This document shows positions 1 through 64,000 of a stretch of DNA of 64,000 nucleotides, piece after piece. The translations under genes and the position numbers were made by a program. Source of the DNA: Anaerolineales bacterium (GTDB lineage Bacteria > Chloroflexota > Anaerolineae > Anaerolineales > UBA11858); NCBI GenBank assembly GCA_049644685.1, contig JBARSJ010000131.1, forward strand, positions 307 to 64,306. The letters run 5' to 3'. Position 1 is the stretch's first letter. Each line of letters starts with the position of its first letter. The notes below the pieces were generated by a model, which was not told the origin of the DNA, ran no database searches, and worked only from the letters and a program-made list of their open reading frames with translations.

Positions 1-1022
1 TCTTGCTGCGTTACTATCCAGTGGCAACAGAGCTATTTAGCAGCTTGAGCACCCTGATTTCACAGCATTTCATCCTGGCATACCCGACTCCCCAGGCTGC
101 AGCGGCACTAGATCTGGATTCTTTCAGGAAATTTGCAAGGCAGCATGGATACACCCATAAGCGCAAACTGGCCAGTATTCTGGCGAAACTGGATCAGGAC
201 GATCCCCAGGCCAATATTGATATCATTGTTGCTTGCCAGGATGAGGCGCAAGGACTGGCTCACGTCCTACTGGACATGATCCGTCTGAAGCGAGACAATC
301 TCAAACAACTACAACAGCTGCTGGACCTGCATCCGGACCAAAATATCTTTGCATCTTTACCTGGAACCGGAGTTTATTTGCAAGCAGCATTGATAAGTAA
401 GTTCGGGGATGATCGCGGGCGTTTTCCTGCACCGGATCGGGTACAGGCTATTGCAGGTACCAGTCCGGTTACGATCCGCAGTGGCAAGAGTAAATATGTG
501 CGTTTTCGAAAATCATGTGATTATGAATTTCGCCACATTGTTCAGCAATGGGCAAAACAATCCTTGCGTTCTTCAGTGTGGGCCAATGCGTATTACGCTC
601 GTGTTCGGCCGAATTGTGACTCAGAAAGCCATGCTTTTCGCTGCGTGGCCAATCGCTGGCTAGCGATCCTCTGGCGACTATGGCAGGATCACAACCCCTA
701 TGATGAAACGCATCATCTCAAACAACGGGCATTGAGAAGTCAGCCTAGATAAGTATTCTTTGTTGGAGACAATAAGTGAATGGTGAATCCAATGATAGAT
801 ATTCTTTTCAGATCAAATGATGTCTTTGATGCTGTGTCTTCAGTGTGTCATTTTTGCGAAAGAGGTCTTGACAAAACGTGTCCCCATACTTCAGCGAGCT
901 TTCAAACACCTGATCAAGAAGGTAAAACCGGGGAAAACAGACTGACAATATTATCAACATGCAATATAATGTAAAGGAACACAAAAAAGCCTAAAAGGCA
1001 ATCGGGGAGAAAAGTCCCCGAT
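1..1022 (+). mobile_element. Right-hand part of an IS110-family insertion sequence; right boundary not determined
   Basis: Transposase ORF followed by about 310 bp of noncoding DNA. This DNA includes an 8-bp hairpin, ATCGGGGA-gaaaag-TCCCCGAT, at about 1000-1022. IS110-type elements lack classical terminal inverted repeats, so the end is a guess. Confidence 0.35.
3..752 (+). CDS. IS110-family (DEDD) transposase, C-terminal part; the N-terminus lies outside the window
   Basis: ORF is open at the window edge. The C-terminal region (LPGTGVYLQAALISKFGD..RF....AIAGTSPVTIRSGKS....R.SCDYEFRH) resembles the Transposase_20 / IS116-IS110-IS902 domain. Recognised by eye only. Confidence 0.75.
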   Translation: MLRYYPVATELFSSLSTLISQHFILAYPTPQAAAALDLDSFRKFARQHGYTHKRKLASILAKLDQDDPQANIDIIVACQDEAQGLAHVLLDMIRLKRDNLKQLQQLLDLHPDQNIFASLPGTGVYLQAALISKFGDDRGRFPAPDRVQAIAGTSPVTIRSGKSKYVRFRKSCDYEFRHIVQQWAKQSLRSSVWANAYYARVRPNCDSESHAFRCVANRWLAILWRLWQDHNPYDETHHLKQRALRSQPR

Positions 1023-1062
1023 CCCAAATTAGGCGAAATCGTACCAGAAGAGAATTTATCTT

Positions 1063-1644
1063 ATGGCAAATGACGAACTCATTTCCCCGGAACAGCGCGA
1101 AGTTGAGCTGGTTCCACACAATCCAGAATGGTCTCAGTTAGCGGATGAAGAAGCCAAACGAATCCTGGAGCAACTTTCGATACCAGTAATCGGTATCTAC
1201 CACATCGGCAGCACTTCAGTCCCCGGGATTAAAGCAAAACCCATCCTCGATTTTGTCATAGAAGTGGAAGATTTGGATGGAATCATCCAATCAATTGAGG
1301 CACTGGAAGAACTGGGGTATATATCCAAAGGTGAATACGGCATCCCTGGAAGGCAGTTCTTCACCAAAGATACCGATGGCGAACGCAGCCATCACCTGCA
1401 TGTTTTTCAGCAAGGCCACCCGGATATTGAAAGACACCTGGTTTTCCGGGATTTTCTCCGCGCCAATCTTGACGCGGCCCGGGAGTATGAAAAAATTAAG
1501 GAAAAACTTGCCAAACGTTTCCCCAAGAGAAGCGGCAGTTATACTGAAGCCAAATCTGACTTCATACTTTCCATGGATGAAGTAGCCCGTTACTGGCTGG
1601 AACAAAACGGCTTTAAGAACGAACCGCCAGATTCCGAATCCTGA
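1063..1644 (+). CDS. GrpB-family protein (UPF0157, nucleotidyltransferase-like)
   Basis: 193 aa. Motifs YHIGSTSVPGIKAKPILDF and HHLHVF...H..FRDFLR are typical of the GrpB domain. Confidence 0.75.
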   Translation: MANDELISPEQREVELVPHNPEWSQLADEEAKRILEQLSIPVIGIYHIGSTSVPGIKAKPILDFVIEVEDLDGIIQSIEALEELGYISKGEYGIPGRQFFTKDTDGERSHHLHVFQQGHPDIERHLVFRDFLRANLDAAREYEKIKEKLAKRFPKRSGSYTEAKSDFILSMDEVARYWLEQNGFKNEPPDSES

Positions 1645-1717
1645 AAGACCTCACTAACACCGTATCCCATCCTGAACAGCATCTACCCGGCTCATAGTCC
1701 GGGAATTGTTCTTTTTA

Positions 1718-1776
1718 AAAACAACCTCCGAGGTAATAACGACCTCCGAGGTCGCTTCGACCTCGGAGGTTGTTTT
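1718..1776. terminator. ACCTCCGAGGT palindromic repeat element; likely bidirectional terminator between GrpB (+) and glmS (-)
   Basis: 13-bp perfect stem ACCTCCGAGGTCG / CGACCTCGGAGGT with a 3-nt loop, followed by TGTTTT. An upstream third copy, AAAACAACCTCCGAGGT, can pair instead with ACCTCGGAGGTTGTTTT. Confidence 0.6.
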
Positions 1777-1786
1777 ATAGCAGAGC

Positions 1787-3628
1787 TCACTCCACAGTAA
1801 CAGATTTTGCCAGGTTGCGGGGCTGATCGACATCCAAACCGCGTTGAGCAGCGATATGATAAGCCAACAACTGCAGCGGGATCACCGTGGTAACCGGGGA
1901 TAACATCCAGGGGGTTTCAGGCACACTTAAAACAAGATCTGCCTGCCCCTGGATCTGTTCATCACCTTCCGTAGCAACCGCTATTACCCGCCCACCCCGG
2001 GCTTTAACCTGCTCGATCTGGCTAAACATTTTTTCGTACCAGGGATCACGGGGAGCAATTACCACAACCGGCAGATCTGCATCAATCAAGGCAATCGGTC
2101 CATGTTTCATTTCTCCAGCAGGATATCCTTCGGCATGGATATAAGATATCTCTTTCAGTTTCAGGGCGCCTTCATAAGCAGTGGGCATGTTCACGCCCCT
2201 TCCGAGATACAGCGCACTTTGCGCTTCCAGCAAGCTTTCAGCGACCCTCTTTACCTCTCCTTCCTGATCAAGGCAACGTCCCGCAAGGTCCGGAACCAAT
2301 CGCAAATCATCCACCAGCTGACGGCGTTGGCTTTCATCAATCGTACCTCGCAGTTCTCCCAGAAGAATTGCCAGCATATACAAATCCACCAACGGCGCAG
2401 TATAAGCTTTAGTGGAGGCAACCCCAATTTCGGGTCCGACCTGCATGGAAATAAATCCATCTGCAATCCGCATCGCCTGGGATCCAATCGCATTTACAAT
2501 TGACCACAAGGTGGCTCCTTTTCGGCGTCCTTCTTCCATTGCCGCTAAAGTGTCGGCAGTTTCCCCGGATTGACTAATTGCCAAAACAACAGTATTCTCA
2601 TCAACTATCGGATCCTGATAGCGGAACTCAGATCCAATTTCCACTTCCACCGGAATGCGGGCAATCCTTTCTATCAGCACTTTACCCACCATTCCTGCAT
2701 AGGATGCCGTTCCACAGGCGATAATAAAGATTTTCTTGATTTCTTTCACTTTCGCAGGGGAAATATTTAAACTCGGTATTTGAATAGAGCCCAATTCAAA
2801 ATCAACTCTTCCCGCAATGGTATCCGTCAATGAGCGAACCTGTTCATGGATCTCTTTGTGCATAAAATGGCGGTATTCGCCTTTTTCTGCCGAAACCGGA
2901 TCCCAGGGAATATTATGTACCTCCGGCTGGATCTCTTCCCCATCCAGGGTCATTACCACCAAACCCTCGCGGCTGACCACGGCCATTTGGCGGGACTCAA
3001 GGAAAACCATTTCCCGGGTATGTTCCAGGATAGCAGGCAAATCTGATGCGATGTACATCTCATCCTTTCCATAACCAATCACAACCCCGCCGGCGTTACC
3101 AATTCTGGCGGCGATGATTTTATCCGGCTCGTTTTTGCTTAACACAACAATGCCGTGAGCGCCTTTTAAGAGAAGCAGGGCTTGATGGACAGCATCTGTA
3201 AGACTACTTCCGCCGGATAGATAACGCTCGATCAGGTGGACTATCACTTCCGAATCTGTTTCTGATTGAAAAACAATCCCTTCGCTTTCCAACTCATCCC
3301 GAAGTGCGGAAAAATTTTCCACGATCCCATTATGAACCAGGACCACGTCGCCTGTCATCCCCAAATGAGGATGTGCGTTGCGGGTATTTGGCACACCATG
3401 AGTTGCCCAGCGGGTGTGTCCAATCCCAATGTTGCCCTTTAAGGGTGATTCATTAACCAGTTGACTCAATCTTTCCAATTTGCCGGCATCCCGCCTGATT
3501 TCGATACCCCCGTTCTCAAGAACTGCAATACCGGCTGAGTCGTACCCCCGGTATTCAAGCTTTTTTAGCCCATTCATAATGATGGGCGTGGCGTTTTGGG
3601 GTCCAATATAGCCTACTATTCCACACAT
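1787..3628 (-). CDS. glmS: Glutamine--fructose-6-phosphate aminotransferase (isomerizing)
   Basis: 613 aa. N-terminal MCGIVGY (catalytic Cys2), two SIS domains, C-terminal ...LAKSVTVE. Confidence 0.95.
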   Translation of the reverse strand: MCGIVGYIGPQNATPIIMNGLKKLEYRGYDSAGIAVLENGGIEIRRDAGKLERLSQLVNESPLKGNIGIGHTRWATHGVPNTRNAHPHLGMTGDVVLVHNGIVENFSALRDELESEGIVFQSETDSEVIVHLIERYLSGGSSLTDAVHQALLLLKGAHGIVVLSKNEPDKIIAARIGNAGGVVIGYGKDEMYIASDLPAILEHTREMVFLESRQMAVVSREGLVVMTLDGEEIQPEVHNIPWDPVSAEKGEYRHFMHKEIHEQVRSLTDTIAGRVDFELGSIQIPSLNISPAKVKEIKKIFIIACGTASYAGMVGKVLIERIARIPVEVEIGSEFRYQDPIVDENTVVLAISQSGETADTLAAMEEGRRKGATLWSIVNAIGSQAMRIADGFISMQVGPEIGVASTKAYTAPLVDLYMLAILLGELRGTIDESQRRQLVDDLRLVPDLAGRCLDQEGEVKRVAESLLEAQSALYLGRGVNMPTAYEGALKLKEISYIHAEGYPAGEMKHGPIALIDADLPVVVIAPRDPWYEKMFSQIEQVKARGGRVIAVATEGDEQIQGQADLVLSVPETPWMLSPVTTVIPLQLLAYHIAAQRGLDVDQPRNLAKSVTVE

Positions 3629-3809
3629 GGGTTTACCCTCCCTGAATCAGTTCAGCCATATTTGATCCATACCTGCTGCAGCAAAATCCACAAGAATTTT
3701 GCCCAAATATCCAGGCCAGACCTGCAAGCTGAGTTTAGGTTGGAGTCACCAGGGATGATTTTGTCCCACCGGTCGCCCGGGGATTTGTCATCCATTTAAG
3801 TTAGGAGGG

Positions 3810-3997
3810 AAAAATCGGAGAGTGACAATCTCCGGAGGGCTTCCGCTGATAGTTCGATTTTCCTGACCCAATTGCCCCCGGTCAGTTAGCCTCCATAAAA
3901 GGAGGAACCCTCATCCTCGTCAACTCAAGAACCTGCCTTTTGTCAAATTTATCCGTTTATCTATCCAAATGACAATAAATCTTGAGCCCTTGCGCTA
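3810..3997 (-). ncRNA. Probable glmS ribozyme (GlcN6P-responsive self-cleaving leader)
   Basis: On the minus strand upstream of glmS: AGCGC (the cleavage-site motif A^GCGC, complement of 3992-3996), then a long hairpin closed by CTCAAG...CTTGAG. This is followed by GUUGACGAGGAUGAGGG, matching the conserved GACGAGGA core as I remember it, then CCUCC/GGAGG, CUGACC/GGGUCAG and CGGAGA/UCUCCG hairpins. Boundaries are approximate. Confidence 0.65.
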
Positions 3998-4123
3998 TTT
4001 TCCCAATTTGACCTTTTCCAGTCACCTCCTTCCTCTAAATTATCCGCGAAGGAATATAAGATATTAAGTATTCCCTCGCGGTTGTTATCTTACTCGAAGA
4101 ACCAATTTCCTGCAACCATTCCC

Positions 4124-4603
4124 TTAGGTGTTAACACTCGCTTTATTGATCAGGTCACTCTGCTGAATGCTGTCAATCACATCCTCGCCCTGAATGACTT
4201 TGCCAAATACGGTGTGTTTTCCATCCAGGTGAGGTTGGGGAAGATGGGTGATGAAAAACTGGCTGCCGTTAGTATTTGGTCCTGAATTGGCCATGGAAAT
4301 CACTTTTTTGCCATGTTTAAGAGGATTGCCGGACAATTCGTCCTCAAATTTATATCCTGGACCGCCCATCCCTGAACCGGTTGGGTCGCCGCCCTGAACC
4401 ATGAAATTGTCAATCACTCTGTGGAAAGTTATCCCGTCATAAAAAGCCTCATTGACTAAAAAGACGAAGTTGTTCACCGTTTTGGGAGCATGTTCTGGAT
4501 AAAGTTCCAGCTGAATTTCCCCTCTGGTGGTTTCCAGTGTTACCTGATATACCCGGTCCTCATCAATTGTCAATGCCGGCGGGTTTTCCCATTGTTTTGC
4601 CAT
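4124..4603 (-). CDS. ppiB: Peptidyl-prolyl cis-trans isomerase, cyclophilin type
   Basis: 159 aa. Motifs FHRVI.NFM.QGGDPTG.G.GGPGY.F.DE and [16 protein letters not shown]. Confidence 0.9.
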
Positions 4604-4689
4604 AGATCCTCACTTTTTAGTTATTAGGCTTAAGAAATATCTGGGTATTATAACATCCAAATCTACGGGTAATAAAACACGGTTATCTT

Positions 4690-4731
4690 TAATAAGAAAG
4701 GCACCAGATTTCATTCCGAAATCTGGTGCCT
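4690..4731 (-). terminator. Rho-independent terminator downstream of the repeat-protein gene
   Basis: 14-bp perfect stem AGGCACCAGATTTC / GAAATCTGGTGCCT (4699-4731). On the minus strand it is followed by TTCTTATT. Confidence 0.7.
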
Positions 4732-4771
4732 GGAGCAGATCAGAAGGTCCCCTGCTGGCAACCGCGATCTT

Positions 4772-5884
4772 CTAAGGACGTGAGGGTAAATCCAGGTATC
4801 TGGTTTCAGGCGAAAGCTCAGAATCAGCTGGCGGCCGCTCTGCCCGGGGTTTACCGGACACAACCAGTCGAGCCAGGAGCTTACCGTCCGTCTGTTCCAC
4901 TGCCACAACACCTGCTCTCCAGCCGTTCTCCAGTTCTGACAGATTCGCTGCCTGCCCCCGGAAATGAGTGTTTTCATCCACAAAGATAGTCAGCACTGTG
5001 CCATCAGGTTTTGTTAACTTAAATTTCCCGGCACCGACCGCAACTGCGGACACTGTACCCCGGGCTTTGATTACCTCCGGTCGAGTTCCAGCAATGACTA
5101 ATACAGCCCAGAGACTACCTTCTTCGTCAGCTTTTGCGGCCACACCAGCCTGCCAGCCAACTTGCATTTCATCCAGGCTGGACAATTGCCCCTGGTAGCG
5201 GGTTTTTTCATTCACAAAATACCTCACAATTGTCCCATCGGATTTTTTAATCTCGAATTGTCCAGCGCCCGCATCTACAGTTGTGACAACACCTTTTGCT
5301 TTTACTAATTCTGGTGCATCTCCAGCTATCAGCGCCAGAGTCATCAAACTGCCTTCGCTTGTCTTCTTGGCAGCTACAGCAGCCTTCCAGCCTACCTGCA
5401 GATCATCCAGACTGTTAATCTGGCCGCCGTAGCGGGTGTTTTCATTTACCAAAAAGGTCATCTCTGTTCCATCTGGTTTTTGAAGCTGGAATGTTCCAGC
5501 TCCAGGATCTACCCGGGTGATTTCTCCCCGCACCTGGATTAATTGGGCTGGGTCGACGGCAATCACCAACACCGCGATCAGTTTGCCGCCTTCGCCTTCC
5601 CCGTTTCCTTCCTGAGCCGCAACCCCGGCCTTCCATCCAACTTGAAGATCTTCCAGGCTCTCCACTCTCCCCCGGAAACGGGTATTCTCGTCGACAAAGA
5701 AGGTCATTACAGTTCCATCGGATTTTTCAAGCTTGAATTTTCCTGCCGAGAGATTTACATCAATCACTTCTCCCCTCGCTTTTACAAGACCCTGGGGATC
5801 TTCCTCAGCGGCAAAGGCTGTGCCGCTGATTGATACTGATATCAACAGGGCTGCCATCAGGGATAAAACAATTTTCTTAAACAT
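4772..5884 (-). CDS. Secreted protein with four tandem repeats of about 80 aa (possibly DUF5666-like)
   Basis: Signal peptide MFKKIVLSLMAALLISVSISGTAFA. The repeat consensus (K)ARG.V..V....G.F.L.K.DGT....FV.E.TR..GQ..SL..LQVGW.AGVAA occurs four times. The ATG at 5884 has a GGAGG 5 nt upstream, so I prefer it to the GTG at 5896. Confidence 0.7.
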   Translation of the reverse strand: MFKKIVLSLMAALLISVSISGTAFAAEEDPQGLVKARGEVIDVNLSAGKFKLEKSDGTVMTFFVDENTRFRGRVESLEDLQVGWKAGVAAQEGNGEGEGGKLIAVLVIAVDPAQLIQVRGEITRVDPGAGTFQLQKPDGTEMTFLVNENTRYGGQINSLDDLQVGWKAAVAAKKTSEGSLMTLALIAGDAPELVKAKGVVTTVDAGAGQFEIKKSDGTIVRYFVNEKTRYQGQLSSLDEMQVGWQAGVAAKADEEGSLWAVLVIAGTRPEVIKARGTVSAVAVGAGKFKLTKPDGTVLTIFVDENTHFRGQAANLSELENGWRAGVVAVEQTDGKLLARLVVSGKPRAERPPADSELSPETRYLDLPSRP

Positions 5885-6065
5885 GGTTTCCTCCACTAAA
5901 AAGGTCTATTTTTTTCATCCACATCTAGAATACAAAACCCTTGTAAATAGAGGTCAACCAGATTGTAAAAACGATGTAAAAACCAGGGGGACAATAAACA
6001 CTGCCGGCGGTAATTGCCCGGCAGTGTTTTGATAACGCGAAATTGATCTCCAGGTATCAAATATG

Positions 6066-6710
6066 CTATTTAGATGGAAAAACCACCTCTTCCTTGCCGG
6101 TTAATTTCTCCTGGACAAGATTGGCAACAATATCCAGATGTCCTTTCTGATGGACAAAATCCAGATCGTCCGATCGAATTTTCAGCACCGGACAGAGGTC
6201 AAATGTGTTCATCCAGTCATCATAAAACGAATCCAGCAGCGACAGATATTCCAGGGTAATTCCCGATTCCATTTTCCTTCCCCTCTCTTCAATTCTGTGG
6301 AGCAAAATTTCAGGAGAAGCGATCAGGTAAATCAAAAGGTCAGGTTCAGGCAAGTGATCCGCAATCAGCTGAAACACCCTGCGGTAGGACATATAATCCC
6401 GTTCGGAAAGACTTCCCTGGTGATGAAGTGCCCGGGCGAAGATTTTTACATCCTCGTAAATGCTCCTGTCCGCAATTGCCGAATTGCTGTCCCGGACAAG
6501 TTCCAGATGCTGCTGAGCGCGGTGACCCAGAAAAAATATTTGCAGGTTAAAAGACCAGGCGGCCATATCCTGATAAAAATCACTCAGGTAAGGATTATCA
6601 ATAACAGATTCATAAGCTGTCCGCCACCCCAGCCGGTCACCCAGCCGTTCGGTCAGGGAAGTTTTCCCGGTGCCGATATTCCCTGCCACAAGAACTAATT
6701 TTCCACTCAT
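6066..6710 (-). CDS. Deoxynucleoside kinase (dAK/dGK/dCK family)
   Basis: 214 aa. P-loop GNIGTGKTS, DRS motif (IADRSIYED), and GGAGG ribosome-binding site (RBS) upstream. Confidence 0.85.
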   Translation of the reverse strand: MSGKLVLVAGNIGTGKTSLTERLGDRLGWRTAYESVIDNPYLSDFYQDMAAWSFNLQIFFLGHRAQQHLELVRDSNSAIADRSIYEDVKIFARALHHQGSLSERDYMSYRRVFQLIADHLPEPDLLIYLIASPEILLHRIEERGRKMESGITLEYLSLLDSFYDDWMNTFDLCPVLKIRSDDLDFVHQKGHLDIVANLVQEKLTGKEEVVFPSK

Positions 6711-6849
6711 GAAATTGCCTCCTTCAATACCGTAACAAACCCCATTATATCCCGATTGTTTTCCTGATGAACAAAATCGAGTTGACAGGTTCCGACAAAT
6801 TAGGATACGATTAAATTACCCAACATACCGGGTTATCTTGGAGATGAAT

Positions 6850-7647
6850 ATGATAATTTCAAAACGAATTATTCCCCGCTGCCTTATCGCTCTGGTCATC
6901 CTGATCATGGTGCTTTTGGGCTGTCGTTCAACGGTATCTGACCAACAAGCAGGAGGAGACCAGCCGCAATCTCAATCGACTCAAACTTCCTCGCCTGATC
7001 TCAATCTATCCCAGGATCCAACCATTGAAGATCGAGAAAACATGGTCCTCAGGCAAATCGAAGCCCGGGGTGTGGAGGACACAAAGGTTTTAGCAGCCAT
7101 GAAATCCGTTCCACGCCATGAATTTGTGCCTGACCGCTATCTCTCACAGGCTTATGCTGATCATCCCCTACCAATCGGTTATGGACAAACGATCTCCCAA
7201 CCCTACATTGTCGCCTTGATGACCGAGGCTCTCCAGCTGGAAGAAGGGGATCGGGTATTAGAAATAGGGACAGGCAGCGGCTACCAGGCGGCTGTCCTGG
7301 CCGAGTTGGTAACCCAGGTTTTCAGCATAGAAATCATTCCGGAATTAGCAGCAGAAGCAAAAGAACTGCTGAAAGAACTCGGTTATTCAAATATCGAGGT
7401 CCTGAATGCAGATGGGTATTTCGGCTGGGAAGAATATGCGCCTTTTGATGCGATAATCGTCACTGCTGCCCCAGATCATCTTCCACTGCTGCTTCAGGTG
7501 CAGATGGCTGAAGGCGGTCGTTTAGTGATCCCGATCGGTCCAATCGGCGCTGTTCAAACTCTCTGGCTGTTTGAAAAACTCGAGGGGGAATTGATCGCGT
7601 CCAACCTTGGTGCTGTCACTTTTGTCCCTTTTACCGGAGAACATTAA
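6850..7647 (+). CDS. pcm: Protein-L-isoaspartate O-methyltransferase with N-terminal lipoprotein-type signal
   Basis: Motifs GQTISQPYIVA.M.E.L, VLEIGTGSGYQAAVLA and GGRLV.PIG. N-terminus is ...LIALVILIMVLLGC (lipobox-like LLGC). The ATG at 6850 has GGAG 6 nt upstream; alternative starts are at 6838 and 6844. Confidence 0.85.
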   Translation: MIISKRIIPRCLIALVILIMVLLGCRSTVSDQQAGGDQPQSQSTQTSSPDLNLSQDPTIEDRENMVLRQIEARGVEDTKVLAAMKSVPRHEFVPDRYLSQAYADHPLPIGYGQTISQPYIVALMTEALQLEEGDRVLEIGTGSGYQAAVLAELVTQVFSIEIIPELAAEAKELLKELGYSNIEVLNADGYFGWEEYAPFDAIIVTAAPDHLPLLLQVQMAEGGRLVIPIGPIGAVQTLWLFEKLEGELIASNLGAVTFVPFTGEH

Positions 7648-10070
7648 TCCAATTGGATTCTGAGGATCATCCAGGCGCCGAGATAAGCACACCCGCCCAG
7701 GATCAATACCAGTGGATAACCAGCTTGAAGGGATAGAATTGCAGTAGCTACCGATGCAATAACCGAAGCGCTCCCATTGATTGCCCAGGCCCAAGGAACC
7801 ATGGCAGGGATCTCATTTTTTATCCAGGAAATCCCCTTGGGAAAAAACAAACCCATACAGAAACCCAGCGGAGACAATCCCAAACAGGCTGCCAGGCAGC
7901 GGATCCACAGCGGCCAGCCTAGTACCATTTCCTTATTTAATGTACAAACAGCCACAAATCCTCCTCCGAGAAGAAGGAGCTGGAGATAAATCAAGGTCTG
8001 ATGCCGCCAGGTATTTTTGGCAGCCATACTTCCCAAACCTGAGGAGAGCAGCAGGATCCCTACAACGGCTGTAAAGGCAGCAATTGGAGTGCTTAAAAAC
8101 AAAGTCCATTGACTGATCAGGGGGATCTCTATGAACATAAAACCGATACCAATTAAACCAAAATAAAGGAGTATCTTAGCTTTTCCTGGAAAACCTTTCC
8201 CAATCCAGCTCTTCCTGTTTAATACCAAAGGAAGAAGGATCATCAGGCTGCTGAGAAGTAGAACCAAAGCCAATAAAAAAATCAGCAGGAAGTATCCACT
8301 TCCGCCGAACGGCTGCCAGGTTTTCCCTAGCGTGTCCAAGATTTGAGGAGTCTGGCTCCAGGTAAAAAAGTGAAAGAAGAAGGGATGATTGTCGGATGGT
8401 GGGGAAATGTTAAATAGATAGGAGGTATAAAACTCCCTCTGGTTTGTTGATTGGAATAAACTCTTGACCGCTTGATGATAAATTGGTTCCGGCATCCTGT
8501 TCCATTGATTAAGTTCATTCATCTGGATGTCCGGAGCCCAAACCAGATCAAAACGGCAGCGCTCCAAAAATGACCGCAGGGAGTTTAATTCAGTTTTGCT
8601 CCATCCGTCTGGTTTAACCAGAACCGTCATGGTTTGGATGCTGCGGTAAATCACAAAATTATCCGGGGGATTCTGAATTCCAAGGTCCTTCTGGGATTCA
8701 AGCAGAGTGCTGACCAATCGCAGTCCTTCACTGGGAGGATTTTGAAGCCACCTGCTGCTCACATACACCCCCCCTGGAGCTAAGCTTCCCAAAGCGTTTT
8801 TAATCCCTTCCTCAGTCAACAAGTAATTCTCAGATAGACTGTATACCCCATTTGAGACCGGTTGGTAAGGGTCAGTTAGCGGCAAAAAGACAACATGATA
8901 GATTTTATTTGTCTGTTGAAGAAACGCCCGGTGGTTCCCGATAAAAACCTGCACCCGGGGGTGTTCAAAAACATGGTATCCGGGTGATGACTTTTGAACA
9001 CCTTCCAGCAGCAGTCGATTCTCGACCACAGTAGAAATCGATTCGGCTCCGCCCGCTAAAGCCTGTAAAATTCCTAATCCGGCACCGGGATCCAGAACAA
9101 GGACATCCGGATTAGATTGCATTGAAAATGCCCAATATTCCGGCATCCATTCTCCAGCTGTAAAATCGGCTGGCTCTGTTAACGTGATTGGCTGAAGAGC
9201 ACCCCCATCAATGGATAAACCATTTTGAGAAGGCAGTTCGCTGCTGTAAACATAGCTTAATCCCGGAAATCTCCGGGTTCCAGCATCCGCCAGCACATCT
9301 ACCCGGGAAACTGCATCCCATTTAGCAAACAAAGTCGTCGCACCTGGAAATCTGCGGGCATAAGCAAGTTCCTTGTAGGGGGAAATGACTATACCCAAAG
9401 GTGATCTTCCTTGAAAGTTTAAGGCTGAGATACCAATCCACACCGTAAGACAGACGATCAAGAATAAGCTGTATTTTATTCGGTATTTTTGAGATTTTGT
9501 TAAAGCGGTTTTCACTAAAAAAGAGCATCCGGCGCCGAATATTCCACAACAAAGCAGTACTCCTAAAATGCCGGAAAAAGCCAATACTACAGGAGCGAGG
9601 ATTACTCCCAACCCGGATCCAATCAGGTTTGCGGCATAGACCAGGTTGTGTTTTTCGTCAATGACCGCTAAAATTGTACCGAGTCCTAATCCGCTTACCA
9701 GGAAAGGAAGGGAGAGAGAAAAATAATAGAGGATAAAAAAGAGTATCTGCCGGCGTTCCCAGGCAATGCTGTAAGAATCAAAGGGAAGCCAATTGACAAT
9801 CAAAAAAGCTACCCAGACACTGATCACAAACCCAATACCTACTCTTGATAGTGTTTTCTCTAAAGGAATCTCTTTGATTTTTGGGAAAACTGAGATCAGA
9901 GTACCGCTGGCACCAAAGCCGAGTAAAGCCAGACTGACCACCAGGAAAGCGAAATGGTAAAATTGCGCGATCGCCAGAAACCGGATAAGAGCAGTTTCAA
10001 ACAATAAAGTCGCCGACGACAAAAGACCGATCGCAACCACAATCCGGGAAAACTGATTTCCTGCTTTCAT
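7644..10070 (-). CDS. Polytopic membrane protein with embedded spermidine-synthase-like (class I methyltransferase fold) domain
   Basis: 808 aa. Many predicted TM helices at both ends. The central region has VLVLDPGAGLGILQAL (Rossmann GxGxG-like). Confidence 0.6.
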   Translation of the reverse strand: MKAGNQFSRIVVAIGLLSSATLLFETALIRFLAIAQFYHFAFLVVSLALLGFGASGTLISVFPKIKEIPLEKTLSRVGIGFVISVWVAFLIVNWLPFDSYSIAWERRQILFFILYYFSLSLPFLVSGLGLGTILAVIDEKHNLVYAANLIGSGLGVILAPVVLAFSGILGVLLCCGIFGAGCSFLVKTALTKSQKYRIKYSLFLIVCLTVWIGISALNFQGRSPLGIVISPYKELAYARRFPGATTLFAKWDAVSRVDVLADAGTRRFPGLSYVYSSELPSQNGLSIDGGALQPITLTEPADFTAGEWMPEYWAFSMQSNPDVLVLDPGAGLGILQALAGGAESISTVVENRLLLEGVQKSSPGYHVFEHPRVQVFIGNHRAFLQQTNKIYHVVFLPLTDPYQPVSNGVYSLSENYLLTEEGIKNALGSLAPGGVYVSSRWLQNPPSEGLRLVSTLLESQKDLGIQNPPDNFVIYRSIQTMTVLVKPDGWSKTELNSLRSFLERCRFDLVWAPDIQMNELNQWNRMPEPIYHQAVKSLFQSTNQREFYTSYLFNISPPSDNHPFFFHFFTWSQTPQILDTLGKTWQPFGGSGYFLLIFLLALVLLLSSLMILLPLVLNRKSWIGKGFPGKAKILLYFGLIGIGFMFIEIPLISQWTLFLSTPIAAFTAVVGILLLSSGLGSMAAKNTWRHQTLIYLQLLLLGGGFVAVCTLNKEMVLGWPLWIRCLAACLGLSPLGFCMGLFFPKGISWIKNEIPAMVPWAWAINGSASVIASVATAILSLQAGYPLVLILGGCAYLGAWMILRIQLD

Positions 10071-10355
10071 GTCAAGTCCACTGGTTATCTGCGGGTAGAG
10101 TTGCCTGGTCTAAAATTATAACGAAGTAATTCTCGAGGATTTCTCTCCTGCCAAATGGCCCTTTGGATTAAATAATAGACCAGTGACACCTATCTGTAAA
10201 TGCCTTCTGCGGATTTGGTGATGATAGCGGAGGACAAACTATTCAGAGTTTATCTGCCGCTACTGCGCATACTTAATAATCAGGAATCTTTGCCTGCGGA
10301 TCCCTGGCAAACTGTGATAGTAATCAATATTATTGATAATGTACGGCATTCGTGA

Positions 10356-10364
10356 TGCTATACT
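10356..10364 (+). promoter_or_regulatory. Extended -10 box TGCTATACT; candidate promoter reading into cassette array A
   Basis: The same 9-mer family (TGCTATAMT) lies upstream of tRNA-Val, ftsK and the tail-tube-like gene. The identical TGCTATACT recurs at 47647, at a similar distance from the other short attC. Confidence 0.4.
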
Positions 10365-10404
10365 AAAATTGAATCGGGCAACAAAATGGCTGCTATTTAG
10401 GGCA

Positions 10405-10456
10405 AGATAATGCATTATTCTATTATCGCGCAAGTGAAACATAATTAACGTTAGAT
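10405..10456 (+). other. Short attC-like site (A0) at the left boundary of array A
   Basis: 30/32 nt identical to the short site at 47718-47749 (ATTATCrCGCArGTGAAACATAATTAACGTTA). It ends in GTTAGAT (10450-10456). The 5' box is degenerate (GATAATG instead of CATAACG). Confidence 0.45.
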
Positions 10457-10502
10457 GGCACTTCTCTTTCGGTGGCAGCCATCTGGATGAAAGGATGCAT
10501 TT

Positions 10503-11060
10503 GTGGATATTGGAAGAGAGTATGATTCGGCAATCGAGATAATCCGTGAGTACTATGATGGACCAATACGGCCTTATATGACTGTCGAGTTCGGAAGAAG
10601 AAAGAAACAAGGAGCGATTTCATTAATTATTAGCTACTCCAGAGAAATGAACCCCAGAAAGCTGGTTGATATTCTCCAGGATAAACTCCCGGATCAATAC
10701 ATTGCATTCCTTGGAAATGATAAATGGCTCGGTGAAGAAAAGAATAATTACCCTGAGATCGTTATTGCAATAGCATCTTCTCAATTCGAAGCAATAAGAC
10801 TTGCGGAGTCGAGAGGCGTAAACCAAGACGTTTCGACGGAAGAAGTGATAGATAAGCTCAAGGAATATGACAGGAAGTATAGAATCAGGATCTTAAGAGC
10901 CACTATAGAGGCAGTATCATTCAGATTGAAAACTCTATCTGAAGACATGAACGCCCATCTTGATGATCAAGCGGAAACTCTGAAACTCAATACGTATCCG
11001 AGAGAAGAGATCATTTCAGAAATTTCGAAAAAATTGATTGATGGGTTTTGGTGGGACTAG
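10503..11060 (+). CDS. Hypothetical protein (cassette A1); the C-terminal ...GFWWD resembles DUF4253, unverified
   Basis: 185-aa ORF with a GTG start. It is the only long ORF between the cassette boundaries 10451 and 11178. Confidence 0.5.
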   Translation: MDIGREYDSAIEIIREYYDGPIRPYMTVEFGRRKKQGAISLIISYSREMNPRKLVDILQDKLPDQYIAFLGNDKWLGEEKNNYPEIVIAIASSQFEAIRLAESRGVNQDVSTEEVIDKLKEYDRKYRIRILRATIEAVSFRLKTLSEDMNAHLDDQAETLKLNTYPREEIISEISKKLIDGFWWD

Positions 11061-11089
11061 TTACGTTTCATATTATCCAGAATGTGTGA

Positions 11090-11184
11090 GTGCCATCTAA
11101 CAAATCGCTGAAGCGGACGCCTATAGCAGCGGCAAATCCATATCTCGGTCATAGCCGGCGCCGCTTAGCTCAAAGCCGTTAGGC
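11090..11184 (+). other. attC site A1
   Basis: GTGCCATCTAA (11090-11100) is the exact reverse complement of the cassette start TTAGATGGCAC (10451-10461). The 5' arm GCT(G)AAGCGG(A)CGCC pairs with GGCGCCGCTTAGC, leaving two extrahelical bases. It ends in GTTAGGC (11178-11184). Confidence 0.75.
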
Positions 11185-11212
11185 GGCAAGCTTTATTTAG
11201 AGGAGGTTTCAT

Positions 11213-11755
11213 ATGAGTTTGCATATTAGTTTGGTGTCAATTCAGGGGAACCATCTTTCTGAGATAGCTGGTGTTCTTGAAGATTGCGAATATATAGTAG
11301 AAGATTCCTTTACAGTAAAATCTGGAGATCAGGTATCAGAAGAACTTGGGTGGAATCCGGATAGAAACAGAGTCGCAAAAGCTGCTTATTTTGCACATGG
11401 GTGGACTTATATCATTGACCCTGAACTTGTCCTTTTAATAAATGATGTCTGGTTGAAATATTCCCGCAAATGGAATAATCGCATCTTTGGCTGGATTTGT
11501 GAAGGTGTGTCTGGCACGTATGGGATCACCGTCTTTGATTCAGGGAATAAACGTCGTGTAGTAGTCAGTGTTGATGGCGAAGTCGTTACTGATGAAGGCA
11601 AACCACTTAAGGAAGAAACTGATCTCGATTGGAACGATGTCTGGGAAACAGATATACTTGGGTTAGCGAAACGAATCGGTGCAGTTTATGACTTTCCTGC
11701 CGATCGTGATTACCAAATTATTCACCTCGACGAATCCCAAATGTCGGCGCCTTAA
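11213..11755 (+). CDS. Hypothetical protein (cassette A2)
   Basis: 180 aa. Strong RBS AGAGGAGG 6 nt upstream of the ATG. Confidence 0.65.
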   Translation: MSLHISLVSIQGNHLSEIAGVLEDCEYIVEDSFTVKSGDQVSEELGWNPDRNRVAKAAYFAHGWTYIIDPELVLLINDVWLKYSRKWNNRIFGWICEGVSGTYGITVFDSGNKRRVVVSVDGEVVTDEGKPLKEETDLDWNDVWETDILGLAKRIGAVYDFPADRDYQIIHLDESQMSAP

Positions 11756-11773
11756 TGACATACCCACAAAACG

Positions 11774-11833
11774 CAGCATAACCTCCGCTCCAGCGAACGC
11801 TGGGGAGCGCGCCGCTGAGCTCATCCGTTAGGA
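11774..11833 (+). other. attC site A2
   Basis: GCATAAC (11776-11782) ... GCTGAGCTCATCC-GTTAGGA (11827-11833). The arms GCTC(C)AGCG / CGCTGAGC pair with an unpaired base. Confidence 0.7.
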
Positions 11834-11865
11834 ATTGAAAGGTAATTCTAATTTCATAAGGAAAT

Positions 11866-12129
11866 ATGGTTGAGTCTAAAGAATCAAACAAGCAGTGGGC
11901 AGAGTATATTGAACTGATAAGAAAGTATTTCATGTTCCTCTTTGAGGAGTATAACTACGAGATGTCTCATATACAAAAATATGGTGCATTTCACAATGCG
12001 TTTTACATAATCGGACTCAGTGCTAAGGGGCTTCCTAGGCTTCAATTCTTAGGAGAGATTGCACCAGGAATCATGATTGGTTTGCCTGACGCACCATTCG
12101 GAGAAGATAAAGAAATAAATGGACATTAA
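11866..12129 (+). CDS. Hypothetical small protein (first ORF of cassette A3)
   Basis: 87 aa with AAGGAAAT before the ATG. No attC separates it from the next ORF. Confidence 0.45.
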   Translation: MVESKESNKQWAEYIELIRKYFMFLFEEYNYEMSHIQKYGAFHNAFYIIGLSAKGLPRLQFLGEIAPGIMIGLPDAPFGEDKEINGH

Positions 12130-12184
12130 TGTTGGTGGGGATTAGATCAGATAATGGATTACTTATTAAAGGAAGGAGGTATAG

Positions 12185-13285
12185 GTGGTGTTTCCAGATA
12201 TCCTGAATTATTTGATTCTCAAAAAGCACAAATTTGCCATAGTTTTTAGTTTATTTATGGCAGCAGGTACCGCCATTCTTTTGGTAAATCTTTGGCAGGA
12301 TTATAAAATAACCCCTTCTCGCCCAAAACCAATAAGTCCGGAAATGCTTCAGCCAGGCATAGCCTTTCTCCAGTTCAATCAGTGGGTCGAAATTGATATA
12401 ACAGGCCTTCAATGCCAAGAAATGAATTCCCAATCATCAGAAAGAGAAAAGTTTATTAACGGGATTATTGACTTCTTAATGGGCGGTGAAGCACTGCGGG
12501 AACATGTAATACTTTCTAATGAGGCAGAAACCCTTGTGCTGGTGGCAATGTTCTCTAAGGAAGTGACGTGCAGAGAAGTCAGGGATAATTCACCGCTGAG
12601 AGGAGTGATCAGCAGACAGACATTTGAGAGATATAGCAGATTAACAGAAATTGACCCAGTCCTTGCTGAATACGCTTACGACGGATATATTTATAATTTT
12701 TGTGCGTTTTGTGGGAGAGACAATACTCTAATCGGTCTGATCGTTTGCGCAGTGTTATTTATCATCAGTATTGGTTTGTTAATTATAAGTATTTACTTAA
12801 TGAAAGAAAAATCACAAGAAAAGAAAATTGACATTGAAAGCCTTCTGAATCAAACCGAGGACAATTCTTTGCTTATTCAACTTGGTCAACACCTATTCAA
12901 TAAGTACTATAAAAATGGTTTTGATAATCTAACCAAACCTGAGCAGATCATTTTTATGATTGACCAACTAGAGATGGAAATTAATAATGGTGGTTTTGCG
13001 CAGTATTATGGCAACTCTGGTTCCGACTATGCTCAAGATGTCCCTTTTGCTCTGGAATCAATTGGCGCTTCTTACACAGCTGATCTGGTAAGAAAAGGAA
13101 ACTCTTTGTTTCCAAATGGTCTTCCTCCAAAGATATGGCCTGATCGACAGGTTCTTCTTGATAACATTATTAATGATATTCATGACCAACTTGATGAGCT
13201 AGATAATTTATTTTATGAGTATAAAGATCCTTTGGGTAAACTCCAAAGAGAGTATATTCATAAGTACAAAGAACATTTTTCTTAA
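12185..13285 (+). CDS. Membrane-associated protein with C-terminal DMP19/DUF4375-like domain (second ORF of cassette A3)
   Basis: 366 aa. TM segments near residues 15-35 and 180-205. The C-terminal motif LT.PEQ....I..LE.EINNGGFAQYYGNSG resembles the DMP19 family. Confidence 0.6.
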   Translation: MVFPDILNYLILKKHKFAIVFSLFMAAGTAILLVNLWQDYKITPSRPKPISPEMLQPGIAFLQFNQWVEIDITGLQCQEMNSQSSEREKFINGIIDFLMGGEALREHVILSNEAETLVLVAMFSKEVTCREVRDNSPLRGVISRQTFERYSRLTEIDPVLAEYAYDGYIYNFCAFCGRDNTLIGLIVCAVLFIISIGLLIISIYLMKEKSQEKKIDIESLLNQTEDNSLLIQLGQHLFNKYYKNGFDNLTKPEQIIFMIDQLEMEINNGGFAQYYGNSGSDYAQDVPFALESIGASYTADLVRKGNSLFPNGLPPKIWPDRQVLLDNIINDIHDQLDELDNLFYEYKDPLGKLQREYIHKYKEHFS

Positions 13286-13297
13286 ATACATTGAATG

Positions 13298-13380
13298 TGC
13301 TTCCTAACCCCCACTGCACCCGACACTATCGCCTGCGCGCTTCGCGCTCCGCTCAGTGCGAGTGAGCTCATCCGTTAGGT
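13298..13380 (+). other. attC site A3
   Basis: TTCCTAA (13301-13307) is the reverse complement of the cassette start TTAGGAA (11828-11834). The 3' end is GAGTGAGCTCATCC-GTTAGGT (13374-13380). The arms CACT-GCAC / GTGCGAGTG pair with an unpaired base. Confidence 0.8.
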
Positions 13381-13425
13381 GCCTGAAAGATTTGATTAGC
13401 GACAATATTCAAGGAGCGTTTAGAA

Positions 13426-14289
13426 ATGCTTCCCAAACAACTTTTTGGACGCACCGGACATACAAGCTCTCAGATCATATTCGGCGCATATGCTCTCAGC
13501 AATGCAACCCAAGCAAATGCCGCTGGCATTCTTGAATTATTGCTGGAATATGGAATAAACCATATTGACACAGCGCCTATGTACGGAAATTCCGAGAATT
13601 GCATTGGATCATGGATGAAGCAACATCGTGATGATTTCTTCATCGCAACCAAGTCACGAAGCCGCACGTACGAAGGAGCATGGAAAAATCTTCGGCGATC
13701 ATTGGATCAATTGAGAGTTGACTATGTGGATCTCTGGCAAATGCATGGTTTGACTAACCCGGCAGGTTGGGAAAAAGCGATGGGTTCAGGAGGAGCTTTA
13801 GAAGCTTTCATTGAAGCGCGCGACAAAGGCTTAGTCCGATTCCTGGGTGTGACAGGCCACGGCAGCAAGGTGCCAGCTATGCATAAAAGAAGCCTAGAGA
13901 ATTTTGATTTTGATACAGTCTTGCTTCCATACAGTTATTGGCAAATGCAGAATCCCCGTTATGCAGATGCTTTCAATGAATTAATTGGATTGTGCCGTAA
14001 GCGCAAAGTAGCAGTACAGATCATCAAATCTATTGCCCGCCGACCATGGGAGAACCGTCCAAAAACGCACAATACTCATTTCTATGAACCATTAGACACT
14101 CCTGATGCTATTGAAAAGTCGATGCATTGGTCAATGGGTTTGCCAGAAAGCTTCCTGATTACGGCGGGAGATATGGGGATTCTTCCTAAAATGTTAGCTG
14201 CTGCATCTCGCTATCAGAAGCGACCATCTGCTGCAGAAATGAAGGCCATTATGGATGAGTTTGATATTCAACCGATATTTTCGTATTGA
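13426..14289 (+). CDS. Aldo/keto reductase family oxidoreductase (cassette A4)
   Basis: 287 aa. Motifs G.N.IDTA..YG.SE. .G, FIATK, and VDL.Q.H. Confidence 0.8.
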   Translation: MLPKQLFGRTGHTSSQIIFGAYALSNATQANAAGILELLLEYGINHIDTAPMYGNSENCIGSWMKQHRDDFFIATKSRSRTYEGAWKNLRRSLDQLRVDYVDLWQMHGLTNPAGWEKAMGSGGALEAFIEARDKGLVRFLGVTGHGSKVPAMHKRSLENFDFDTVLLPYSYWQMQNPRYADAFNELIGLCRKRKVAVQIIKSIARRPWENRPKTHNTHFYEPLDTPDAIEKSMHWSMGLPESFLITAGDMGILPKMLAAASRYQKRPSAAEMKAIMDEFDIQPIFSY

Positions 14290-14299
14290 TCTGAAGAAA

Positions 14300-14616
14300 A
14301 TGCACCTGACCGCCTGCAGAGTGACAAGGAGACTTTTGGGACAGAGAGACAGGGTGAGCAGTAAAAACAAAGTTACTGATTACTGAACACTGATTACTGA
14401 ATACTGGAACCCGGCACCAGGTGCCCTTTACCCGAAGTATAGGCCTGTCCAGCCTGCCCTGAGTTTATCGAAGGGAACGAAGCAAAGCGATGTTAAAGGG
14501 CTTCGCAACCCTTCGTCTCCCCCCTCGGTGGAATTTATACAAAGCGAAGCGAAGTGCTCGGGGTTCGCTCAGGACAAATGCCCTAAAGGATGCTTCGCTA
14601 AGCTCATCCATTATGT
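14300..14616 (+). other. Atypical, expanded attC-like region A4 (about 317 bp)
   Basis: GCACCTGA (14302-14309) matches the reverse complement of the cassette start TTAGGTGC at 7/8 positions. The 3' end GCTAAGCTCATCC-ATTATGT (14610-16) is a degenerate copy of the family end. The interior is filled by heptad repeats (14373-14407) and CGAAG-type palindromes. Confidence 0.4.
14373..14407. repeat. Heptanucleotide tandem repeat (YACTGAW) x5
   Basis: TTACTGA TTACTGA ACACTGA TTACTGA ATACTGG. Confidence 0.85.
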
Positions 14617-14657
14617 GGAAGCAAATCACTGCCCGTTATATTTACTGATAAAAGAGA

Positions 14658-15551
14658 TTGACCATGGAGAATATTCAGGAAAAGACCTTCAATACAGGCG
14701 AGGTAACAATCAACTACGCTGAGGTGCCGTCATCTGGTCCCCCACTCATGCTGCTTCACGGTGGGGGTGATCGCTGGCAATCATTTTTACCTATCATTCC
14801 ACCTTTAGCGAAGAGGTGTCACATCTATGCTTTAGATTTGCGCGGGCATGGTAAATCTGGACGCTTACCAGGCAAGTATCGTCCTGAGCACTATGTGTCA
14901 GACATTGTCGCCTTTCTTGAAAGTCAAGTTGCAGGGAATGCGATTCTTTTTGGTCATTCATTGGGAGGTTGGATTGCTTTACTGGTCGCGATGGAAATGA
15001 AAGAGAAGGTAAGTGGTGTCATACTTGGAGATCCGCCACTGAACATGGAACGCTTTCTTGCGTACGAGGGCAGTGTGGAGAGAATCAAATTGTGGCATTC
15101 ATTCCGGGCTCTAGCAATTTCAGACTTATCTATTCCAGAGTTTGAAATTGAGCTTTCTAACGTGCCAGTATCGTTGCCAGGACAAGATAAACCGATACGG
15201 TTTGGCGATCTGCCAGGAGTAGATGAAACCTATCTCAAACAGATGGCTGAGACAACAAGCCTCATGGACCCAGATGTAATCCAGTATCATGCTGAAGGAT
15301 GCCTGGATGAGTATGTTAATCAAGTAGACCTGGAAATGATTTTGAAAAGCATTACTTGTCCAACCTTATTAATTCAGGCAGATCCAATGTGTGGAGGAGT
15401 CGTCTCGGACGATGATGTAAAACGCACCTTATCTTTGTTATCATGTGGGCATCATGTGCAATTGAATGGGGCAGGTCACGACTTGGGTTTCAGCAAAAAG
15501 AAGGTAAATACTCTTATAAGTATGGTAACAAGTTACCTCGAGTCTTTGTGA
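14658..15551 (+). CDS. Alpha/beta-fold hydrolase (cassette A5)
   Basis: 297 aa. Motifs LLHGGGD, nucleophile elbow GHSLGG, and C-terminal GAGHD. Confidence 0.8.
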   Translation: MTMENIQEKTFNTGEVTINYAEVPSSGPPLMLLHGGGDRWQSFLPIIPPLAKRCHIYALDLRGHGKSGRLPGKYRPEHYVSDIVAFLESQVAGNAILFGHSLGGWIALLVAMEMKEKVSGVILGDPPLNMERFLAYEGSVERIKLWHSFRALAISDLSIPEFEIELSNVPVSLPGQDKPIRFGDLPGVDETYLKQMAETTSLMDPDVIQYHAEGCLDEYVNQVDLEMILKSITCPTLLIQADPMCGGVVSDDDVKRTLSLLSCGHHVQLNGAGHDLGFSKKKVNTLISMVTSYLESL

Positions 15552-15681
15552 AATGGTTGCAACTTTCATTTGAATTTGTCACCTAACCCCCTCTGCCTTT
15601 AGTACGACCTTAGGTCTCAGGACAGGGTACCTGACCACCTAAAGACTGACTGGGAGACTGGGTGAGGGGGGGACCGGGTGA

Positions 15682-15702
15682 ATACTGATCACTGATTACT
15701 GG
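15682..15702. repeat. Heptanucleotide tandem repeat x3
   Basis: ATACTGA TCACTGA TTACTGG, preceded by GACTGGGAGACTGGG words. Homologous to the 14373 locus, including the downstream TACTGGAAmCC...CCAGGTrCCCTT. Confidence 0.8.
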
Positions 15703-15776
15703 AAACCGTTGCCAGGTACCCTTCGCAAACATAGAACAAATGGGTACTACTGTCAGGCAGTCGGAAAGGATTAAAT

Positions 15777-16028
15777 ATGGAAATAATCAAAGAATCCCTA
15801 ATGAAATGGGGGGAAGCAATGCATTTGAGCATGGAGAATCGCACTATGTTTTACTCTCCAGTTCTCGACCATTGGCGGGTAAAGAAGTGGGCAGGTAAAA
15901 GGGGAAAAAGTTTTATCTATGATGGATCAGATTTTACGCTGGCGTTTGAATATTTGCTTGGCACTCATGCCGCCGAACACCCCCTACCCCCACCCGGCGG
16001 GAATGACGTATCTGATGCCACCGGCTGA
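15777..16028 (+). CDS. Doubtful small ORF (83 aa) at the end of array A
   Basis: It has an ATG, but its last 55-60 nt run through the attC-like site. The Pro/Gly-rich tail looks like translated repeat sequence. Confidence 0.3.
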   Translation: MEIIKESLMKWGEAMHLSMENRTMFYSPVLDHWRVKKWAGKRGKSFIYDGSDFTLAFEYLLGTHAAEHPLPPPGGNDVSDATG

Positions 16029-16046
16029 TGAGCTAATCCACCAGGC
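15970..16046 (+). other. Degenerate terminal attC-like site (A6)
   Basis: GCCGAAC-ACCCC-...CACCCGGC... is homologous to the 5' half of the family. The 3' end GATGAGCTAATCC-ACCAGGC is a decayed copy of GAGCTCATCC-GTTAGGC. Confidence 0.45.
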
Positions 16047-16225
16047 GACTTAAAAAAGAAAATGGGAAGGGATTGGACATTGAAAACAAGTGTTAGGCAG
16101 TTGAATCTCTATTGATGATGAACCTTCTGGGGAAAAAATAGTTAGAATGTTAGCATAAGAAAAGGGTACTCTTAAATCAAACAAATCAGGAAATTGAGAA
16201 TAAAAAATAAAAAGGAGTAACGAAT

Positions 16226-16699
16226 ATGTTTAAAGCTGGAATCATCATCGGATTGGTAGCATTGTTGTTTGCGGTTGGAGTAGCATTGCTAAGTCCGTTA
16301 TGTGTGCCCTGTCTTACGCTGCTATTAGGTCTGGGAGCGGGTTTCTTGGCAGGCGTGTTTGAGCAACCGGAGGAAGGAAATGAAACATTGAAAACTGGCG
16401 CCATAGCTGGTGTCATCGCTGGTATTGGGATGGCGTTAGGCCAGGCAATTGGAGCCGTAATCAATTCCATAATAGTGGGTCCAGAAGGCGCAGCACAATT
16501 ACTAGAGAATTTTGGGTTTCAGACAGGCGGACAGTCTGCGATTGGATCAAGTTATTGGATAGGAATAATTGGGGGTACTGTCTGCTTTGGTTTGGTGGAC
16601 ATTGCTTTGATGGCTGGTTTTGGAGTATTAGGCGCTTTGGCCTGGGGCAAGTTTCTAAGGAAAAACAACGGATCTTCCGCAGAAGTGGTAATGGAATAA
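16226..16699 (+). CDS. Glycine-rich integral membrane protein, function unknown
   Basis: 157 aa with 4-5 hydrophobic Gly/Ala-rich segments. RBS AAAGGAG 8 nt upstream. Confidence 0.6.
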   Translation: MFKAGIIIGLVALLFAVGVALLSPLCVPCLTLLLGLGAGFLAGVFEQPEEGNETLKTGAIAGVIAGIGMALGQAIGAVINSIIVGPEGAAQLLENFGFQTGGQSAIGSSYWIGIIGGTVCFGLVDIALMAGFGVLGALAWGKFLRKNNGSSAEVVME

Positions 16700-16741
16700 T
16701 TGTGCCGCCCAACTCCAGATGAATCCGACTCGCACTCGGTT

Positions 16742-18511
16742 TTAACTCAATGTCTGGGGATTGATTTCCAGCTGAATTTTGTTCAACCGCTTGTACAATC
16801 CATCCCTGGTCATTAATTCTTCGTGGGGGCCAGATTCGACTATCCGGCTGCCATCCAAAACCACGATAAGATCTGCGCTTCGAATCGTAGACAGGCGGTG
16901 GGCAATCACAATGACCGTTTTTCCCACCATTAACTGCTCCAGGGCTTGTTGGATCAACAACTCGGTTTCGGTATCTACTGAGGAGGTGGCTTCATCAAGG
17001 ATTAAGATCGGGGCATCTTTAAGGACTGCCCTGGCAATCGCTATCCGCTGCTTTTGACCCCCGGACAGCTTTACCCCCCGCTCCCCAATCATTGTGTCAT
17101 ATCCATCAGGCAAATGGGTGATAAATTCATGGGCGTTTGCAATTCTGGCAGCGTTAATCATTTCTTCTTTGGTTGCGCCCTGGCGGCCAAATATAATATT
17201 CTCACCTGCTGTGCCATGAAACAGGAAGACATCCTGCAGTACCATACTGATCTGCTGGCGAACACTCTGAATGGTCAGGTTTCGAATGTCAAAGCCGTCT
17301 AAGGCAATGGATCCTTCACTTACGTCATAGAACCTGGGGATCAGGTTTGCCAAAGTGGTCTTGCCAACTCCCGTGGGTCCCACTAAGGCAACAACCATAC
17401 CCGGGTGGATATTCAGGTTGATATCCTCCAAGACAGTATCGCCGACGGAATAGCGGAAACTCACATCTTTGAGCACAATAGCTCCAGCTGCTCTTCCCTC
17501 CAATTCAACTGCATCTGGTTTTTCAATAATATCAGGAGCTTCGTCCAGAACTTCTGCTACCCGCTCTGCACCTGCCAGTGCTTGTTGAACACTTTCCCAG
17601 ACACCGCTCAAAGCGCGCACCGGCTGGTAAAGCAATTCCAAATAGAGGAAAAAAGCCACCAGTCCACCAATTGCCAAAGTTTCCCCCAAAACAAAGCGAC
17701 CGCCAAAATAAATCAACACAACTGTGCCCAATGAAGTTGCAAACTCAACAACAGGGTGAAAGGTTGCCATCAAGCGCAGCGCTCGCAAGGTAGAATCCCG
17801 GTAACCGGCAATATGTTTGCCGACCTGGCTCAATTCGTTTTCCTCACGGGTAAAAGCCTTGATTTCTCGCACACCAGAAAGATTGTCGTTAAGCGCAGCA
17901 TTAAGCTCTCCCAATATCGATTGCCTGGCGCGAAACGCTGGTCGCACGTATTTGGTGAACCCCTGCATCGCCAACACAATCATAGGAACCGGGATCATAC
18001 TCAACAAAGTGAGTTTCCAATTCATACTTGCTAAAACAGCAATGACACCCACCAGCATAAGTGAATTTGCAATCACATCCGGCACAGCATGGGCAATCAA
18101 ATGCTCAATCAAATCCGCATCGTTCACCACCCGGGACATCAATTGTCCGGTTTGTTTGTCTTCATAAAAACGAAGCGATAAGCGCTGCAAATGTTGATAG
18201 ACCATCGATCTCACATCTGCAACCACATTCCACCCTGCAACGTGAGCCAAATAACTACGGACAAATTGTAAAACAGCCCTGGCAGCATAGAGTATCAACG
18301 CCAATAACGCCAATTGGGTTATCCGGCTCAAATCATCCTGACCCCCGGCGGAATCTGTAGCAATTTCTATCATTGATTTAACCAGCCAGGGAGCATACAG
18401 CTGAACTCCAACCAACAGCAGCATGCTCAAGATGGTTAAACTTAACACGCCAGCGTATTTATGCGTGAATTGGAAAACAAACCTGAGTGATTTCAATCCT
18501 GATGCCTCCAT
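16742..18511 (-). CDS. ABC transporter, fused permease/ATP-binding protein (MsbA/exporter type)
   Basis: 589 aa. N-terminal 6-TM domain, Walker A GPTGVGKTT, signature LSGGQKQR, Walker B ILILDEATS. Confidence 0.9.
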   Translation of the reverse strand: MEASGLKSLRFVFQFTHKYAGVLSLTILSMLLLVGVQLYAPWLVKSMIEIATDSAGGQDDLSRITQLALLALILYAARAVLQFVRSYLAHVAGWNVVADVRSMVYQHLQRLSLRFYEDKQTGQLMSRVVNDADLIEHLIAHAVPDVIANSLMLVGVIAVLASMNWKLTLLSMIPVPMIVLAMQGFTKYVRPAFRARQSILGELNAALNDNLSGVREIKAFTREENELSQVGKHIAGYRDSTLRALRLMATFHPVVEFATSLGTVVLIYFGGRFVLGETLAIGGLVAFFLYLELLYQPVRALSGVWESVQQALAGAERVAEVLDEAPDIIEKPDAVELEGRAAGAIVLKDVSFRYSVGDTVLEDINLNIHPGMVVALVGPTGVGKTTLANLIPRFYDVSEGSIALDGFDIRNLTIQSVRQQISMVLQDVFLFHGTAGENIIFGRQGATKEEMINAARIANAHEFITHLPDGYDTMIGERGVKLSGGQKQRIAIARAVLKDAPILILDEATSSVDTETELLIQQALEQLMVGKTVIVIAHRLSTIRSADLIVVLDGSRIVESGPHEELMTRDGLYKRLNKIQLEINPQTLS

Positions 18512-18704
18512 ACTAAAAAAATATCTTTTAATTGGTGTATTTGCTTTTCTTTCTTCAGTCCTCTCCCATCAAGTAATCTTTCCTAGTTTTAGGTCCACTA
18601 CAATAATTAACAACCCGTAATTATTATAGCCATCAATATAATAAAAATGCGCTGAATCTCTGATCATTTGATTGTGCAAAAAACTATCAAATAAAGATAT
18701 TCGG

Positions 18705-18738
18705 AAAACAAAAAAAGGCTGCTCAACGTTCTGCAGCC
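18705..18738 (-). terminator. Rho-independent terminator after the S1-domain gene
   Basis: Stem GGCTGC / GCAGCC with a 10-nt loop. On the minus strand it is followed by TTTTTTTGTTTT. Confidence 0.65.
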
Positions 18739-18768
18739 CTTTTGTATTTAATCCAGATCCTGGGTTCT

Positions 18769-19437
18769 TTAGGTTTCCAGTTCTGAGAGGATCTCCGCCA
18801 ATTCATTATTCCCATCACTGTCGTCCATTGCTTTTCGAATGGCTGCTTCAAAAGTTGTAGGGGTTGCTTCTCTTATCTCGTCTTCGTCTTCCTCAAAATG
18901 TAAAGCTTCCTGGGGTGATTCCTCAAGTGCTTTCATGCTTAATTTTATTTGTTTCTTGCGGCGGTTAACTTTGAGGACTTTTACACTCACCTCATCACCC
19001 TTCTTGACAATATCATTTGGGGTACGGACATATCCGTGAGCCATCTCACTGATGTGAACCAGGCCGGGTCTTTCCGCATCGATATCTACAAACACACCAT
19101 ACTTTTCTATCCGGGTGACTTTACCAATTAATTCCATCTCGGGTTTAATCTCCAGCCAGTCCATTCCTACCGGTTCAAGCATGGTCAATTCAATCTTTTT
19201 TTTCTCCAAGTCAGTTCTTTGAATCCAGACTTCTACTTCCTGACCTATTTTCAAAACATCAGCTACGCGGGTAACTGATCCTTTTTGAATTTTTGAAATA
19301 TGGATTAAACCAGGTACCCCGACACCAACATCAACAATCGCGCCAGCCAGTGAGGTTTTTAACACCTTCCCGACAACCTTCATCTTAGGTTCTAAGTCTT
19401 CAATTGTTTCAGGCGTCTTTAACTCTTCGTTCGCCAT
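18769..19437 (-). CDS. S1 RNA-binding domain protein (two S1 domains, acidic tail)
   Basis: Motifs G.V......GA.VD.G....GL.HIS and GKV.RIEKYGVFVDI....GLVHISE. The ATG at 19437 has GGAG upstream, so I prefer it to the GTG at 19446. Confidence 0.8.
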   Translation of the reverse strand: MANEELKTPETIEDLEPKMKVVGKVLKTSLAGAIVDVGVGVPGLIHISKIQKGSVTRVADVLKIGQEVEVWIQRTDLEKKKIELTMLEPVGMDWLEIKPEMELIGKVTRIEKYGVFVDIDAERPGLVHISEMAHGYVRTPNDIVKKGDEVSVKVLKVNRRKKQIKLSMKALEESPQEALHFEEDEDEIREATPTTFEAAIRKAMDDSDGNNELAEILSELET

Positions 19438-19535
19438 AAAACACACTCCACATTACTCTTCATTTTTCGACAAGCGTCAATTATACCTTTGACATCACAG
19501 ATTGTCAAAGAGCGATAGGTTAAATCCAGCTCTAC

Positions 19536-22500
19536 CTAGTGGGAGGTTAAACCTTCCAGGGTTAAGATTAACTCCCCAACCCAATCGCCACTTTTCAAAT
19601 CCAGCGGGATCCAGACCGATGATTCACCAAATCGCACCCGGGAATCAAATTCCCAAGGTTGAGGCAGCGGTTTTCCTTCCGGATACTGAAGATTTAATTG
19701 TCCGCTCTGAATAGAGATGCCTTCCAGTCCGGCACTCTCAGCAAGCAATTTGATCTCCAATTGAAGAAGAAGGTTTTCCACAGTTTCCGGAAGCGGCCCA
19801 AAACGGTCAACGAATTCATTTCTGAGCCCCTCTATCTGCTCTGAGTTGAGAATCGAAGCAGCCCGCCGGTAAAGACTCAACCGGACTGAGCGGTCCTGAA
19901 TGTAGTCCTCTGGAATGCCTACCGGTAAGGGGAGGTCAATCCGCACCATGGGGCGGAGGATTTGGAAAGGTAATTCTCTCTTATCCCGGGTATCGGGTTT
20001 ATCCTTGTTCAAGCGATTTACAGCATCTGCCAGCAGTCGGGTATAAAGATGAAAACCAACAGCAGCGATATAACCTGACTGTTGAGTTCCGAGTATATCG
20101 CCGGATCCGCGGATTTCCAGATCCCGCATGGCAATTGAATAGCCGGCGCCTAATTCTGTATGCTCCGCTATAGTTTCCAGGCGAAGCCGTCCCTCTACTG
20201 TAGGAGATTTCTGGCGCTGCTTAAAGAAGTAGGCATAAGCGAGCTGCGCTCCCCTGCCCACCCTGCCCCGCAGCTGGTAGAGCTGTGCCAGACCGAACAT
20301 ATCCGCCCGGTCAACAATCAGGGTATTGGCATTAGGAATATCCAAGCCCGACTCAATAATAGAGGTGGAAAGCAGCAGGTCAATTTCTCCCGCGGTAAAT
20401 TCCCTCATCCTCTCCGCAAGATCCTTTTCTGCCATTTGCCCGTGAGCTATTCCAATCCTGGCTTCCGGCACCATCTTTGTCAGGTGGGATTTCATAGCAT
20501 CGATGGTTTTGACCCGATTATGAACAAAAAACACTTGTCCTCCCCGTTCCAACTCTCTCCAGATCGCTTTTTGGATCAATGCCGGGTCGTAAGGACTAAC
20601 ATGAGTAACAACCGGCAGACGCTCTTCAGGAGGTGTGTTTATCCGGGAAATATCTCGCACCCCGGTTAATGCCATATACATGGTCCGGGGGATCGGAGTA
20701 GCAGTCAGGGTTAAAACATCGATATCGGTTCTTTTGGCTTTGATCTTTTCTTTGTGAGAAACACCAAAACGCTGCTCCTCATCAACAATCATTAATCCCA
20801 GATCATGAAAGATCACATCTGAGGAAAGCAGCCGGTGGGTGCCGATCACAATATCCACTGATCCTTTAACCAATCCGCTCAGGATTCTACTCTGCTGGCT
20901 AGGTGTCCGGAAGCGGGATAACATCCGGATCTCAACCGGAAATCCGCCCATCCGCTCCAGGAAGGTATCATAATGCTGCTGGGCAAGCACAGTAGTCGGA
21001 ACCAGAATGGCAACTTGTTTTCCATCCATCACCGCTTTAAAGGCTGCCCTGACGGCTATCTCTGTTTTACCGTATCCAACATCACCGCATATTAACCGGT
21101 CCATCGGTTTCGGTTTTTCCATGTCTTCTTTGACCATAGTTAATACGTGCAGCTGATCCTCTGTTTCAAGATAAGGAAAGCTGGCTTCCAATTCCTGCTG
21201 CCAGGCAGTATCCGGGCTGAAAGCATATCCCCGGACTGTCTCCCGCTTCGAATATAGCTCCAGCAAGTCCTGGGCAACTTCTATTACCTCTTCCTTTACC
21301 CGGGATTTAGTTAATCCCCAGCGGTTGCTGCCCAGGCGGGTTATTTTGGGGTCATGATGGTCAGGACCAACATATCTGGTGAGCCGGTCTGCCTGGGGTG
21401 CTGGAACATACAATTGATCCCCATCTGCATACTCTACAGCCAGATACTCCCCTTCAATGCCGGCTAATTGACGGGAAACCAGCCCGCCATATCTGCCAAT
21501 CCCATGATCCAGGTGGACAACCCAATCCCCGTCCTTAAAATCGCTGTAGTCAACCTCAGGAGACAATGCCCGGTGAACAGGTTTTCTGCGGGGTTGAATC
21601 CGCCGCCAGCCAAAGATTTCCCCATCAGAAAAAATGTGTACTTCTTTCCCGACTTCCGGCGTCATAACCCAACCGCCTTCAATGCTGCCTTTAATAAATA
21701 CCGCTGTTTCCGGGTATGTCGCGCGTTCTTTCCAGATTTCTTGCAGCCGGAGGGCTTGCCGGGAGACAATAACAGGAATCCCGTCTCCTTGAATTACTCC
21801 AGCGATGTGGGATACAAACGTTTTAAGCTCGCCCCCAAAGAGTTGATTGGCAGAAAACATCATCCCTAAACAGGGTTCAGATCCAGTCCTCACTGGTCCA
21901 AGTGCTATCGGGTTGTGATTTTCCAGGTCAAGTTTAAAGTCATCCCAAGTAATATAAGGCAGCCCAAACTCTTCCGGAATGGTTCCTTCCTGTTGATACC
22001 CCTTTCTTAGGGATTCAGCTTGACCGGATATCTCAAGCGCAGTTTCCCGCATGATTTCCTCATCATCGAGGAAAATGAGCGTATCCAGGGGAAGGTAGTT
22101 CAGCAAGGAAGTTTTTTCTTGATAGAGATCAGGGATGTAGTATTCAATATATTCCTCACCAATATCAGCTGGAGATTGACCGGGGTGGTCTGGTAATAAA
22201 AATTCTCTTGCCGGATTGATCAGCAGTGAATCAATTATTTGGATTGTTCTCTGATTTTCGGGATCAAAACGCCGCAGCATTTCAACTTCATCACCGAAAA
22301 ATTCAATCCGGGCCGGAAAACGATCTCCAGGGGGCCAGATATCCAGTATCCCTCCCCTTCTGGCAAATTGACCAGGTGAAGTAACTATCGGGGAAACTTC
22401 ATAACCGCATCGAACCCACTCCGCCGCTAAAACTTGCGGTTTATGATTCCCTTTATTCCGAATTATCTGGGTTGATTTTAGAAACTCCCGCCGGGGTAAA

Positions 22501-22913
22501 GTTCGGGTAAACACAGCCCTGGCCGGCGCTACTATCGCTTGTGGACTTTCAACTGGGGTGTATCCTGGGATCAAAGAAGACGACAACCCAGCAAGTATTT
22601 TGAGCCGATCCCGCCTGGTCTTTCTGCTCCAGGATATTTTTTCATAATACAGGGGGTCAGGTTCGGGAAAAAGCACCAGGTCCTGCTCCGGGACCCAGAA
22701 ACTCCACTCATCCTCCAGAACCAGTGCTCGATCCGTCCTGTCTGTGATGAGCAGAATCGGCCGGTTTAAAGCTGATTTCAAAGCAGCCAGGACCGGCAGC
22801 CGGACCGCTCTCGGCAATCCAACCATGCCGGGCTTTTTTCCTGAACGGATATCGGCAACCAGCGATTGAAACACCGGTTGTTCCTGAATTCTATTTAGTA
22901 GTTCTTCCTGCAT
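19536..22913 (-). CDS. mfd: Transcription-repair coupling factor
   Basis: 1125 aa. CarD-like domain (GD.VVH..HGIG.Y), helicase motifs GDVGYGKTE, DEEQRFGV and LTATPIPRT, and a TRG motif region. Confidence 0.95.
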   Translation of the reverse strand: MQEELLNRIQEQPVFQSLVADIRSGKKPGMVGLPRAVRLPVLAALKSALNRPILLITDRTDRALVLEDEWSFWVPEQDLVLFPEPDPLYYEKISWSRKTRRDRLKILAGLSSSLIPGYTPVESPQAIVAPARAVFTRTLPRREFLKSTQIIRNKGNHKPQVLAAEWVRCGYEVSPIVTSPGQFARRGGILDIWPPGDRFPARIEFFGDEVEMLRRFDPENQRTIQIIDSLLINPAREFLLPDHPGQSPADIGEEYIEYYIPDLYQEKTSLLNYLPLDTLIFLDDEEIMRETALEISGQAESLRKGYQQEGTIPEEFGLPYITWDDFKLDLENHNPIALGPVRTGSEPCLGMMFSANQLFGGELKTFVSHIAGVIQGDGIPVIVSRQALRLQEIWKERATYPETAVFIKGSIEGGWVMTPEVGKEVHIFSDGEIFGWRRIQPRRKPVHRALSPEVDYSDFKDGDWVVHLDHGIGRYGGLVSRQLAGIEGEYLAVEYADGDQLYVPAPQADRLTRYVGPDHHDPKITRLGSNRWGLTKSRVKEEVIEVAQDLLELYSKRETVRGYAFSPDTAWQQELEASFPYLETEDQLHVLTMVKEDMEKPKPMDRLICGDVGYGKTEIAVRAAFKAVMDGKQVAILVPTTVLAQQHYDTFLERMGGFPVEIRMLSRFRTPSQQSRILSGLVKGSVDIVIGTHRLLSSDVIFHDLGLMIVDEEQRFGVSHKEKIKAKRTDIDVLTLTATPIPRTMYMALTGVRDISRINTPPEERLPVVTHVSPYDPALIQKAIWRELERGGQVFFVHNRVKTIDAMKSHLTKMVPEARIGIAHGQMAEKDLAERMREFTAGEIDLLLSTSIIESGLDIPNANTLIVDRADMFGLAQLYQLRGRVGRGAQLAYAYFFKQRQKSPTVEGRLRLETIAEHTELGAGYSIAMRDLEIRGSGDILGTQQSGYIAAVGFHLYTRLLADAVNRLNKDKPDTRDKRELPFQILRPMVRIDLPLPVGIPEDYIQDRSVRLSLYRRAASILNSEQIEGLRNEFVDRFGPLPETVENLLLQLEIKLLAESAGLEGISIQSGQLNLQYPEGKPLPQPWEFDSRVRFGESSVWIPLDLKSGDWVGELILTLEGLTSH

Positions 22914-22920
22914 AGGGATT

Positions 22921-23526
22921 TTATTCGTGTGCCGGGTTCTGATTAAAGGTTGTCATCGCTTGATTTAAACCCAATTCCACAAAGGCGAGAATCGCATCTG
23001 CAGCCTGGTCAAGCACAAACGAGAGGGTCTCAACTTCCTGGTCCGAGAAATTAAGCAATACATAGGAACTGACTGACATTCGGCCCGGGGGACGATTGAT
23101 ACCAACCCGCAGGCGGGGAAAATCCTTGGTCCCCAGTTCCTGGATGATAGACCGAACTCCTTTTTGTCCCGCATCACCGCCATTCGGACGCAGCCTTAAG
23201 GCCTGGAACGGTAAATCAACATCGTCATAAACGACCAGCAGGTTTTCGAGAGGGAGTTTATAAAACCGGATAAAAGAGGCTGCTGCTTTCCCGGACAAGT
23301 TCATAAAGGTCTGGGGTTTGAGGAGAATAATCCGGCAGCCTTTGTATCTTACCGCGGTCATTAACGCGTTCATCTTCATCTTTGAAAAGGATGTGTCAAG
23401 TTTCCCGGCTAACTGGTCAAGGACCATAAAGCCGATATTATGCCGGTTATTCCGATATTCTCGTCCCGGATTACCCAATCCGACGATTAAGAAAGGTTTT
23501 TTTCTTCCAATCATGTTTTGATCCAA
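22921..23526 (-). CDS. pth: Peptidyl-tRNA hydrolase
   Basis: 201 aa. Motifs LIVGLGNPG..Y...RHN.GF and DD.DLP.G..R.R..G...G.G. The pth-mfd arrangement is conserved in other bacteria. Confidence 0.9.
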   Translation of the reverse strand: MDQNMIGRKKPFLIVGLGNPGREYRNNRHNIGFMVLDQLAGKLDTSFSKMKMNALMTAVRYKGCRIILLKPQTFMNLSGKAAASFIRFYKLPLENLLVVYDDVDLPFQALRLRPNGGDAGQKGVRSIIQELGTKDFPRLRVGINRPPGRMSVSSYVLLNFSDQEVETLSFVLDQAADAILAFVELGLNQAMTTFNQNPAHE

Positions 23527-24174
23527 TCACCTGAAACCTTTTTTGACTCTTAAATAGATCGCGCCAATCAGAAATGCACCCAAAATCAGGATCCCGGTGA
23601 TAATCAAAACCCGGTACAGGTCATCCGATTCCAGCACTGCCGGGTTCTCTGGTAGGGGTGTGGGGGTCTCTTGAAGTGCTGACCTCGGGGTTGGGGTGAC
23701 GGCGTGATCCGCATCCTCCTGAGTGTCCGCGGGGGCAGGCGTTGATGTTTCCACAGGCGAATGATTGCGGACCCGCAAATTTGGAATCAGCTCAAAAATG
23801 GTTGCGCTTCCATCATACTCTGCAACTAACCGCAAATGGTAATTCCCGTCTGTAATCTGGGTGGTATCCCATTCCACTTTTACTGATGTTTGGGAACTCT
23901 CTTCAGCTCCCGGCAGGATATCGGCGATAAAAAACCATGTTTCTGGACCATCCGCGGCATAACTGAATGATAGTTTTCCAGAGATAAATCCTTCTCCTCT
24001 GATTTTTCCCTCAATGGTTTCAATTCCCTGTAAAGCCTGCCCTTCCCGGGGACTCTGGATAAAGATACTGGGAGAAATCGTCGGAGCCTGGGCGGCTGCC
24101 GGTTGAGCTTGATGAAATATACTCATCACCAGAAGAGGAATAAATACCCGAGAAAGCCAGGTCAGTCTTTTCAC
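23527..24174 (-). CDS. Secreted, C-terminally membrane-anchored protein with Ig-like domain; unknown function
   Basis: 215 aa. Signal peptide, Pro/Thr-rich linker, and C-terminal TM helix followed by RVKKGFR. Confidence 0.55.
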   Translation of the reverse strand: MKRLTWLSRVFIPLLVMSIFHQAQPAAAQAPTISPSIFIQSPREGQALQGIETIEGKIRGEGFISGKLSFSYAADGPETWFFIADILPGAEESSQTSVKVEWDTTQITDGNYHLRLVAEYDGSATIFELIPNLRVRNHSPVETSTPAPADTQEDADHAVTPTPRSALQETPTPLPENPAVLESDDLYRVLIITGILILGAFLIGAIYLRVKKGFR

Positions 24175-24302
24175 GACTTGAGTGTAGCACGGGGTGAGTT
24201 AATGGTCAACGTTCCGGAAGGCAGGTAATGGTTATGTAATGGCGACACCTGTCCTGCGACCAAAGGAAGTGACGAAGGGCGGTGGGTCGCCCTTTCTAGA
24301 GA

Positions 24303-24354
24303 GACCTCCGAGGTCCTTTGGACCTCGGAGGTTGTTATTACCTCGGGGGTTGTT
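24303..24354. repeat. ACCTCCGAGGT palindromic repeat element (copy 2, opposite orientation to copy 1)
   Basis: GACCTCCGAGGTCC-ttt-GGACCTCGGAGGTTGTTATTACCTCGGGGGTTGTT. Its reverse complement aligns almost base for base with 1721-1770. Confidence 0.75.
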
Positions 24355-24540
24355 CCAGGTATAATTAGCTCAGGACTAACAGATTTCCCTTTACAAAATC
24401 CCTCAGACTCACCAACTCCCGGTCTTTACTTCAAGGCAGTTGACGTTTGTGTTAGGCACTCCAGACAGGTTCTTGAACTATCAAAAGATATGGTAAACTC
24501 AAGAGAGAGTTGGACTTGCAGTCATCAAGGAGAATCTGAT

Positions 24541-24915
24541 ATGGCTATTTCAAAAGCTGAAGAGATGGTCAAGCGCTTGCGCGAGATGCAGGCTGCGACG
24601 CCAGAGATTGAGGCTTCAGCAGTCGTTTCAGTAGATGGACTTACAATAGCATCAGCGCTGCCGAGAGACGTTGAAGAGGATCGAGTCTCCGCAATGTCTG
24701 CCGCTATGCTGAGTTTAGGTGACCGGATTGCTGCAGAATTAAACAGAGGAACCCTGGACCAGGTTTATATTCACGGCGATGATGGTTATGTTATTCTATC
24801 GGCAATTGGCGATGAAGCCGTGTTAACAGTACTCGCCAAAGAGAAAGCAAAATTAGGTTTGGTTTTCCTGGAGATGCGCCGGGCCGCGGAAGATCTCAGT
24901 CAATTTATCGAGTAA
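24541..24915 (+). CDS. Roadblock/LC7 (MglB-like) domain protein
   Basis: 124 aa from the ATG at 24541 (AAGGAG 8 nt upstream). Motif ...VVS.DGL.IAS.....E.D.V.AM.AA.L.LG... Confidence 0.7.
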   Translation: MAISKAEEMVKRLREMQAATPEIEASAVVSVDGLTIASALPRDVEEDRVSAMSAAMLSLGDRIAAELNRGTLDQVYIHGDDGYVILSAIGDEAVLTVLAKEKAKLGLVFLEMRRAAEDLSQFIE

Positions 24916-24947
24916 TTGACAACCCATCCCACCAAGAACAATTTCGC

Positions 24948-24985
24948 GGGGAGGTCTGGAATTCCAGGTCCTCCCCTCTTCATTT
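24948..24985 (+). terminator. Terminator hairpin between the roadblock gene and pyrG
   Basis: GGGGAGGTCTGG-aatt-CCAGGTCCTCCCC, followed by TCTTCATTT. Confidence 0.6.
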
Positions 24986-25054
24986 AGGGAAGAATAACTA
25001 AGTAACAAGGACCACCCATCAAATCACCTTCACAGGGTTAATCCAAAGGTCAAT

Positions 25055-26677
25055 ATGAAAACAAAGTTTATTTTTCTAACCGGTGGTGTGTTAAGCTCAG
25101 TGGGGAAGGGTGTAACCGCCGCGGCCCTGGGCAGACTGCTGAAGGAACGGGGATTTAAAGTAGCAATTCAAAAACTGGATCCTTATATAAACGTCGATCC
25201 TGGCACAATGAGTCCCTATCAGCATGGAGAAGTTTATGTGCTGGATGATGGCGCTGAAACTGATCTTGATCTTGGGCATTACGAACGATTTATCGATACC
25301 AGCCTCAACCAGGTTTGCAACGTAACAACCGGCCAGGTATACGAAGAAGTGATCATGCGGGAAAGGCGGGGCGACTACCTGGGTGGAACAATTCAGGTTA
25401 TTCCCCACATTACCGATGTAATCATACAGAGGATCTTCATGGTTCCTAAAACTACCGGGGCTGAAATTGTCCTGGTGGAAGTGGGCGGGACAGTGGGTGA
25501 TATTGAGTCTCTGCCCTTCCTGGAAGCTTTCCGGCAGATGAGAGGTGATCTCGGTAGGAAAAACAGCTTCTACATCCATGTCACCTGGCTTCCTTTTATC
25601 GGCGCAACAGGAGAATTAAAAACAAAACCCACCCAGCATTCTGTCCGGGAATTACGGTCAATCGGCATTTCTCCGGATATGATTATTGCCCGCTCGGACC
25701 ATCCGGTAGAGGAAGAACTCCTGGATAAAATTTCTCGCTTCTGTGATGTGGAGAAAAAAGCGGTGATTCCTATGGAAACCACCGATACTCTCTACAACAT
25801 TCCGCTGATGCTTGAAGATGCCTCCGTAGGAGAATTCATCGTCCAAAAAATGAAGATAAAAGAACGCCAGACGCCCTCGTGGGACGCTTGGCGGGAAATG
25901 GTTTCCAATGTGCGGAAACAGAAACCAAGCGTCAATGTAGCTGTGGTCGGAAAATATGTGGAACTGCTGGATGCCTATATGAGCGTCCGGGAAGCGCTGC
26001 AGCATGCCGGTTTGGCAAATGGAGTGGATGTTGAGATCAGCTGGATTCATTCAGCAAAACTGGAGAAGGAAATAGATATTTCCGTTCTGGAGGATGTAGA
26101 CGGTATCCTGGTGCCGGGTGGTTTTGGCAAGCGAGGTACTGAAGGAAAAATAAAAGCCATTAAATACGCCCGGGAAAACAAGGTGCCTTACCTTGGTCTC
26201 TGTCTGGGAATGCAGCTGATGGTGGCTGAACTGGCCAGACACCATTTTAGTGAGGAAGGCGCAAACTCAACTGAATTTAATCCCTCAACTACTCATCCTG
26301 TGATTGATTTAATGCCTGACCAGCGGGACATTATCGATAAAGGCGGGACAATGCGGCTGGGATTATATCCCTGCCAATTGCAGCCGGATACACTCGCTGC
26401 CAAAGCATACCAGAACGAATTAGTCCAGGAACGGCACCGGCACCGCTTTGAATTTAACAATGCCTACCGGGATGAACTGGGAGAAGCGGGAATGGTCTTC
26501 TCAGGCCTTTCCCCGGACGGCAAACTGGTCGAAATTGCAGAACTGAGAGATCACCCGTTTATGCTCGGAACTCAATTCCACCCAGAATTCTTATCCCGGC
26601 CCTACCGGGCTCATCCACTTTTTGCAGCCTTCCTGCAGGCAGTTATCGAGCATTCTAACAGGGTCTCACCAGACTGA
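25055..26677 (+). CDS. pyrG: CTP synthase
   Basis: 540 aa. N-terminal MKTKFIFLTGGV.SS.GKG, and a glutamine amidotransferase domain with GLCLGMQ and HRHR.E.N. Confidence 0.95.
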   Translation: MKTKFIFLTGGVLSSVGKGVTAAALGRLLKERGFKVAIQKLDPYINVDPGTMSPYQHGEVYVLDDGAETDLDLGHYERFIDTSLNQVCNVTTGQVYEEVIMRERRGDYLGGTIQVIPHITDVIIQRIFMVPKTTGAEIVLVEVGGTVGDIESLPFLEAFRQMRGDLGRKNSFYIHVTWLPFIGATGELKTKPTQHSVRELRSIGISPDMIIARSDHPVEEELLDKISRFCDVEKKAVIPMETTDTLYNIPLMLEDASVGEFIVQKMKIKERQTPSWDAWREMVSNVRKQKPSVNVAVVGKYVELLDAYMSVREALQHAGLANGVDVEISWIHSAKLEKEIDISVLEDVDGILVPGGFGKRGTEGKIKAIKYARENKVPYLGLCLGMQLMVAELARHHFSEEGANSTEFNPSTTHPVIDLMPDQRDIIDKGGTMRLGLYPCQLQPDTLAAKAYQNELVQERHRHRFEFNNAYRDELGEAGMVFSGLSPDGKLVEIAELRDHPFMLGTQFHPEFLSRPYRAHPLFAAFLQAVIEHSNRVSPD

Positions 26678-26708
26678 AGATTTGGTATTTATTGTTCCTG
26701 CCTGATAG

Positions 26709-28043
<1,335 letters not shown>

Positions 28044-28063
28044 CTATTTCGATTATTAAAATA

Positions 28064-28098
28064 CAGGAAACTGTTTCCTTGGAGGAAACAGTTTCCTG
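28064..28098. terminator. 16-bp perfect hairpin between the convergent eno and zinc-ribbon genes
   Basis: CAGGAAACTGTTTCCT-tgg-AGGAAACAGTTTCCTG. There is no strong U-tract on either side. Confidence 0.5.
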
Positions 28099-28129
28099 GA
28101 CCTTTGTATTCAGCAAGGGGTTAATAGAT

Positions 28130-28723
28130 TTATAAGGCGTTAATCAGGTCCTCATCAGACAAATCATCCAGTTCTTCCTCGTTATTCACATCGTCCATAT
28201 CGTCAACTTCTACCAACTCTTCCAATTCTTTTATTTCAGCCGACTGGACTGCCTCTTTGATTGAAATATCCTCCCTGCGTTTTCCTGGCTCTGGTGTGGC
28301 ACAGTAGGGACATAAACTCCAGGGAAGTTTCAGCAATCGATCACAGGCATGGCAATTCTTCATCAACTTGGTGTGGCAATTTGGACAGACGATCCAATCC
28401 TCAGCAGTGTGCCGTCCGCAGCCAGGACAGGCGGATCGCTCCTCAATAGCCTGCAGCAAGGCTTCTTCCTCGAGCATGTGCTGATATTCCTCTTCCATCG
28501 TTTGCGGCGGGCGCAAGATCAAATAAACCACAATCCCGGGCAAAAATAGCACAGCCACAACCAGGACTGCTAGGATTCTTACCAGGGGATCTTTGACCCG
28601 GGAACGGATATCCCGGTAGGTCCAGACCAGCAAACTGAGCCAGAATGAGGCAATAAAAGCTCCCCCCCAAGCAGCGGCAATCAATAAAAAATTATTTAGA
28701 GATGAAGGGTCAAATACCATCAA
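28130..28723 (-). CDS. Membrane protein with PLD-nuclease-N-like TM domain, double zinc ribbon and acidic tail
   Basis: 197 aa. Two TM helices (..WTYRDIR.R...P..R..A..), then CPGCG...CPNC...C..C...CPYC. Confidence 0.6.
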   Translation of the reverse strand: MMVFDPSSLNNFLLIAAAWGGAFIASFWLSLLVWTYRDIRSRVKDPLVRILAVLVVAVLFLPGIVVYLILRPPQTMEEEYQHMLEEEALLQAIEERSACPGCGRHTAEDWIVCPNCHTKLMKNCHACDRLLKLPWSLCPYCATPEPGKRREDISIKEAVQSAEIKELEELVEVDDMDDVNNEEELDDLSDEDLINAL

Positions 28724-28862
28724 AGAACTCCTCGCCCAAAATTATACCTTATTTAAGGATGGCTCATAGAGGGGAAGCATTCAGCAGTTGGAAATGACTC
28801 TTGCTCTTTCTAATTTTCTCCGGTATAAAAAAGGAAAGCGGGGTTAACAAAAGGAGGATGAA

Positions 28863-29570
28863 ATGGAGCGGGGAAAACCATCCTATCGAATCAAGGACCT
28901 GGACCACAGCGAACGACCAAGGGAAAGATTGGCAAATATGGGCGCTCAGGTGTTGAGCACAGCCGAGTTGTTGGCAATCTTGCTGCGGGTGGGCGTAGAA
29001 GGGGAAAATGCCATCCAGGTTGGCCAACGACTACTGCAGAATTTTAATGGCTTAGCTGGCCTGCAGCGGGCAACCTATTCTGAAATCTGCGCTCAACATG
29101 GTATCGGGGCCGCAAAAGCAGCTCAAATAAAAGCTGCCATTGACCTGGGAAGGCGTCTTTCTGCCCAAACTCCCGAAGACCGGCCAACCATTCACAGCCC
29201 GGAAGATGCGGCAGACCTGGTTCAGTACGAGATGAGCACATTAGAACAGGAACAGCTGCGGGTGATTCTGCTTAACACCAGAAATAATGTCCTGGCAATA
29301 AAGACTATTTACCAGGGATCTTTAAACTCCTCCCAGGTCAGGATAGGCGAATTATTTAGACCTGCTATCAGGGAGAATGCTGCAGCAATTATTGTCATTC
29401 ATAACCATCCCAGCGGTGATCCCTCCCCCAGCCCGGATGATGTGGCAATCACCAAGGCTATGGTAAAAGCCGGGAATCTATTGGATATCCAGGTACTCGA
29501 TCATCTAATTATTGGACAGGGACGATTTATTTCACTAAACAGAAGGGGATTGGGTTTTTCAGAAAATTAA
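28863..29570 (+). CDS. radC: RadC-like JAB-domain protein (UPF0758)
   Basis: 235 aa. Motifs ERPRERL...G...LS..ELLAILLR.G and HNHPSGDP.PS.DD...T. Confidence 0.9.
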   Translation: MERGKPSYRIKDLDHSERPRERLANMGAQVLSTAELLAILLRVGVEGENAIQVGQRLLQNFNGLAGLQRATYSEICAQHGIGAAKAAQIKAAIDLGRRLSAQTPEDRPTIHSPEDAADLVQYEMSTLEQEQLRVILLNTRNNVLAIKTIYQGSLNSSQVRIGELFRPAIRENAAAIIVIHNHPSGDPSPSPDDVAITKAMVKAGNLLDIQVLDHLIIGQGRFISLNRRGLGFSEN

Positions 29571-29860
29571 AGGGTTGATCGGACTGAAAAACCGTGGAAT
29601 TCGCCAGTATTTTCCAGCCAATGTTCTTTAACTTCGGTGACAACTGAGGATCTAGATCCTCTTTGTAAAGCGCGGAGCAGTTCGAATAACTTCTCTTTTT
29701 CCCCCTCGGCAACTATCTCAACAGACCCATCCCGGCGATTTCTCACCCAGCCTTTTAACCCGATATCACCGGCAGCTCCCATCACATAATAACGGAATCC
29801 AACCCCCTGTACCCGTCCGATTACCCGGGCATGCAGCCTTTGGTCCTGGGACTCATTCAT
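29567..29860 (-). CDS. acyP: Acylphosphatase
   Basis: Motif V.GRVQGVGFRY.....A...GL.GWVRN..DGSVE. The ATG at 29860 has GGGAGG upstream. It overlaps the stop of the upstream gene by 8 nt. Confidence 0.85.
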   Translation of the reverse strand: MNESQDQRLHARVIGRVQGVGFRYYVMGAAGDIGLKGWVRNRRDGSVEIVAEGEKEKLFELLRALQRGSRSSVVTEVKEHWLENTGEFHGFSVRSTL

Positions 29861-31055
29861 TGTCCTCCCATTCCTGTTCGATATTGCTGCCCTGGAATTT
29901 ATTAAAAATAAACACCCCAAGGGATATTAAGAGGATCAGAAGAAACCCGCTGAGGATATAAATATACATCAGGTATCTTCCCCTGGAAAACACATCCAGT
30001 TTCCAATCTTTTTCTAGCTCCTCCAATGTTGTTCCGAGAGCGACTTCCACACCCCGCTCGCAGCTGACCCCCTGATCGTAGGCGTATATCATCACCTGAA
30101 TCCCTGTCACACCGTATTCCCGTTGAATATAATCCAGCAGTGAATTCGATTGAGCATAGGAGAGAAGAGCCAGATCCGAATCAACAGGAAAGGCTATACA
30201 GAGGTGGGTAAACGGAATTAATCCCCTCTCCCCTTCCGCTTTTTCAAGAATCAAATCATAATCCGGACGGGAAAAGATTTCCATCTGGGAAGCAAGCCCT
30301 TCGTTAAACCAGGCGGGAAGATATTGATACTCATTTCCCATAAACCGGTAAAGCAAGATATGAGTAATTTCATGTGGGATTAACCGCTGAATTTCCAGGG
30401 ATTGATCTACTCCCGGAGGTAGGGACACAACAATTGAACCCAATCCGGGATCCGCATGTCCACCCACCCAGGTTTGACCACTGCTGGCCAGGGTGGACTG
30501 TAATTCTTCTTCACTGCTGTAGATAAAAATAACGATCGGTTGATTATCGGCGGGTTGTTGAAGCAGCTCCAAAACCTGATCCAATCCACTTACAGCAGCG
30601 TCCAGCACTTCCTGAGCCAAGGTGATTTCACCCTCGTACCAATAAATAATAAACGGTTCCTCAATCAGTTCCTGCCAATTATGGCGATTATCCAGATAGG
30701 TAAAGGAATAGCTAGGTGTTTCTACACTCTCTCCATTATCCAGGATAAGGCGGTAGGAATAGGTAATAGTTGAAAATGCCGGCAGCGGCCGCTGTTCCAA
30801 GTCATACACAAATTGGGCTTGACCAGGTGAGATGAATAAAACCTCACCGACAAATGTGGATATACCCGGAGCTTGCAGCACCAGCGTGATCTGGCTCACA
30901 GTCATTTCACTTTCAAGCTCAATCTGGAAGACCAGTTCTCCACCGAAAGTATACTCAACCCTTTCATCCAGCACCTCAACGCCGTCTTCTGCCTGGATAG
31001 AGAGCGGGGTAGTTATTATCAAGAGCAAGAACAAGAAAGTGAGAGTTTTTTTCAT
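29853..31055 (-). CDS. Peptidase-MA-like zinc metalloprotease, secreted, with C-terminal TM anchor
   Basis: 400 aa. Signal peptide, HEITHIL (HExxH) followed downstream by NEGLA, and a C-terminal hydrophobic helix. Confidence 0.65.
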   Translation of the reverse strand: MKKTLTFLFLLLIITTPLSIQAEDGVEVLDERVEYTFGGELVFQIELESEMTVSQITLVLQAPGISTFVGEVLFISPGQAQFVYDLEQRPLPAFSTITYSYRLILDNGESVETPSYSFTYLDNRHNWQELIEEPFIIYWYEGEITLAQEVLDAAVSGLDQVLELLQQPADNQPIVIFIYSSEEELQSTLASSGQTWVGGHADPGLGSIVVSLPPGVDQSLEIQRLIPHEITHILLYRFMGNEYQYLPAWFNEGLASQMEIFSRPDYDLILEKAEGERGLIPFTHLCIAFPVDSDLALLSYAQSNSLLDYIQREYGVTGIQVMIYAYDQGVSCERGVEVALGTTLEELEKDWKLDVFSRGRYLMYIYILSGFLLILLISLGVFIFNKFQGSNIEQEWEDNE

Positions 31056-31125
31056 GAATAAAGAGACAGGGTTTGCTTTGTTCGTCCGCAGGGACCTACA
31101 TTTATTATTAGGGATATGAGTTCAC

Positions 31126-32199
31126 TTACTCCAGCCAGAGATCATCATCTAATTCAAAATTATCCAGTTCAAAATCATCCTGATCATAATCATCCTGAGT
31201 GTAATCATAATCATCCAGAATATATTCTTCCTGGTCTGAGAAAGGCATATCAAACATAGACAAATTCACGCCCTCTTCCAAAAAATCGAGCCGTTCCAGG
31301 GCTTGCTGGATGAGCTCAACCTCATCCTCACTGACATCGCCATCGAGCAGCTGATGGATTGCCGGACCAGCGTCTTCTCCCCCGATTTGGGACAGAGCCC
31401 AGATTGAAGCCCCTCGGATTTCAGGTAGATCATCTAGCAGATCCAGGATAACCGGGACTGCATCTTCCAGGATTAATTCCCCACAGGCGCGGACGGCTTC
31501 CAGCCGGACTTTAGGAGATGTATTCTGAAGTTGGTCGAACACCATTTCACTATACTGGTGATCAAAAGACCGGCCCATGGCAAAAACTGCACTGGCGACC
31601 CATTCCTCGCTGGCGCTACCGTATGCCAAAAGAATATGATTTTTGACCTCAGGACGGGAAGAATAGCTAAGAGCTTCCAATGCCCGCTGTTGAACCTGGG
31701 AAGATTGATCGCTTTCCAGGATTTTCAGTAATTTATCCTCTATTTGGGTTTTTATTTCAGCGCTGATTTTATCCAGCTCACCCCGGTAAATATACTTCCC
31801 CAAAACAGCTGTGGTCACTGCCCGGACGTCATCACAACCCTTTTCTTCCAGAACGGATAAAAAGAAGGGGATAAGATCATCGGTATCAAATACTTCAATA
31901 GCCCGGGTAGAAAAGAAACGGACCTGATCATCCAAATCCTTGAGACCGATCCGAAAGATCGGTTCAAAAGTCAGCAGGTTATTGGTATCTGTCAGCTGTT
32001 CCAGGTCATCAATTAACGCTCTACGCCGCTCAATATTCACATTTTCCCAGATGCCTGCCAGTTGAGAAAGACTTTCCGGATTGAGATCCGATAATCGATA
32101 GAGAAGGAGAGGATCAAGAATCTGATCTTCATCGAGCAAGGCTGTCACGACCTCGTCAAAAGGGATATCTTCCAGGGGAGAAAAAAGCGGCTCTTCCAT
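31126..32199 (-). CDS. HEAT-repeat protein with strongly acidic C-terminus
   Basis: 357 aa. Repeated ..VR..A..ALG.. units (PBS-lyase HEAT-like). The tail is DDYDYTQDDYDQDDFELDNFELDDD. Confidence 0.6.
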   Translation of the reverse strand: MEEPLFSPLEDIPFDEVVTALLDEDQILDPLLLYRLSDLNPESLSQLAGIWENVNIERRRALIDDLEQLTDTNNLLTFEPIFRIGLKDLDDQVRFFSTRAIEVFDTDDLIPFFLSVLEEKGCDDVRAVTTAVLGKYIYRGELDKISAEIKTQIEDKLLKILESDQSSQVQQRALEALSYSSRPEVKNHILLAYGSASEEWVASAVFAMGRSFDHQYSEMVFDQLQNTSPKVRLEAVRACGELILEDAVPVILDLLDDLPEIRGASIWALSQIGGEDAGPAIHQLLDGDVSEDEVELIQQALERLDFLEEGVNLSMFDMPFSDQEEYILDDYDYTQDDYDQDDFELDNFELDDDLWLE

Positions 32200-33254
32200 T
32201 AGGGTAATTGTATAGGTGAAGTGAAATCTAGTATATTAAAGTAGATTAACAGCAGCACAACACTTATAAAACCTACCGCATTAACTACATTCTGAACTTT
32301 CTGGGAAATCCGTTTGCCGGTAATAAACTCAGGCAGGACAAATAAAATTCTGCCTCCATCAAGGGCGGGGATAGGCAGTAGATTTAATACACCCAGTGAG
32401 ACGGTGATCGACACCACAAATAACAGCACATTAATCGTTGAAGATGTTCCGGGCAATAGCTGCTGCTCCTTGGCTCCTTCGTAAATATCATACATACCTT
32501 TGTAACCAACCGGACGGCCGACTGCTTCCTCTGTGCCCCTGATCAGTTGTCCCGGCAATCTCATTACGGCGATGCTGTGTTGACCTGTTGCGGAAATACC
32601 CAGCGGCAGGGCTTGGTACCAGCTAATCTCCCTGACCGGGCTGGTCATAACGATCCCTATTGCGCCTTGATTTTCAGGAGGATTTTCTCTGGGTATCAGG
32701 GTAATCAGATCAATATTGCCATCGCGCTGGATTTCAATTTGAATTTCCTCCCCCAGATTGGCGTAAATTTCACCTCTCAGAGCTTCATAGCTGTCAGCCT
32801 CATTTTCGTTAATGCTGAGGATGTGATCTCCAGCTAAAAGACCAGCTTCCTCGGCAGGTGAGTTCTGGGCGACTTCCTGGACCTCGATAACACTCATATC
32901 GGGAACACCCAGCTGACTGAATATTACCGAATAGATCACCACCGCCGCCAGCAGATTCATTATTGGTCCTGCCAGGTACACACCTATCCGTACCAGCGGT
33001 TTTGAAGCAGCCAGACCACCTTCAATTTCCGGTTGGCTTTCACCCAGGGGTTTTACAAATCCACCCAGGGGGATCCAATTCAGGGTATATTCTGTGCCCC
33101 GGAATTCAAACAATTTGGTAATCCTGGGAGGAAAACCAATCCCAAACTCCTCAACCTTAACGCCAAAGATAAGGCAGGCTAAAAAATGTCCTACCTCGTG
33201 CAGGATTATCAGGGAAGCTAAGACACCAATAAACTGTAAAATGTTATTAATCAT
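32199..33254 (-). CDS. rseP: Site-2 protease, M50 family (RseP-like) with PDZ domain
   Basis: 351 aa. HEVGHFL in the first TM helix, a central PDZ (GD.ILS.N), and LNLLPIPALDGG. Confidence 0.85.
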   Translation of the reverse strand: MINNILQFIGVLASLIILHEVGHFLACLIFGVKVEEFGIGFPPRITKLFEFRGTEYTLNWIPLGGFVKPLGESQPEIEGGLAASKPLVRIGVYLAGPIMNLLAAVVIYSVIFSQLGVPDMSVIEVQEVAQNSPAEEAGLLAGDHILSINENEADSYEALRGEIYANLGEEIQIEIQRDGNIDLITLIPRENPPENQGAIGIVMTSPVREISWYQALPLGISATGQHSIAVMRLPGQLIRGTEEAVGRPVGYKGMYDIYEGAKEQQLLPGTSSTINVLLFVVSITVSLGVLNLLPIPALDGGRILFVLPEFITGKRISQKVQNVVNAVGFISVVLLLIYFNILDFTSPIQLP

Positions 33255-33332
33255 AATGTTTTCCGTTAAATCTTTACTACTGTTTATACTTCATATTGCT
33301 AATAAATTAGCTGCTTTTTGTAAGATATAAAA

Positions 33333-34325
33333 TTATACCCCAGGGAAATCCGGTTCGAGAAGACGGGCAGGACCGCCAGGGGTGCATTCTAATATGGATT
33401 TAACACCTGCCAAGGAACCCAATTCTCTCTTAACTTTTTCTGCCTCTTTACCCGGACAGATGAGATGAACATTGGGACCGGCATCAATTGTATAACAAAC
33501 CGGTAAACCATTCTTTCGCCAAATTTGCACCGCCCGGATTATTTCCAAAGTACCCGGCAACCAGTAATACAAGGGAGGATCTGAAGTCATCATCACCCCA
33601 TGCATCAGATTGCAGTCCTGTTCTACGATGTCAGCAAAGACTGGGAAATCTTTCTCCAGCAGGGCTTTCCGGCAGATTTCCAACCGCCGGTCTGCATCCT
33701 CCACCCTGGCTCCCTGGATAGGGGATTTATCAGCCATCGTGTGACCTAAAGAAGATCCAGTTTTCTTATGTTCCTCGCTGATAAGGACAATCAAATCTGT
33801 CAGATCCCAATGATCCGCACTGGCAATTGAATAAGCATAGGAAGAGTCATGATCTGTACCTGCTTGCCATTCCACAAAACCTTCTGGTATCGACCGGCTG
33901 GCGGAGCCGGACCCGGTTCTGGCTAGCTGGGAAAGTTCTCTCTCCGCCAAACTCAATCCGGCAGCGCTGCTGGCTGCACAGCTCAAGGCAGCGAAGGCGG
34001 AAGCGGAGGAGGCAATCCCGGCCCCGGCGGGAAAATTGTTTTCGCTTTCAACACTGGCAAAGGTGTTAAATTCGACCATATTCCTGATCCGATCCAACAT
34101 TATACTCACTCTCTGTAAGGCAGCCCCCTCCTCAGGAATCCCGTTCAAGATTAATTGGTCACCTGCTAAAGAGGGATCAAAACTGACCCTGGTGCGTGTT
34201 TCCAATTCTTTTAAATTCATTGAGAGGGAACCATTAGCCGGAATCCTTAAATCCTGGTCTCTATTCCCCCAGTATTTTATAAAGGCGATATTCGGATGAG
34301 CTGCTGCGGAAGCGGTTGAAATCAT
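33333..34325 (-). CDS. mvaD: Diphosphomevalonate / phosphomevalonate decarboxylase (GHMP kinase fold)
   Basis: 330 aa. Motifs AHPNIAFIKYWGNRD, AGIASSASAFAAL, and GSGSASRS. Confidence 0.8.
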   Translation of the reverse strand: MISTASAAAHPNIAFIKYWGNRDQDLRIPANGSLSMNLKELETRTRVSFDPSLAGDQLILNGIPEEGAALQRVSIMLDRIRNMVEFNTFASVESENNFPAGAGIASSASAFAALSCAASSAAGLSLAERELSQLARTGSGSASRSIPEGFVEWQAGTDHDSSYAYSIASADHWDLTDLIVLISEEHKKTGSSLGHTMADKSPIQGARVEDADRRLEICRKALLEKDFPVFADIVEQDCNLMHGVMMTSDPPLYYWLPGTLEIIRAVQIWRKNGLPVCYTIDAGPNVHLICPGKEAEKVKRELGSLAGVKSILECTPGGPARLLEPDFPGV

Positions 34326-34342
34326 ATAACTCTCTTTGAAAT

Positions 34343-35095
34343 TTACTCGGGGGGCAGGTAGAGGGTTGGAAATAAACAGCTTATATCGCCCTGCCAGGAC
34401 TGGTTAAACTCCAGCGGAGTAATGGAGTTGATCAGGATATGACCAGAGAAACCCTCCAGGAATCTCTGCAGCAGTTCGTTTTGTCCAGGCAAAGGCAGCT
34501 GACCACATAATTCCCGGATATAGCGGGCTTGATTTTCCTGGACCACTGCCCGGTTATCCACTCCGTAGGTCAGTCCGGCAACCGCGGCGGGGTCCAACTG
34601 GTAGGAATCTGGATTTGTTTCCTGAAGGATCAAGCCAATTTCCACTAAAGCTGCCTGATCAAGCAGCAAGATAAAATTCCAGGAAAGATTACGATCCCTG
34701 AGAATGGTTAGGAATTTTTCTGAGGGCTGGGTGGGTTCATCCAGCCAGAATGCTCCCCGCAGATTCAAATCCCGCTGGATACCGTCCTCTGCCTGGGAGG
34801 GAAAGAGCGGGAAAAACAACTTTATCTGCTGTGTATCACCGGAGCGGCTCAACCAGACACCCTGCAGGAGTGGGTCAGGTTTTGATAAATCATCCACATA
34901 AATCAAAAGGGTAAAGGGGTCCGCGGAAGCAGGTTCTTCTTGCTGTTCCTCTAACAGAACCGGTCTCCTGGTTTTTTGAGTTATCAGCGCTGGTCCCTCT
35001 CCATCGGAAAACAGGGTCTGGCTGGCCTTAATTCCCAGGAATAGGAACAAACCGAAAAACACAGTAAAAATGACCGGCATGACTTTTGATTTCAT
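34343..35095 (-). CDS. Membrane-anchored hypothetical protein
   Basis: N-terminal TM helix (MKSKVMPVIFTVFFGLFLFLGI). The start is uncertain (35095, 35080 or 35116). Confidence 0.5.
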   Translation of the reverse strand: MKSKVMPVIFTVFFGLFLFLGIKASQTLFSDGEGPALITQKTRRPVLLEEQQEEPASADPFTLLIYVDDLSKPDPLLQGVWLSRSGDTQQIKLFFPLFPSQAEDGIQRDLNLRGAFWLDEPTQPSEKFLTILRDRNLSWNFILLLDQAALVEIGLILQETNPDSYQLDPAAVAGLTYGVDNRAVVQENQARYIRELCGQLPLPGQNELLQRFLEGFSGHILINSITPLEFNQSWQGDISCLFPTLYLPPE

Positions 35096-35375
35096 AATCC
35101 TCACAAAAAGGAACAATCCGCCCGTCTGGGAGGACCTCTCCAGCAGGCATAATACATTTTCTGCTCTTTTTTTGTATCATACCACTTCCCAGAGTTTTAT
35201 CAGATTCCTGCTTGAGGTAAACCAGGGGAATAAGCGTGTTAATTCAACTATCCATCACCTTAGTTAAAACAAAAAATCGGGCTTGATATTCTGCCTGGGT
35301 CATAAGAGCCAGTGGAAAATCAGCCCGATCGTTTATTTAAAGATTCTTTAGATATGATTTATCTGAAATTACTGT

Positions 35376-35582
35376 TTATTTTACGACCACAGATAAAATG
35401 CCTAGAATGATCCCAAAAGGGAATCCCAAAAGAGACCAGGCCAGATAAGGAATGGCTTCATCCTTCTGCTCCCATATCTCCCGGAAGCGGGGCAGTAAAT
35501 CCCGCACAAATTCTGATTCATCCATCACCCGGATATGGAAATCCCACCAGCTATACTCAATTCTTTCTAAGACCGCTTTCAT
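35376..35582 (-). CDS. Small membrane protein, unknown function
   Basis: 68 aa. GGAGG 8 nt upstream and a C-terminal TM helix. Confidence 0.5.
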   Translation of the reverse strand: MKAVLERIEYSWWDFHIRVMDESEFVRDLLPRFREIWEQKDEAIPYLAWSLLGFPFGIILGILSVVVK

Positions 35583-35599
35583 ACCAATATCCTCCGGGT

Positions 35600-35827
35600 T
35601 TATTTTGAGGTAGATAATTTCTTAACCTTGCCCTTCTCATCCACAACCGCACGGACAATCCGGTTGATTTTTTTCCCTCCAGGACCTGCTATTTTTTTCT
35701 GGTAAACCAGCAGGGTATCAGATGATTTATCCCCTTCCCGGGGAGAAACTTTGGGTTTAACCCCTTTTAAATCGGGGTGTTTCCGGTAAACCTCCTGGGA
35801 GACTTTGTCAATCAACTTCGCTTTCAT
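35600..35827 (-). CDS. Small basic protein, unknown function
   Basis: 75 aa from the ATG at 35827 (GAGG upstream). Lys-rich. Lies immediately downstream of ftsZ. Confidence 0.45.
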   Translation of the reverse strand: MKAKLIDKVSQEVYRKHPDLKGVKPKVSPREGDKSSDTLLVYQKKIAGPGGKKINRIVRAVVDEKGKVKKLSTSK

Positions 35828-35847
35828 GATTACCTCACCCATTGTCC

Positions 35848-37035
35848 TTATTCACCATATGTGGAGTTAGCGTATGCTCTCCTGCGCATGAAAGCAGGCA
35901 CATCCAGCGGATCCCTGCCCATTTCAAAACGCTGGGGGGATTCCTCTTCCTCGTCTACAGCTTCTTTAACTATCTTCCTGGTGATCGGCTCAGGTATTAC
36001 TCTTTCCTCTCTGGAGAAGGAGGTGAAGACATCCTCAAATGTAGTAGCTCCCAAACCAGTGACGATCAGATTCACCTGGACCTTCCCCTGGAATCTCTCA
36101 TTCTGGGTTGCGCCAAATATCAACTCTGCATCAGGAGGAATTTGCTCCTGCAGATAATTCAGCGCCTGGCCAATATCCGACAACGTTAAATCCATTCCGG
36201 AAGTGAAATTGACAATTAATCCAGAGGCATTGACCAACGAAATATCTTCCAGCAGCGGGTGATAGAGAGCTTGTTTGACAGCGTTGACTGCTTTTTCTTC
36301 GCCTGAAGCCTGCCCAATACTCATCAGTGCACCCCCACCCAATTCCATCATACGCTGAATATGGGCAAAATCGACATTAATGATACCGGGTTCGGTAATC
36401 AGTTCGGTAATGCTCTGCACCGCCTGGCGCAGCACGTCATCTGCCAGATGGAATGCTTCTGACAGGGTGGCTTTCTCGGAGACCGTTTGCAGCAGCCTTT
36501 CATTGGGGATAGTGATCAGTGTATTAACATGCGGCTGAAGTTTTAATAAACCTTCAGCGGCATTCCTCTGGCGTCCGCCAACCTCAAAAGCAAAGGGTTT
36601 GGTGACCACCGCAATGGTGGCGATCCCCATATCTTTGGCGATCTGGGCTGCCACAGGAATGGATCCTGTCCCTGTACCACCACCCATACCAGCGGTCAGA
36701 AAGACCATATCCGCGCCTTCTAAAGCCAGAGCTAGATCACTTTTACTTTCCAGAGCGGCCTGTTCGCCAACCCGGGGATCTCCCCCGGCACCTAAACCGC
36801 GAGTTAACTTGGGTCCCAACTGCAGTTTAATGGAGGCCTGGCTGAAAGCCATAGCCTGCCGGTCAGTATTGGCAACAATAAATTCCACCCCGGATAAACC
36901 AAAATGAATCATGCGGTCAACCGCATTACTTCCTCCACCGCCAAGTCCCATCACTTTGATGACAGGGATATAAGGTGGGTCTTCCCAATCTTTTAATCGC
37001 TGATCATATACTTGCTCGTTAAACATAGTGATCAC
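35848..37035 (-). CDS. ftsZ: Cell division GTPase FtsZ
   Basis: 395 aa. Motifs GLGGGGSNAV, GGGTGTG, and NVDFA. Confidence 0.95.
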   Translation of the reverse strand: MITMFNEQVYDQRLKDWEDPPYIPVIKVMGLGGGGSNAVDRMIHFGLSGVEFIVANTDRQAMAFSQASIKLQLGPKLTRGLGAGGDPRVGEQAALESKSDLALALEGADMVFLTAGMGGGTGTGSIPVAAQIAKDMGIATIAVVTKPFAFEVGGRQRNAAEGLLKLQPHVNTLITIPNERLLQTVSEKATLSEAFHLADDVLRQAVQSITELITEPGIINVDFAHIQRMMELGGGALMSIGQASGEEKAVNAVKQALYHPLLEDISLVNASGLIVNFTSGMDLTLSDIGQALNYLQEQIPPDAELIFGATQNERFQGKVQVNLIVTGLGATTFEDVFTSFSREERVIPEPITRKIVKEAVDEEEESPQRFEMGRDPLDVPAFMRRRAYANSTYGE

Positions 37036-37088
37036 TCCTCTGACTCGAACCCGGGTTATCCCGGGAGGCCGCTGAATTCAGGTTTTAG

Positions 37089-38327
37089 TTATATCGCTGC
37101 TAACAATGATGCAATTTTTGTACCATCTCCATCAATTCTCCTCACCAGACAACCTTGATTTCGGAGCTGGGAGAGATCGTCTTCTGAAAAGTGTTCTTCT
37201 CCGCCCAAGACAGTGACCTGGTCAGCCTGCTCGGCTTCATCCAGTGAGAATCCGATTGTAGGTTGATGCCGTTTAATAAACCCCCGGGTGACATTCAGAT
37301 GCCAATCGGCAATCCCCCACTCAAAGGTCGGGAGCAGTAAATAATGGGAAAAACGGGACCTCTGAGGGGACTTTTCAACCGTTTTCGCTTCCCCCTTCAG
37401 AAAATGGTTCACGATAGGCTTAGGCGTGCCATCAGCTTGATACCAGCTGTGCTCCCCAGCACAGCAGCTTTCTTCCGCGGTCAGTACCCAGAATGCCCCG
37501 CCGATAACCTGTTCAGGAAGAGGGTCCAAACCGTCCACTTCCTGCCTGGAAATCAGTTTGGCGCCATCGAGCAAGAGTTGATTCAAATCTTGACCTTCCG
37601 GAGCCGGACCTCTAACGCCCAAAAGCAGCAGGGGTAATTTCTTTTCCAGGATTGCTTCTGATAAGGTTAAGTACCACTCGGCGATGCGGAATCCGCGCTG
37701 ATCTTCTGAGTTTTCAGGAGTGGAATAAGGCTGCGCTTCCGGCCAGCTTTCCGGTCCCCCACCTCCCCAGGACAAGGGTCTTTCATTTAAAGGGGCATTG
37801 GCGCTGAGTATCAAGCGGTCCAGCAACGGAGCTGACGCCCGGCGTTTAATCCCATCCAGGGAACCGCGGAGGAATATCGTGTCCCAGTAATCCCCTCCTG
37901 GTTCCAGGGGTGGAAATACCGGCACCAATCCTACCATCACGGCAGCTTCAGCCAGGGGAAGAAAGCCATCCAGGAAACGCTCGGTCAGATCTGACTGCGC
38001 CCAGGACTCGGATCCCCAACCTTCCTGCATATTGGGCCGGTCAAACAAAATGGCGTATTTAACACCCCATTTGTGGTAGGTTTCAAACAATAACATCATT
38101 TCTTCCACTGCGGGAAGCTTTTCAGAATTGAACTGAAAGTGAAGGACCGGGGTAATTTTCTCCCCTTTTAAAGTGGTGATAAAGTGTTCCGGGATAGCCC
38201 GACAGGCAGGCGCCGGCAGTACTACCCAGGATGCGCCCAGCGCTTTTATCCGGGGCAGCCAGAGATTAAGATCCTTCTCTGAATAATGATCGCTATCTAG
38301 CCGATAGTGAAAACCAACTTTTTCCAT
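37089..38327 (-). CDS. Hypothetical protein (possibly TIM-barrel glycosidase-like N-terminal half)
   Basis: 412-aa ORF directly upstream of ftsZ. I recognise no motif. Confidence 0.5.
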   Translation of the reverse strand: MEKVGFHYRLDSDHYSEKDLNLWLPRIKALGASWVVLPAPACRAIPEHFITTLKGEKITPVLHFQFNSEKLPAVEEMMLLFETYHKWGVKYAILFDRPNMQEGWGSESWAQSDLTERFLDGFLPLAEAAVMVGLVPVFPPLEPGGDYWDTIFLRGSLDGIKRRASAPLLDRLILSANAPLNERPLSWGGGGPESWPEAQPYSTPENSEDQRGFRIAEWYLTLSEAILEKKLPLLLLGVRGPAPEGQDLNQLLLDGAKLISRQEVDGLDPLPEQVIGGAFWVLTAEESCCAGEHSWYQADGTPKPIVNHFLKGEAKTVEKSPQRSRFSHYLLLPTFEWGIADWHLNVTRGFIKRHQPTIGFSLDEAEQADQVTVLGGEEHFSEDDLSQLRNQGCLVRRIDGDGTKIASLLAAI

Positions 38328-38453
38328 ATTATTTCTCTTTTTCCAGAATTATTTCAGGATACTCCCTAAAAGTGCAAGGTTTATGCCAGCAAAGGACTGG
38401 TTCAGGAGGACAGCCCAACCTGCGTCACGGGGAAAAAAGGTTCTGGTGCTATA

Positions 38454-39365
38454 ATGCGGAGCATGAAGAAAATCCTCATCACCGGGGCAACGGGATTTAT
38501 CGGAAAAGCCCTTACCCGGCACCTTTCGGAAACGGAGTACCAGGTACGGGTGCTGATTCATCCTTCCCTGAAATCCCCGGATTTACCGAAAGGGATCCCT
38601 GTCGAAGCAGCAGTATCGGGGTTAAACGATACCCGCGGGCTGCGGGCTGCCATGGTAGATGTGGATATTGTCTACCACCTGGCCAGCCAGGAAGCTCTCG
38701 GGGCGAGAGGCAACCTGCTGGAAACAGATATCCAGGGCACAAAAAATTTAGTGGTGGCTGCCCAGGATGCGGATGTAGACCGATTCTTTTTCATCAGCCA
38801 TCTCGGCGCGGACCGGGCATCGGCTTATCCAATCATGACCGCCAAAGCCATCGCCGAGGATCACATTAAAAAAAGCAGCCTGGATTACACTATCCTGCGT
38901 TCGGGAATCGTATATGGATCCAATGACCGTTTCACCACCAACCTCGCCCGGTTGATCCGCTCTATTCCCCTGGTATTCCCCTTGCCTGACCAGGGAGATA
39001 CCTTGCTGCAGCCATTGTGGATCGAAGATCTGGCTAACATCCTGCTCTGGTCACTGGATAACGATGATACCCGCCGGGAAACCTATGAAATTGGGGGACC
39101 GGAGCAGCTCAGCTTCCGGGATATTGTCCTGAGCTTGCTGGATGTGATGGGAATAAAGCGTCATTTACTCCCGGTCAGCATCCCCTTGATTCGCGCTGGG
39201 ACCGTGTTTGCAGATTACCTTTCACTGAAAATCCCCACCAATATCTTCTGGCTGGACTACCTGGCAACTAATCGCACCTGCTCTCTGAATACAGTGCCCC
39301 ATATTTTTAATCTGCTTCCCAGCCATTTTTCCAAGCGCTTGGAATACTTGAATCTTAACGATTAA
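38454..39365 (+). CDS. NAD(P)H-binding SDR-family protein (NmrA / NDUFA9-like epimerase fold)
   Basis: 303 aa with N-terminal ILITGATGFIGKAL. Confidence 0.75.
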   Translation: MRSMKKILITGATGFIGKALTRHLSETEYQVRVLIHPSLKSPDLPKGIPVEAAVSGLNDTRGLRAAMVDVDIVYHLASQEALGARGNLLETDIQGTKNLVVAAQDADVDRFFFISHLGADRASAYPIMTAKAIAEDHIKKSSLDYTILRSGIVYGSNDRFTTNLARLIRSIPLVFPLPDQGDTLLQPLWIEDLANILLWSLDNDDTRRETYEIGGPEQLSFRDIVLSLLDVMGIKRHLLPVSIPLIRAGTVFADYLSLKIPTNIFWLDYLATNRTCSLNTVPHIFNLLPSHFSKRLEYLNLND

Positions 39366-39400
39366 GTTCAGACATTCCCCTTAATCCCAAGGTAAAACCC

Positions 39401-40030
39401 ATGACCCTTTATGATATATCCCTCACCTACACTGAAGACCTGCCCACTTGGCCAGGCGATCCAATCATCCAGCTTAAACAAATCAGCAGTATAAAAGATG
39501 GAGAAATAGCCAACGTGACCCATTTGTCGATGTGCGCTCACAGCGGTACGCACGTGGATGCCCCGGATCATTTTTTAGGGAACGGAAAGACGGTAGAAAG
39601 TATCCCTCTGGAATTGATGGTTGGGCCGGCAGCGGTGGTTGAGATCCGCGCTGAGGGGACCATCACCGCCGCGGATTTAATCTCAGCTCAGATCCCTTCT
39701 GGCATGAAAAGGATCCTGCTCAAGACTGCCAATTCAGAGTACTGGGCAGCAGGGACCCTGGCATTCCAGGAAGATTTTTTAGCTCCTGATGGAGAAGCTG
39801 CGAAGTACCTGGTAGAGTTGGGTGTGGAAGTTATCGGTGTAGATTATCTCTCGGTAGCGCCATATACCGATCCGGAACCCACTCATAGAATCTTACTGGA
39901 AGCTGGGGTGTTGATCATTGAAGGCCTGGATCTTTCCGGGGTAGAACCCGGGGAGTATACCCTGTACTGTCTTCCGTTAAAGATTGGCGGAGCGGACGGC
40001 GCCCCGGCCCGGGTTTTGCTCAAACGTTGA
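39401..40030 (+). CDS. Cyclase-family protein (kynurenine-formamidase-like)
   Basis: 209 aa with the motif H.GTHVDAP.HF. Confidence 0.8.
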   Translation: MTLYDISLTYTEDLPTWPGDPIIQLKQISSIKDGEIANVTHLSMCAHSGTHVDAPDHFLGNGKTVESIPLELMVGPAAVVEIRAEGTITAADLISAQIPSGMKRILLKTANSEYWAAGTLAFQEDFLAPDGEAAKYLVELGVEVIGVDYLSVAPYTDPEPTHRILLEAGVLIIEGLDLSGVEPGEYTLYCLPLKIGGADGAPARVLLKR

Positions 40031-40490
40031 ACCAGGTCACAACCCACCGGAGTCAAAAAGGAAGCTCTGGAGAGCGCCATGGCAGGGCATATCCTGGCTC
40101 AGGCGGAGCTGATGGGGACATTTACGCGGTAAGAAAACCTCCTCCAGCGGAAAAATCAATCAGATAAATTGGGGATCGTTGGCATGATCCTCAATCTATC
40201 ATGTTTCTTTTCCAGAATTAATGGCAGTTTTCTTGTATAATGAATGGATACTCGATTTTTGTCCTTGTCCACTTGGCTATGAGTAAAAAACTGGTGAGGA
40301 ATATTCCTAAGGCAGTTCATTTTCTAGATATCCACCAATTTACCTCAATCCCAGAACACCGATAATCTCACTAATCCCCATCATCCCCGGCAGGTTGGGG
40401 GAAGTTCGTTTCCCCATAGTTAAACTTCTCATCTCAGAATATAATGCCACTGGATAGGCGATTATTTTGAATATCTTAAGGAGGAAATCC

Positions 40491-41408
40491 ATGAACCAAG
40501 GTCTGAAAATTTCCCTTATTGTATTTATCATCTTATTAGGCATAGTCTTTATCGCTCTGGTTATAGTGACTCGCTCCCAGGCAGTGGATATCGTCAACCA
40601 CCCTCCGGAAGAGCGCCCGGAGATCGAAGAAACGCCGGAAGACTATGGAATGATTTATGAGAAGGTCAGCGTGACAACCGAGGACGGTTTGAAACTCTAC
40701 GGATGGTATATCCCGGGAGAGAACGGGGCTACAATCATGATCGCGCATGGGTCTCCGGGAGGAAGGCAGGACGGACTCTATGAAGCCGGCTTTCTAAACG
40801 AAGGTGGTTATGGAGTCCTGCTGGGGAGTTTCAGGGCTCATGATGAGTGCGAAGGCGAACTGATCAGCTGGGGCTATCATGAACAGAAGGACATTGCCGC
40901 CTGGCACCAGTATCTGCTTGGACGTGATGACGTTGACCCGGAACGAATTGGCCTTTTCGGGGAATCGATGGGAGGAGGAACAGGAATTCTTTATACCGCG
41001 GGAGACCCAGGCATCGCAGCCCTGGCAACGGGAAGTGGTTTTGCCCTCACCCAGGAGGTCATTGAAAAGTTTATTCAGCATGAGCTTGATCCACCACAAT
41101 GGATCACTCCAATATTGGCCGGTTTTATCAAATTCTGGGCCCAGCGCGAAGCGGATTTCAGGACAGAAGATTTAGATACAGAAGCAATCATTGCTAACAT
41201 CAGCCCTGTACCGATCCTGATCATCCATGGCGGTGAGGACGACAAGATCGGTCCCGACAGCGGCAAACAGCTCTTTGCGGCCGCCGCTGAACCCAAGGAA
41301 CTGCTGTGGATCCCTGAAGCAGGCCATGTCAATTTTGAAGACTTCCAGCCGGAGGAATACAAGAATGCCCTTTTGGGTTTCTTTGACCAGCACCTGCTGG
41401 AGCAATAA
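40491..41408 (+). CDS. Membrane-anchored alpha/beta hydrolase (S9/DLH-like)
   Basis: AAGGAGG RBS before the ATG at 40491. N-terminal TM helix, nucleophile elbow GESMGG, and C-terminal GHV. Confidence 0.75.
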   Translation: MNQGLKISLIVFIILLGIVFIALVIVTRSQAVDIVNHPPEERPEIEETPEDYGMIYEKVSVTTEDGLKLYGWYIPGENGATIMIAHGSPGGRQDGLYEAGFLNEGGYGVLLGSFRAHDECEGELISWGYHEQKDIAAWHQYLLGRDDVDPERIGLFGESMGGGTGILYTAGDPGIAALATGSGFALTQEVIEKFIQHELDPPQWITPILAGFIKFWAQREADFRTEDLDTEAIIANISPVPILIIHGGEDDKIGPDSGKQLFAAAAEPKELLWIPEAGHVNFEDFQPEEYKNALLGFFDQHLLEQ

Positions 41409-41485
41409 AAAAGATCCCCTAAGCCTTAATAGTCCAGCGGGGCAGGATTTCAGGCAGCTGAGATAGCTGTTTGGGTAATAATTTC

Positions 41486-41514
41486 TTGTCAAAGGGTAGG
41501 CTGGATGCTATAAT
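41486..41514 (+). promoter_or_regulatory. Sigma-70-type promoter for tRNA-Val
   Basis: TTGTCA, 17 nt, TATAAT, with an extended TG (TGCTATAAT). The -10 box ends 14 nt before the tRNA 5' end. Confidence 0.65.
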
Positions 41515-41528
41515 TTCGCCTACAAAAC

Positions 41529-41602
<74 letters not shown>

Positions 41603-41720
41603 CTGTCTTGGTCCCATCTCGAACCTCATAGTGAGGAAGTAGAGCAATTCCTGGCAATGCTCAGATTTGAGCAGAAAAGCGAGGTAAAAAGGCTCTCAGA
41701 ATTCCTCAAATGAGGTAGAG

Positions 41721-41960
41721 ATGGGTTCTTCATTTAAAGGCACAAATCCTGATGTAACAGAAGATTACATTACCGTAAAAACTGCATCCAAATTCAGTGG
41801 TTACAACGAACAATACCTTCGAAGGTTATTAAGGGGGGGAATTTTCAAGACCAGAAAGATTGGACAACTCTGGTTGATTGAACAAGCTGATTTTGGAAAA
41901 TACTTTTCTGAAGCTACAAAATCAGATGATAAGCGATTTGGCCCCCAATCAAGTACGTAA
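41721..41960 (+). CDS. Small helix-turn-helix DNA-binding protein (excisionase/MerR-like HTH)
   Basis: 79 aa. The segment ITVKTASKFSGYNEQYLRRLLRGG....RKIG..WLI....F..Y resembles HTH_17/excisionase-family proteins. GAGG RBS upstream. Confidence 0.5.
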   Translation: MGSSFKGTNPDVTEDYITVKTASKFSGYNEQYLRRLLRGGIFKTRKIGQLWLIEQADFGKYFSEATKSDDKRFGPQSST

Positions 41961-41971
41961 CATAATTGTTA

Positions 41972-41977
41972 TATAAT
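41972..41977 (+). promoter_or_regulatory. Candidate -10 box (TGTTATATAAT context) upstream of cassette array B
   Basis: TATAAT with a TG two nt upstream. It lies between the HTH gene and the direct repeats. No convincing -35 box. Confidence 0.3.
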
Positions 41978-41988
41978 ACAGATAAGCA

Positions 41989-42057
41989 GATATCAGTCCA
42001 AATGGACCGATTATTACCGATATCCGGTCCAAATGGACCAATATCTATAGGTTAGCT
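41989..42057 (+). other. attI-like junction: two direct repeats followed by the first GTTAGCT crossover box
   Basis: GATATCAGTCCAAATGGACC (41989-42008) and GATATCCGGTCCAAATGGACC (42019-42039). Each contains the inverted repeat GTCCA-aa-TGGAC. A third, partial AATATC follows, then GTTAGCT at 42051-42057. Confidence 0.45.
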
Positions 42058-42091
42058 GGATCGAATAATTGTTAGGACAAAGGAGAGTAGA

Positions 42092-42793
42092 ATGGCGACA
42101 TATTTGTTTTGCGTTGGCGGTCATACGGGGGGCTGGTGGGTACGAGAGATAGGTATCGAATCTCAACTTCGGGAAGCAGGTCATGAAGTATTCAGACCCA
42201 CCTACACAGGTGTGGGCGAACGTATCCATCTTAGTAACCCTAACATCGACCTAAACACCCACATACAAGATATCTTGATGGTGCTCGAATATGAAGAGCT
42301 AGAGGATGTAATCCTTGTTGGACATAGCTATGGAGGAATGATTGCAGCCGGAGTGGCTGAGAAGTGCCCGGAAAGAATCGCTCACATGGTCACATTAGAT
42401 GGCATCATTCCAAATGATGGACAATCGGTCGCAGACATTATCGGAGCTCAGGTAATGGAGTTCCTAAAGGGAAATGCTAAGGCGCATGGTGAGGGGTGGC
42501 AAGTAATACCTGATTGGCCCGGTGTGAAACCAAGACATACAGGGCATCCGCTCGCAACAATGCAAACAAAAATCGATATTAGTAATCCTAAAGCAGCGGA
42601 GATCCCAAAGACATATATCTTTTGCACAGAGGGCAAGGAAGAGCTTCCCATCATTCAATACACAATTGATCAAGTTCCCAGGGTAAAGTCGGATCCAAAC
42701 TGGGAGTACTATGAAATCCAGACTGATCACGAGCTTACTGAGACTGATGAACTCGTAGGGATTCTTCTGGATATTGGACGGCGATCCAGCTAA
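42092..42793 (+). CDS. Alpha/beta hydrolase (esterase; salicylate-esterase-like) (cassette B1)
   Basis: 233 aa. Nucleophile elbow GHSYGG. AAAGGAG RBS. The TAA stop lies inside the attC R'' box. Confidence 0.75.
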   Translation: MATYLFCVGGHTGGWWVREIGIESQLREAGHEVFRPTYTGVGERIHLSNPNIDLNTHIQDILMVLEYEELEDVILVGHSYGGMIAAGVAEKCPERIAHMVTLDGIIPNDGQSVADIIGAQVMEFLKGNAKAHGEGWQVIPDWPGVKPRHTGHPLATMQTKIDISNPKAAEIPKTYIFCTEGKEELPIIQYTIDQVPRVKSDPNWEYYEIQTDHELTETDELVGILLDIGRRSS

Positions 42794-42867
42794 CCCCCGC
42801 TCCACCCGACAGCCAGGGGAGGACCGGGAAAGGAAGACCCGGCTGCGGGTGAGCTCATCCGTTAGCT
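42783..42867 (+). other. attC site B1
   Basis: CGATCCAGCTAA (42782-42793) is the exact reverse complement of the cassette start TTAGCTGGATCG (42052-42063). The arm GCTC(C)ACCCG(A)CAGCC pairs with GGCTGCGGGTGAGC, leaving two extrahelical bases. The unpaired spacers are CCCC / TCATCC. It ends in GTTAGCT (42861-42867). Confidence 0.85.
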
Positions 42868-42934
42868 GGCTAATTGTGCTTTTACTGGAATATACTGTCT
42901 TGACAAATGCGAGTTCACGCGGAGGAAATGCAGA

Positions 42935-44863
42935 ATGTCCGAACCTAAAATAGCACCTTACGGCTCGTGGAGATCACCCATCACCTCCGACTTGATCGTC
43001 GCCGAGACTATTGGGTTGAACCAGCCCACCTTTAACGACGATATCTATTGGCTTGAACTGCGTCCCAAAGAGGGTGGGCGGCTTGTCCTCGTGCGGAGCA
43101 CTTTTAACGGCAAAACGACCGACCTCACACCCGAGCCGTTCAACGTACGCACGCGCGTGCACGAATACGGGGGCGGCGCCTACGCTGTCTCGAAAGACAC
43201 GGTGTACTTTTCTAACTTTCTTGACCAACGCCTTTACCGGCAAGATCATGGCGGTCCACCGTGCCCGATTACAGCCGAGGCTGCCTTTCGCTATGCAGAT
43301 TATGTTCTTGATCGGGACCGCAATCTGCTTTTCTGTGTGCGGGAGGATCACAGTGGGTCAGACGAGGCCGTGAACTCATTGGTAAGGGTGAAATGCGAGG
43401 GTGACGAAAGGGGGGGAGAAGTGATTGTCTCTGGCAACGATTTCTATTCTTCTCCGCGCCTCAGTCCAGATGGAGCACATCTGGCTTGGCTGACGTGGAA
43501 CCACCCGAACATGCCCTGGGATGGCACCGAACTGTGGGTTGGTGAAGTCAAAGCTGATGGCTCGCTAGGCCGAAAAGAGTTCGTAGCGGGTGGCCTCACA
43601 GAGTCCATCTTCCAACCGGAATGGTCGCCAAATGGCGTTCTATATTTCGTCTCCGACCGGACAGGATGGTGGAATCTCTATCGCTGGCAGGCTGGACGTG
43701 TCGAACCGTTATGTCCCATGGAAGCTGAGTTCGGAGGGCCACAGTGGGTCTTTGGCATGTCCACTTTTGCGTTTGAATCGGTCAAGCGAATTATCTGCAC
43801 ATATTTAAAGCAGGGAAAGTCACATCTGGCGAGCCTCGACACGACGACGCTCAATCTGGAAGAGATCGAAACGCTGTATACGGATATTAAAAGCCTACAT
43901 GCCGCGCCAGGGCAGGTGCTGTTCATTGCTGGTTCGCCCACCGAAACCGCATCTGTCGTTTTGCTTGATCTGGCTACGCGGCAATACGAAGTCCTGCGCC
44001 GTTCGAGCGGGCTAAAGGTGGACCCTGACTATATCTCCATTCCTCAGGCGATCGAATTTCCCACTGAAAGCGAGCTTATGGCTCACGCTTTCTTTTATTC
44101 GCCATACAATCGTGACTATGTTGCGCCGGAGAGCGACCAACCTCCCATGCTGGTGTTGAGCCATGGTGGGCCGACCGGGGCAACTACAGCCGTATTCGAT
44201 ATGCAGATCCAATACTGGACAAGCCGTGGCATCGCCGTACTAGATGTAAACTACGGTGGTAGTACTGGCTATGGGCGCGCCTTCCGTCAGCGGCTCAACA
44301 GGCAGTGGGGCATTGTGGATGTAGACGATTGCATTAATGCAGCCCGTTACCTGGTCGACCGCGGCGAGGTTGACGACAAGCGGTTGGCGATTGCTGGCGG
44401 CAGCGCGGGCGGATATACGACCCTAAGCGCCCTGACCTTTCGTGACATTTTCAGCGCTGGCGCCAGTTACTTTGGCGTCGCTGATCTGGAGACGTTGGCC
44501 AGGGATACACACAAGTTTGAGTCGCGTTACTTGGACAACCTGATTGGTCCTTTTCCTGAACAGCGTGATCTCTATGTCGAGCGCTCACCCATTCACCATG
44601 TCGATTTGTTATCCTGCCCGCTTATCCTATTCCAGGGATTGGAAGACGAAGTGGTTTCACCAGACCAGGCCGAAAAAATGTTCGAGGCTGTGCGCGCGAA
44701 GGGATTGCCAGTTAGCTATCTGCCTTTCGAGGGTGAGCAGCATGGCTTCCGAAAAGCCGAGAACATTAAACGTGCGCTGGACGCCGAACTATATTTTTAC
44801 TCAAGAATATTTGGCTTTGAATTGGCCGACCCAGTTGAGCCGGTGTCGATTGACAATTTGTGA
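42935..44863 (+). CDS. S9-family serine peptidase (prolyl oligopeptidase / acylaminoacyl-peptidase type) (cassette B2)
   Basis: 642 aa. N-terminal beta-propeller-like region, then a catalytic domain with GGSAGGY (nucleophile), D.VV and EGEQHGF. Confidence 0.85.
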
Positions 44864-45016
44864 GCCCAGTTTATGTATGAAAGAGATGGCTGCTATATTG
44901 CGGCACCTTCAATGTTCGGTTGGATCCAACTAATCCTGCGAGCAACCACTCGGCTTTATCATACTGGGCTCCCTCACCAACAACCTACATTTTTTTGATG
45001 AGTCTTGCAAACCAAA

Positions 45017-45144
45017 GCGCCAGCTAAAAAAATGCACACGAATTGCTACCTTTCCGTTTTTAGAAATAGGTTGCGCCTGTGGAGTCACTTTGGTTTTGAG
45101 GTTGGTTTCGCTGACCCGAAATCACGTAATTTTGGGCGTTAGCT
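45017..45144 (+). other. attC-like site B2 (boundaries convincing, internal pairing poor)
   Basis: GCCAGCTAA (45019-45027) is the reverse complement of the cassette start TTAGCTGGC (42862-42870). It ends in GTTAGCT (45138-45144). I could not find a good L-box stem by eye. Confidence 0.45.
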
Positions 45145-45162
45145 TGCCAGAGGAGTAGGACA

Positions 45163-45792
45163 ATGAGCAAGGATCCATATAGACGGGTTGCAGGTATCTA
45201 TGACAGAATATTCGAGCCCATGAATCGTGGCTTGAGGGTCCTTGGTTTTCGCATGTTCCTTCCACCACGCGGTGGAGCCGTCCTGGATATTGGATGCGGG
45301 ACGGGAATCCACCTTGAGATGTATCAAAGATACAGCTGTAACCTATATGGCATTGATACTTCCCCATCTATGCTCGAACTGGCCAGAGACCGGTTGGGGG
45401 AGAGCGCCGAACTCCGTCAAGCGGATGCGATAAATATGCCCTACGAGACGACCTTTTTTGATCTCGTACTCTGCATGCTTGTGCTGCATGAAATGGATGA
45501 TGAGGCGCGCACAGGGGTTTTGAGTGAGATGAAGCGTGTAATCAAGACCGATGGCCGCGTACTTCTCATCGATTTTCACGCCGGCAAACCACGTTCGTGT
45601 AAGGGGTATTTCTCCAAGTTGGTGATAGTGTTTTCCGAGGTTGCCGCGGGACGAAGGCACTTTCGCAACTATCGTCATTTCATGTCAATTGGTGGATTGC
45701 CAACCTTGATTGACAAGAGTCGGTTCGAAATTGAGAAGACGAGAATTGTAGGCGATGATACCCTTGCCCTTTATCTACTTCGTGGAAAGTGA
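45163..45792 (+). CDS. Class I SAM-dependent methyltransferase (cassette B3)
   Basis: 209 aa. Motif I VLDIGCGTG and a post-I acidic residue (GIDTS). Confidence 0.8.
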   Translation: MSKDPYRRVAGIYDRIFEPMNRGLRVLGFRMFLPPRGGAVLDIGCGTGIHLEMYQRYSCNLYGIDTSPSMLELARDRLGESAELRQADAINMPYETTFFDLVLCMLVLHEMDDEARTGVLSEMKRVIKTDGRVLLIDFHAGKPRSCKGYFSKLVIVFSEVAAGRRHFRNYRHFMSIGGLPTLIDKSRFEIEKTRIVGDDTLALYLLRGK

Positions 45793-45824
45793 AGTAGGCA
45801 AACCATCCTGTCCTCAGGTTAAAT

Positions 45825-45916
45825 CAGGCAAGCTAACGTCTCGCTGGAGCGGACCGCGCGCGAGGCGCTGGAATTGAAGTTGGTGTGTGGGGCTGCTCAG
45901 CTCGAAACTGTTAGCT
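45825..45916 (+). other. attC site B3
   Basis: GGCAAGCTAA (45827-45836) is the reverse complement of the cassette start TTAGCTTGCC (45139-45148). The arm GCTG(G)AGCGG(A)CC pairs with GGCTGCTCAGC. It ends in GTTAGCT (45910-45916). Confidence 0.75.
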
Positions 45917-45926
45917 AGGTCAGAAT

Positions 45927-46037
45927 AAGGTACAATTCAGACAATTATTAAGAAAAATGTATTCGAAAAGTGGTTCGTGATCTGTCCACTAACGTCCACT
46001 AGAATCGCTTGACGAATCCGGCGGGCGATTATTTTTC
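45927..46037 (+). ncRNA. Repeated noncoding module R1: -10-like box, conserved 29-nt motif, terminator hairpin (candidate small transcript)
   Basis: TACAAT (45931-36). Motif GGTTCGTGATCTGTCCACTAACGTCCACT (45972-46000). Hairpin AATCGC/GCGATT followed by ATTTTT (46003-46036). Confidence 0.35.
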
Positions 46038-46143
46038 ATAAGCAGGTTGATTCCCCTTATGCATTGAAAATATTTTTTATTATGCTACTATCAATTTATA
46101 CAGATTAATTAAAGATTACCCACGCTAATCAATATAGCTTTCC

Positions 46144-46181
46144 AAAAAACAATGCCAAAATATAAAGGCATTGTTTTTTTA
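46144..46181 (+). terminator. Rho-independent terminator inside cassette B4, upstream of the aminopeptidase gene
   Basis: AACAATGCC-aaaatataaa-GGCATTGTT followed by TTTTT, and preceded by AAAAAA, so it may work in both directions. Confidence 0.6.
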
Positions 46182-46228
46182 TCAAAACGGCATACTTTAT
46201 GGGAATAAAATCTGGAAGAATAAAACAA

Positions 46229-47476
46229 ATGAAAACCCAAGATTTCGATCAAAAACTAGAAAAATATGCAGAGTTAATCGTCAAAGTCGGATTAAATCTT
46301 CAGCCTGAACAACGACTTTTTCTCACTGCCATTTCACTAGATGTCGCACCCCTCGTCAGGCAAGTGGTGAAAAGTGCCTATAAAAATGGGAGCAGATTGG
46401 TGTCAGTCCTGTGGTTAGACGAACAGCTGGATAAAATCAGGCATCAGAACGCGCCACGCGATTCGTTTGAAGAATTCCCTACCTGGAGGACAGATGGGGA
46501 ACTGCAATGTATTGAGCGTGGAGATGCTAACTTATACATTGTCGGCAGAAACCCTGAATTATTAAAGGACCAGGACCCTAAACTTGTTGCGATTGCTGCC
46601 CGGACTGTAGCTAAAAATAATAAACCAATACTTGGCCATCTGGGGAAAAATTCTATACAGTGGTCCTGTGTAGCTTCACCTACTCCAGATTGGGCCATAA
46701 AAGTGTTTCCAGATAATACACCACAAGATGCAGAAGCGCGATTGTGGGATGCGGTCTTTAAGGCGTGCCGAATAGATGAACCTGATCCAGCCGTTTTTTG
46801 GGAGAAACATCTTGACAATCTTGAAAAAAGAGCAAAATACCTCACTGATAAACAGTACTCAGCATTACAATTTACAGGGCTGGGCACGAACCTCACAGTT
46901 GGTTTACCGGAAGGTCACATTTGGGGAGGAGCCAAAGTTAAAACCCCGTCGAATATTTCCTTTGTAGCCAATTTACCTACAGAAGAAGTATTTACCTTAC
47001 CTCACAAAAATAAGATTGAGGGTACTGTTACAGCAACCAAACCTCTTAGTTATCAAGGCAATCTGATTGAGAATTTCAGCTTTACCTTTTCTGAAGGAAA
47101 AGTTGTTAATTTTTCCGCAGAAAAAGGTGAAGAAACATTGCGCAATTTGCTAGAAACCGACGAGCATGCCAAATCTCTGGGTGAGGTCGCATTGGTTCCC
47201 CATCAGACACCGATCTCGCAATTAGACTTAATATTCTTGAACACGATATATGATGAAAATGCTTCTAATCACCTTGCATTAGGAAATGCATACCGATTCA
47301 CACTTGTAGATGGAAAGACAATGTCTGATGAAGAATTCGAGCAAGCTGGTGGAAATGACAGCCTGATTCATGTTGACTTCATGTTTGGATCTGGCGAGAT
47401 GGACGTAGACGGGTTGCTGGCCGATGGGGTAACAGAACCAGTAATGCGCGCAGGAGAATGGGCATTTGATTTGTAG
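46229..47476 (+). CDS. M29-family aminopeptidase (AmpS/PepS/aminopeptidase T type) (cassette B4)
   Basis: The N-terminal F...L.KYAEL.VKVGLN.Q..Q.L pattern is typical of M29. The C-terminal motif is H.A.G......G.N.S..H.D. The start at 46229 (MKTQDF) is preferred over 46199. Confidence 0.8.
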   Translation: MKTQDFDQKLEKYAELIVKVGLNLQPEQRLFLTAISLDVAPLVRQVVKSAYKNGSRLVSVLWLDEQLDKIRHQNAPRDSFEEFPTWRTDGELQCIERGDANLYIVGRNPELLKDQDPKLVAIAARTVAKNNKPILGHLGKNSIQWSCVASPTPDWAIKVFPDNTPQDAEARLWDAVFKACRIDEPDPAVFWEKHLDNLEKRAKYLTDKQYSALQFTGLGTNLTVGLPEGHIWGGAKVKTPSNISFVANLPTEEVFTLPHKNKIEGTVTATKPLSYQGNLIENFSFTFSEGKVVNFSAEKGEETLRNLLETDEHAKSLGEVALVPHQTPISQLDLIFLNTIYDENASNHLALGNAYRFTLVDGKTMSDEEFEQAGGNDSLIHVDFMFGSGEMDVDGLLADGVTEPVMRAGEWAFDL

Positions 47477-47485
47477 CCTAAAGTT

Positions 47486-47546
47486 AAGGTCCTAACCCGC
47501 GCTGTAGCAAAAGCTAGGATCGCGCTACTGAGCTCATCTGTTAGAT
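47486..47546 (+). other. attC site B4
   Basis: TCCTAAC (47490-96) ... CTGAGCTCATCT-GTTAGAT (47540-46). It carries the family signature at both ends. Confidence 0.7.
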
Positions 47547-47567
47547 CGCTCAAGATAATTAAATTCT

Positions 47568-47630
47568 AAGGTTATAATTAGGAAAAATCTATTAGAAAAG
47601 CGGTTCGTGATCTGTCCACCAATGCCCACA
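47568..47630 (+). ncRNA. Repeated noncoding module R2 (inside ORF-less cassette B5)
   Basis: GGTTATAAT (-10 at 47573-78), then GGTTCGTGATCTGTCCACCAATGCCCAC (47602-29). Confidence 0.35.
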
Positions 47631-47646
47631 AACAAAATAACCCTCA

Positions 47647-47655
47647 TGCTATACT
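47647..47655 (+). promoter_or_regulatory. Extended -10 box TGCTATACT inside ORF-less cassette B5, reading through the short attC into cassette B6
   Basis: Identical 9-mer to 10356-10364. The distance to the GTTA crossover is 90 nt, against 85 nt at array A. Confidence 0.4.
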
Positions 47656-47701
47656 TCTTGCAGAGGGGATAACATCTTTGGATGTTACCTTCCACGTCGA
47701 T

Positions 47702-47752
47702 ACATAACGCCTAAATGATTATCACGCAGGTGAAACATAATTAACGTTATGT
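47702..47752 (+). other. Short attC-like site B5 (51 nt class)
   Basis: ACATAACG / CGTTATGT form an 8-bp outer stem, followed by an internal loop. The inner stem is ATTAT-CAC / GTG-(aaac)-ATAAT. 30/32 nt are identical to 10422-10453. Confidence 0.5.
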
Positions 47753-47920
47753 CCAAAGACTTTTGAAGATCTGCTATTTTAGGTGACCAATTGGAGGAAT
47801 CCTTGTGCCCCCTTTTGTAAAAAGCATGCACCTTTGCCATGATTTCTATTTCGAGTGTTGCTCCGATAATGGAAAGACATTTTCCTGAAATTTGCCGTTA
47901 CCTTAGATGAGGAGTGTTTT

Positions 47921-49153
47921 ATGACGCAGTTGGATTCAAAATTTATCAGAAGTCAATTTCCTGCATTCCAAGAGCCGTCATTAAATGGATGGGGCTTTTT
48001 TGAAAATGCGGGCGGGTCCTATACTTGCCGGCAGGTGATTTCCTGCCTGAACGACTACTATACACAGACTAAGGTTCAACCCTATCATAATTACCCAGCA
48101 GCACAAAAAGCGGGTGCGGCAATGGATGAATCCTACAGTCGACTGGCAGCATACCTCAATGTCAGCGAAGATGAAGTCCAGTTTGGCCCCTCAACCACTC
48201 AGAACCTCTATGTTCTGGCCCAAGCCTTCCGAGAGCTGTGGAACGAGGGAGATGAAATCATCCTGTCCAACCAGGATCACGAGGCCAATGCCGGATTTTG
48301 GAGGCGCCTTGAAAAAACAGACATCGTGATCAAGGAATGGTGCGTTGATTCTGAAACAGGATTATTGAATCCGGATGATTTGGATGCCATGCTGTCCCAT
48401 AAAACCAAGTTGCTGGCATTCCCTCATTGTTCCAATATTATTGGCCATGTCAATCCGGTGACTGAAATCGTATCAAAGGCAAAAGCTGCCAACGTCTGCG
48501 TAGTAGTGGACGGGGTGGCCTATGCCCCTCATGGACTGCCGGACATTGGATCACTGGGAGCAGATATTTACCTGTTTTCCCTTTACAAGACCTGGGGACC
48601 ACATCTCGGGCTCATGACCATTAACAAAGAACTCATGGATAGGTTGCCCAACCAGGGTCACTTCTTTAACAGTCACATTCTTCGAAAAAAGATGCTGCCG
48701 GCTGGCCCTGACCATGCCCAGATCGCTGCCGCTTCTGGTGTGGCCCACTATCTTGATACTGTTTATGAGCACCATTACTCCAAATCGGTGGATCAGGCAG
48801 AAAAAGGAAGGCATCTTAGAAAACTATTCCGGGATCATGAGAGAAATCTGCTGGCAAAGCTCCTGGAATGGTTGCGGCAGCGCGACGATATTTACATTGT
48901 TGGACCAGATGATCCCGAACTACGCGTTCCAACCGTATCGATCATACCCCAAAAGAAATCCATTGATGAGGTCCAAGCGGTACTGACAGCAAATAAACTG
49001 ATGACAGGGCAGGGACATTTTTACGCTGCCCGCCCGTTAATGGGATTGAACATCCCCATTGACACCGGTGTTCTACGATTTTCATTCCTCCATTACACAA
49101 TTGAGGATGAGATCAACCAACTTATTGACGGGCTTTCCACAGCTCTGGGTTAA
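47921..49153 (+). CDS. Class V aminotransferase-fold PLP enzyme (cysteine-desulfurase / selenocysteine-lyase-like) (cassette B6)
   Basis: 410 aa. The motif FSLYKTWGPH is a candidate PLP-lysine site. GAGGAG RBS upstream. Confidence 0.7.
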   Translation: MTQLDSKFIRSQFPAFQEPSLNGWGFFENAGGSYTCRQVISCLNDYYTQTKVQPYHNYPAAQKAGAAMDESYSRLAAYLNVSEDEVQFGPSTTQNLYVLAQAFRELWNEGDEIILSNQDHEANAGFWRRLEKTDIVIKEWCVDSETGLLNPDDLDAMLSHKTKLLAFPHCSNIIGHVNPVTEIVSKAKAANVCVVVDGVAYAPHGLPDIGSLGADIYLFSLYKTWGPHLGLMTINKELMDRLPNQGHFFNSHILRKKMLPAGPDHAQIAAASGVAHYLDTVYEHHYSKSVDQAEKGRHLRKLFRDHERNLLAKLLEWLRQRDDIYIVGPDDPELRVPTVSIIPQKKSIDEVQAVLTANKLMTGQGHFYAARPLMGLNIPIDTGVLRFSFLHYTIEDEINQLIDGLSTALG

Positions 49154-49243
49154 TACGATGAATCCCCGCAGAGTCTGTCTTGAAATCTGTCAGATCAAAG
49201 TACACTCAATTTTTGGAACCTAGGGAAATGGCATATCAAAAAC

Positions 49244-49329
49244 ACCTCATAACCCGCCGGTCAACCGGACAGCAGGGGCTTCCGATCCGCTCCAGCCCTG
49301 CTACTGGTTACCTCTGCGATAGGTTGAGA
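49244..49329 (+). other. attC site B6
   Basis: CTCATAAC (49246-53). GGT(C)AACC pairs with GGTTACC, and AGCAGGG(G)CT pairs with AGCCCTGCT, giving two extrahelical bases on the 5' arm. It ends in GTTGAGA (49323-29). Confidence 0.6.
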
Positions 49330-49347
49330 AAGAAATTCGCTTACTAT

Positions 49348-49447
49348 AGGGTTATAATTCAGGAGAATATTATATAAAGCCGGTTCGAGATCTGTCCACT
49401 AACGTCCACTCAATTACCGCTATTCTAAGAGGGTAGCGGTTTTCTTG
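49348..49447 (+). ncRNA. Repeated noncoding module R3: -10-like box, conserved motif, terminator
   Basis: GGTTATAAT (-10 at 49353-58). Motif GGTTCGAGATCTGTCCACTAACGTCCACT (49382-49410). Hairpin ACCGCTA/TAGCGGT followed by TTTCTT. Confidence 0.4.
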
Positions 49448-49529
49448 TTCTATAATACAATTATACAGAACTGCAACGATACTTCCTGAACATCACCATA
49501 AATCGAACCATTAAACTGGATAACCTACC

Positions 49530-50177
49530 ATGCGAACATATATTCAACTGGAAAACACACATATATATGAACTCCCGGTGGAATTTCAAGATGATGATGT
49601 TCGGTACTCAGAGAGCCTGGTAGAGTATTTTTTAAATAAATATACCAAGGAGAAGGATTTAGTATTTGATCCGTTTGCAGGATTTGGAACCACCCTGTTG
49701 GTTGCAGAGAGAATGGGGAGGATACCCCTCGGTATAGAATTCGATGAGAGTCGCGTGCAGTATATTCAATCGAAGTTGAAGCAGCCAGCCAAAATAATTC
49801 TTGGGGATTCACGTAAACTTAAATCATATAACTTGCCAGCCTTCAACTTCTCAATTACCTCGCCTCCCTATATGAGCAAATTCGATAGAGAAAACCCATT
49901 CACAGCATATACAACAAAAGGAAAAGGCTATTCGGCATATCTTAATGATATTCGATCCATTTATAAACAGATGGCTCATTTAATGGCAACTGATGCAATG
50001 GTTGTTCTAGAAATTGCAAATATCAAAAAAAGAGGCAGTGTCACTACACTTGCCTGGGATATTGCCAAAGAAATATCTCAGGTGCTTCATTTTGAAGGTG
50101 AAATAATTGTGAATTGGGATAATTATGGCGGTGGTTACGATCATAGTTATTGTTTGATATTTACAAATCCAAATTAA
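49530..50177 (+). CDS. DNA methyltransferase (N6-A or N4-C type), no restriction partner nearby (cassette B7)
   Basis: 215 aa. The SAM-binding motif FDPFAGFGTT precedes the catalytic SPPY. Confidence 0.75.
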   Translation: MRTYIQLENTHIYELPVEFQDDDVRYSESLVEYFLNKYTKEKDLVFDPFAGFGTTLLVAERMGRIPLGIEFDESRVQYIQSKLKQPAKIILGDSRKLKSYNLPAFNFSITSPPYMSKFDRENPFTAYTTKGKGYSAYLNDIRSIYKQMAHLMATDAMVVLEIANIKKRGSVTTLAWDIAKEISQVLHFEGEIIVNWDNYGGGYDHSYCLIFTNPN

Positions 50178-50193
50178 CTTCCGATAGAAAGTC

Positions 50194-50281
50194 AGTTCGA
50201 GATCTCCAACACCCTCGTGTTGGAGTCGCAGGATGGGGAAATTGACCTTCCCCTTCCCGCTGATGTCCACCAACGTCCACT
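50194..50281 (+). repeat. Module R4: the conserved motif split by a 58-nt insertion, at the right end of array B
   Basis: AGTTCGAGATCT (50194-205), then a 58-nt insert with hairpins CCAACAC/GTGTTGG and GGGGAA/TTCCCC, then TGTCCACCAACGTCCACT (50264-81). No promoter box is present. Confidence 0.5.
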
Positions 50282-50287
50282 AAGCTA

Positions 50288-50330
50288 AAGCCCCCACCCC
50301 TGGAAAGGAAATGGGGGCTTGCTTTTTATT
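50288..50330 (+). terminator. Rho-independent terminator closing array B
   Basis: AAGCCCCCA-cccctggaaaggaaa-TGGGGGCTT followed by GCTTTTTATTT. Confidence 0.7.
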
Positions 50331-50359
50331 TGGAGGATTTCGTGTGACTTCGAAGATTC

Positions 50360-51424
50360 CTACAAGCGAATCACATCTCCGCAAAACTCACAAGTAATAC
50401 TCTCCATCCCCCGTAGCAGGACCTGATTGATCGCCCCGCCGCAGGAGGGGCATTTTGTTGGTGCATCCTTGACTTTTTTGGCAGCAGCTTGGTCAATGGC
50501 GATGGCTCGCGTGGCGTCAAATTCCTTAGCTTTGGCCCGTTTGAGCAGGGCTTTCCATTCGTCGCCCCTTTGCCAGATGTGCAAATGCAGGAGGTCAAAG
50601 GGCGCACCGCTACTAAAGCGCACCTCGATATAGTCATCTTTATTCAAAAAACCCTCTTTGCGGGCCTTTGTCTCCTCGATCAGCGCTAGGGGGGCCTCCC
50701 AGAGGAGATCCTGGACCAACTTTTTCTCCGTGGCCACAAAAAGCACCTTCTTCGTCGCCACCTTTTCCTTCTGTTCAAAAAGGATCCGCTGGTCGGTCAA
50801 ATACAGTACTCCCTCAGGGTCATCTTTAGACTGCTTGCCGCCCTTCGCCCAAACTGCCTTGACCGCCATGATCCCTGATTCAGTTGCCAGCAGCTCAAAA
50901 CTCGCCTCGCTGAGTTCTGTCAGCATCCATTCCAGTTTGGTGAGATGGTTTTTTACTTTCTGAACCTCGCCGCTGAATTGATCGTATCCCCCGCGGATGC
51001 TTTCCTCCGCTGCCTCGACGCGGCCTTCCAGCGATTCCACCTGGGATTTGAGCTTGCTCACTCGGGGACGCAGGGCCCCCGGCGCTCCGCTTTCTCCCCC
51101 CAACCCCGCGATCTGCGTCTCCAAAGGGCGCAAGGACCGCTCCATGATACTGGCTTCTTTCTCAATCTGCGCTTCGAGTTTGGGCGCGATCCCGGCCCAT
51201 TCTTTTTCAAAATCTGCCGCCATCTCTTCCAATTCTTTCTCGAAAGCATACCCACTCTCACGCAAGGATTCGATCCGCCGATCCATCCCGTTGACAGATG
51301 TACCCAAATCCTCCACACTATCCCGGATCTCCGTCATCCGCACCGAGGATTGTAAATCCCGCAAAGAAGATTGCAGGTTTTGAATATCGTTTTTAACTTG
51401 CTCGGCAAGGCTTTGATTTGACAT
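50360..51424 (-). CDS. Coiled-coil protein with bacterial PH/GRAM-like domain and C-terminal zinc ribbon; unknown function
   Basis: 354 aa. The N-terminal ~180 aa have heptad-like, Glu/Leu/Ser-rich sequence. GVLYLTDQRILFEQKEK is bPH-like. The C-terminus is CPSCGG...CEFCG. GAAGGAG RBS upstream. Confidence 0.6.
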   Translation of the reverse strand: MSNQSLAEQVKNDIQNLQSSLRDLQSSVRMTEIRDSVEDLGTSVNGMDRRIESLRESGYAFEKELEEMAADFEKEWAGIAPKLEAQIEKEASIMERSLRPLETQIAGLGGESGAPGALRPRVSKLKSQVESLEGRVEAAEESIRGGYDQFSGEVQKVKNHLTKLEWMLTELSEASFELLATESGIMAVKAVWAKGGKQSKDDPEGVLYLTDQRILFEQKEKVATKKVLFVATEKKLVQDLLWEAPLALIEETKARKEGFLNKDDYIEVRFSSGAPFDLLHLHIWQRGDEWKALLKRAKAKEFDATRAIAIDQAAAKKVKDAPTKCPSCGGAINQVLLRGMESITCEFCGDVIRL

Positions 51425-51734
51425 GAGATCTCCTTCTTCAGCTGAATGGATGGCTTTATTCTAACTGATTTTTCCCATTGTCGAAACGTGGAAAATACCC
51501 TTTTAAGGATGCTTGGCGAGGAAACGGAGGCAAATCCTCCGCAGAAGAAGCTCGCCTGCCGGGCGCTTGTAGTCCTGAACGTTCTCTGTTTAATGATGAC
51601 TCCTCAGTTCAAAACAAACGACTGCCCAGTTGCTCCCAAGGGGACTTTCTCCGAATTCCCCAACAATTGAGCTTTTAAATGTTATGATTGAAAGTGAACC
51701 ACAAACGGCTATTGTTTAGTAAGGACAGGTAAAT

Positions 51735-51848
51735 ATGGGTGACAAAGGAAAAAGAGATAAAGGCAAGCGAGAAACAAAAAAGAAAGCAAAATTAACCATT
51801 AAAGAAAAGCGCAAACAGAAAAAAGAAAAAGACCTAACTGGTTCATAG
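51735..51848 (+). CDS. Possible 37-aa lysine-rich peptide (MGDKGKRDKGKRETKKKAKLTIKEKRKQKKEKDLTGS)
   Basis: ATG preceded by AAGGACAGG. It is below the size cutoff of the ORF track, and low-complexity sequence could produce it by chance. Confidence 0.3.
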   Translation: MGDKGKRDKGKRETKKKAKLTIKEKRKQKKEKDLTGS

Positions 51849-51978
51849 TCTTTGTGATTGTGACAGTCTGCTATTCTGAGCCGAAACGCAGAGAGGCGAA
51901 GAATCTCGTAAGTCCCAGATAAGGATCTAACTCAAGGCACTCAGGATGTCCCTGAGCAATCTACGATTAATTTTCTAC

Positions 51979-52010
51979 AGACTGAATACTTATTACCGAT
52001 TACTGATCAC
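51979..52010. repeat. Heptanucleotide tandem repeat (degenerate, x4)
   Basis: AGACTGA ATACTTA TTACCGA TTACTGA TCAC. Confidence 0.7.
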
Positions 52011-52121
52011 ATACCCCACCACCAACACGCCTGATATCCCAATAATCTCCCCACAATCAAACATTTGAAGGATTGGAAGTTTAAACGTTCCAACCTGCCA
52101 ACCTTCAGCTCTTTTTCCCTA

Positions 52122-52130
52122 TGCTATACT
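52122..52130 (+). promoter_or_regulatory. Extended -10 box TGCTATACT upstream of the tail-tube-like gene
   Basis: Same 9-mer as at 10356 and 47647. It lies 70 nt upstream of the ATG at 52200. Confidence 0.4.
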
Positions 52131-52199
52131 GAGGTTAGAAGAGAACAACACAGCAGATTTAATTTGTTAACAGTACCAATCTGATCAAAGGAGGATATT

Positions 52200-52634
52200 A
52201 TGCCGAACAGAAGAGATTTTGATCATATAGGCAGCTTTAATTTCAGGGTGGAAATAAATGGGGTAACTGAGGGCCACTTCATTTATGTCTCTGGTCTTGA
52301 AAGTCAGAGTGAGGTGATTGAATATAGAAATGGCGCTGATAACCTCACCAGAAAAATCCCGGGGCGTACTTCGTATTCTAATATCATAATGCGCCGTGGA
52401 TACAATAATGTGGATGAATTATGGAATTGGCGAAAAAGTGTCACGGATGGGGCTATTAATCGGAGAAGTGGCTCAATATTCATCCTGGGTGCTGATGCGG
52501 AAACTGTAATCACGGAGTTCAATTTTTTTGAAGCCTGGCCCTGCCGCTATGAACTGGGACAATTCAATGGGGACCTCGATTCCGTATTAATTGAAGAGAT
52601 TGAAATCGTTACTGAAAGAATTGAACGAAAATAA
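52200..52634 (+). CDS. Phage tail-tube-like protein (T4 gp19 / 'conserved hypothetical phage tail region protein' family)
   Basis: 144 aa. Pattern F.F.VEI.G.....F..VSGLES..EVIEYR.G.......K.PGR..Y.NI...RG......LW.W.........R..GSI.......E.....F..AWP......F......V.IE.IE. AAAGGAGG RBS upstream. Confidence 0.75.
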   Translation: MPNRRDFDHIGSFNFRVEINGVTEGHFIYVSGLESQSEVIEYRNGADNLTRKIPGRTSYSNIIMRRGYNNVDELWNWRKSVTDGAINRRSGSIFILGADAETVITEFNFFEAWPCRYELGQFNGDLDSVLIEEIEIVTERIERK

Positions 52635-52765
52635 ATACCAATCAGTTCAATGAATAACCCTGGGTTTTGAGAGGGAACAGGGAACGTCGCAGCCGGTTTG
52701 AGAGGTTCCACCACCGCCCTTACACGATGCGGAACCGCTCATTAAGTTGGAAGGAATTGTCACTC

Positions 52766-53614
52766 ATGGAAAATAAAATTAACGATATTAAAAGAGCGTT
52801 TGATTTTCTGATCACACACACTCAAGAAAGAAAATCTTTTTCAGTTGAGCAATTTTCTACTGAAGCGGGGTGGTCTATTCCGGAGACCAGGGAAAGAATT
52901 TCCAATCGCTTGAGCGACCTAATATATCAAGAAGGAGAACTTTTTTTTGCTAAACCTGAAATTCTCCGGGTGCGTTTGGATGATTTCAAAGAACTCCTGG
53001 GTCAGAAAAAACGCCTGTTTGCAGATTATGTCTTAGAGGTATCATCAAGCATTCTTATCTATGAATTCTTTATGCCGCTTACCCGGGAAGATAGATTGCG
53101 TGAAGCGCTCGATAACCTGTTTTATCGGGATGCAATCGAACAGAGAATTCAAGAAATTGGTATCCCTGGAATTCGTGCGGGACTAAAGCTGTCCCCTGAT
53201 TATTCTGAAGATAAAATCCGGGGTATGGTATTTGATTTTATTGAAAGTACGATCAGCGGTTACTCAATATACCTGGTGAATGGACGTTATAGAGCGGACG
53301 TCCTTGCTTCTCGTGCGGAAGTCGTTTCCAGGCCATTCTCTTCTGGTCCGTATATTGTTGAAGAGACAACAGCCATTGTCCGGTTTATCCTGCCGGTAGA
53401 AACAGATGCGGGGAAATTTGAACACGGCAAGATATTGGAACCTGCATCAGCGGTAAGCGGCACCAAGAAGCGGGCAGAATTGTTGAGTTGGTTATTTCTA
53501 AATTTCTTTGCAGAAGCATTAATCCGTGTAGTGCAAAAGGAAGATGAGATCTGGCTGCTCGAATCTGGCATGCGATCCGCGTTTTATCGCTGGATTCGTC
53601 GGGATGAGGATTAG
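52766..53614 (+). CDS. Hypothetical protein, probably co-transcribed with the tail-tube-like gene
   Basis: 282 aa from the ATG at 52766; the track offers a TTG at 52667. I recognise no motif. The N-terminus could be a winged helix (FSVEQFSTEAGWSIPETRERISNRLSDL). Confidence 0.5.
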   Translation: MENKINDIKRAFDFLITHTQERKSFSVEQFSTEAGWSIPETRERISNRLSDLIYQEGELFFAKPEILRVRLDDFKELLGQKKRLFADYVLEVSSSILIYEFFMPLTREDRLREALDNLFYRDAIEQRIQEIGIPGIRAGLKLSPDYSEDKIRGMVFDFIESTISGYSIYLVNGRYRADVLASRAEVVSRPFSSGPYIVEETTAIVRFILPVETDAGKFEHGKILEPASAVSGTKKRAELLSWLFLNFFAEALIRVVQKEDEIWLLESGMRSAFYRWIRRDED

Positions 53615-53806
53615 TGAACCACCGCCAATGATCGGTGTTGGTAATACCAACATTGGATTGTTCGGAAAAAGATATGCTATGATCAAGTTGTCGAGAGGCA
53701 ATAAAAATGTTACTACCCCCGGGGAATTGGGATTGGGTGCAAATTTTAGAAGCGCCTTCCTAATTAAATCAGTTAAATATTTTTAGCCTGTATAAGGAAG
53801 AAATAT

Positions 53807-54079
53807 ATGTCTGATCAAAATGAGGAACGAAGCAGCTTCATGGATTACCCGGTGGGGAAGATTGTTGTGGGCGCCATTTTCCTGGGAGGTGCCTACTGGT
53901 TATATGGTGTTTTTTACGAGCTTCAAACCGGGGTGCGCGAATCTGTTCGAATACATTGGTTGATTGCTATGTTATATAATTCGCTTGGCCCAACACTTTC
54001 CCTGCTCATCATGGTGCTAATAGGCATCCTGGCAATCGTTTTTGGCATTATCCAATTACTCCGAGAAAGTAGAAATTAA
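53807..54079 (+). CDS. Small two-TM membrane protein
   Basis: 90 aa, AAGGAAG RBS, two hydrophobic helices. Confidence 0.5.
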   Translation: MSDQNEERSSFMDYPVGKIVVGAIFLGGAYWLYGVFYELQTGVRESVRIHWLIAMLYNSLGPTLSLLIMVLIGILAIVFGIIQLLRESRN

Positions 54080-54161
54080 TCTTCGCTTCCCTGGTATTGG
54101 GGAAACATAACCAGGGGTAAGATCAGTTGAACTTTTCTGTTCAGGGTGCCCAAAATTCCTG

Positions 54162-54275
54162 TGAGGTTGAGCGAAAACTATTTATTATTTACTGCATACT
54201 GATCACTGGGTACTGAACGCCTATCCGCTTACCCAGTCCCCAAGTCTCATAGTCACCCTCACACCTTCACACATT
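54162..54275 (+). repeat. Composite dispersed repeat, copy e (19-mer, heptads, CCAGTC/AAGTCTCA tail)
   Basis: TGAGGTTGAGCGAAAACTA (54162-80) is identical to 55709-27. Heptads TTACTGC ATACTGA TCACTGG GTACTGA (54189-217) follow, then ...CCCAGTCCCCAAGTCTCATAGTCACC. Confidence 0.75.
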
Positions 54276-54343
54276 CAATCCCCTCTGCTCTGGCAGCGGA
54301 CATAAAGCCCGACTGCCAGGATTTCAGGAGATATCAATTTAAG

Positions 54344-55486
54344 TTAAGGTCTGAACCCGAAAAAAGCAATTGGCACAGTTTGCCCACCGCCGCTGCCTGC
54401 TATCCCCAACGCCTCAATTCTGAGTGTATGAGTACCGGGAGGATAACAGCGCACCTCAATGTAGACCGCATGCACATAAGCTTCAGCATCATGCCAGTAG
54501 GAAGAAGTATCACCTCGCCAGACCTCAACTCCATCAAAGAGTACCCGGGCCCAGCCGATAGTGCTTTCACCGTGCGGTTGGACTCCCATAGCAGAGTAGG
54601 GATTACTGGTGGTGGCTTCCAGATATTGTCCTCCGACTAATATGATAGCTTGTTGGAATTGATGACCTCCTCCATTTGTAAGGGAAATCCCCTCCGGAGA
54701 AGGATAATCAAAATAGTTGGCAGGGGCTGTCACCTCCGGTTGGTAAGCTGTTGACATCACCCAGCCTGGAGAGCTGTAGATCCGGGTTTCCATTCCCTGA
54801 CCATCACAGGAATTTTCAGACACAGGACATTTCCCCTTAGAGACCGACGCGGTCGATGGGGGTGCGCTGATGGCTACTTCCTCTGCAAAGTTCAGATCGT
54901 CGCTATCATTTTCATCCAGCAGGGTGGGTCCTTCTTCAATGTAATGGAAGTAATCCATCTGTCCATCCTCATCCAGGTCACCTTCTTCCCAATCAATGCA
55001 CCAGGAATAGGTGCCCATCGGCACTGAAATAAACCTGCTGGTGTTCGGCCAGGTTCCCGAGCCTGAGTTTGCGGACGAGACCGTTGATGCCGCGGAAGGG
55101 GGTTGAGCTTCAGTCGATCCCAGTGGAAAATAAGTCCAGGCCCGGACGGTGGCGTTGAACTCGCCGTAGTTGACAAATCCTACCGGTTTTAAATCCCCTT
55201 CCCCTCCACCAGCTGGGGAGCTATCTGCGGCTGGAGCACCTTCTGCCGTTTCGTCTTCCAGGTAGGCATCTCCACCAGTGGCTACTCCAACACTTCCACC
55301 TTCCCCCGGATCAGGTGGATTTACCAATTCAGTTTCCAAAGGAGCACTCCTAATAGAATCGATCATTTCTTTTTCCGGATTGTTCCATAAATTACAGCTG
55401 GTTTGGGTCAACATTATTGCTAAAATAACAAAAGAAATAATAATCACTCTTTTAGATGGTGTTGTCTGGTTATTCCGGTAGCTCAT
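54344..55486 (-). CDS. Secreted or lipid-anchored hypothetical protein
   Basis: The ATG at 55486 has GGGAGA upstream. N-terminal hydrophobic anchor ending ..LTQTSC, a low-complexity Gly/Ala/Glu linker, and a Cys-containing C-terminal domain. Confidence 0.55.
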   Translation of the reverse strand: MSYRNNQTTPSKRVIIISFVILAIMLTQTSCNLWNNPEKEMIDSIRSAPLETELVNPPDPGEGGSVGVATGGDAYLEDETAEGAPAADSSPAGGGEGDLKPVGFVNYGEFNATVRAWTYFPLGSTEAQPPSAASTVSSANSGSGTWPNTSRFISVPMGTYSWCIDWEEGDLDEDGQMDYFHYIEEGPTLLDENDSDDLNFAEEVAISAPPSTASVSKGKCPVSENSCDGQGMETRIYSSPGWVMSTAYQPEVTAPANYFDYPSPEGISLTNGGGHQFQQAIILVGGQYLEATTSNPYSAMGVQPHGESTIGWARVLFDGVEVWRGDTSSYWHDAEAYVHAVYIEVRCYPPGTHTLRIEALGIAGSGGGQTVPIAFFGFRP

Positions 55487-55708
55487 CGTTGTATCTCCCT
55501 TTTGGGTTCTGGAATCAATGAAGTGACTAAATAATCTATTGCTCAATGATAAGATGCTATATCTAATTAACCTTTGTAATAGTAAATTAATTCCAATCCG
55601 ATTTCAAGAGCTATGAAATCATTCAATTGCCCCCGTCCCACCTTTCGATACCCCTTCGGTAAACCCTTCGACAGGCTCAGGAAAGGCAGGATAAAATATG
55701 GATGCCTA

Positions 55709-55815
55709 TGAGGTTGAGCGAAAACTACTTACTATTCACTACTTACTGCTTACTGATCACTGGATACTGAATAATAACCCCATCCTCCAGTCTCAAAGTC
55801 ACCAAGTCTCATCGT
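55709..55815 (+). repeat. Composite dispersed repeat, copy f (direct repeat of copy e)
   Basis: Same 19-mer. Six heptads follow (55725-55771: TTACTAT TCACTAC TTACTGC TTACTGA TCACTGG ATACTGA), then CCAGTCTCAAAGTCACCAAGTCTCATCGTCA. Confidence 0.75.
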
Positions 55816-56747
55816 CAAACTTTCAGGCACTCTCCCCTCTTCACCTGGAACCGGTCAAAATCCCGGACAACATGCACTTCCGGAAATACTGCGCTGGCTT
55901 CCTCCAGCACCTGGTCTTCCCGATAACGGCGGGAGATATGTGTCAGCAACAAGGCCCCCACCCCAGCCTCATTTGCCAGCTCCCCGGCCTGACTGGCTGT
56001 CAGGTGACCAAACTGCTCTGCCAGCTCTTTTTCCGCTTCCAGGTAAGTGGCTTCTATCACCAGTGCATCCGCTCCCCTGGCAGCTTCCACCAGATTGTCC
56101 GTCCGTCCGGCGTCGCCAACGTGGACCAGCTTGGTACCAGCTTGCGTTTCCCCCAACACCATCTCCGGATCAATCCTGCGTCCATCCGGAAGGGTGACTG
56201 CGTTTTCATTCACCAGCTCACCGCGCCAGGGACCAGGAGGGATCTTTAACGCTTTGGCTTTTTCAGGAAGAAATGGACGGCGGGGAAATTCCTCAAAGAC
56301 AAATCCAAAACAGTCCGGAGTCCGGTGATAAACCGGGAAGGCGGTCACGGTAAATTCATCTTCTTCAAATATCACTCCCGATTCCAGGTCCTGTAAAGTG
56401 ATCTCCACCGGTGGATACTTGCCCTTCAGCACCACGCCAAACAGCAGGTCCCGGATGCGGTCCAGAGCTGATTTTCCCCCCACGATGAGGATTTTGTCCA
56501 TCGCTTCCCAGCGCACAAAGGTAGAAATCAAGCCGCCCAGACCCAGAATATGATCCAGGTGCCCGTGGGTGACCAGGATGCGGTCCAGGCGTTTAAAGCC
56601 CAACCCGGACTTTAGAATCTGGCGCTGGGTACCTTCTCCGGCGTCGATTAGAAAGCGATGTTCCCCCCTTAAAACCACCTGGGAAGTTAATCCCCGCTGC
56701 ACGGAGGGAGCTGAGGCGCTTGTTCCTAAGAAGACAATTTCGAACAA
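55815..56747 (-). CDS. rnz: Ribonuclease Z (metallo-beta-lactamase fold tRNA 3' endonuclease)
   Basis: 310 aa. N-terminal F.GTSA..P...R, then the motif HGHLDH. Confidence 0.85.
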   Translation of the reverse strand: MFEIVFLGTSASAPSVQRGLTSQVVLRGEHRFLIDAGEGTQRQILKSGLGFKRLDRILVTHGHLDHILGLGGLISTFVRWEAMDKILIVGGKSALDRIRDLLFGVVLKGKYPPVEITLQDLESGVIFEEDEFTVTAFPVYHRTPDCFGFVFEEFPRRPFLPEKAKALKIPPGPWRGELVNENAVTLPDGRRIDPEMVLGETQAGTKLVHVGDAGRTDNLVEAARGADALVIEATYLEAEKELAEQFGHLTASQAGELANEAGVGALLLTHISRRYREDQVLEEASAVFPEVHVVRDFDRFQVKRGECLKV

Positions 56748-57068
56748 AATATATTTCCTTCGCTAGGATAATAACTACCACTCTTATTTTACCGCATGAA
56801 GGAAAGACTGGGGGACTGGGAGACTTTGTGACGGGGAGATGGGGTGATACCGAGTTTAAGGTTGAAAGTTAGAAGGTTTAAAGGTTGATATTCTTTATTG
56901 TTAGAGTAACTACAGCAATCACTCTTAAAGGACACTTTTTTGTCCTGTACTTACACCAATAGGCATTAACTTAAGCGTCGATGGAGATCGACGCCTGGCT
57001 CTGCCCCAAGCCGGGAATTCATTCCCCTGGACAATGGTAGTAATAATGGAAGAAAGTATCGTTGTCAT

Positions 57069-57168
57069 GAGCCCTTCGACTACGCCTGTCCTGAGTGTAG
57101 CGAAGCCCCTCGGCAAGCTCCCTTCAACTTCGTTCAGGGCAGGCGGGATAAACTCCATCGAAGGGCTC
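57069..57168. repeat. 100-nt nested imperfect palindrome (REP/MITE-like, CGAAG/CTCAGG word family)
   Basis: Outer stem GAGCCCTTCGA / TCGAAGGGCTC (11 bp). Inner stem GCCTGTCCTGA / TCAGGGCAGGC (10/11 bp). Related words occur at 14450-14600, 51880-51920 and 55650-55690. Confidence 0.6.
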
Positions 57169-57234
57169 TGGGAGTTCTTAGCTAAGGACTCGCAATAACA
57201 TCCTTAACAAAACCCTTAGATTTATCTAAGGAGC

Positions 57235-57276
57235 ACACTGAATACTGATTACTACTCACTACTTACCACTTACTCA
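57235..57276. repeat. Heptanucleotide tandem repeat x6
   Basis: ACACTGA ATACTGA TTACTAC TCACTAC TTACCAC TTACTCA. Confidence 0.8.
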
Positions 57277-57317
57277 GACCTCGGAGGTTTCCTGATTGAG
57301 ACAAACCTCCGCGGTCT
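57276..57317. repeat. ACCTCGGAGGT palindromic element (copy 3)
   Basis: AGACCTCGGAGGTTT-cctgattgagac-AAACCTCCGCGGTCT, pairing at 14/15 positions. Confidence 0.65.
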
Positions 57318-57333
57318 TGGTTTAAGCCAATCA

Positions 57334-57342
57334 TGCTATAAT
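57334..57342 (+). promoter_or_regulatory. Extended -10 box TGCTATAAT, candidate ftsK promoter
   Basis: It lies 28 nt upstream of the ftsK ATG. Same 9-mer family as the tRNA-Val promoter. Confidence 0.45.
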
Positions 57343-57369
57343 TCGGACAGGTTTGCAGGGAAATTCAAC

Positions 57370-59568
57370 ATGGCAAAATCGTCCCCAAAATCAAAAACCA
57401 AAGCTAAATCCCCCGCACCAGGAAAAAACCTGGGACTGACCGGGTTATTGTTGTCTGCTGTGGGCATCGTCACCGCACTAGGGTTGTTCTCCAGCCAGAG
57501 CAGTACCATCCTGTCTGCAATCCAGTCCCTGCTTTTAAAAGGATTCGGTTGGGGAAGTTACCCCCTGCCGCTGCTGCTCTTAGGCGGAGGTTTGTTAATC
57601 CTGCTGCGGAAAATGGAAGGAGCTCCAAAATTCTCCCCGGTACAAATAGCCGGAATCGTGATCCTCTATCTGGCGGGATTAACCACCCTGCAGTATTTCA
57701 CCTTCCCGGCTGATTTCAGCACCTCCCGGACAATTGCCGCCGAAGGATTGGGAGGTGGATATGCAGGCGCTTATCTACTGGCACCGCTGCAAATCACTTT
57801 TGGATCAGCCGGGACTGCAATAGCCGTTTCTGCGCTGATCCTGCTCAGCCTGTCACTCACTCTGGATATCCCGGTTCTGGATCTGTTCAAGTGGGTTCCT
57901 GGATTTGCGGGATCCCTTAAGATTCTGTTCCAGAAATTGTTCCCCAAGCGGGAACAATTTGCACACACATCCACCTCTGGGTCGAAAATTCCTACTCCCA
58001 TCCTCAGGCGGGTGCCTGAATCCCAACCCAGCCCATCTTCGGAACCCTCCATGTTTCCCGAGGATGCACCGGAGCTAAATTGGGTGCTGCCCCAGATCCC
58101 TGACATCCTTAATATTGGTCAAGACATTGAACCCAATGAAGAATTTGACCAGCACAGGGCGGCCATCATCGAAGAGACCCTGGAATCCTTTGGCGCCCCA
58201 GGACATGTGGTTGAGATCAACCGCGGTCCCACAATCACTCAATTTGGTGTGGAACCGGATTTTATTGAAGTCAGAAATCAAAAACGGCGCGTCCGGGTCA
58301 GCAAAATTACCGGGCTGGCTGATGACCTGGCTCTGGCCCTGGCAGCCAGACGCATCCGCATAGAAGCACCGGTTCCAGGCAAGGGTTATATTGGCATAGA
58401 AGTGCCCAATGAAGAGATTTCCCTGGTGGCGCTGCGTGATGCTATTCAGAGTCCCGGTTTCAAAAAACTGAAGACGCCGCTGAAATTTGCCCTCGGACGA
58501 GATGTATCCGGCAAGGCATTTGCCACTGATCTGACTGACATGCCGCATCTGTTAATCGCCGGCACCACCGGTTCTGGTAAATCGGTCTGTGTTAATGCTT
58601 TAATCTCGTGCTTTTTGCTGCACAACACACCAGATGATCTGCGCATGATTATGGTTGATCCTAAACGGGTAGAGCTGTCCGGATATGACGGCATTCCTCA
58701 TCTGCTCGCTCCAGTGGTAGTGGACCTGGAGCGCGTGGTCGGTGTTTTACAGTGGGTTTCCCGGGAAATGGACCAGCGCTATCATAAATTTTCCCAGGCT
58801 GGGGCCCGTCACATCGCCGACTATAACAAGAGATCAGTAAAAGAAGGGGGTAAGAAACTGCCCTACCTGCTGGTGATCATTGACGAGCTGGCTGACTTGA
58901 TGATGCTTGCGCCCACCGAAACTGAAAGAGCCATCACCCGACTGGCCCAATTAGCCCGAGCTACTGGCATTCACCTGATTATTTCCACCCAGAGGCCCTC
59001 AACAAACGTGGTAACCGGTTTAATTAAAGCCAATTTCCCAGCCAGGATTGCTTTTGCAACCGCGTCAGGGATAGACAGCCGGGTTATCCTGGATCAACCC
59101 GGCGCAGAAACCCTTCTAGGAAGGGGTGATATGCTGTTCCAGGCGCCAGATGCTGCCGCGCCGATACGTCTGCAAGGTGTATTTGTCTCCGACACAGAAA
59201 TCGATAAATTAGTCCGCTACTGGCGTTTTCTGGCAGCGCAAATTAAAGCCCCACTGTCATCCTCGAGTACTTCCGGGGAACCCGATGCTCGGATGCCAAG
59301 CATCCCTCTCAAACAAAAGGAAATGTGGCATGACATGGCGGAAGAAGAGGATCGAGATCCACTCTGGGATGAAGCTGTGCGTTTGGTTCGGGAAGCAGAT
59401 CGGGCCTCGATCTCCATGCTGCAGCGCAGGCTGCGGATTGGCTACACCCGGTCCGCCCGATTGATTGAACAGATGGCAGCGGAAGGAATTATCGGACCAG
59501 CCAAAGAGGGTCCCCAAGCCAGGCAAGTGCTGGATCACAACCCGGATGACCCCGTCAGCAAGGAATAA
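57370..59568 (+). CDS. ftsK: DNA translocase FtsK/SpoIIIE
   Basis: 732 aa. N-terminal TM helices, Walker A GTTGSGKS, Walker B LLVIIDELADL, and a C-terminal gamma wHTH (S.S.LQRRLRIGY.R.ARLI..M). Confidence 0.95.
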   Translation: MAKSSPKSKTKAKSPAPGKNLGLTGLLLSAVGIVTALGLFSSQSSTILSAIQSLLLKGFGWGSYPLPLLLLGGGLLILLRKMEGAPKFSPVQIAGIVILYLAGLTTLQYFTFPADFSTSRTIAAEGLGGGYAGAYLLAPLQITFGSAGTAIAVSALILLSLSLTLDIPVLDLFKWVPGFAGSLKILFQKLFPKREQFAHTSTSGSKIPTPILRRVPESQPSPSSEPSMFPEDAPELNWVLPQIPDILNIGQDIEPNEEFDQHRAAIIEETLESFGAPGHVVEINRGPTITQFGVEPDFIEVRNQKRRVRVSKITGLADDLALALAARRIRIEAPVPGKGYIGIEVPNEEISLVALRDAIQSPGFKKLKTPLKFALGRDVSGKAFATDLTDMPHLLIAGTTGSGKSVCVNALISCFLLHNTPDDLRMIMVDPKRVELSGYDGIPHLLAPVVVDLERVVGVLQWVSREMDQRYHKFSQAGARHIADYNKRSVKEGGKKLPYLLVIIDELADLMMLAPTETERAITRLAQLARATGIHLIISTQRPSTNVVTGLIKANFPARIAFATASGIDSRVILDQPGAETLLGRGDMLFQAPDAAAPIRLQGVFVSDTEIDKLVRYWRFLAAQIKAPLSSSSTSGEPDARMPSIPLKQKEMWHDMAEEEDRDPLWDEAVRLVREADRASISMLQRRLRIGYTRSARLIEQMAAEGIIGPAKEGPQARQVLDHNPDDPVSKE

Positions 59569-59667
59569 AATCGTTTTTTCCTCCCTTTTCCAACTCCTAG
59601 CGACCAAAAAGCTTACTCTGGGTACTATTTAATGGGTTTTAGCTAAAAATGTTATAATACCCTCGTT

Positions 59668-60993
59668 ATGAAAAAACCTTCCAGGACTTGGTTTTTACTT
59701 CTGATTCCCATCCTGATCCTGCTGGCAGCGCTCATATATCAGATACCTTTTGTGTATGACCGTATGTCCTGGCGGGTGGAAGATCTCAAAACGCGGATCA
59801 TCTATGCTATTAATCCGCCGGATGAAGCTATTTTTATACCTGTTGGCGGCACACCAGCAGCCACACCCTTCATAGCATCCTCTCCTGACACACCAGAACC
59901 CTCACCTGAAGGACCAATAGCAACAGATACCGTAATGGCAATCACACCCACTGCTCTTCCCGAGCGGGTGATCCTGGACGGTGTAGTTTATGTCCATCAG
60001 CATGAGCGCTGGAATTACTGCGGGCCGGCCAATCTGGCCATGGCACTCAACTATTGGGGTTGGCCCGGGGATCGGGATGACATTGCCCGGGTGGTTAAAC
60101 CGGGAATAAACGACCCAGATCTGAGTTTCATCCAGCAAGGCCGGCTCGATAAAAATGTCATGCCCTCCGAGATGATCGGTTTTGTGGCGGGACACACCGA
60201 CTATAACATTGTCGCCCGATTTGGCGGAGATCTGGACTTGCTGAAACACATGATTGCCAACGGGTTTCCTGTCCTGGTGGAAAAGGGTTATTACGAGGAA
60301 GATTACACCGGGAAGGTGGCCTGGATGGGACACTATTTGTTCACTACCGGGTACGACGAAACCGCAGGTGAATTTGTTGTTCAGGACGCATATCTCGAGC
60401 CTGGCAAGGATATGCGGGTGGATTATCAAACCTACCTGGAAGGCTGGCGTTCTTTTGATTATCTCTTTATGGTGATTTATCCCCCTGAGCGGCAGGACCT
60501 GGTATTAGACCTGTTGGGAGACTGGGCAGACCCTGCCTGGTCTTACTCCCATGCGCTTGAGATAGCGGAGGAAGAGATACAAACCCTGACTGGAGTGAAT
60601 GCCTTTTATGCCTGGTTTAATAAAGGCACCAGTCTGGTAAAAATGGAGCACTACCTGGAAGCCGGGGAAGCCTTTGACCAGGCCTTCCAGCTCTATGAAG
60701 GATTGATAGATGACGACGCCATCCGGCCCTACAGGATCACCTGGTATCAAACCGGGCCTTATAGGGCTTACTATTTCAGCGGGCGCTATCAGGATGTGAT
60801 CAATCTGGCCAACGATTTTACGCTGGCTACTATCGCGGACGACAGCCTGGAAGAATCCTTATATTGGCGCGGTTTAGCATATTATGCCCTGGGGAAAAAA
60901 GCCCTGGCACAATCAGACTTTTACCGGGCGGTCTGGCTAAATCCAAATTTTGAGGACGCAATATATCAACTCAGCCAGCTTAATTTTGATTGA
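59668..60993 (+). CDS. Membrane-anchored C39-like cysteine peptidase domain protein with C-terminal TPR repeats
   Basis: 441 aa. N-terminal TM helix. The motif W.YCGPANLAMALNYWG is Peptidase_C39_2-like. The C-terminal half is TPR-like. Confidence 0.6.
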   Translation: MKKPSRTWFLLLIPILILLAALIYQIPFVYDRMSWRVEDLKTRIIYAINPPDEAIFIPVGGTPAATPFIASSPDTPEPSPEGPIATDTVMAITPTALPERVILDGVVYVHQHERWNYCGPANLAMALNYWGWPGDRDDIARVVKPGINDPDLSFIQQGRLDKNVMPSEMIGFVAGHTDYNIVARFGGDLDLLKHMIANGFPVLVEKGYYEEDYTGKVAWMGHYLFTTGYDETAGEFVVQDAYLEPGKDMRVDYQTYLEGWRSFDYLFMVIYPPERQDLVLDLLGDWADPAWSYSHALEIAEEEIQTLTGVNAFYAWFNKGTSLVKMEHYLEAGEAFDQAFQLYEGLIDDDAIRPYRITWYQTGPYRAYYFSGRYQDVINLANDFTLATIADDSLEESLYWRGLAYYALGKKALAQSDFYRAVWLNPNFEDAIYQLSQLNFD

Positions 60994-60999
60994 TACGTA

Positions 61000-61045
61000 A
61001 TTAGGGACCGGGTCCTTTAAAAGGACCCGGTCCCTAATCAATATT
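61000..61045 (+). terminator. Rho-independent terminator
   Basis: 16-bp perfect stem ATTAGGGACCGGGTCC / GGACCCGGTCCCTAAT with loop TTTAAAA, followed by CAATATTTTC. Confidence 0.7.
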
Positions 61046-61049
61046 TTCT

Positions 61050-62306
61050 ATGCCTAAAATACTTCACTTCGCTGACGCGCATATCGACATAGCCAATTAC
61101 GGCCGCAGAGATCCCGAAACCGGTCTGCCGCTGCGCATCCTCGATTTCCTGGCTTCCCTGGATGAGATCATTAACTGCGCCATCAAGGAAGAAGTGGATT
61201 GTGTGCTCTTTGCCGGGGATGCTTACAAAGATCGAAACCCTGCCCCGACTTTTCAGCGGGAATGGGGGGACAGGATCATGCGCCTCTCCCAGGCAGGGAT
61301 TCCAGCCATCCTGCTGGTAGGCAATCATGATATCTCCCCCTCTATCGGCAGGGCGCATGCGCTGACCGAGTTCAACACCTTAAAAGTTCCTCAGGTGCTG
61401 ATCGTTGATAAACCTTGTTTCCTGTCCAGTGAAGAACTCTCCCGGCTGTGCCCGGAGGGGAAATCCCTCGACCTGCAGCTAATTGCACTGCCCTGGCTCT
61501 CCCGAACTGGGATGATGACCGCCCTCGATCTGCAAACCCGCGACCTGGACCTGATCTACCAGGAAATGATCAAGAAGCTAGATGCTGATATCAACAACTG
61601 GTTAGAGGGGGCTGATCCAAAGCTTCCCATTGTGCTGGCAGCTCATGCGTCTGTCGAGGGGGCTGTCTTCGGCGGTGAACGGTCTGTCAGCCTGGGGAAT
61701 GACCTGGTGCTGCCGCTGGCACTGGTTCAGAATCCCCGCTTGGATTACACTGCCCTGGGACATCTTCATAAAAAACAAGACCTGAATAAAGGCAAACATC
61801 CCCCGGTTGTGTATCCAGGATCAATTGAGCGGATAGATTTTGGAGAAGCCGGGGATGAGAAGTATTTTGTCATCGCGGAGGTTAAACAGGGAAAAACAAA
61901 GCTGGATTGGCACAAACTGAAAAATATCCGACCGTTTGTGGATCAATACCTGAAACTGACTTCCCAGGATAAAATTACTGATCAGATTAAAAAAACCCTC
62001 CCCTCATCAGATTCATTAAAGGATGCAATTGTCCGCTTAGTCCTCGAATACCCGCGGGCCTGGGATCCGCTGATTGACGAACCTGCTATCCGGGAGCTGG
62101 TTAAGGGGAGTTTTGAATTCCATTTTGTGAAGCAGCCCCAATCAGAAGCCAGAATCCGGCTGCCAAAAAACCGGGCTATCGGCAGCCTTTCCCCCGAGGA
62201 GTTACTGGACCAGTACTGGGAAATCAGCCATACCCCTGAAAATGAAATCAAATCCCTCAACAAGTTAGCCCAGGAAATCATCCATCCCCATCAGGATATT
62301 GAGTGA
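61050..62306 (+). CDS. sbcD: Mre11/SbcD-family nuclease (calcineurin-like phosphoesterase)
   Basis: 418 aa. Motifs HFADAH, FAGD.Y, GNHD, and AH. Confidence 0.8.
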   Translation: MPKILHFADAHIDIANYGRRDPETGLPLRILDFLASLDEIINCAIKEEVDCVLFAGDAYKDRNPAPTFQREWGDRIMRLSQAGIPAILLVGNHDISPSIGRAHALTEFNTLKVPQVLIVDKPCFLSSEELSRLCPEGKSLDLQLIALPWLSRTGMMTALDLQTRDLDLIYQEMIKKLDADINNWLEGADPKLPIVLAAHASVEGAVFGGERSVSLGNDLVLPLALVQNPRLDYTALGHLHKKQDLNKGKHPPVVYPGSIERIDFGEAGDEKYFVIAEVKQGKTKLDWHKLKNIRPFVDQYLKLTSQDKITDQIKKTLPSSDSLKDAIVRLVLEYPRAWDPLIDEPAIRELVKGSFEFHFVKQPQSEARIRLPKNRAIGSLSPEELLDQYWEISHTPENEIKSLNKLAQEIIHPHQDIE

Positions 62307-62309
62307 GGA

Positions 62310-63326
62310 ATGGCCCAGGTATCTGTTCTGCTGCCTTGTTATAACGCCGAATCTACGATCGAAGAAGCCTTATCCTCACTGGCAGGCCAAAGCTGCCGGG
62401 ATTTTGAAGTGCTGTGTGTGGATGATGGCTCAACAGACAAGACAGTCTCTATTCTGGAAGATTGGAGCCAGCAGGATTCGCGTTTTGTGATAGTGAAAAA
62501 ACCCCACCGGGGAGTCATCCAGGCAGCCAACACCGGCCTTACTCTCTGCCGGGCGCCGATAATCGTCCGCATGGATGCCGATGACCGCTGCCATCCTGAC
62601 CGGATCAGGCTGCAAAGAGAATATTTACTCGCTAACCCGGCTGTTGCTGTCGTTGGTTCGCTGGTAACTGGGTTCCCCGCAGAGCTTGTCGGCGAGGGGT
62701 ATAAACTCTATTATGATTGGCTTAATTCCCTGCTAACCCATGAAGATATTTCCCGCGAAATTTTTATTGAAAGTCCCCTGGCCAATCCCAGTACTGCCTT
62801 TCGCAAATCCTGGGTCAACCGGGTAGGAGGGTATCAGGATCATGGCTGGCCGGAGGATTATGATCTCTGGCTCCGTCTTTACCTTGCCGGTGCTCAATTT
62901 GCCAAAATCCCCCAAGTGCTGCTGGAGTGGCGAGAGGGACCGGAAAGACTGACCCATCAGGATTCAAGATACTCGGTGGAGAATTTTTTACGGGCAAAAG
63001 CCCATTATCTGGCCAAAGGACCCGCCAGAGATCGGGATGCGGTATTCATCTGGGGGGCGGGAATGACCGGCCGGCGGATAAGCAAACACCTGTCCCGGGA
63101 AGGTCTACCCCTGACTGCTTTCATCGATGTCGATCCCAAAAAGATCGGGAGCACCCGCCGGGGAAAACCGATCATTTCCCGGGATGACCTGCCTGCTCTT
63201 TGGAAACAATATCAAAATCCAATCCTGCTGGCTGCGGTTAGAGCCCGCAAAGCCCGTCCCCTGATCCGGGAGAATCTAAAAAAACTGAATCTTATTGAAG
63301 GTCAAGATTGGTGGGCAGCTGCCTGA
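62310..63326 (+). CDS. Family 2 glycosyltransferase
   Basis: 338 aa. N-terminal VSVLLPCYNAE, plus the motifs VDDGSTD and MDADD. Confidence 0.85.
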   Translation: MAQVSVLLPCYNAESTIEEALSSLAGQSCRDFEVLCVDDGSTDKTVSILEDWSQQDSRFVIVKKPHRGVIQAANTGLTLCRAPIIVRMDADDRCHPDRIRLQREYLLANPAVAVVGSLVTGFPAELVGEGYKLYYDWLNSLLTHEDISREIFIESPLANPSTAFRKSWVNRVGGYQDHGWPEDYDLWLRLYLAGAQFAKIPQVLLEWREGPERLTHQDSRYSVENFLRAKAHYLAKGPARDRDAVFIWGAGMTGRRISKHLSREGLPLTAFIDVDPKKIGSTRRGKPIISRDDLPALWKQYQNPILLAAVRARKARPLIRENLKKLNLIEGQDWWAAA

Positions 63327-63435
63327 AGTTCCAGGTAGAAATTGAAAGTTTGAGGTGGGGTAAGGATTTATTGCCCCATCTGAAGAGCATGGAGTATACT
63401 ATCTGAGGAAACTTTGTGGATAAAGGAAAAAGCCT

Positions 63436-64000
63436 ATGAATGTTTTTCTAACCGGCGGAGCTGGATACATTGGATCGATTGCTGCCAGACAACTGCTCGA
63501 GTCCGGACACCAGGTAACGGTATATGATTCCCTGGTCACCGGCCACCGGGAAGCGGTACCGGCAGGAGTAGAGTTCATCCAGGGTGACCTCGGAGATAAC
63601 AAAACTCTTCAATCCGCCCTGGAGATAAATAAATATGATGCCGTGATGCATTTTGCGGCGTTTATTGAAGCCGGGGAAAGCATGGTTAATCCCCCCAAGT
63701 ATTATCAAAACAATCTCATTAATTCTGTAAATTTGATTGATCTGGCAGTCAAAGCCGGCATTGGCCGTTTTGTTTTATCTTCTACAGCCGCTGTCTACAA
63801 ATCCAGCGATCAACCTTTAGGGGAAGACTCACCCCTGGGTCCGGTAAATATTTATGGACATACTAAACTGATGATAGAGGAGGTGCTGGATTTTTACCGG
63901 GAAATTCACGGACTTCGCTATGCCGCGCTGCGTTACTTTAATGCCGCCGGCGCCCTGCCCGATCAAGGAGAAGCACATCAACCGGAATCGCATCTGATCC
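63436..64000 (+). CDS. galE: UDP-glucose 4-epimerase, N-terminal part (continues beyond the window)
   Basis: Not in the ORF track because no stop lies inside the window. My translation: MNVFLTGGAGYIGSIAARQLLESGHQV...SSTAAVY...YGHTKL. This shows the Rossmann GxxGxxG and the SDR YxxxK motif. Confidence 0.85.
   Translation, partial: MNVFLTGGAGYIGSIAARQLLESGHQVTVYDSLVTGHREAVPAGVEFIQGDLGDNKTLQSALEINKYDAVMHFAAFIEAGESMVNPPKYYQNNLINSVNLIDLAVKAGIGRFVLSSTAAVYKSSDQPLGEDSPLGPVNIYGHTKLMIEEVLDFYREIHGLRYAALRYFNAAGALPDQGEAHQPESHLI

Follow-up and report, generated by a model that had tools for sequence, protein, structure and literature searches.

The 64,000-nt stretch of DNA analysed here (the window) carries two arrays of integron cassettes, A and B, and both raise the same question. 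What is the short sequence, preceded by a promoter-like box, that stands at the head of array A before cassette A1 and recurs inside array B before cassette B6? The initial annotation read the pair as a promoter plus a second, short class of attC, and took the 206-nt stretch before B6 for a cassette without an ORF. Much of the underlying layout holds. The box TGCTATACT lies at 10356-10364 and at 47647-47655, the 32-mers at 10422-10453 and 47718-47749 (repeat family D7) agree at 30 of 32 positions, and 85 nt (copy A) or 90 nt (copy B) separate the end of the box from the G of GTT. Positions 47541-47749 contain no plus-strand ORF longer than 21 codons. The ending GTTAGAT is correct for copy A, and copy B ends in GTTATGT. 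The 20-mer GTGAAACATAATTAACGTTA occurs as two exact copies in the window, against a chance expectation of 0.01. A third TGCTATACT at 52122-52130 was considered as another copy and rejected, as nothing is alike beyond the 9-mer. Genome-wide, the box occurs 33 times where about 24 copies are expected, so the 9-mer alone is meaningless.

The window lies on contig C131 of an Anaerolineales MAG (G000; 3.17 Mb) that consists of 324 contigs, and long-range context is thus incomplete. The genome is rich in canonical attCs of the type RCCTAAC-CCCC-GCTC(C)ACC...GGTGAGC-TCATCC-GTTAGGY. A whole-genome search with the integron integrase model TIGR02249 (cut-off 265 bits) identified a single full-length integron integrase, on contig C106 (451.6 bits), and an intI stub on C71. 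It returned no match on C131. Relatives of the G000 integrases are annotated as Anaerolineales/Chloroflexota MAGs.

The identity of the site follows from its neighbors in related genomes. We searched G000, 36 congeners and 30 genomes from ten other genera of the same family for a 19-nt core, TGAAA[C/G]ATAATTAACGTTA, with the reversed pattern as a control that gave no matches. There are 15 copies in G000, the core is present in 18 of the 36 congeners, and it is found in none of the 30 genomes from other genera. In six congeners (loci L008, L010, L011, L017, L019 and L025) the core is separated by 150-220 nt from the start codon of a divergently oriented gene of 320 aa. The proteins of L008 and L019 score 469 and 450 bits on TIGR02249, and the other four match the IntI of C106 across about 315 residues. 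Copies in G000 likewise abut intI stubs, of about 40-43 codons on C71 and about 15 codons on C125. A position beside a full-length intI in six congeners defines an attI. We conclude that the site is very probably the attI of the main integron lineage of this genus, with TGCTATACT as its Pc, and that both copies in the window are remnants of platforms whose integrase is gone. The core is of the G variant (TGAAAG...) in all six integrase-linked copies. The window has the C variant, which is linked to an integrase only through the stubs on C71 and C125.

The pattern of conservation defines where the site ends. Across 42 distinct copies, conserved boxes (GATAA.., TTATC.. and the core) lie upstream of the crossover, the information content falls to zero 2-3 nt past GTTA, and all 42 downstream sequences differ. 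Individual loci place the boundary at the same point. L122, a metagenome contig like L121, is 99% identical to copy B as far as the crossover and unlike it beyond, L121 retains the right side of copy B past the crossover, and L122, L022 and the window differ only beyond G|TT. In genome G023, a B6-like cassette start comes after an attC, with homology beginning at the crossover.

L122 was considered as an example of recent cassette turnover, but the sequence on its right belongs to an IS91-like element that includes a tyrosine recombinase, not to a cassette. This element (L122 1479-3403) comprises an IS91-like Y2 transposase gene and a tyrosine recombinase gene and has its insertion point precisely at the attI crossover (GTT|GAACTAAGCGCTTCGCG). 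Three genomes, represented by L122 and, to the right of the attI core, by L024 and L033, have this element end at the same position.

The site also has a constant relation to attCs. These were searched for with a host covariance model (R1) built from 16 attCs of G000, which represents one attC class and is not the general IntegronFinder model. In 30 genome loci (28 from relatives and two from G000), all 16 attCs detected lie downstream of the site and on its strand. The same arrangement is seen on G000 contigs C71, C176, C183, C216 and C259. In the window, the site likewise heads co-oriented attCs in array A and in array B from B6 onwards. The initial annotation had proposed that the unit links the two arrays, and the shared site indeed shows one integron lineage for both.

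Copy B is unusual in its location within an array. Upstream of it, on the plus strand as are all features described here for this unit, is the attC of cassette B4 (47490-47546), a cassette whose protein matches Peptidase_M29 (M29 aminopeptidase). This attC is genuine (32.4 bits, E = 4.9e-8 with R1), and its crossover, G|TTAGAT at 47540/47541, forms the left edge of the unit. There follows a leader (47541-47601; repeat family D3, 77-86% identity) that is common to the 5' ends of cassettes B4 and B7 and has a TATAAT box at 47573-47578. A module termed R2 comes next (core GGTTCGTGATCTGTCCACCAATGCCCAC, 47602-47629; alignment A3) and resembles a diverged tRNA-Val 3' end. The putative Pc-type extended -10 box at 47647-47655 reads towards the cassettes. 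Comparative alignments, including A3, place attI copy B at 47668-47752, with its crossover at G47746|T47747. Its boxes are GATAAC (47668-47673), ACATAACG (47702-47709), GATTATC (47717-47723) and the core TGAAACATAATTAAC-GTTATGT. The first cassette behind it, B6 (47747-49324), ends in an attC of 12.1 bits (49247-49324) and carries a class V aminotransferase gene (47921-49153; Pfam Aminotran_5, E = 3e-46). The first 150 nt of B6 include a 27-codon remnant (MPPFVKSMHLCHDFYFE..., 47805-47888) left from a gene of which G023 and G019 have intact versions; this makes B6 a fusion of a gene stub and the aminotransferase gene. Copy B heads the sub-array from B6 onwards directly behind the sub-array B1-B4, and array B is thus two arrays joined head to tail.

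How did an attI come to lie behind an attC? One possibility is that the site is an attI and that the whole unit is nevertheless a gene-less cassette of the attI type, excised and reinserted by an integrase and so seeding heads and promoters within arrays. The layout is not confined to the window, as an attC lies 170-345 nt upstream of the site in copy B, L121, L119 and C259, and C299 has a GTTAG-ended site of another class at this distance. Furthermore, L121 keeps the unit together with B6 while its upstream cassettes differ from those of the window, and IntI1 is able to excise and insert cassettes that end in attI remnants in class 1 integrons (PMC12901181). A mobile cassette should be homologous from the attC crossover onwards, but in copy B, L121, L119, C259 and C299 the first 20-30 nt differ. 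This makes the mobile unit a minor rival. The window and L121 are 98.5% identical over 1759 nt (blastn), and this block begins at 47631, past R2, rather than at 47541, covering attI, B6 and the B6 attC and reaching into the next R2. Moreover, an attC within 1.5 kb upstream of the site is found in none of the 30 genome loci. We regard excision and reinsertion of the whole unit as unlikely.

The edges of the conserved blocks instead draw attention to R2. The R2 of the window unit and that of L121 are only 76% identical. In genome G028 (L134), a homologue of B4 is followed by other modules, R2, a terminator, TATAATACAGATA and B7, and the Pc-attI-B6 segment is absent. Together, the comparisons with L121 and L134 indicate that conserved blocks begin at R2 copies. 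This points to exchange at or between R2 modules, homologous or site-specific, rather than to integrase-mediated insertion. Copy B would thus have come to lie behind the attC of B4 by a rearrangement at an R2 module and not by cassette capture. The junction also bears a deletion relative to its relatives. L121 and L122 carry 72 nt between R2 and the box, consisting of an intrinsic terminator (AAAAAAGCCTGACGATACCGTCAGGCTTTTTT) and a spacer, which are missing from copy B at 47629/47630 (alignment A3). With the terminator gone, transcription starting at the leader TATAAT box would also be able to read on past this point.

A second attC class, as first proposed for the short sites, would make the 206-nt unit a mobile, ORF-less promoter cassette captured by an integrase. 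Copy B does have features that invite this reading. It comes after an attC crossover, ends in a GTTRRRY-like core, and has an 8-nt inverted repeat, ACATAACG...CGTTATGT, spanning 47702-47752, which folds better than shuffled sequences (-7.5 kcal/mol, z = -2.8) into a terminal stem of up to 9 bp around an interior of about 35 nt that is weakly paired. Gene-less, promoter-bearing cassettes are also reported for Vibrionaceae (10.1101/2023.11.21.568050). The repeat, however, is private to copy B. Copy A has no such repeat and no fold (-2.1 kcal/mol, z = +0.5), a matching 5' arm for R''/R' pairing is absent from copy A and from most of 50 copies, and the fold of copy B lacks an inner L''/L' stem with extrahelical bases. 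With R1, the attCs of the window score 12-78 bits, whereas copy B reaches 9.1 bits (E = 3.1), copy A is unreported even at E-values up to 10, and none of the site copies in 42 further loci is scored as an attC. The supposed R'' arm, ACATAACG, is a copy of the conserved attI box (C/G)ATAACGCCTAAGTG, which is also present in the integrase-linked platforms L011, L017, L019 and L025. The hairpin of copy B arises because this box meets the first bases of cassette B6 (TGT). The site is conserved across 50 copies in sequence and not in structure, and it stands beside full-length intI genes. The short attC class is refuted, and a captured promoter cassette is extremely improbable. An ordinary ORF-less cassette at this position is likewise not supported. 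What survives of the proposed arrangement before A1 and B6 is a promoter-like box followed by a recombination site.

That the shared 32-mer is a generic dispersed repeat of the MITE or REP type, with no tie to recombination, has next to no chance of being correct: there are 15 copies in about 3.2 Mb of a genome rich in small repeats, but their orientation to downstream attCs is constant (16/16), conservation stops exactly at G|TT, and the sequence is limited to one genus and adjoins intI in six genomes.

The attI reading also gives the upstream box a place. Of 50 site copies, 25 have an exact TGCTATACT at a distance of 85-121 nt upstream of the crossover, where chance would account for about 0.04. 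The variant forms TGTTACACT or TGCTACACT are found in L008, L010 and C217. In L011, L017, L019 and L025, the box is located between the intI start codon and the site, on the cassette strand and about 20-35 nt from the start codon. Its position between the two in complete platforms is that of a Pc-type cassette promoter. A role for TGCTATACT as promoter of the downstream cassettes is plausible given the extended -10 box and its conservation, but a simple sigma-70 consensus scan detected no -35/-10 pair at either box in the window. Box and site are placed, as originally suggested, so as to drive the cassettes downstream of both heads. Pc would fire rightwards through attI into the first cassettes, which may lead to transcription of B6 (class V aminotransferase) and later cassettes in array B, and of A1 (DUF4253) and later cassettes in array A.

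A second motif, CGATTATA, is conserved to the right of TGCTATACT in L011, L017, L019 and L025 and on C71 and C216 of G000. On the integrase strand it reads TATAAT; it faces Pc at a distance of 3 nt from the Pc box and is plausibly a candidate PintI box. Both copies in the window, and other integrase-less copies of the -90 class, have lost CGATTATA, and the window copies keep TGCTATACT. Loss of a putative PintI with retention of TGCTATACT is the expected outcome if selection acts only on Pc once the integrase has been lost.

Copy A (10380-10456, plus strand; crossover G10450|T10451; alignment A4) has no R1 match and heads cassette A1 (10451-11184, plus strand), which consists of a DUF4253 gene (10503-11060) and an attC of 27.4 bits (11095-11184). 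Its box, on the plus strand at 10356-10364, is orthologous to that of L014 in G017, and homology between the two loci starts 33 nt upstream of the box (alignment A4). Copy A lacks 34 nt of distal boxes, the GTTAT...GATAAC pair, that are present in the G017 homologue. Without these presumed binding boxes, copy A may be inactive. The setting of the platform differs as well. In G017 it comes after tRNA-Val(tac) and a small HTH_17 gene, and in the window it abuts instead the upstream region of a gene for an 808-aa membrane protein.

Could the attIs of the window still be used? Only an integrase acting in trans would let attI take up incoming cassette circles at G|TT. The assembly of G000 holds no cognate full-length integrase for this attI. 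The IntI of C106 is 57-59% identical to the integrases beside this attI in congeners. Integron integrases generally prefer their cognate attI, and at this level of identity the activity of the C106 enzyme on the attIs of the window is uncertain.

The one oddity of these platforms is their linkage to tRNA 3' fragments. Orphan heads tend to stand behind co-oriented tRNA 3' fragments that are followed by terminators. R2 occurs in the window at 45972-45999, 47602-47629, 49382-49409 and 50195-50282, as well as in L134 and on C90 of G000, and resembles the 3' end of tRNA-Val from the T-loop to the discriminator. In L022, L118 and L119, a 23-mer in the R2 slot matches the tRNA-Val(tac) 3' end exactly. 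Behind R2 stands an intrinsic terminator, with a different sequence in each copy, followed by a promoter. The attI copies of subtype 2 come after tRNA-Met-like 3' fragments, and the copy on C217 of G000 comes after a complete tRNA-Asp gene and a terminator. A strict T-arm motif, GGTTCGANTCC, occurs 150-390 nt upstream and on the same strand in nine of 46 attI copies, where 0.27 would be expected, and none of the 46 has it downstream of attI or on the other strand.

The 3' part of a second leader family, (T)AGCCGAGTAGGAATAAAGCCGTTATCCGCCAGGTCGCAGGTTCGAATCCTGCCGGGCCCA, is tRNA-Met-like. This family is found on C176, C259 and C299 of G000 and in L013, L032, L119, L133 and L134. It lies about 25 nt past attC crossovers and upstream of subtype-2 attIs, and some copies have inserts of 20-100 nt in the T-loop region. 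Part of L119 (1560-3520, minus strand) contains three co-oriented attI-type sites in a span of 1.8 kb. A gene, an attC and tRNA-like modules are interspersed among them, which makes this a mosaic array with multiple heads. R2 was considered, on account of a similarity in translation, as a remnant of the intI 5' end and rejected, as local alignments of three R2 copies with seven intI-proximal regions were no better than shuffled sequences. Neither the unit nor R2 nor the Met-type module matched an Rfam family, whether at the gathering level on the window or at the E-value level on 45700-50400 and eight related loci. Elsewhere in the window, Rfam reports a glmS ribozyme at 3741-4007 on the minus strand (42.6 bits; gathering score 37).

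The head of array B itself has a tRNA-associated neighborhood. In the window (41529-42057), in L014 (G017) and on C229 of G000, a conserved spacer and then a gene for a 79-aa HTH_17 (excisionase-like) protein come after tRNA-Val. In the window, this gene is followed by TATAATACAGATAAGC and a GGTTAG| site that heads cassette B1. The same type of site is found at position 7748 of C208 in G000. The head of array B was compared with the intact integron on C106 as its possible attI and rejected, because the two share only a 28-nt promoter-like stretch, identical at 26 of 28 positions to the integrase-proximal region.

It is conceivable, though rather improbable, that the integrase-less attI platforms of this clade and their cassettes are the cargo of small integrative units, with tRNA genes (Val, Met and Asp) as targets that are entered at the 3' end. 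Entry into the tRNA would use a recombinase other than IntI. The circular form would read tRNA-3'-like core, terminator, promoter, attI, one or more cassettes, attC and leader, and repeated entry would yield mosaic arrays in which attIs alternate with attCs. Such a pattern is seen in array B, where tRNA-Val is followed by four R2 copies, and in L119 with its three co-oriented attIs. If this is true, integron arrays would spread and multiply without an integrase gene of their own.

In class 1 integrons, attI1 is composed of the boxes DR1, DR2, L and R, and in the attIA platform of Vibrio cholerae Pc lies within the spacer between intI and attI. The platform described here resembles these complete examples in its location between a divergent intI and the first cassette and in its lineage-specific sequence. 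It further shares with them a GTTRRRY core preceded by several short repeated boxes, a crossover at G|TT and a promoter directed into the cassettes. Its sequence, in contrast, is unrelated to attI1, attI2 and attI3. Unlike in complete platforms, the integrase gene is gone from the window, there are about 15 copies in one genome, and copy B lies within an array.

The closest known counterparts of the arrays as a whole are CALINs, clusters of attCs without an integron integrase, for which integrase loss has been proposed as one origin (Cury et al. 2016, PMC4889954). The window arrays fit this class, with attCs and no TIGR02249 match on C131, and they have a recognisable attI and Pc at the head. 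Cury et al. could not search CALIN heads because attI is unknown for most integrons (PMC4889954). The arrangement around copy B also resembles the delta-attI-type cassettes that are known from class 1 and class 2 integrons and recombined by IntI1 (Gonzales Machuca et al. 2026, PMC12901181), in that one unit within an array has an attC as its left end and an attI-derived site as its right end. Those cassettes contain a resistance gene plus a truncated attI (11-238 bp), whereas the unit of the window has no gene, a full-length attI, a Pc box and a left edge of homology that does not coincide with the crossover. Gene-less promoter cassettes reported from Vibrionaceae superintegrons (10.1101/2023.11.21.568050) are similar in being ORF-less stretches within an array that are able to restart downstream transcription. 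They have an attC on both sides, as described there, and the unit of the window has an attI at one end and derives from a platform.

We conclude that the element is an attI/Pc platform left without its integrase, that it belongs to an integron lineage so far uncharacterised, and that the arrays of the window are CALINs with a recognisable head. The attI and cassette promoter of this Anaerolineales lineage can be read from comparative data alone. Only a handful of integron classes have a known attI, and consequently software cannot tell whether clusters of cassettes without an integrase keep a head. Here, both arrays retain the docking site and a putative promoter after integrase loss, and about 15 such orphan heads exist within one genome. 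A head within an array may restart the expression of distal cassettes. These observations refine the origin of CALINs and the possible expression of their distal cassettes and leave the integron model unchanged, and it is the link to tRNA 3' fragments that deserves specialist attention.
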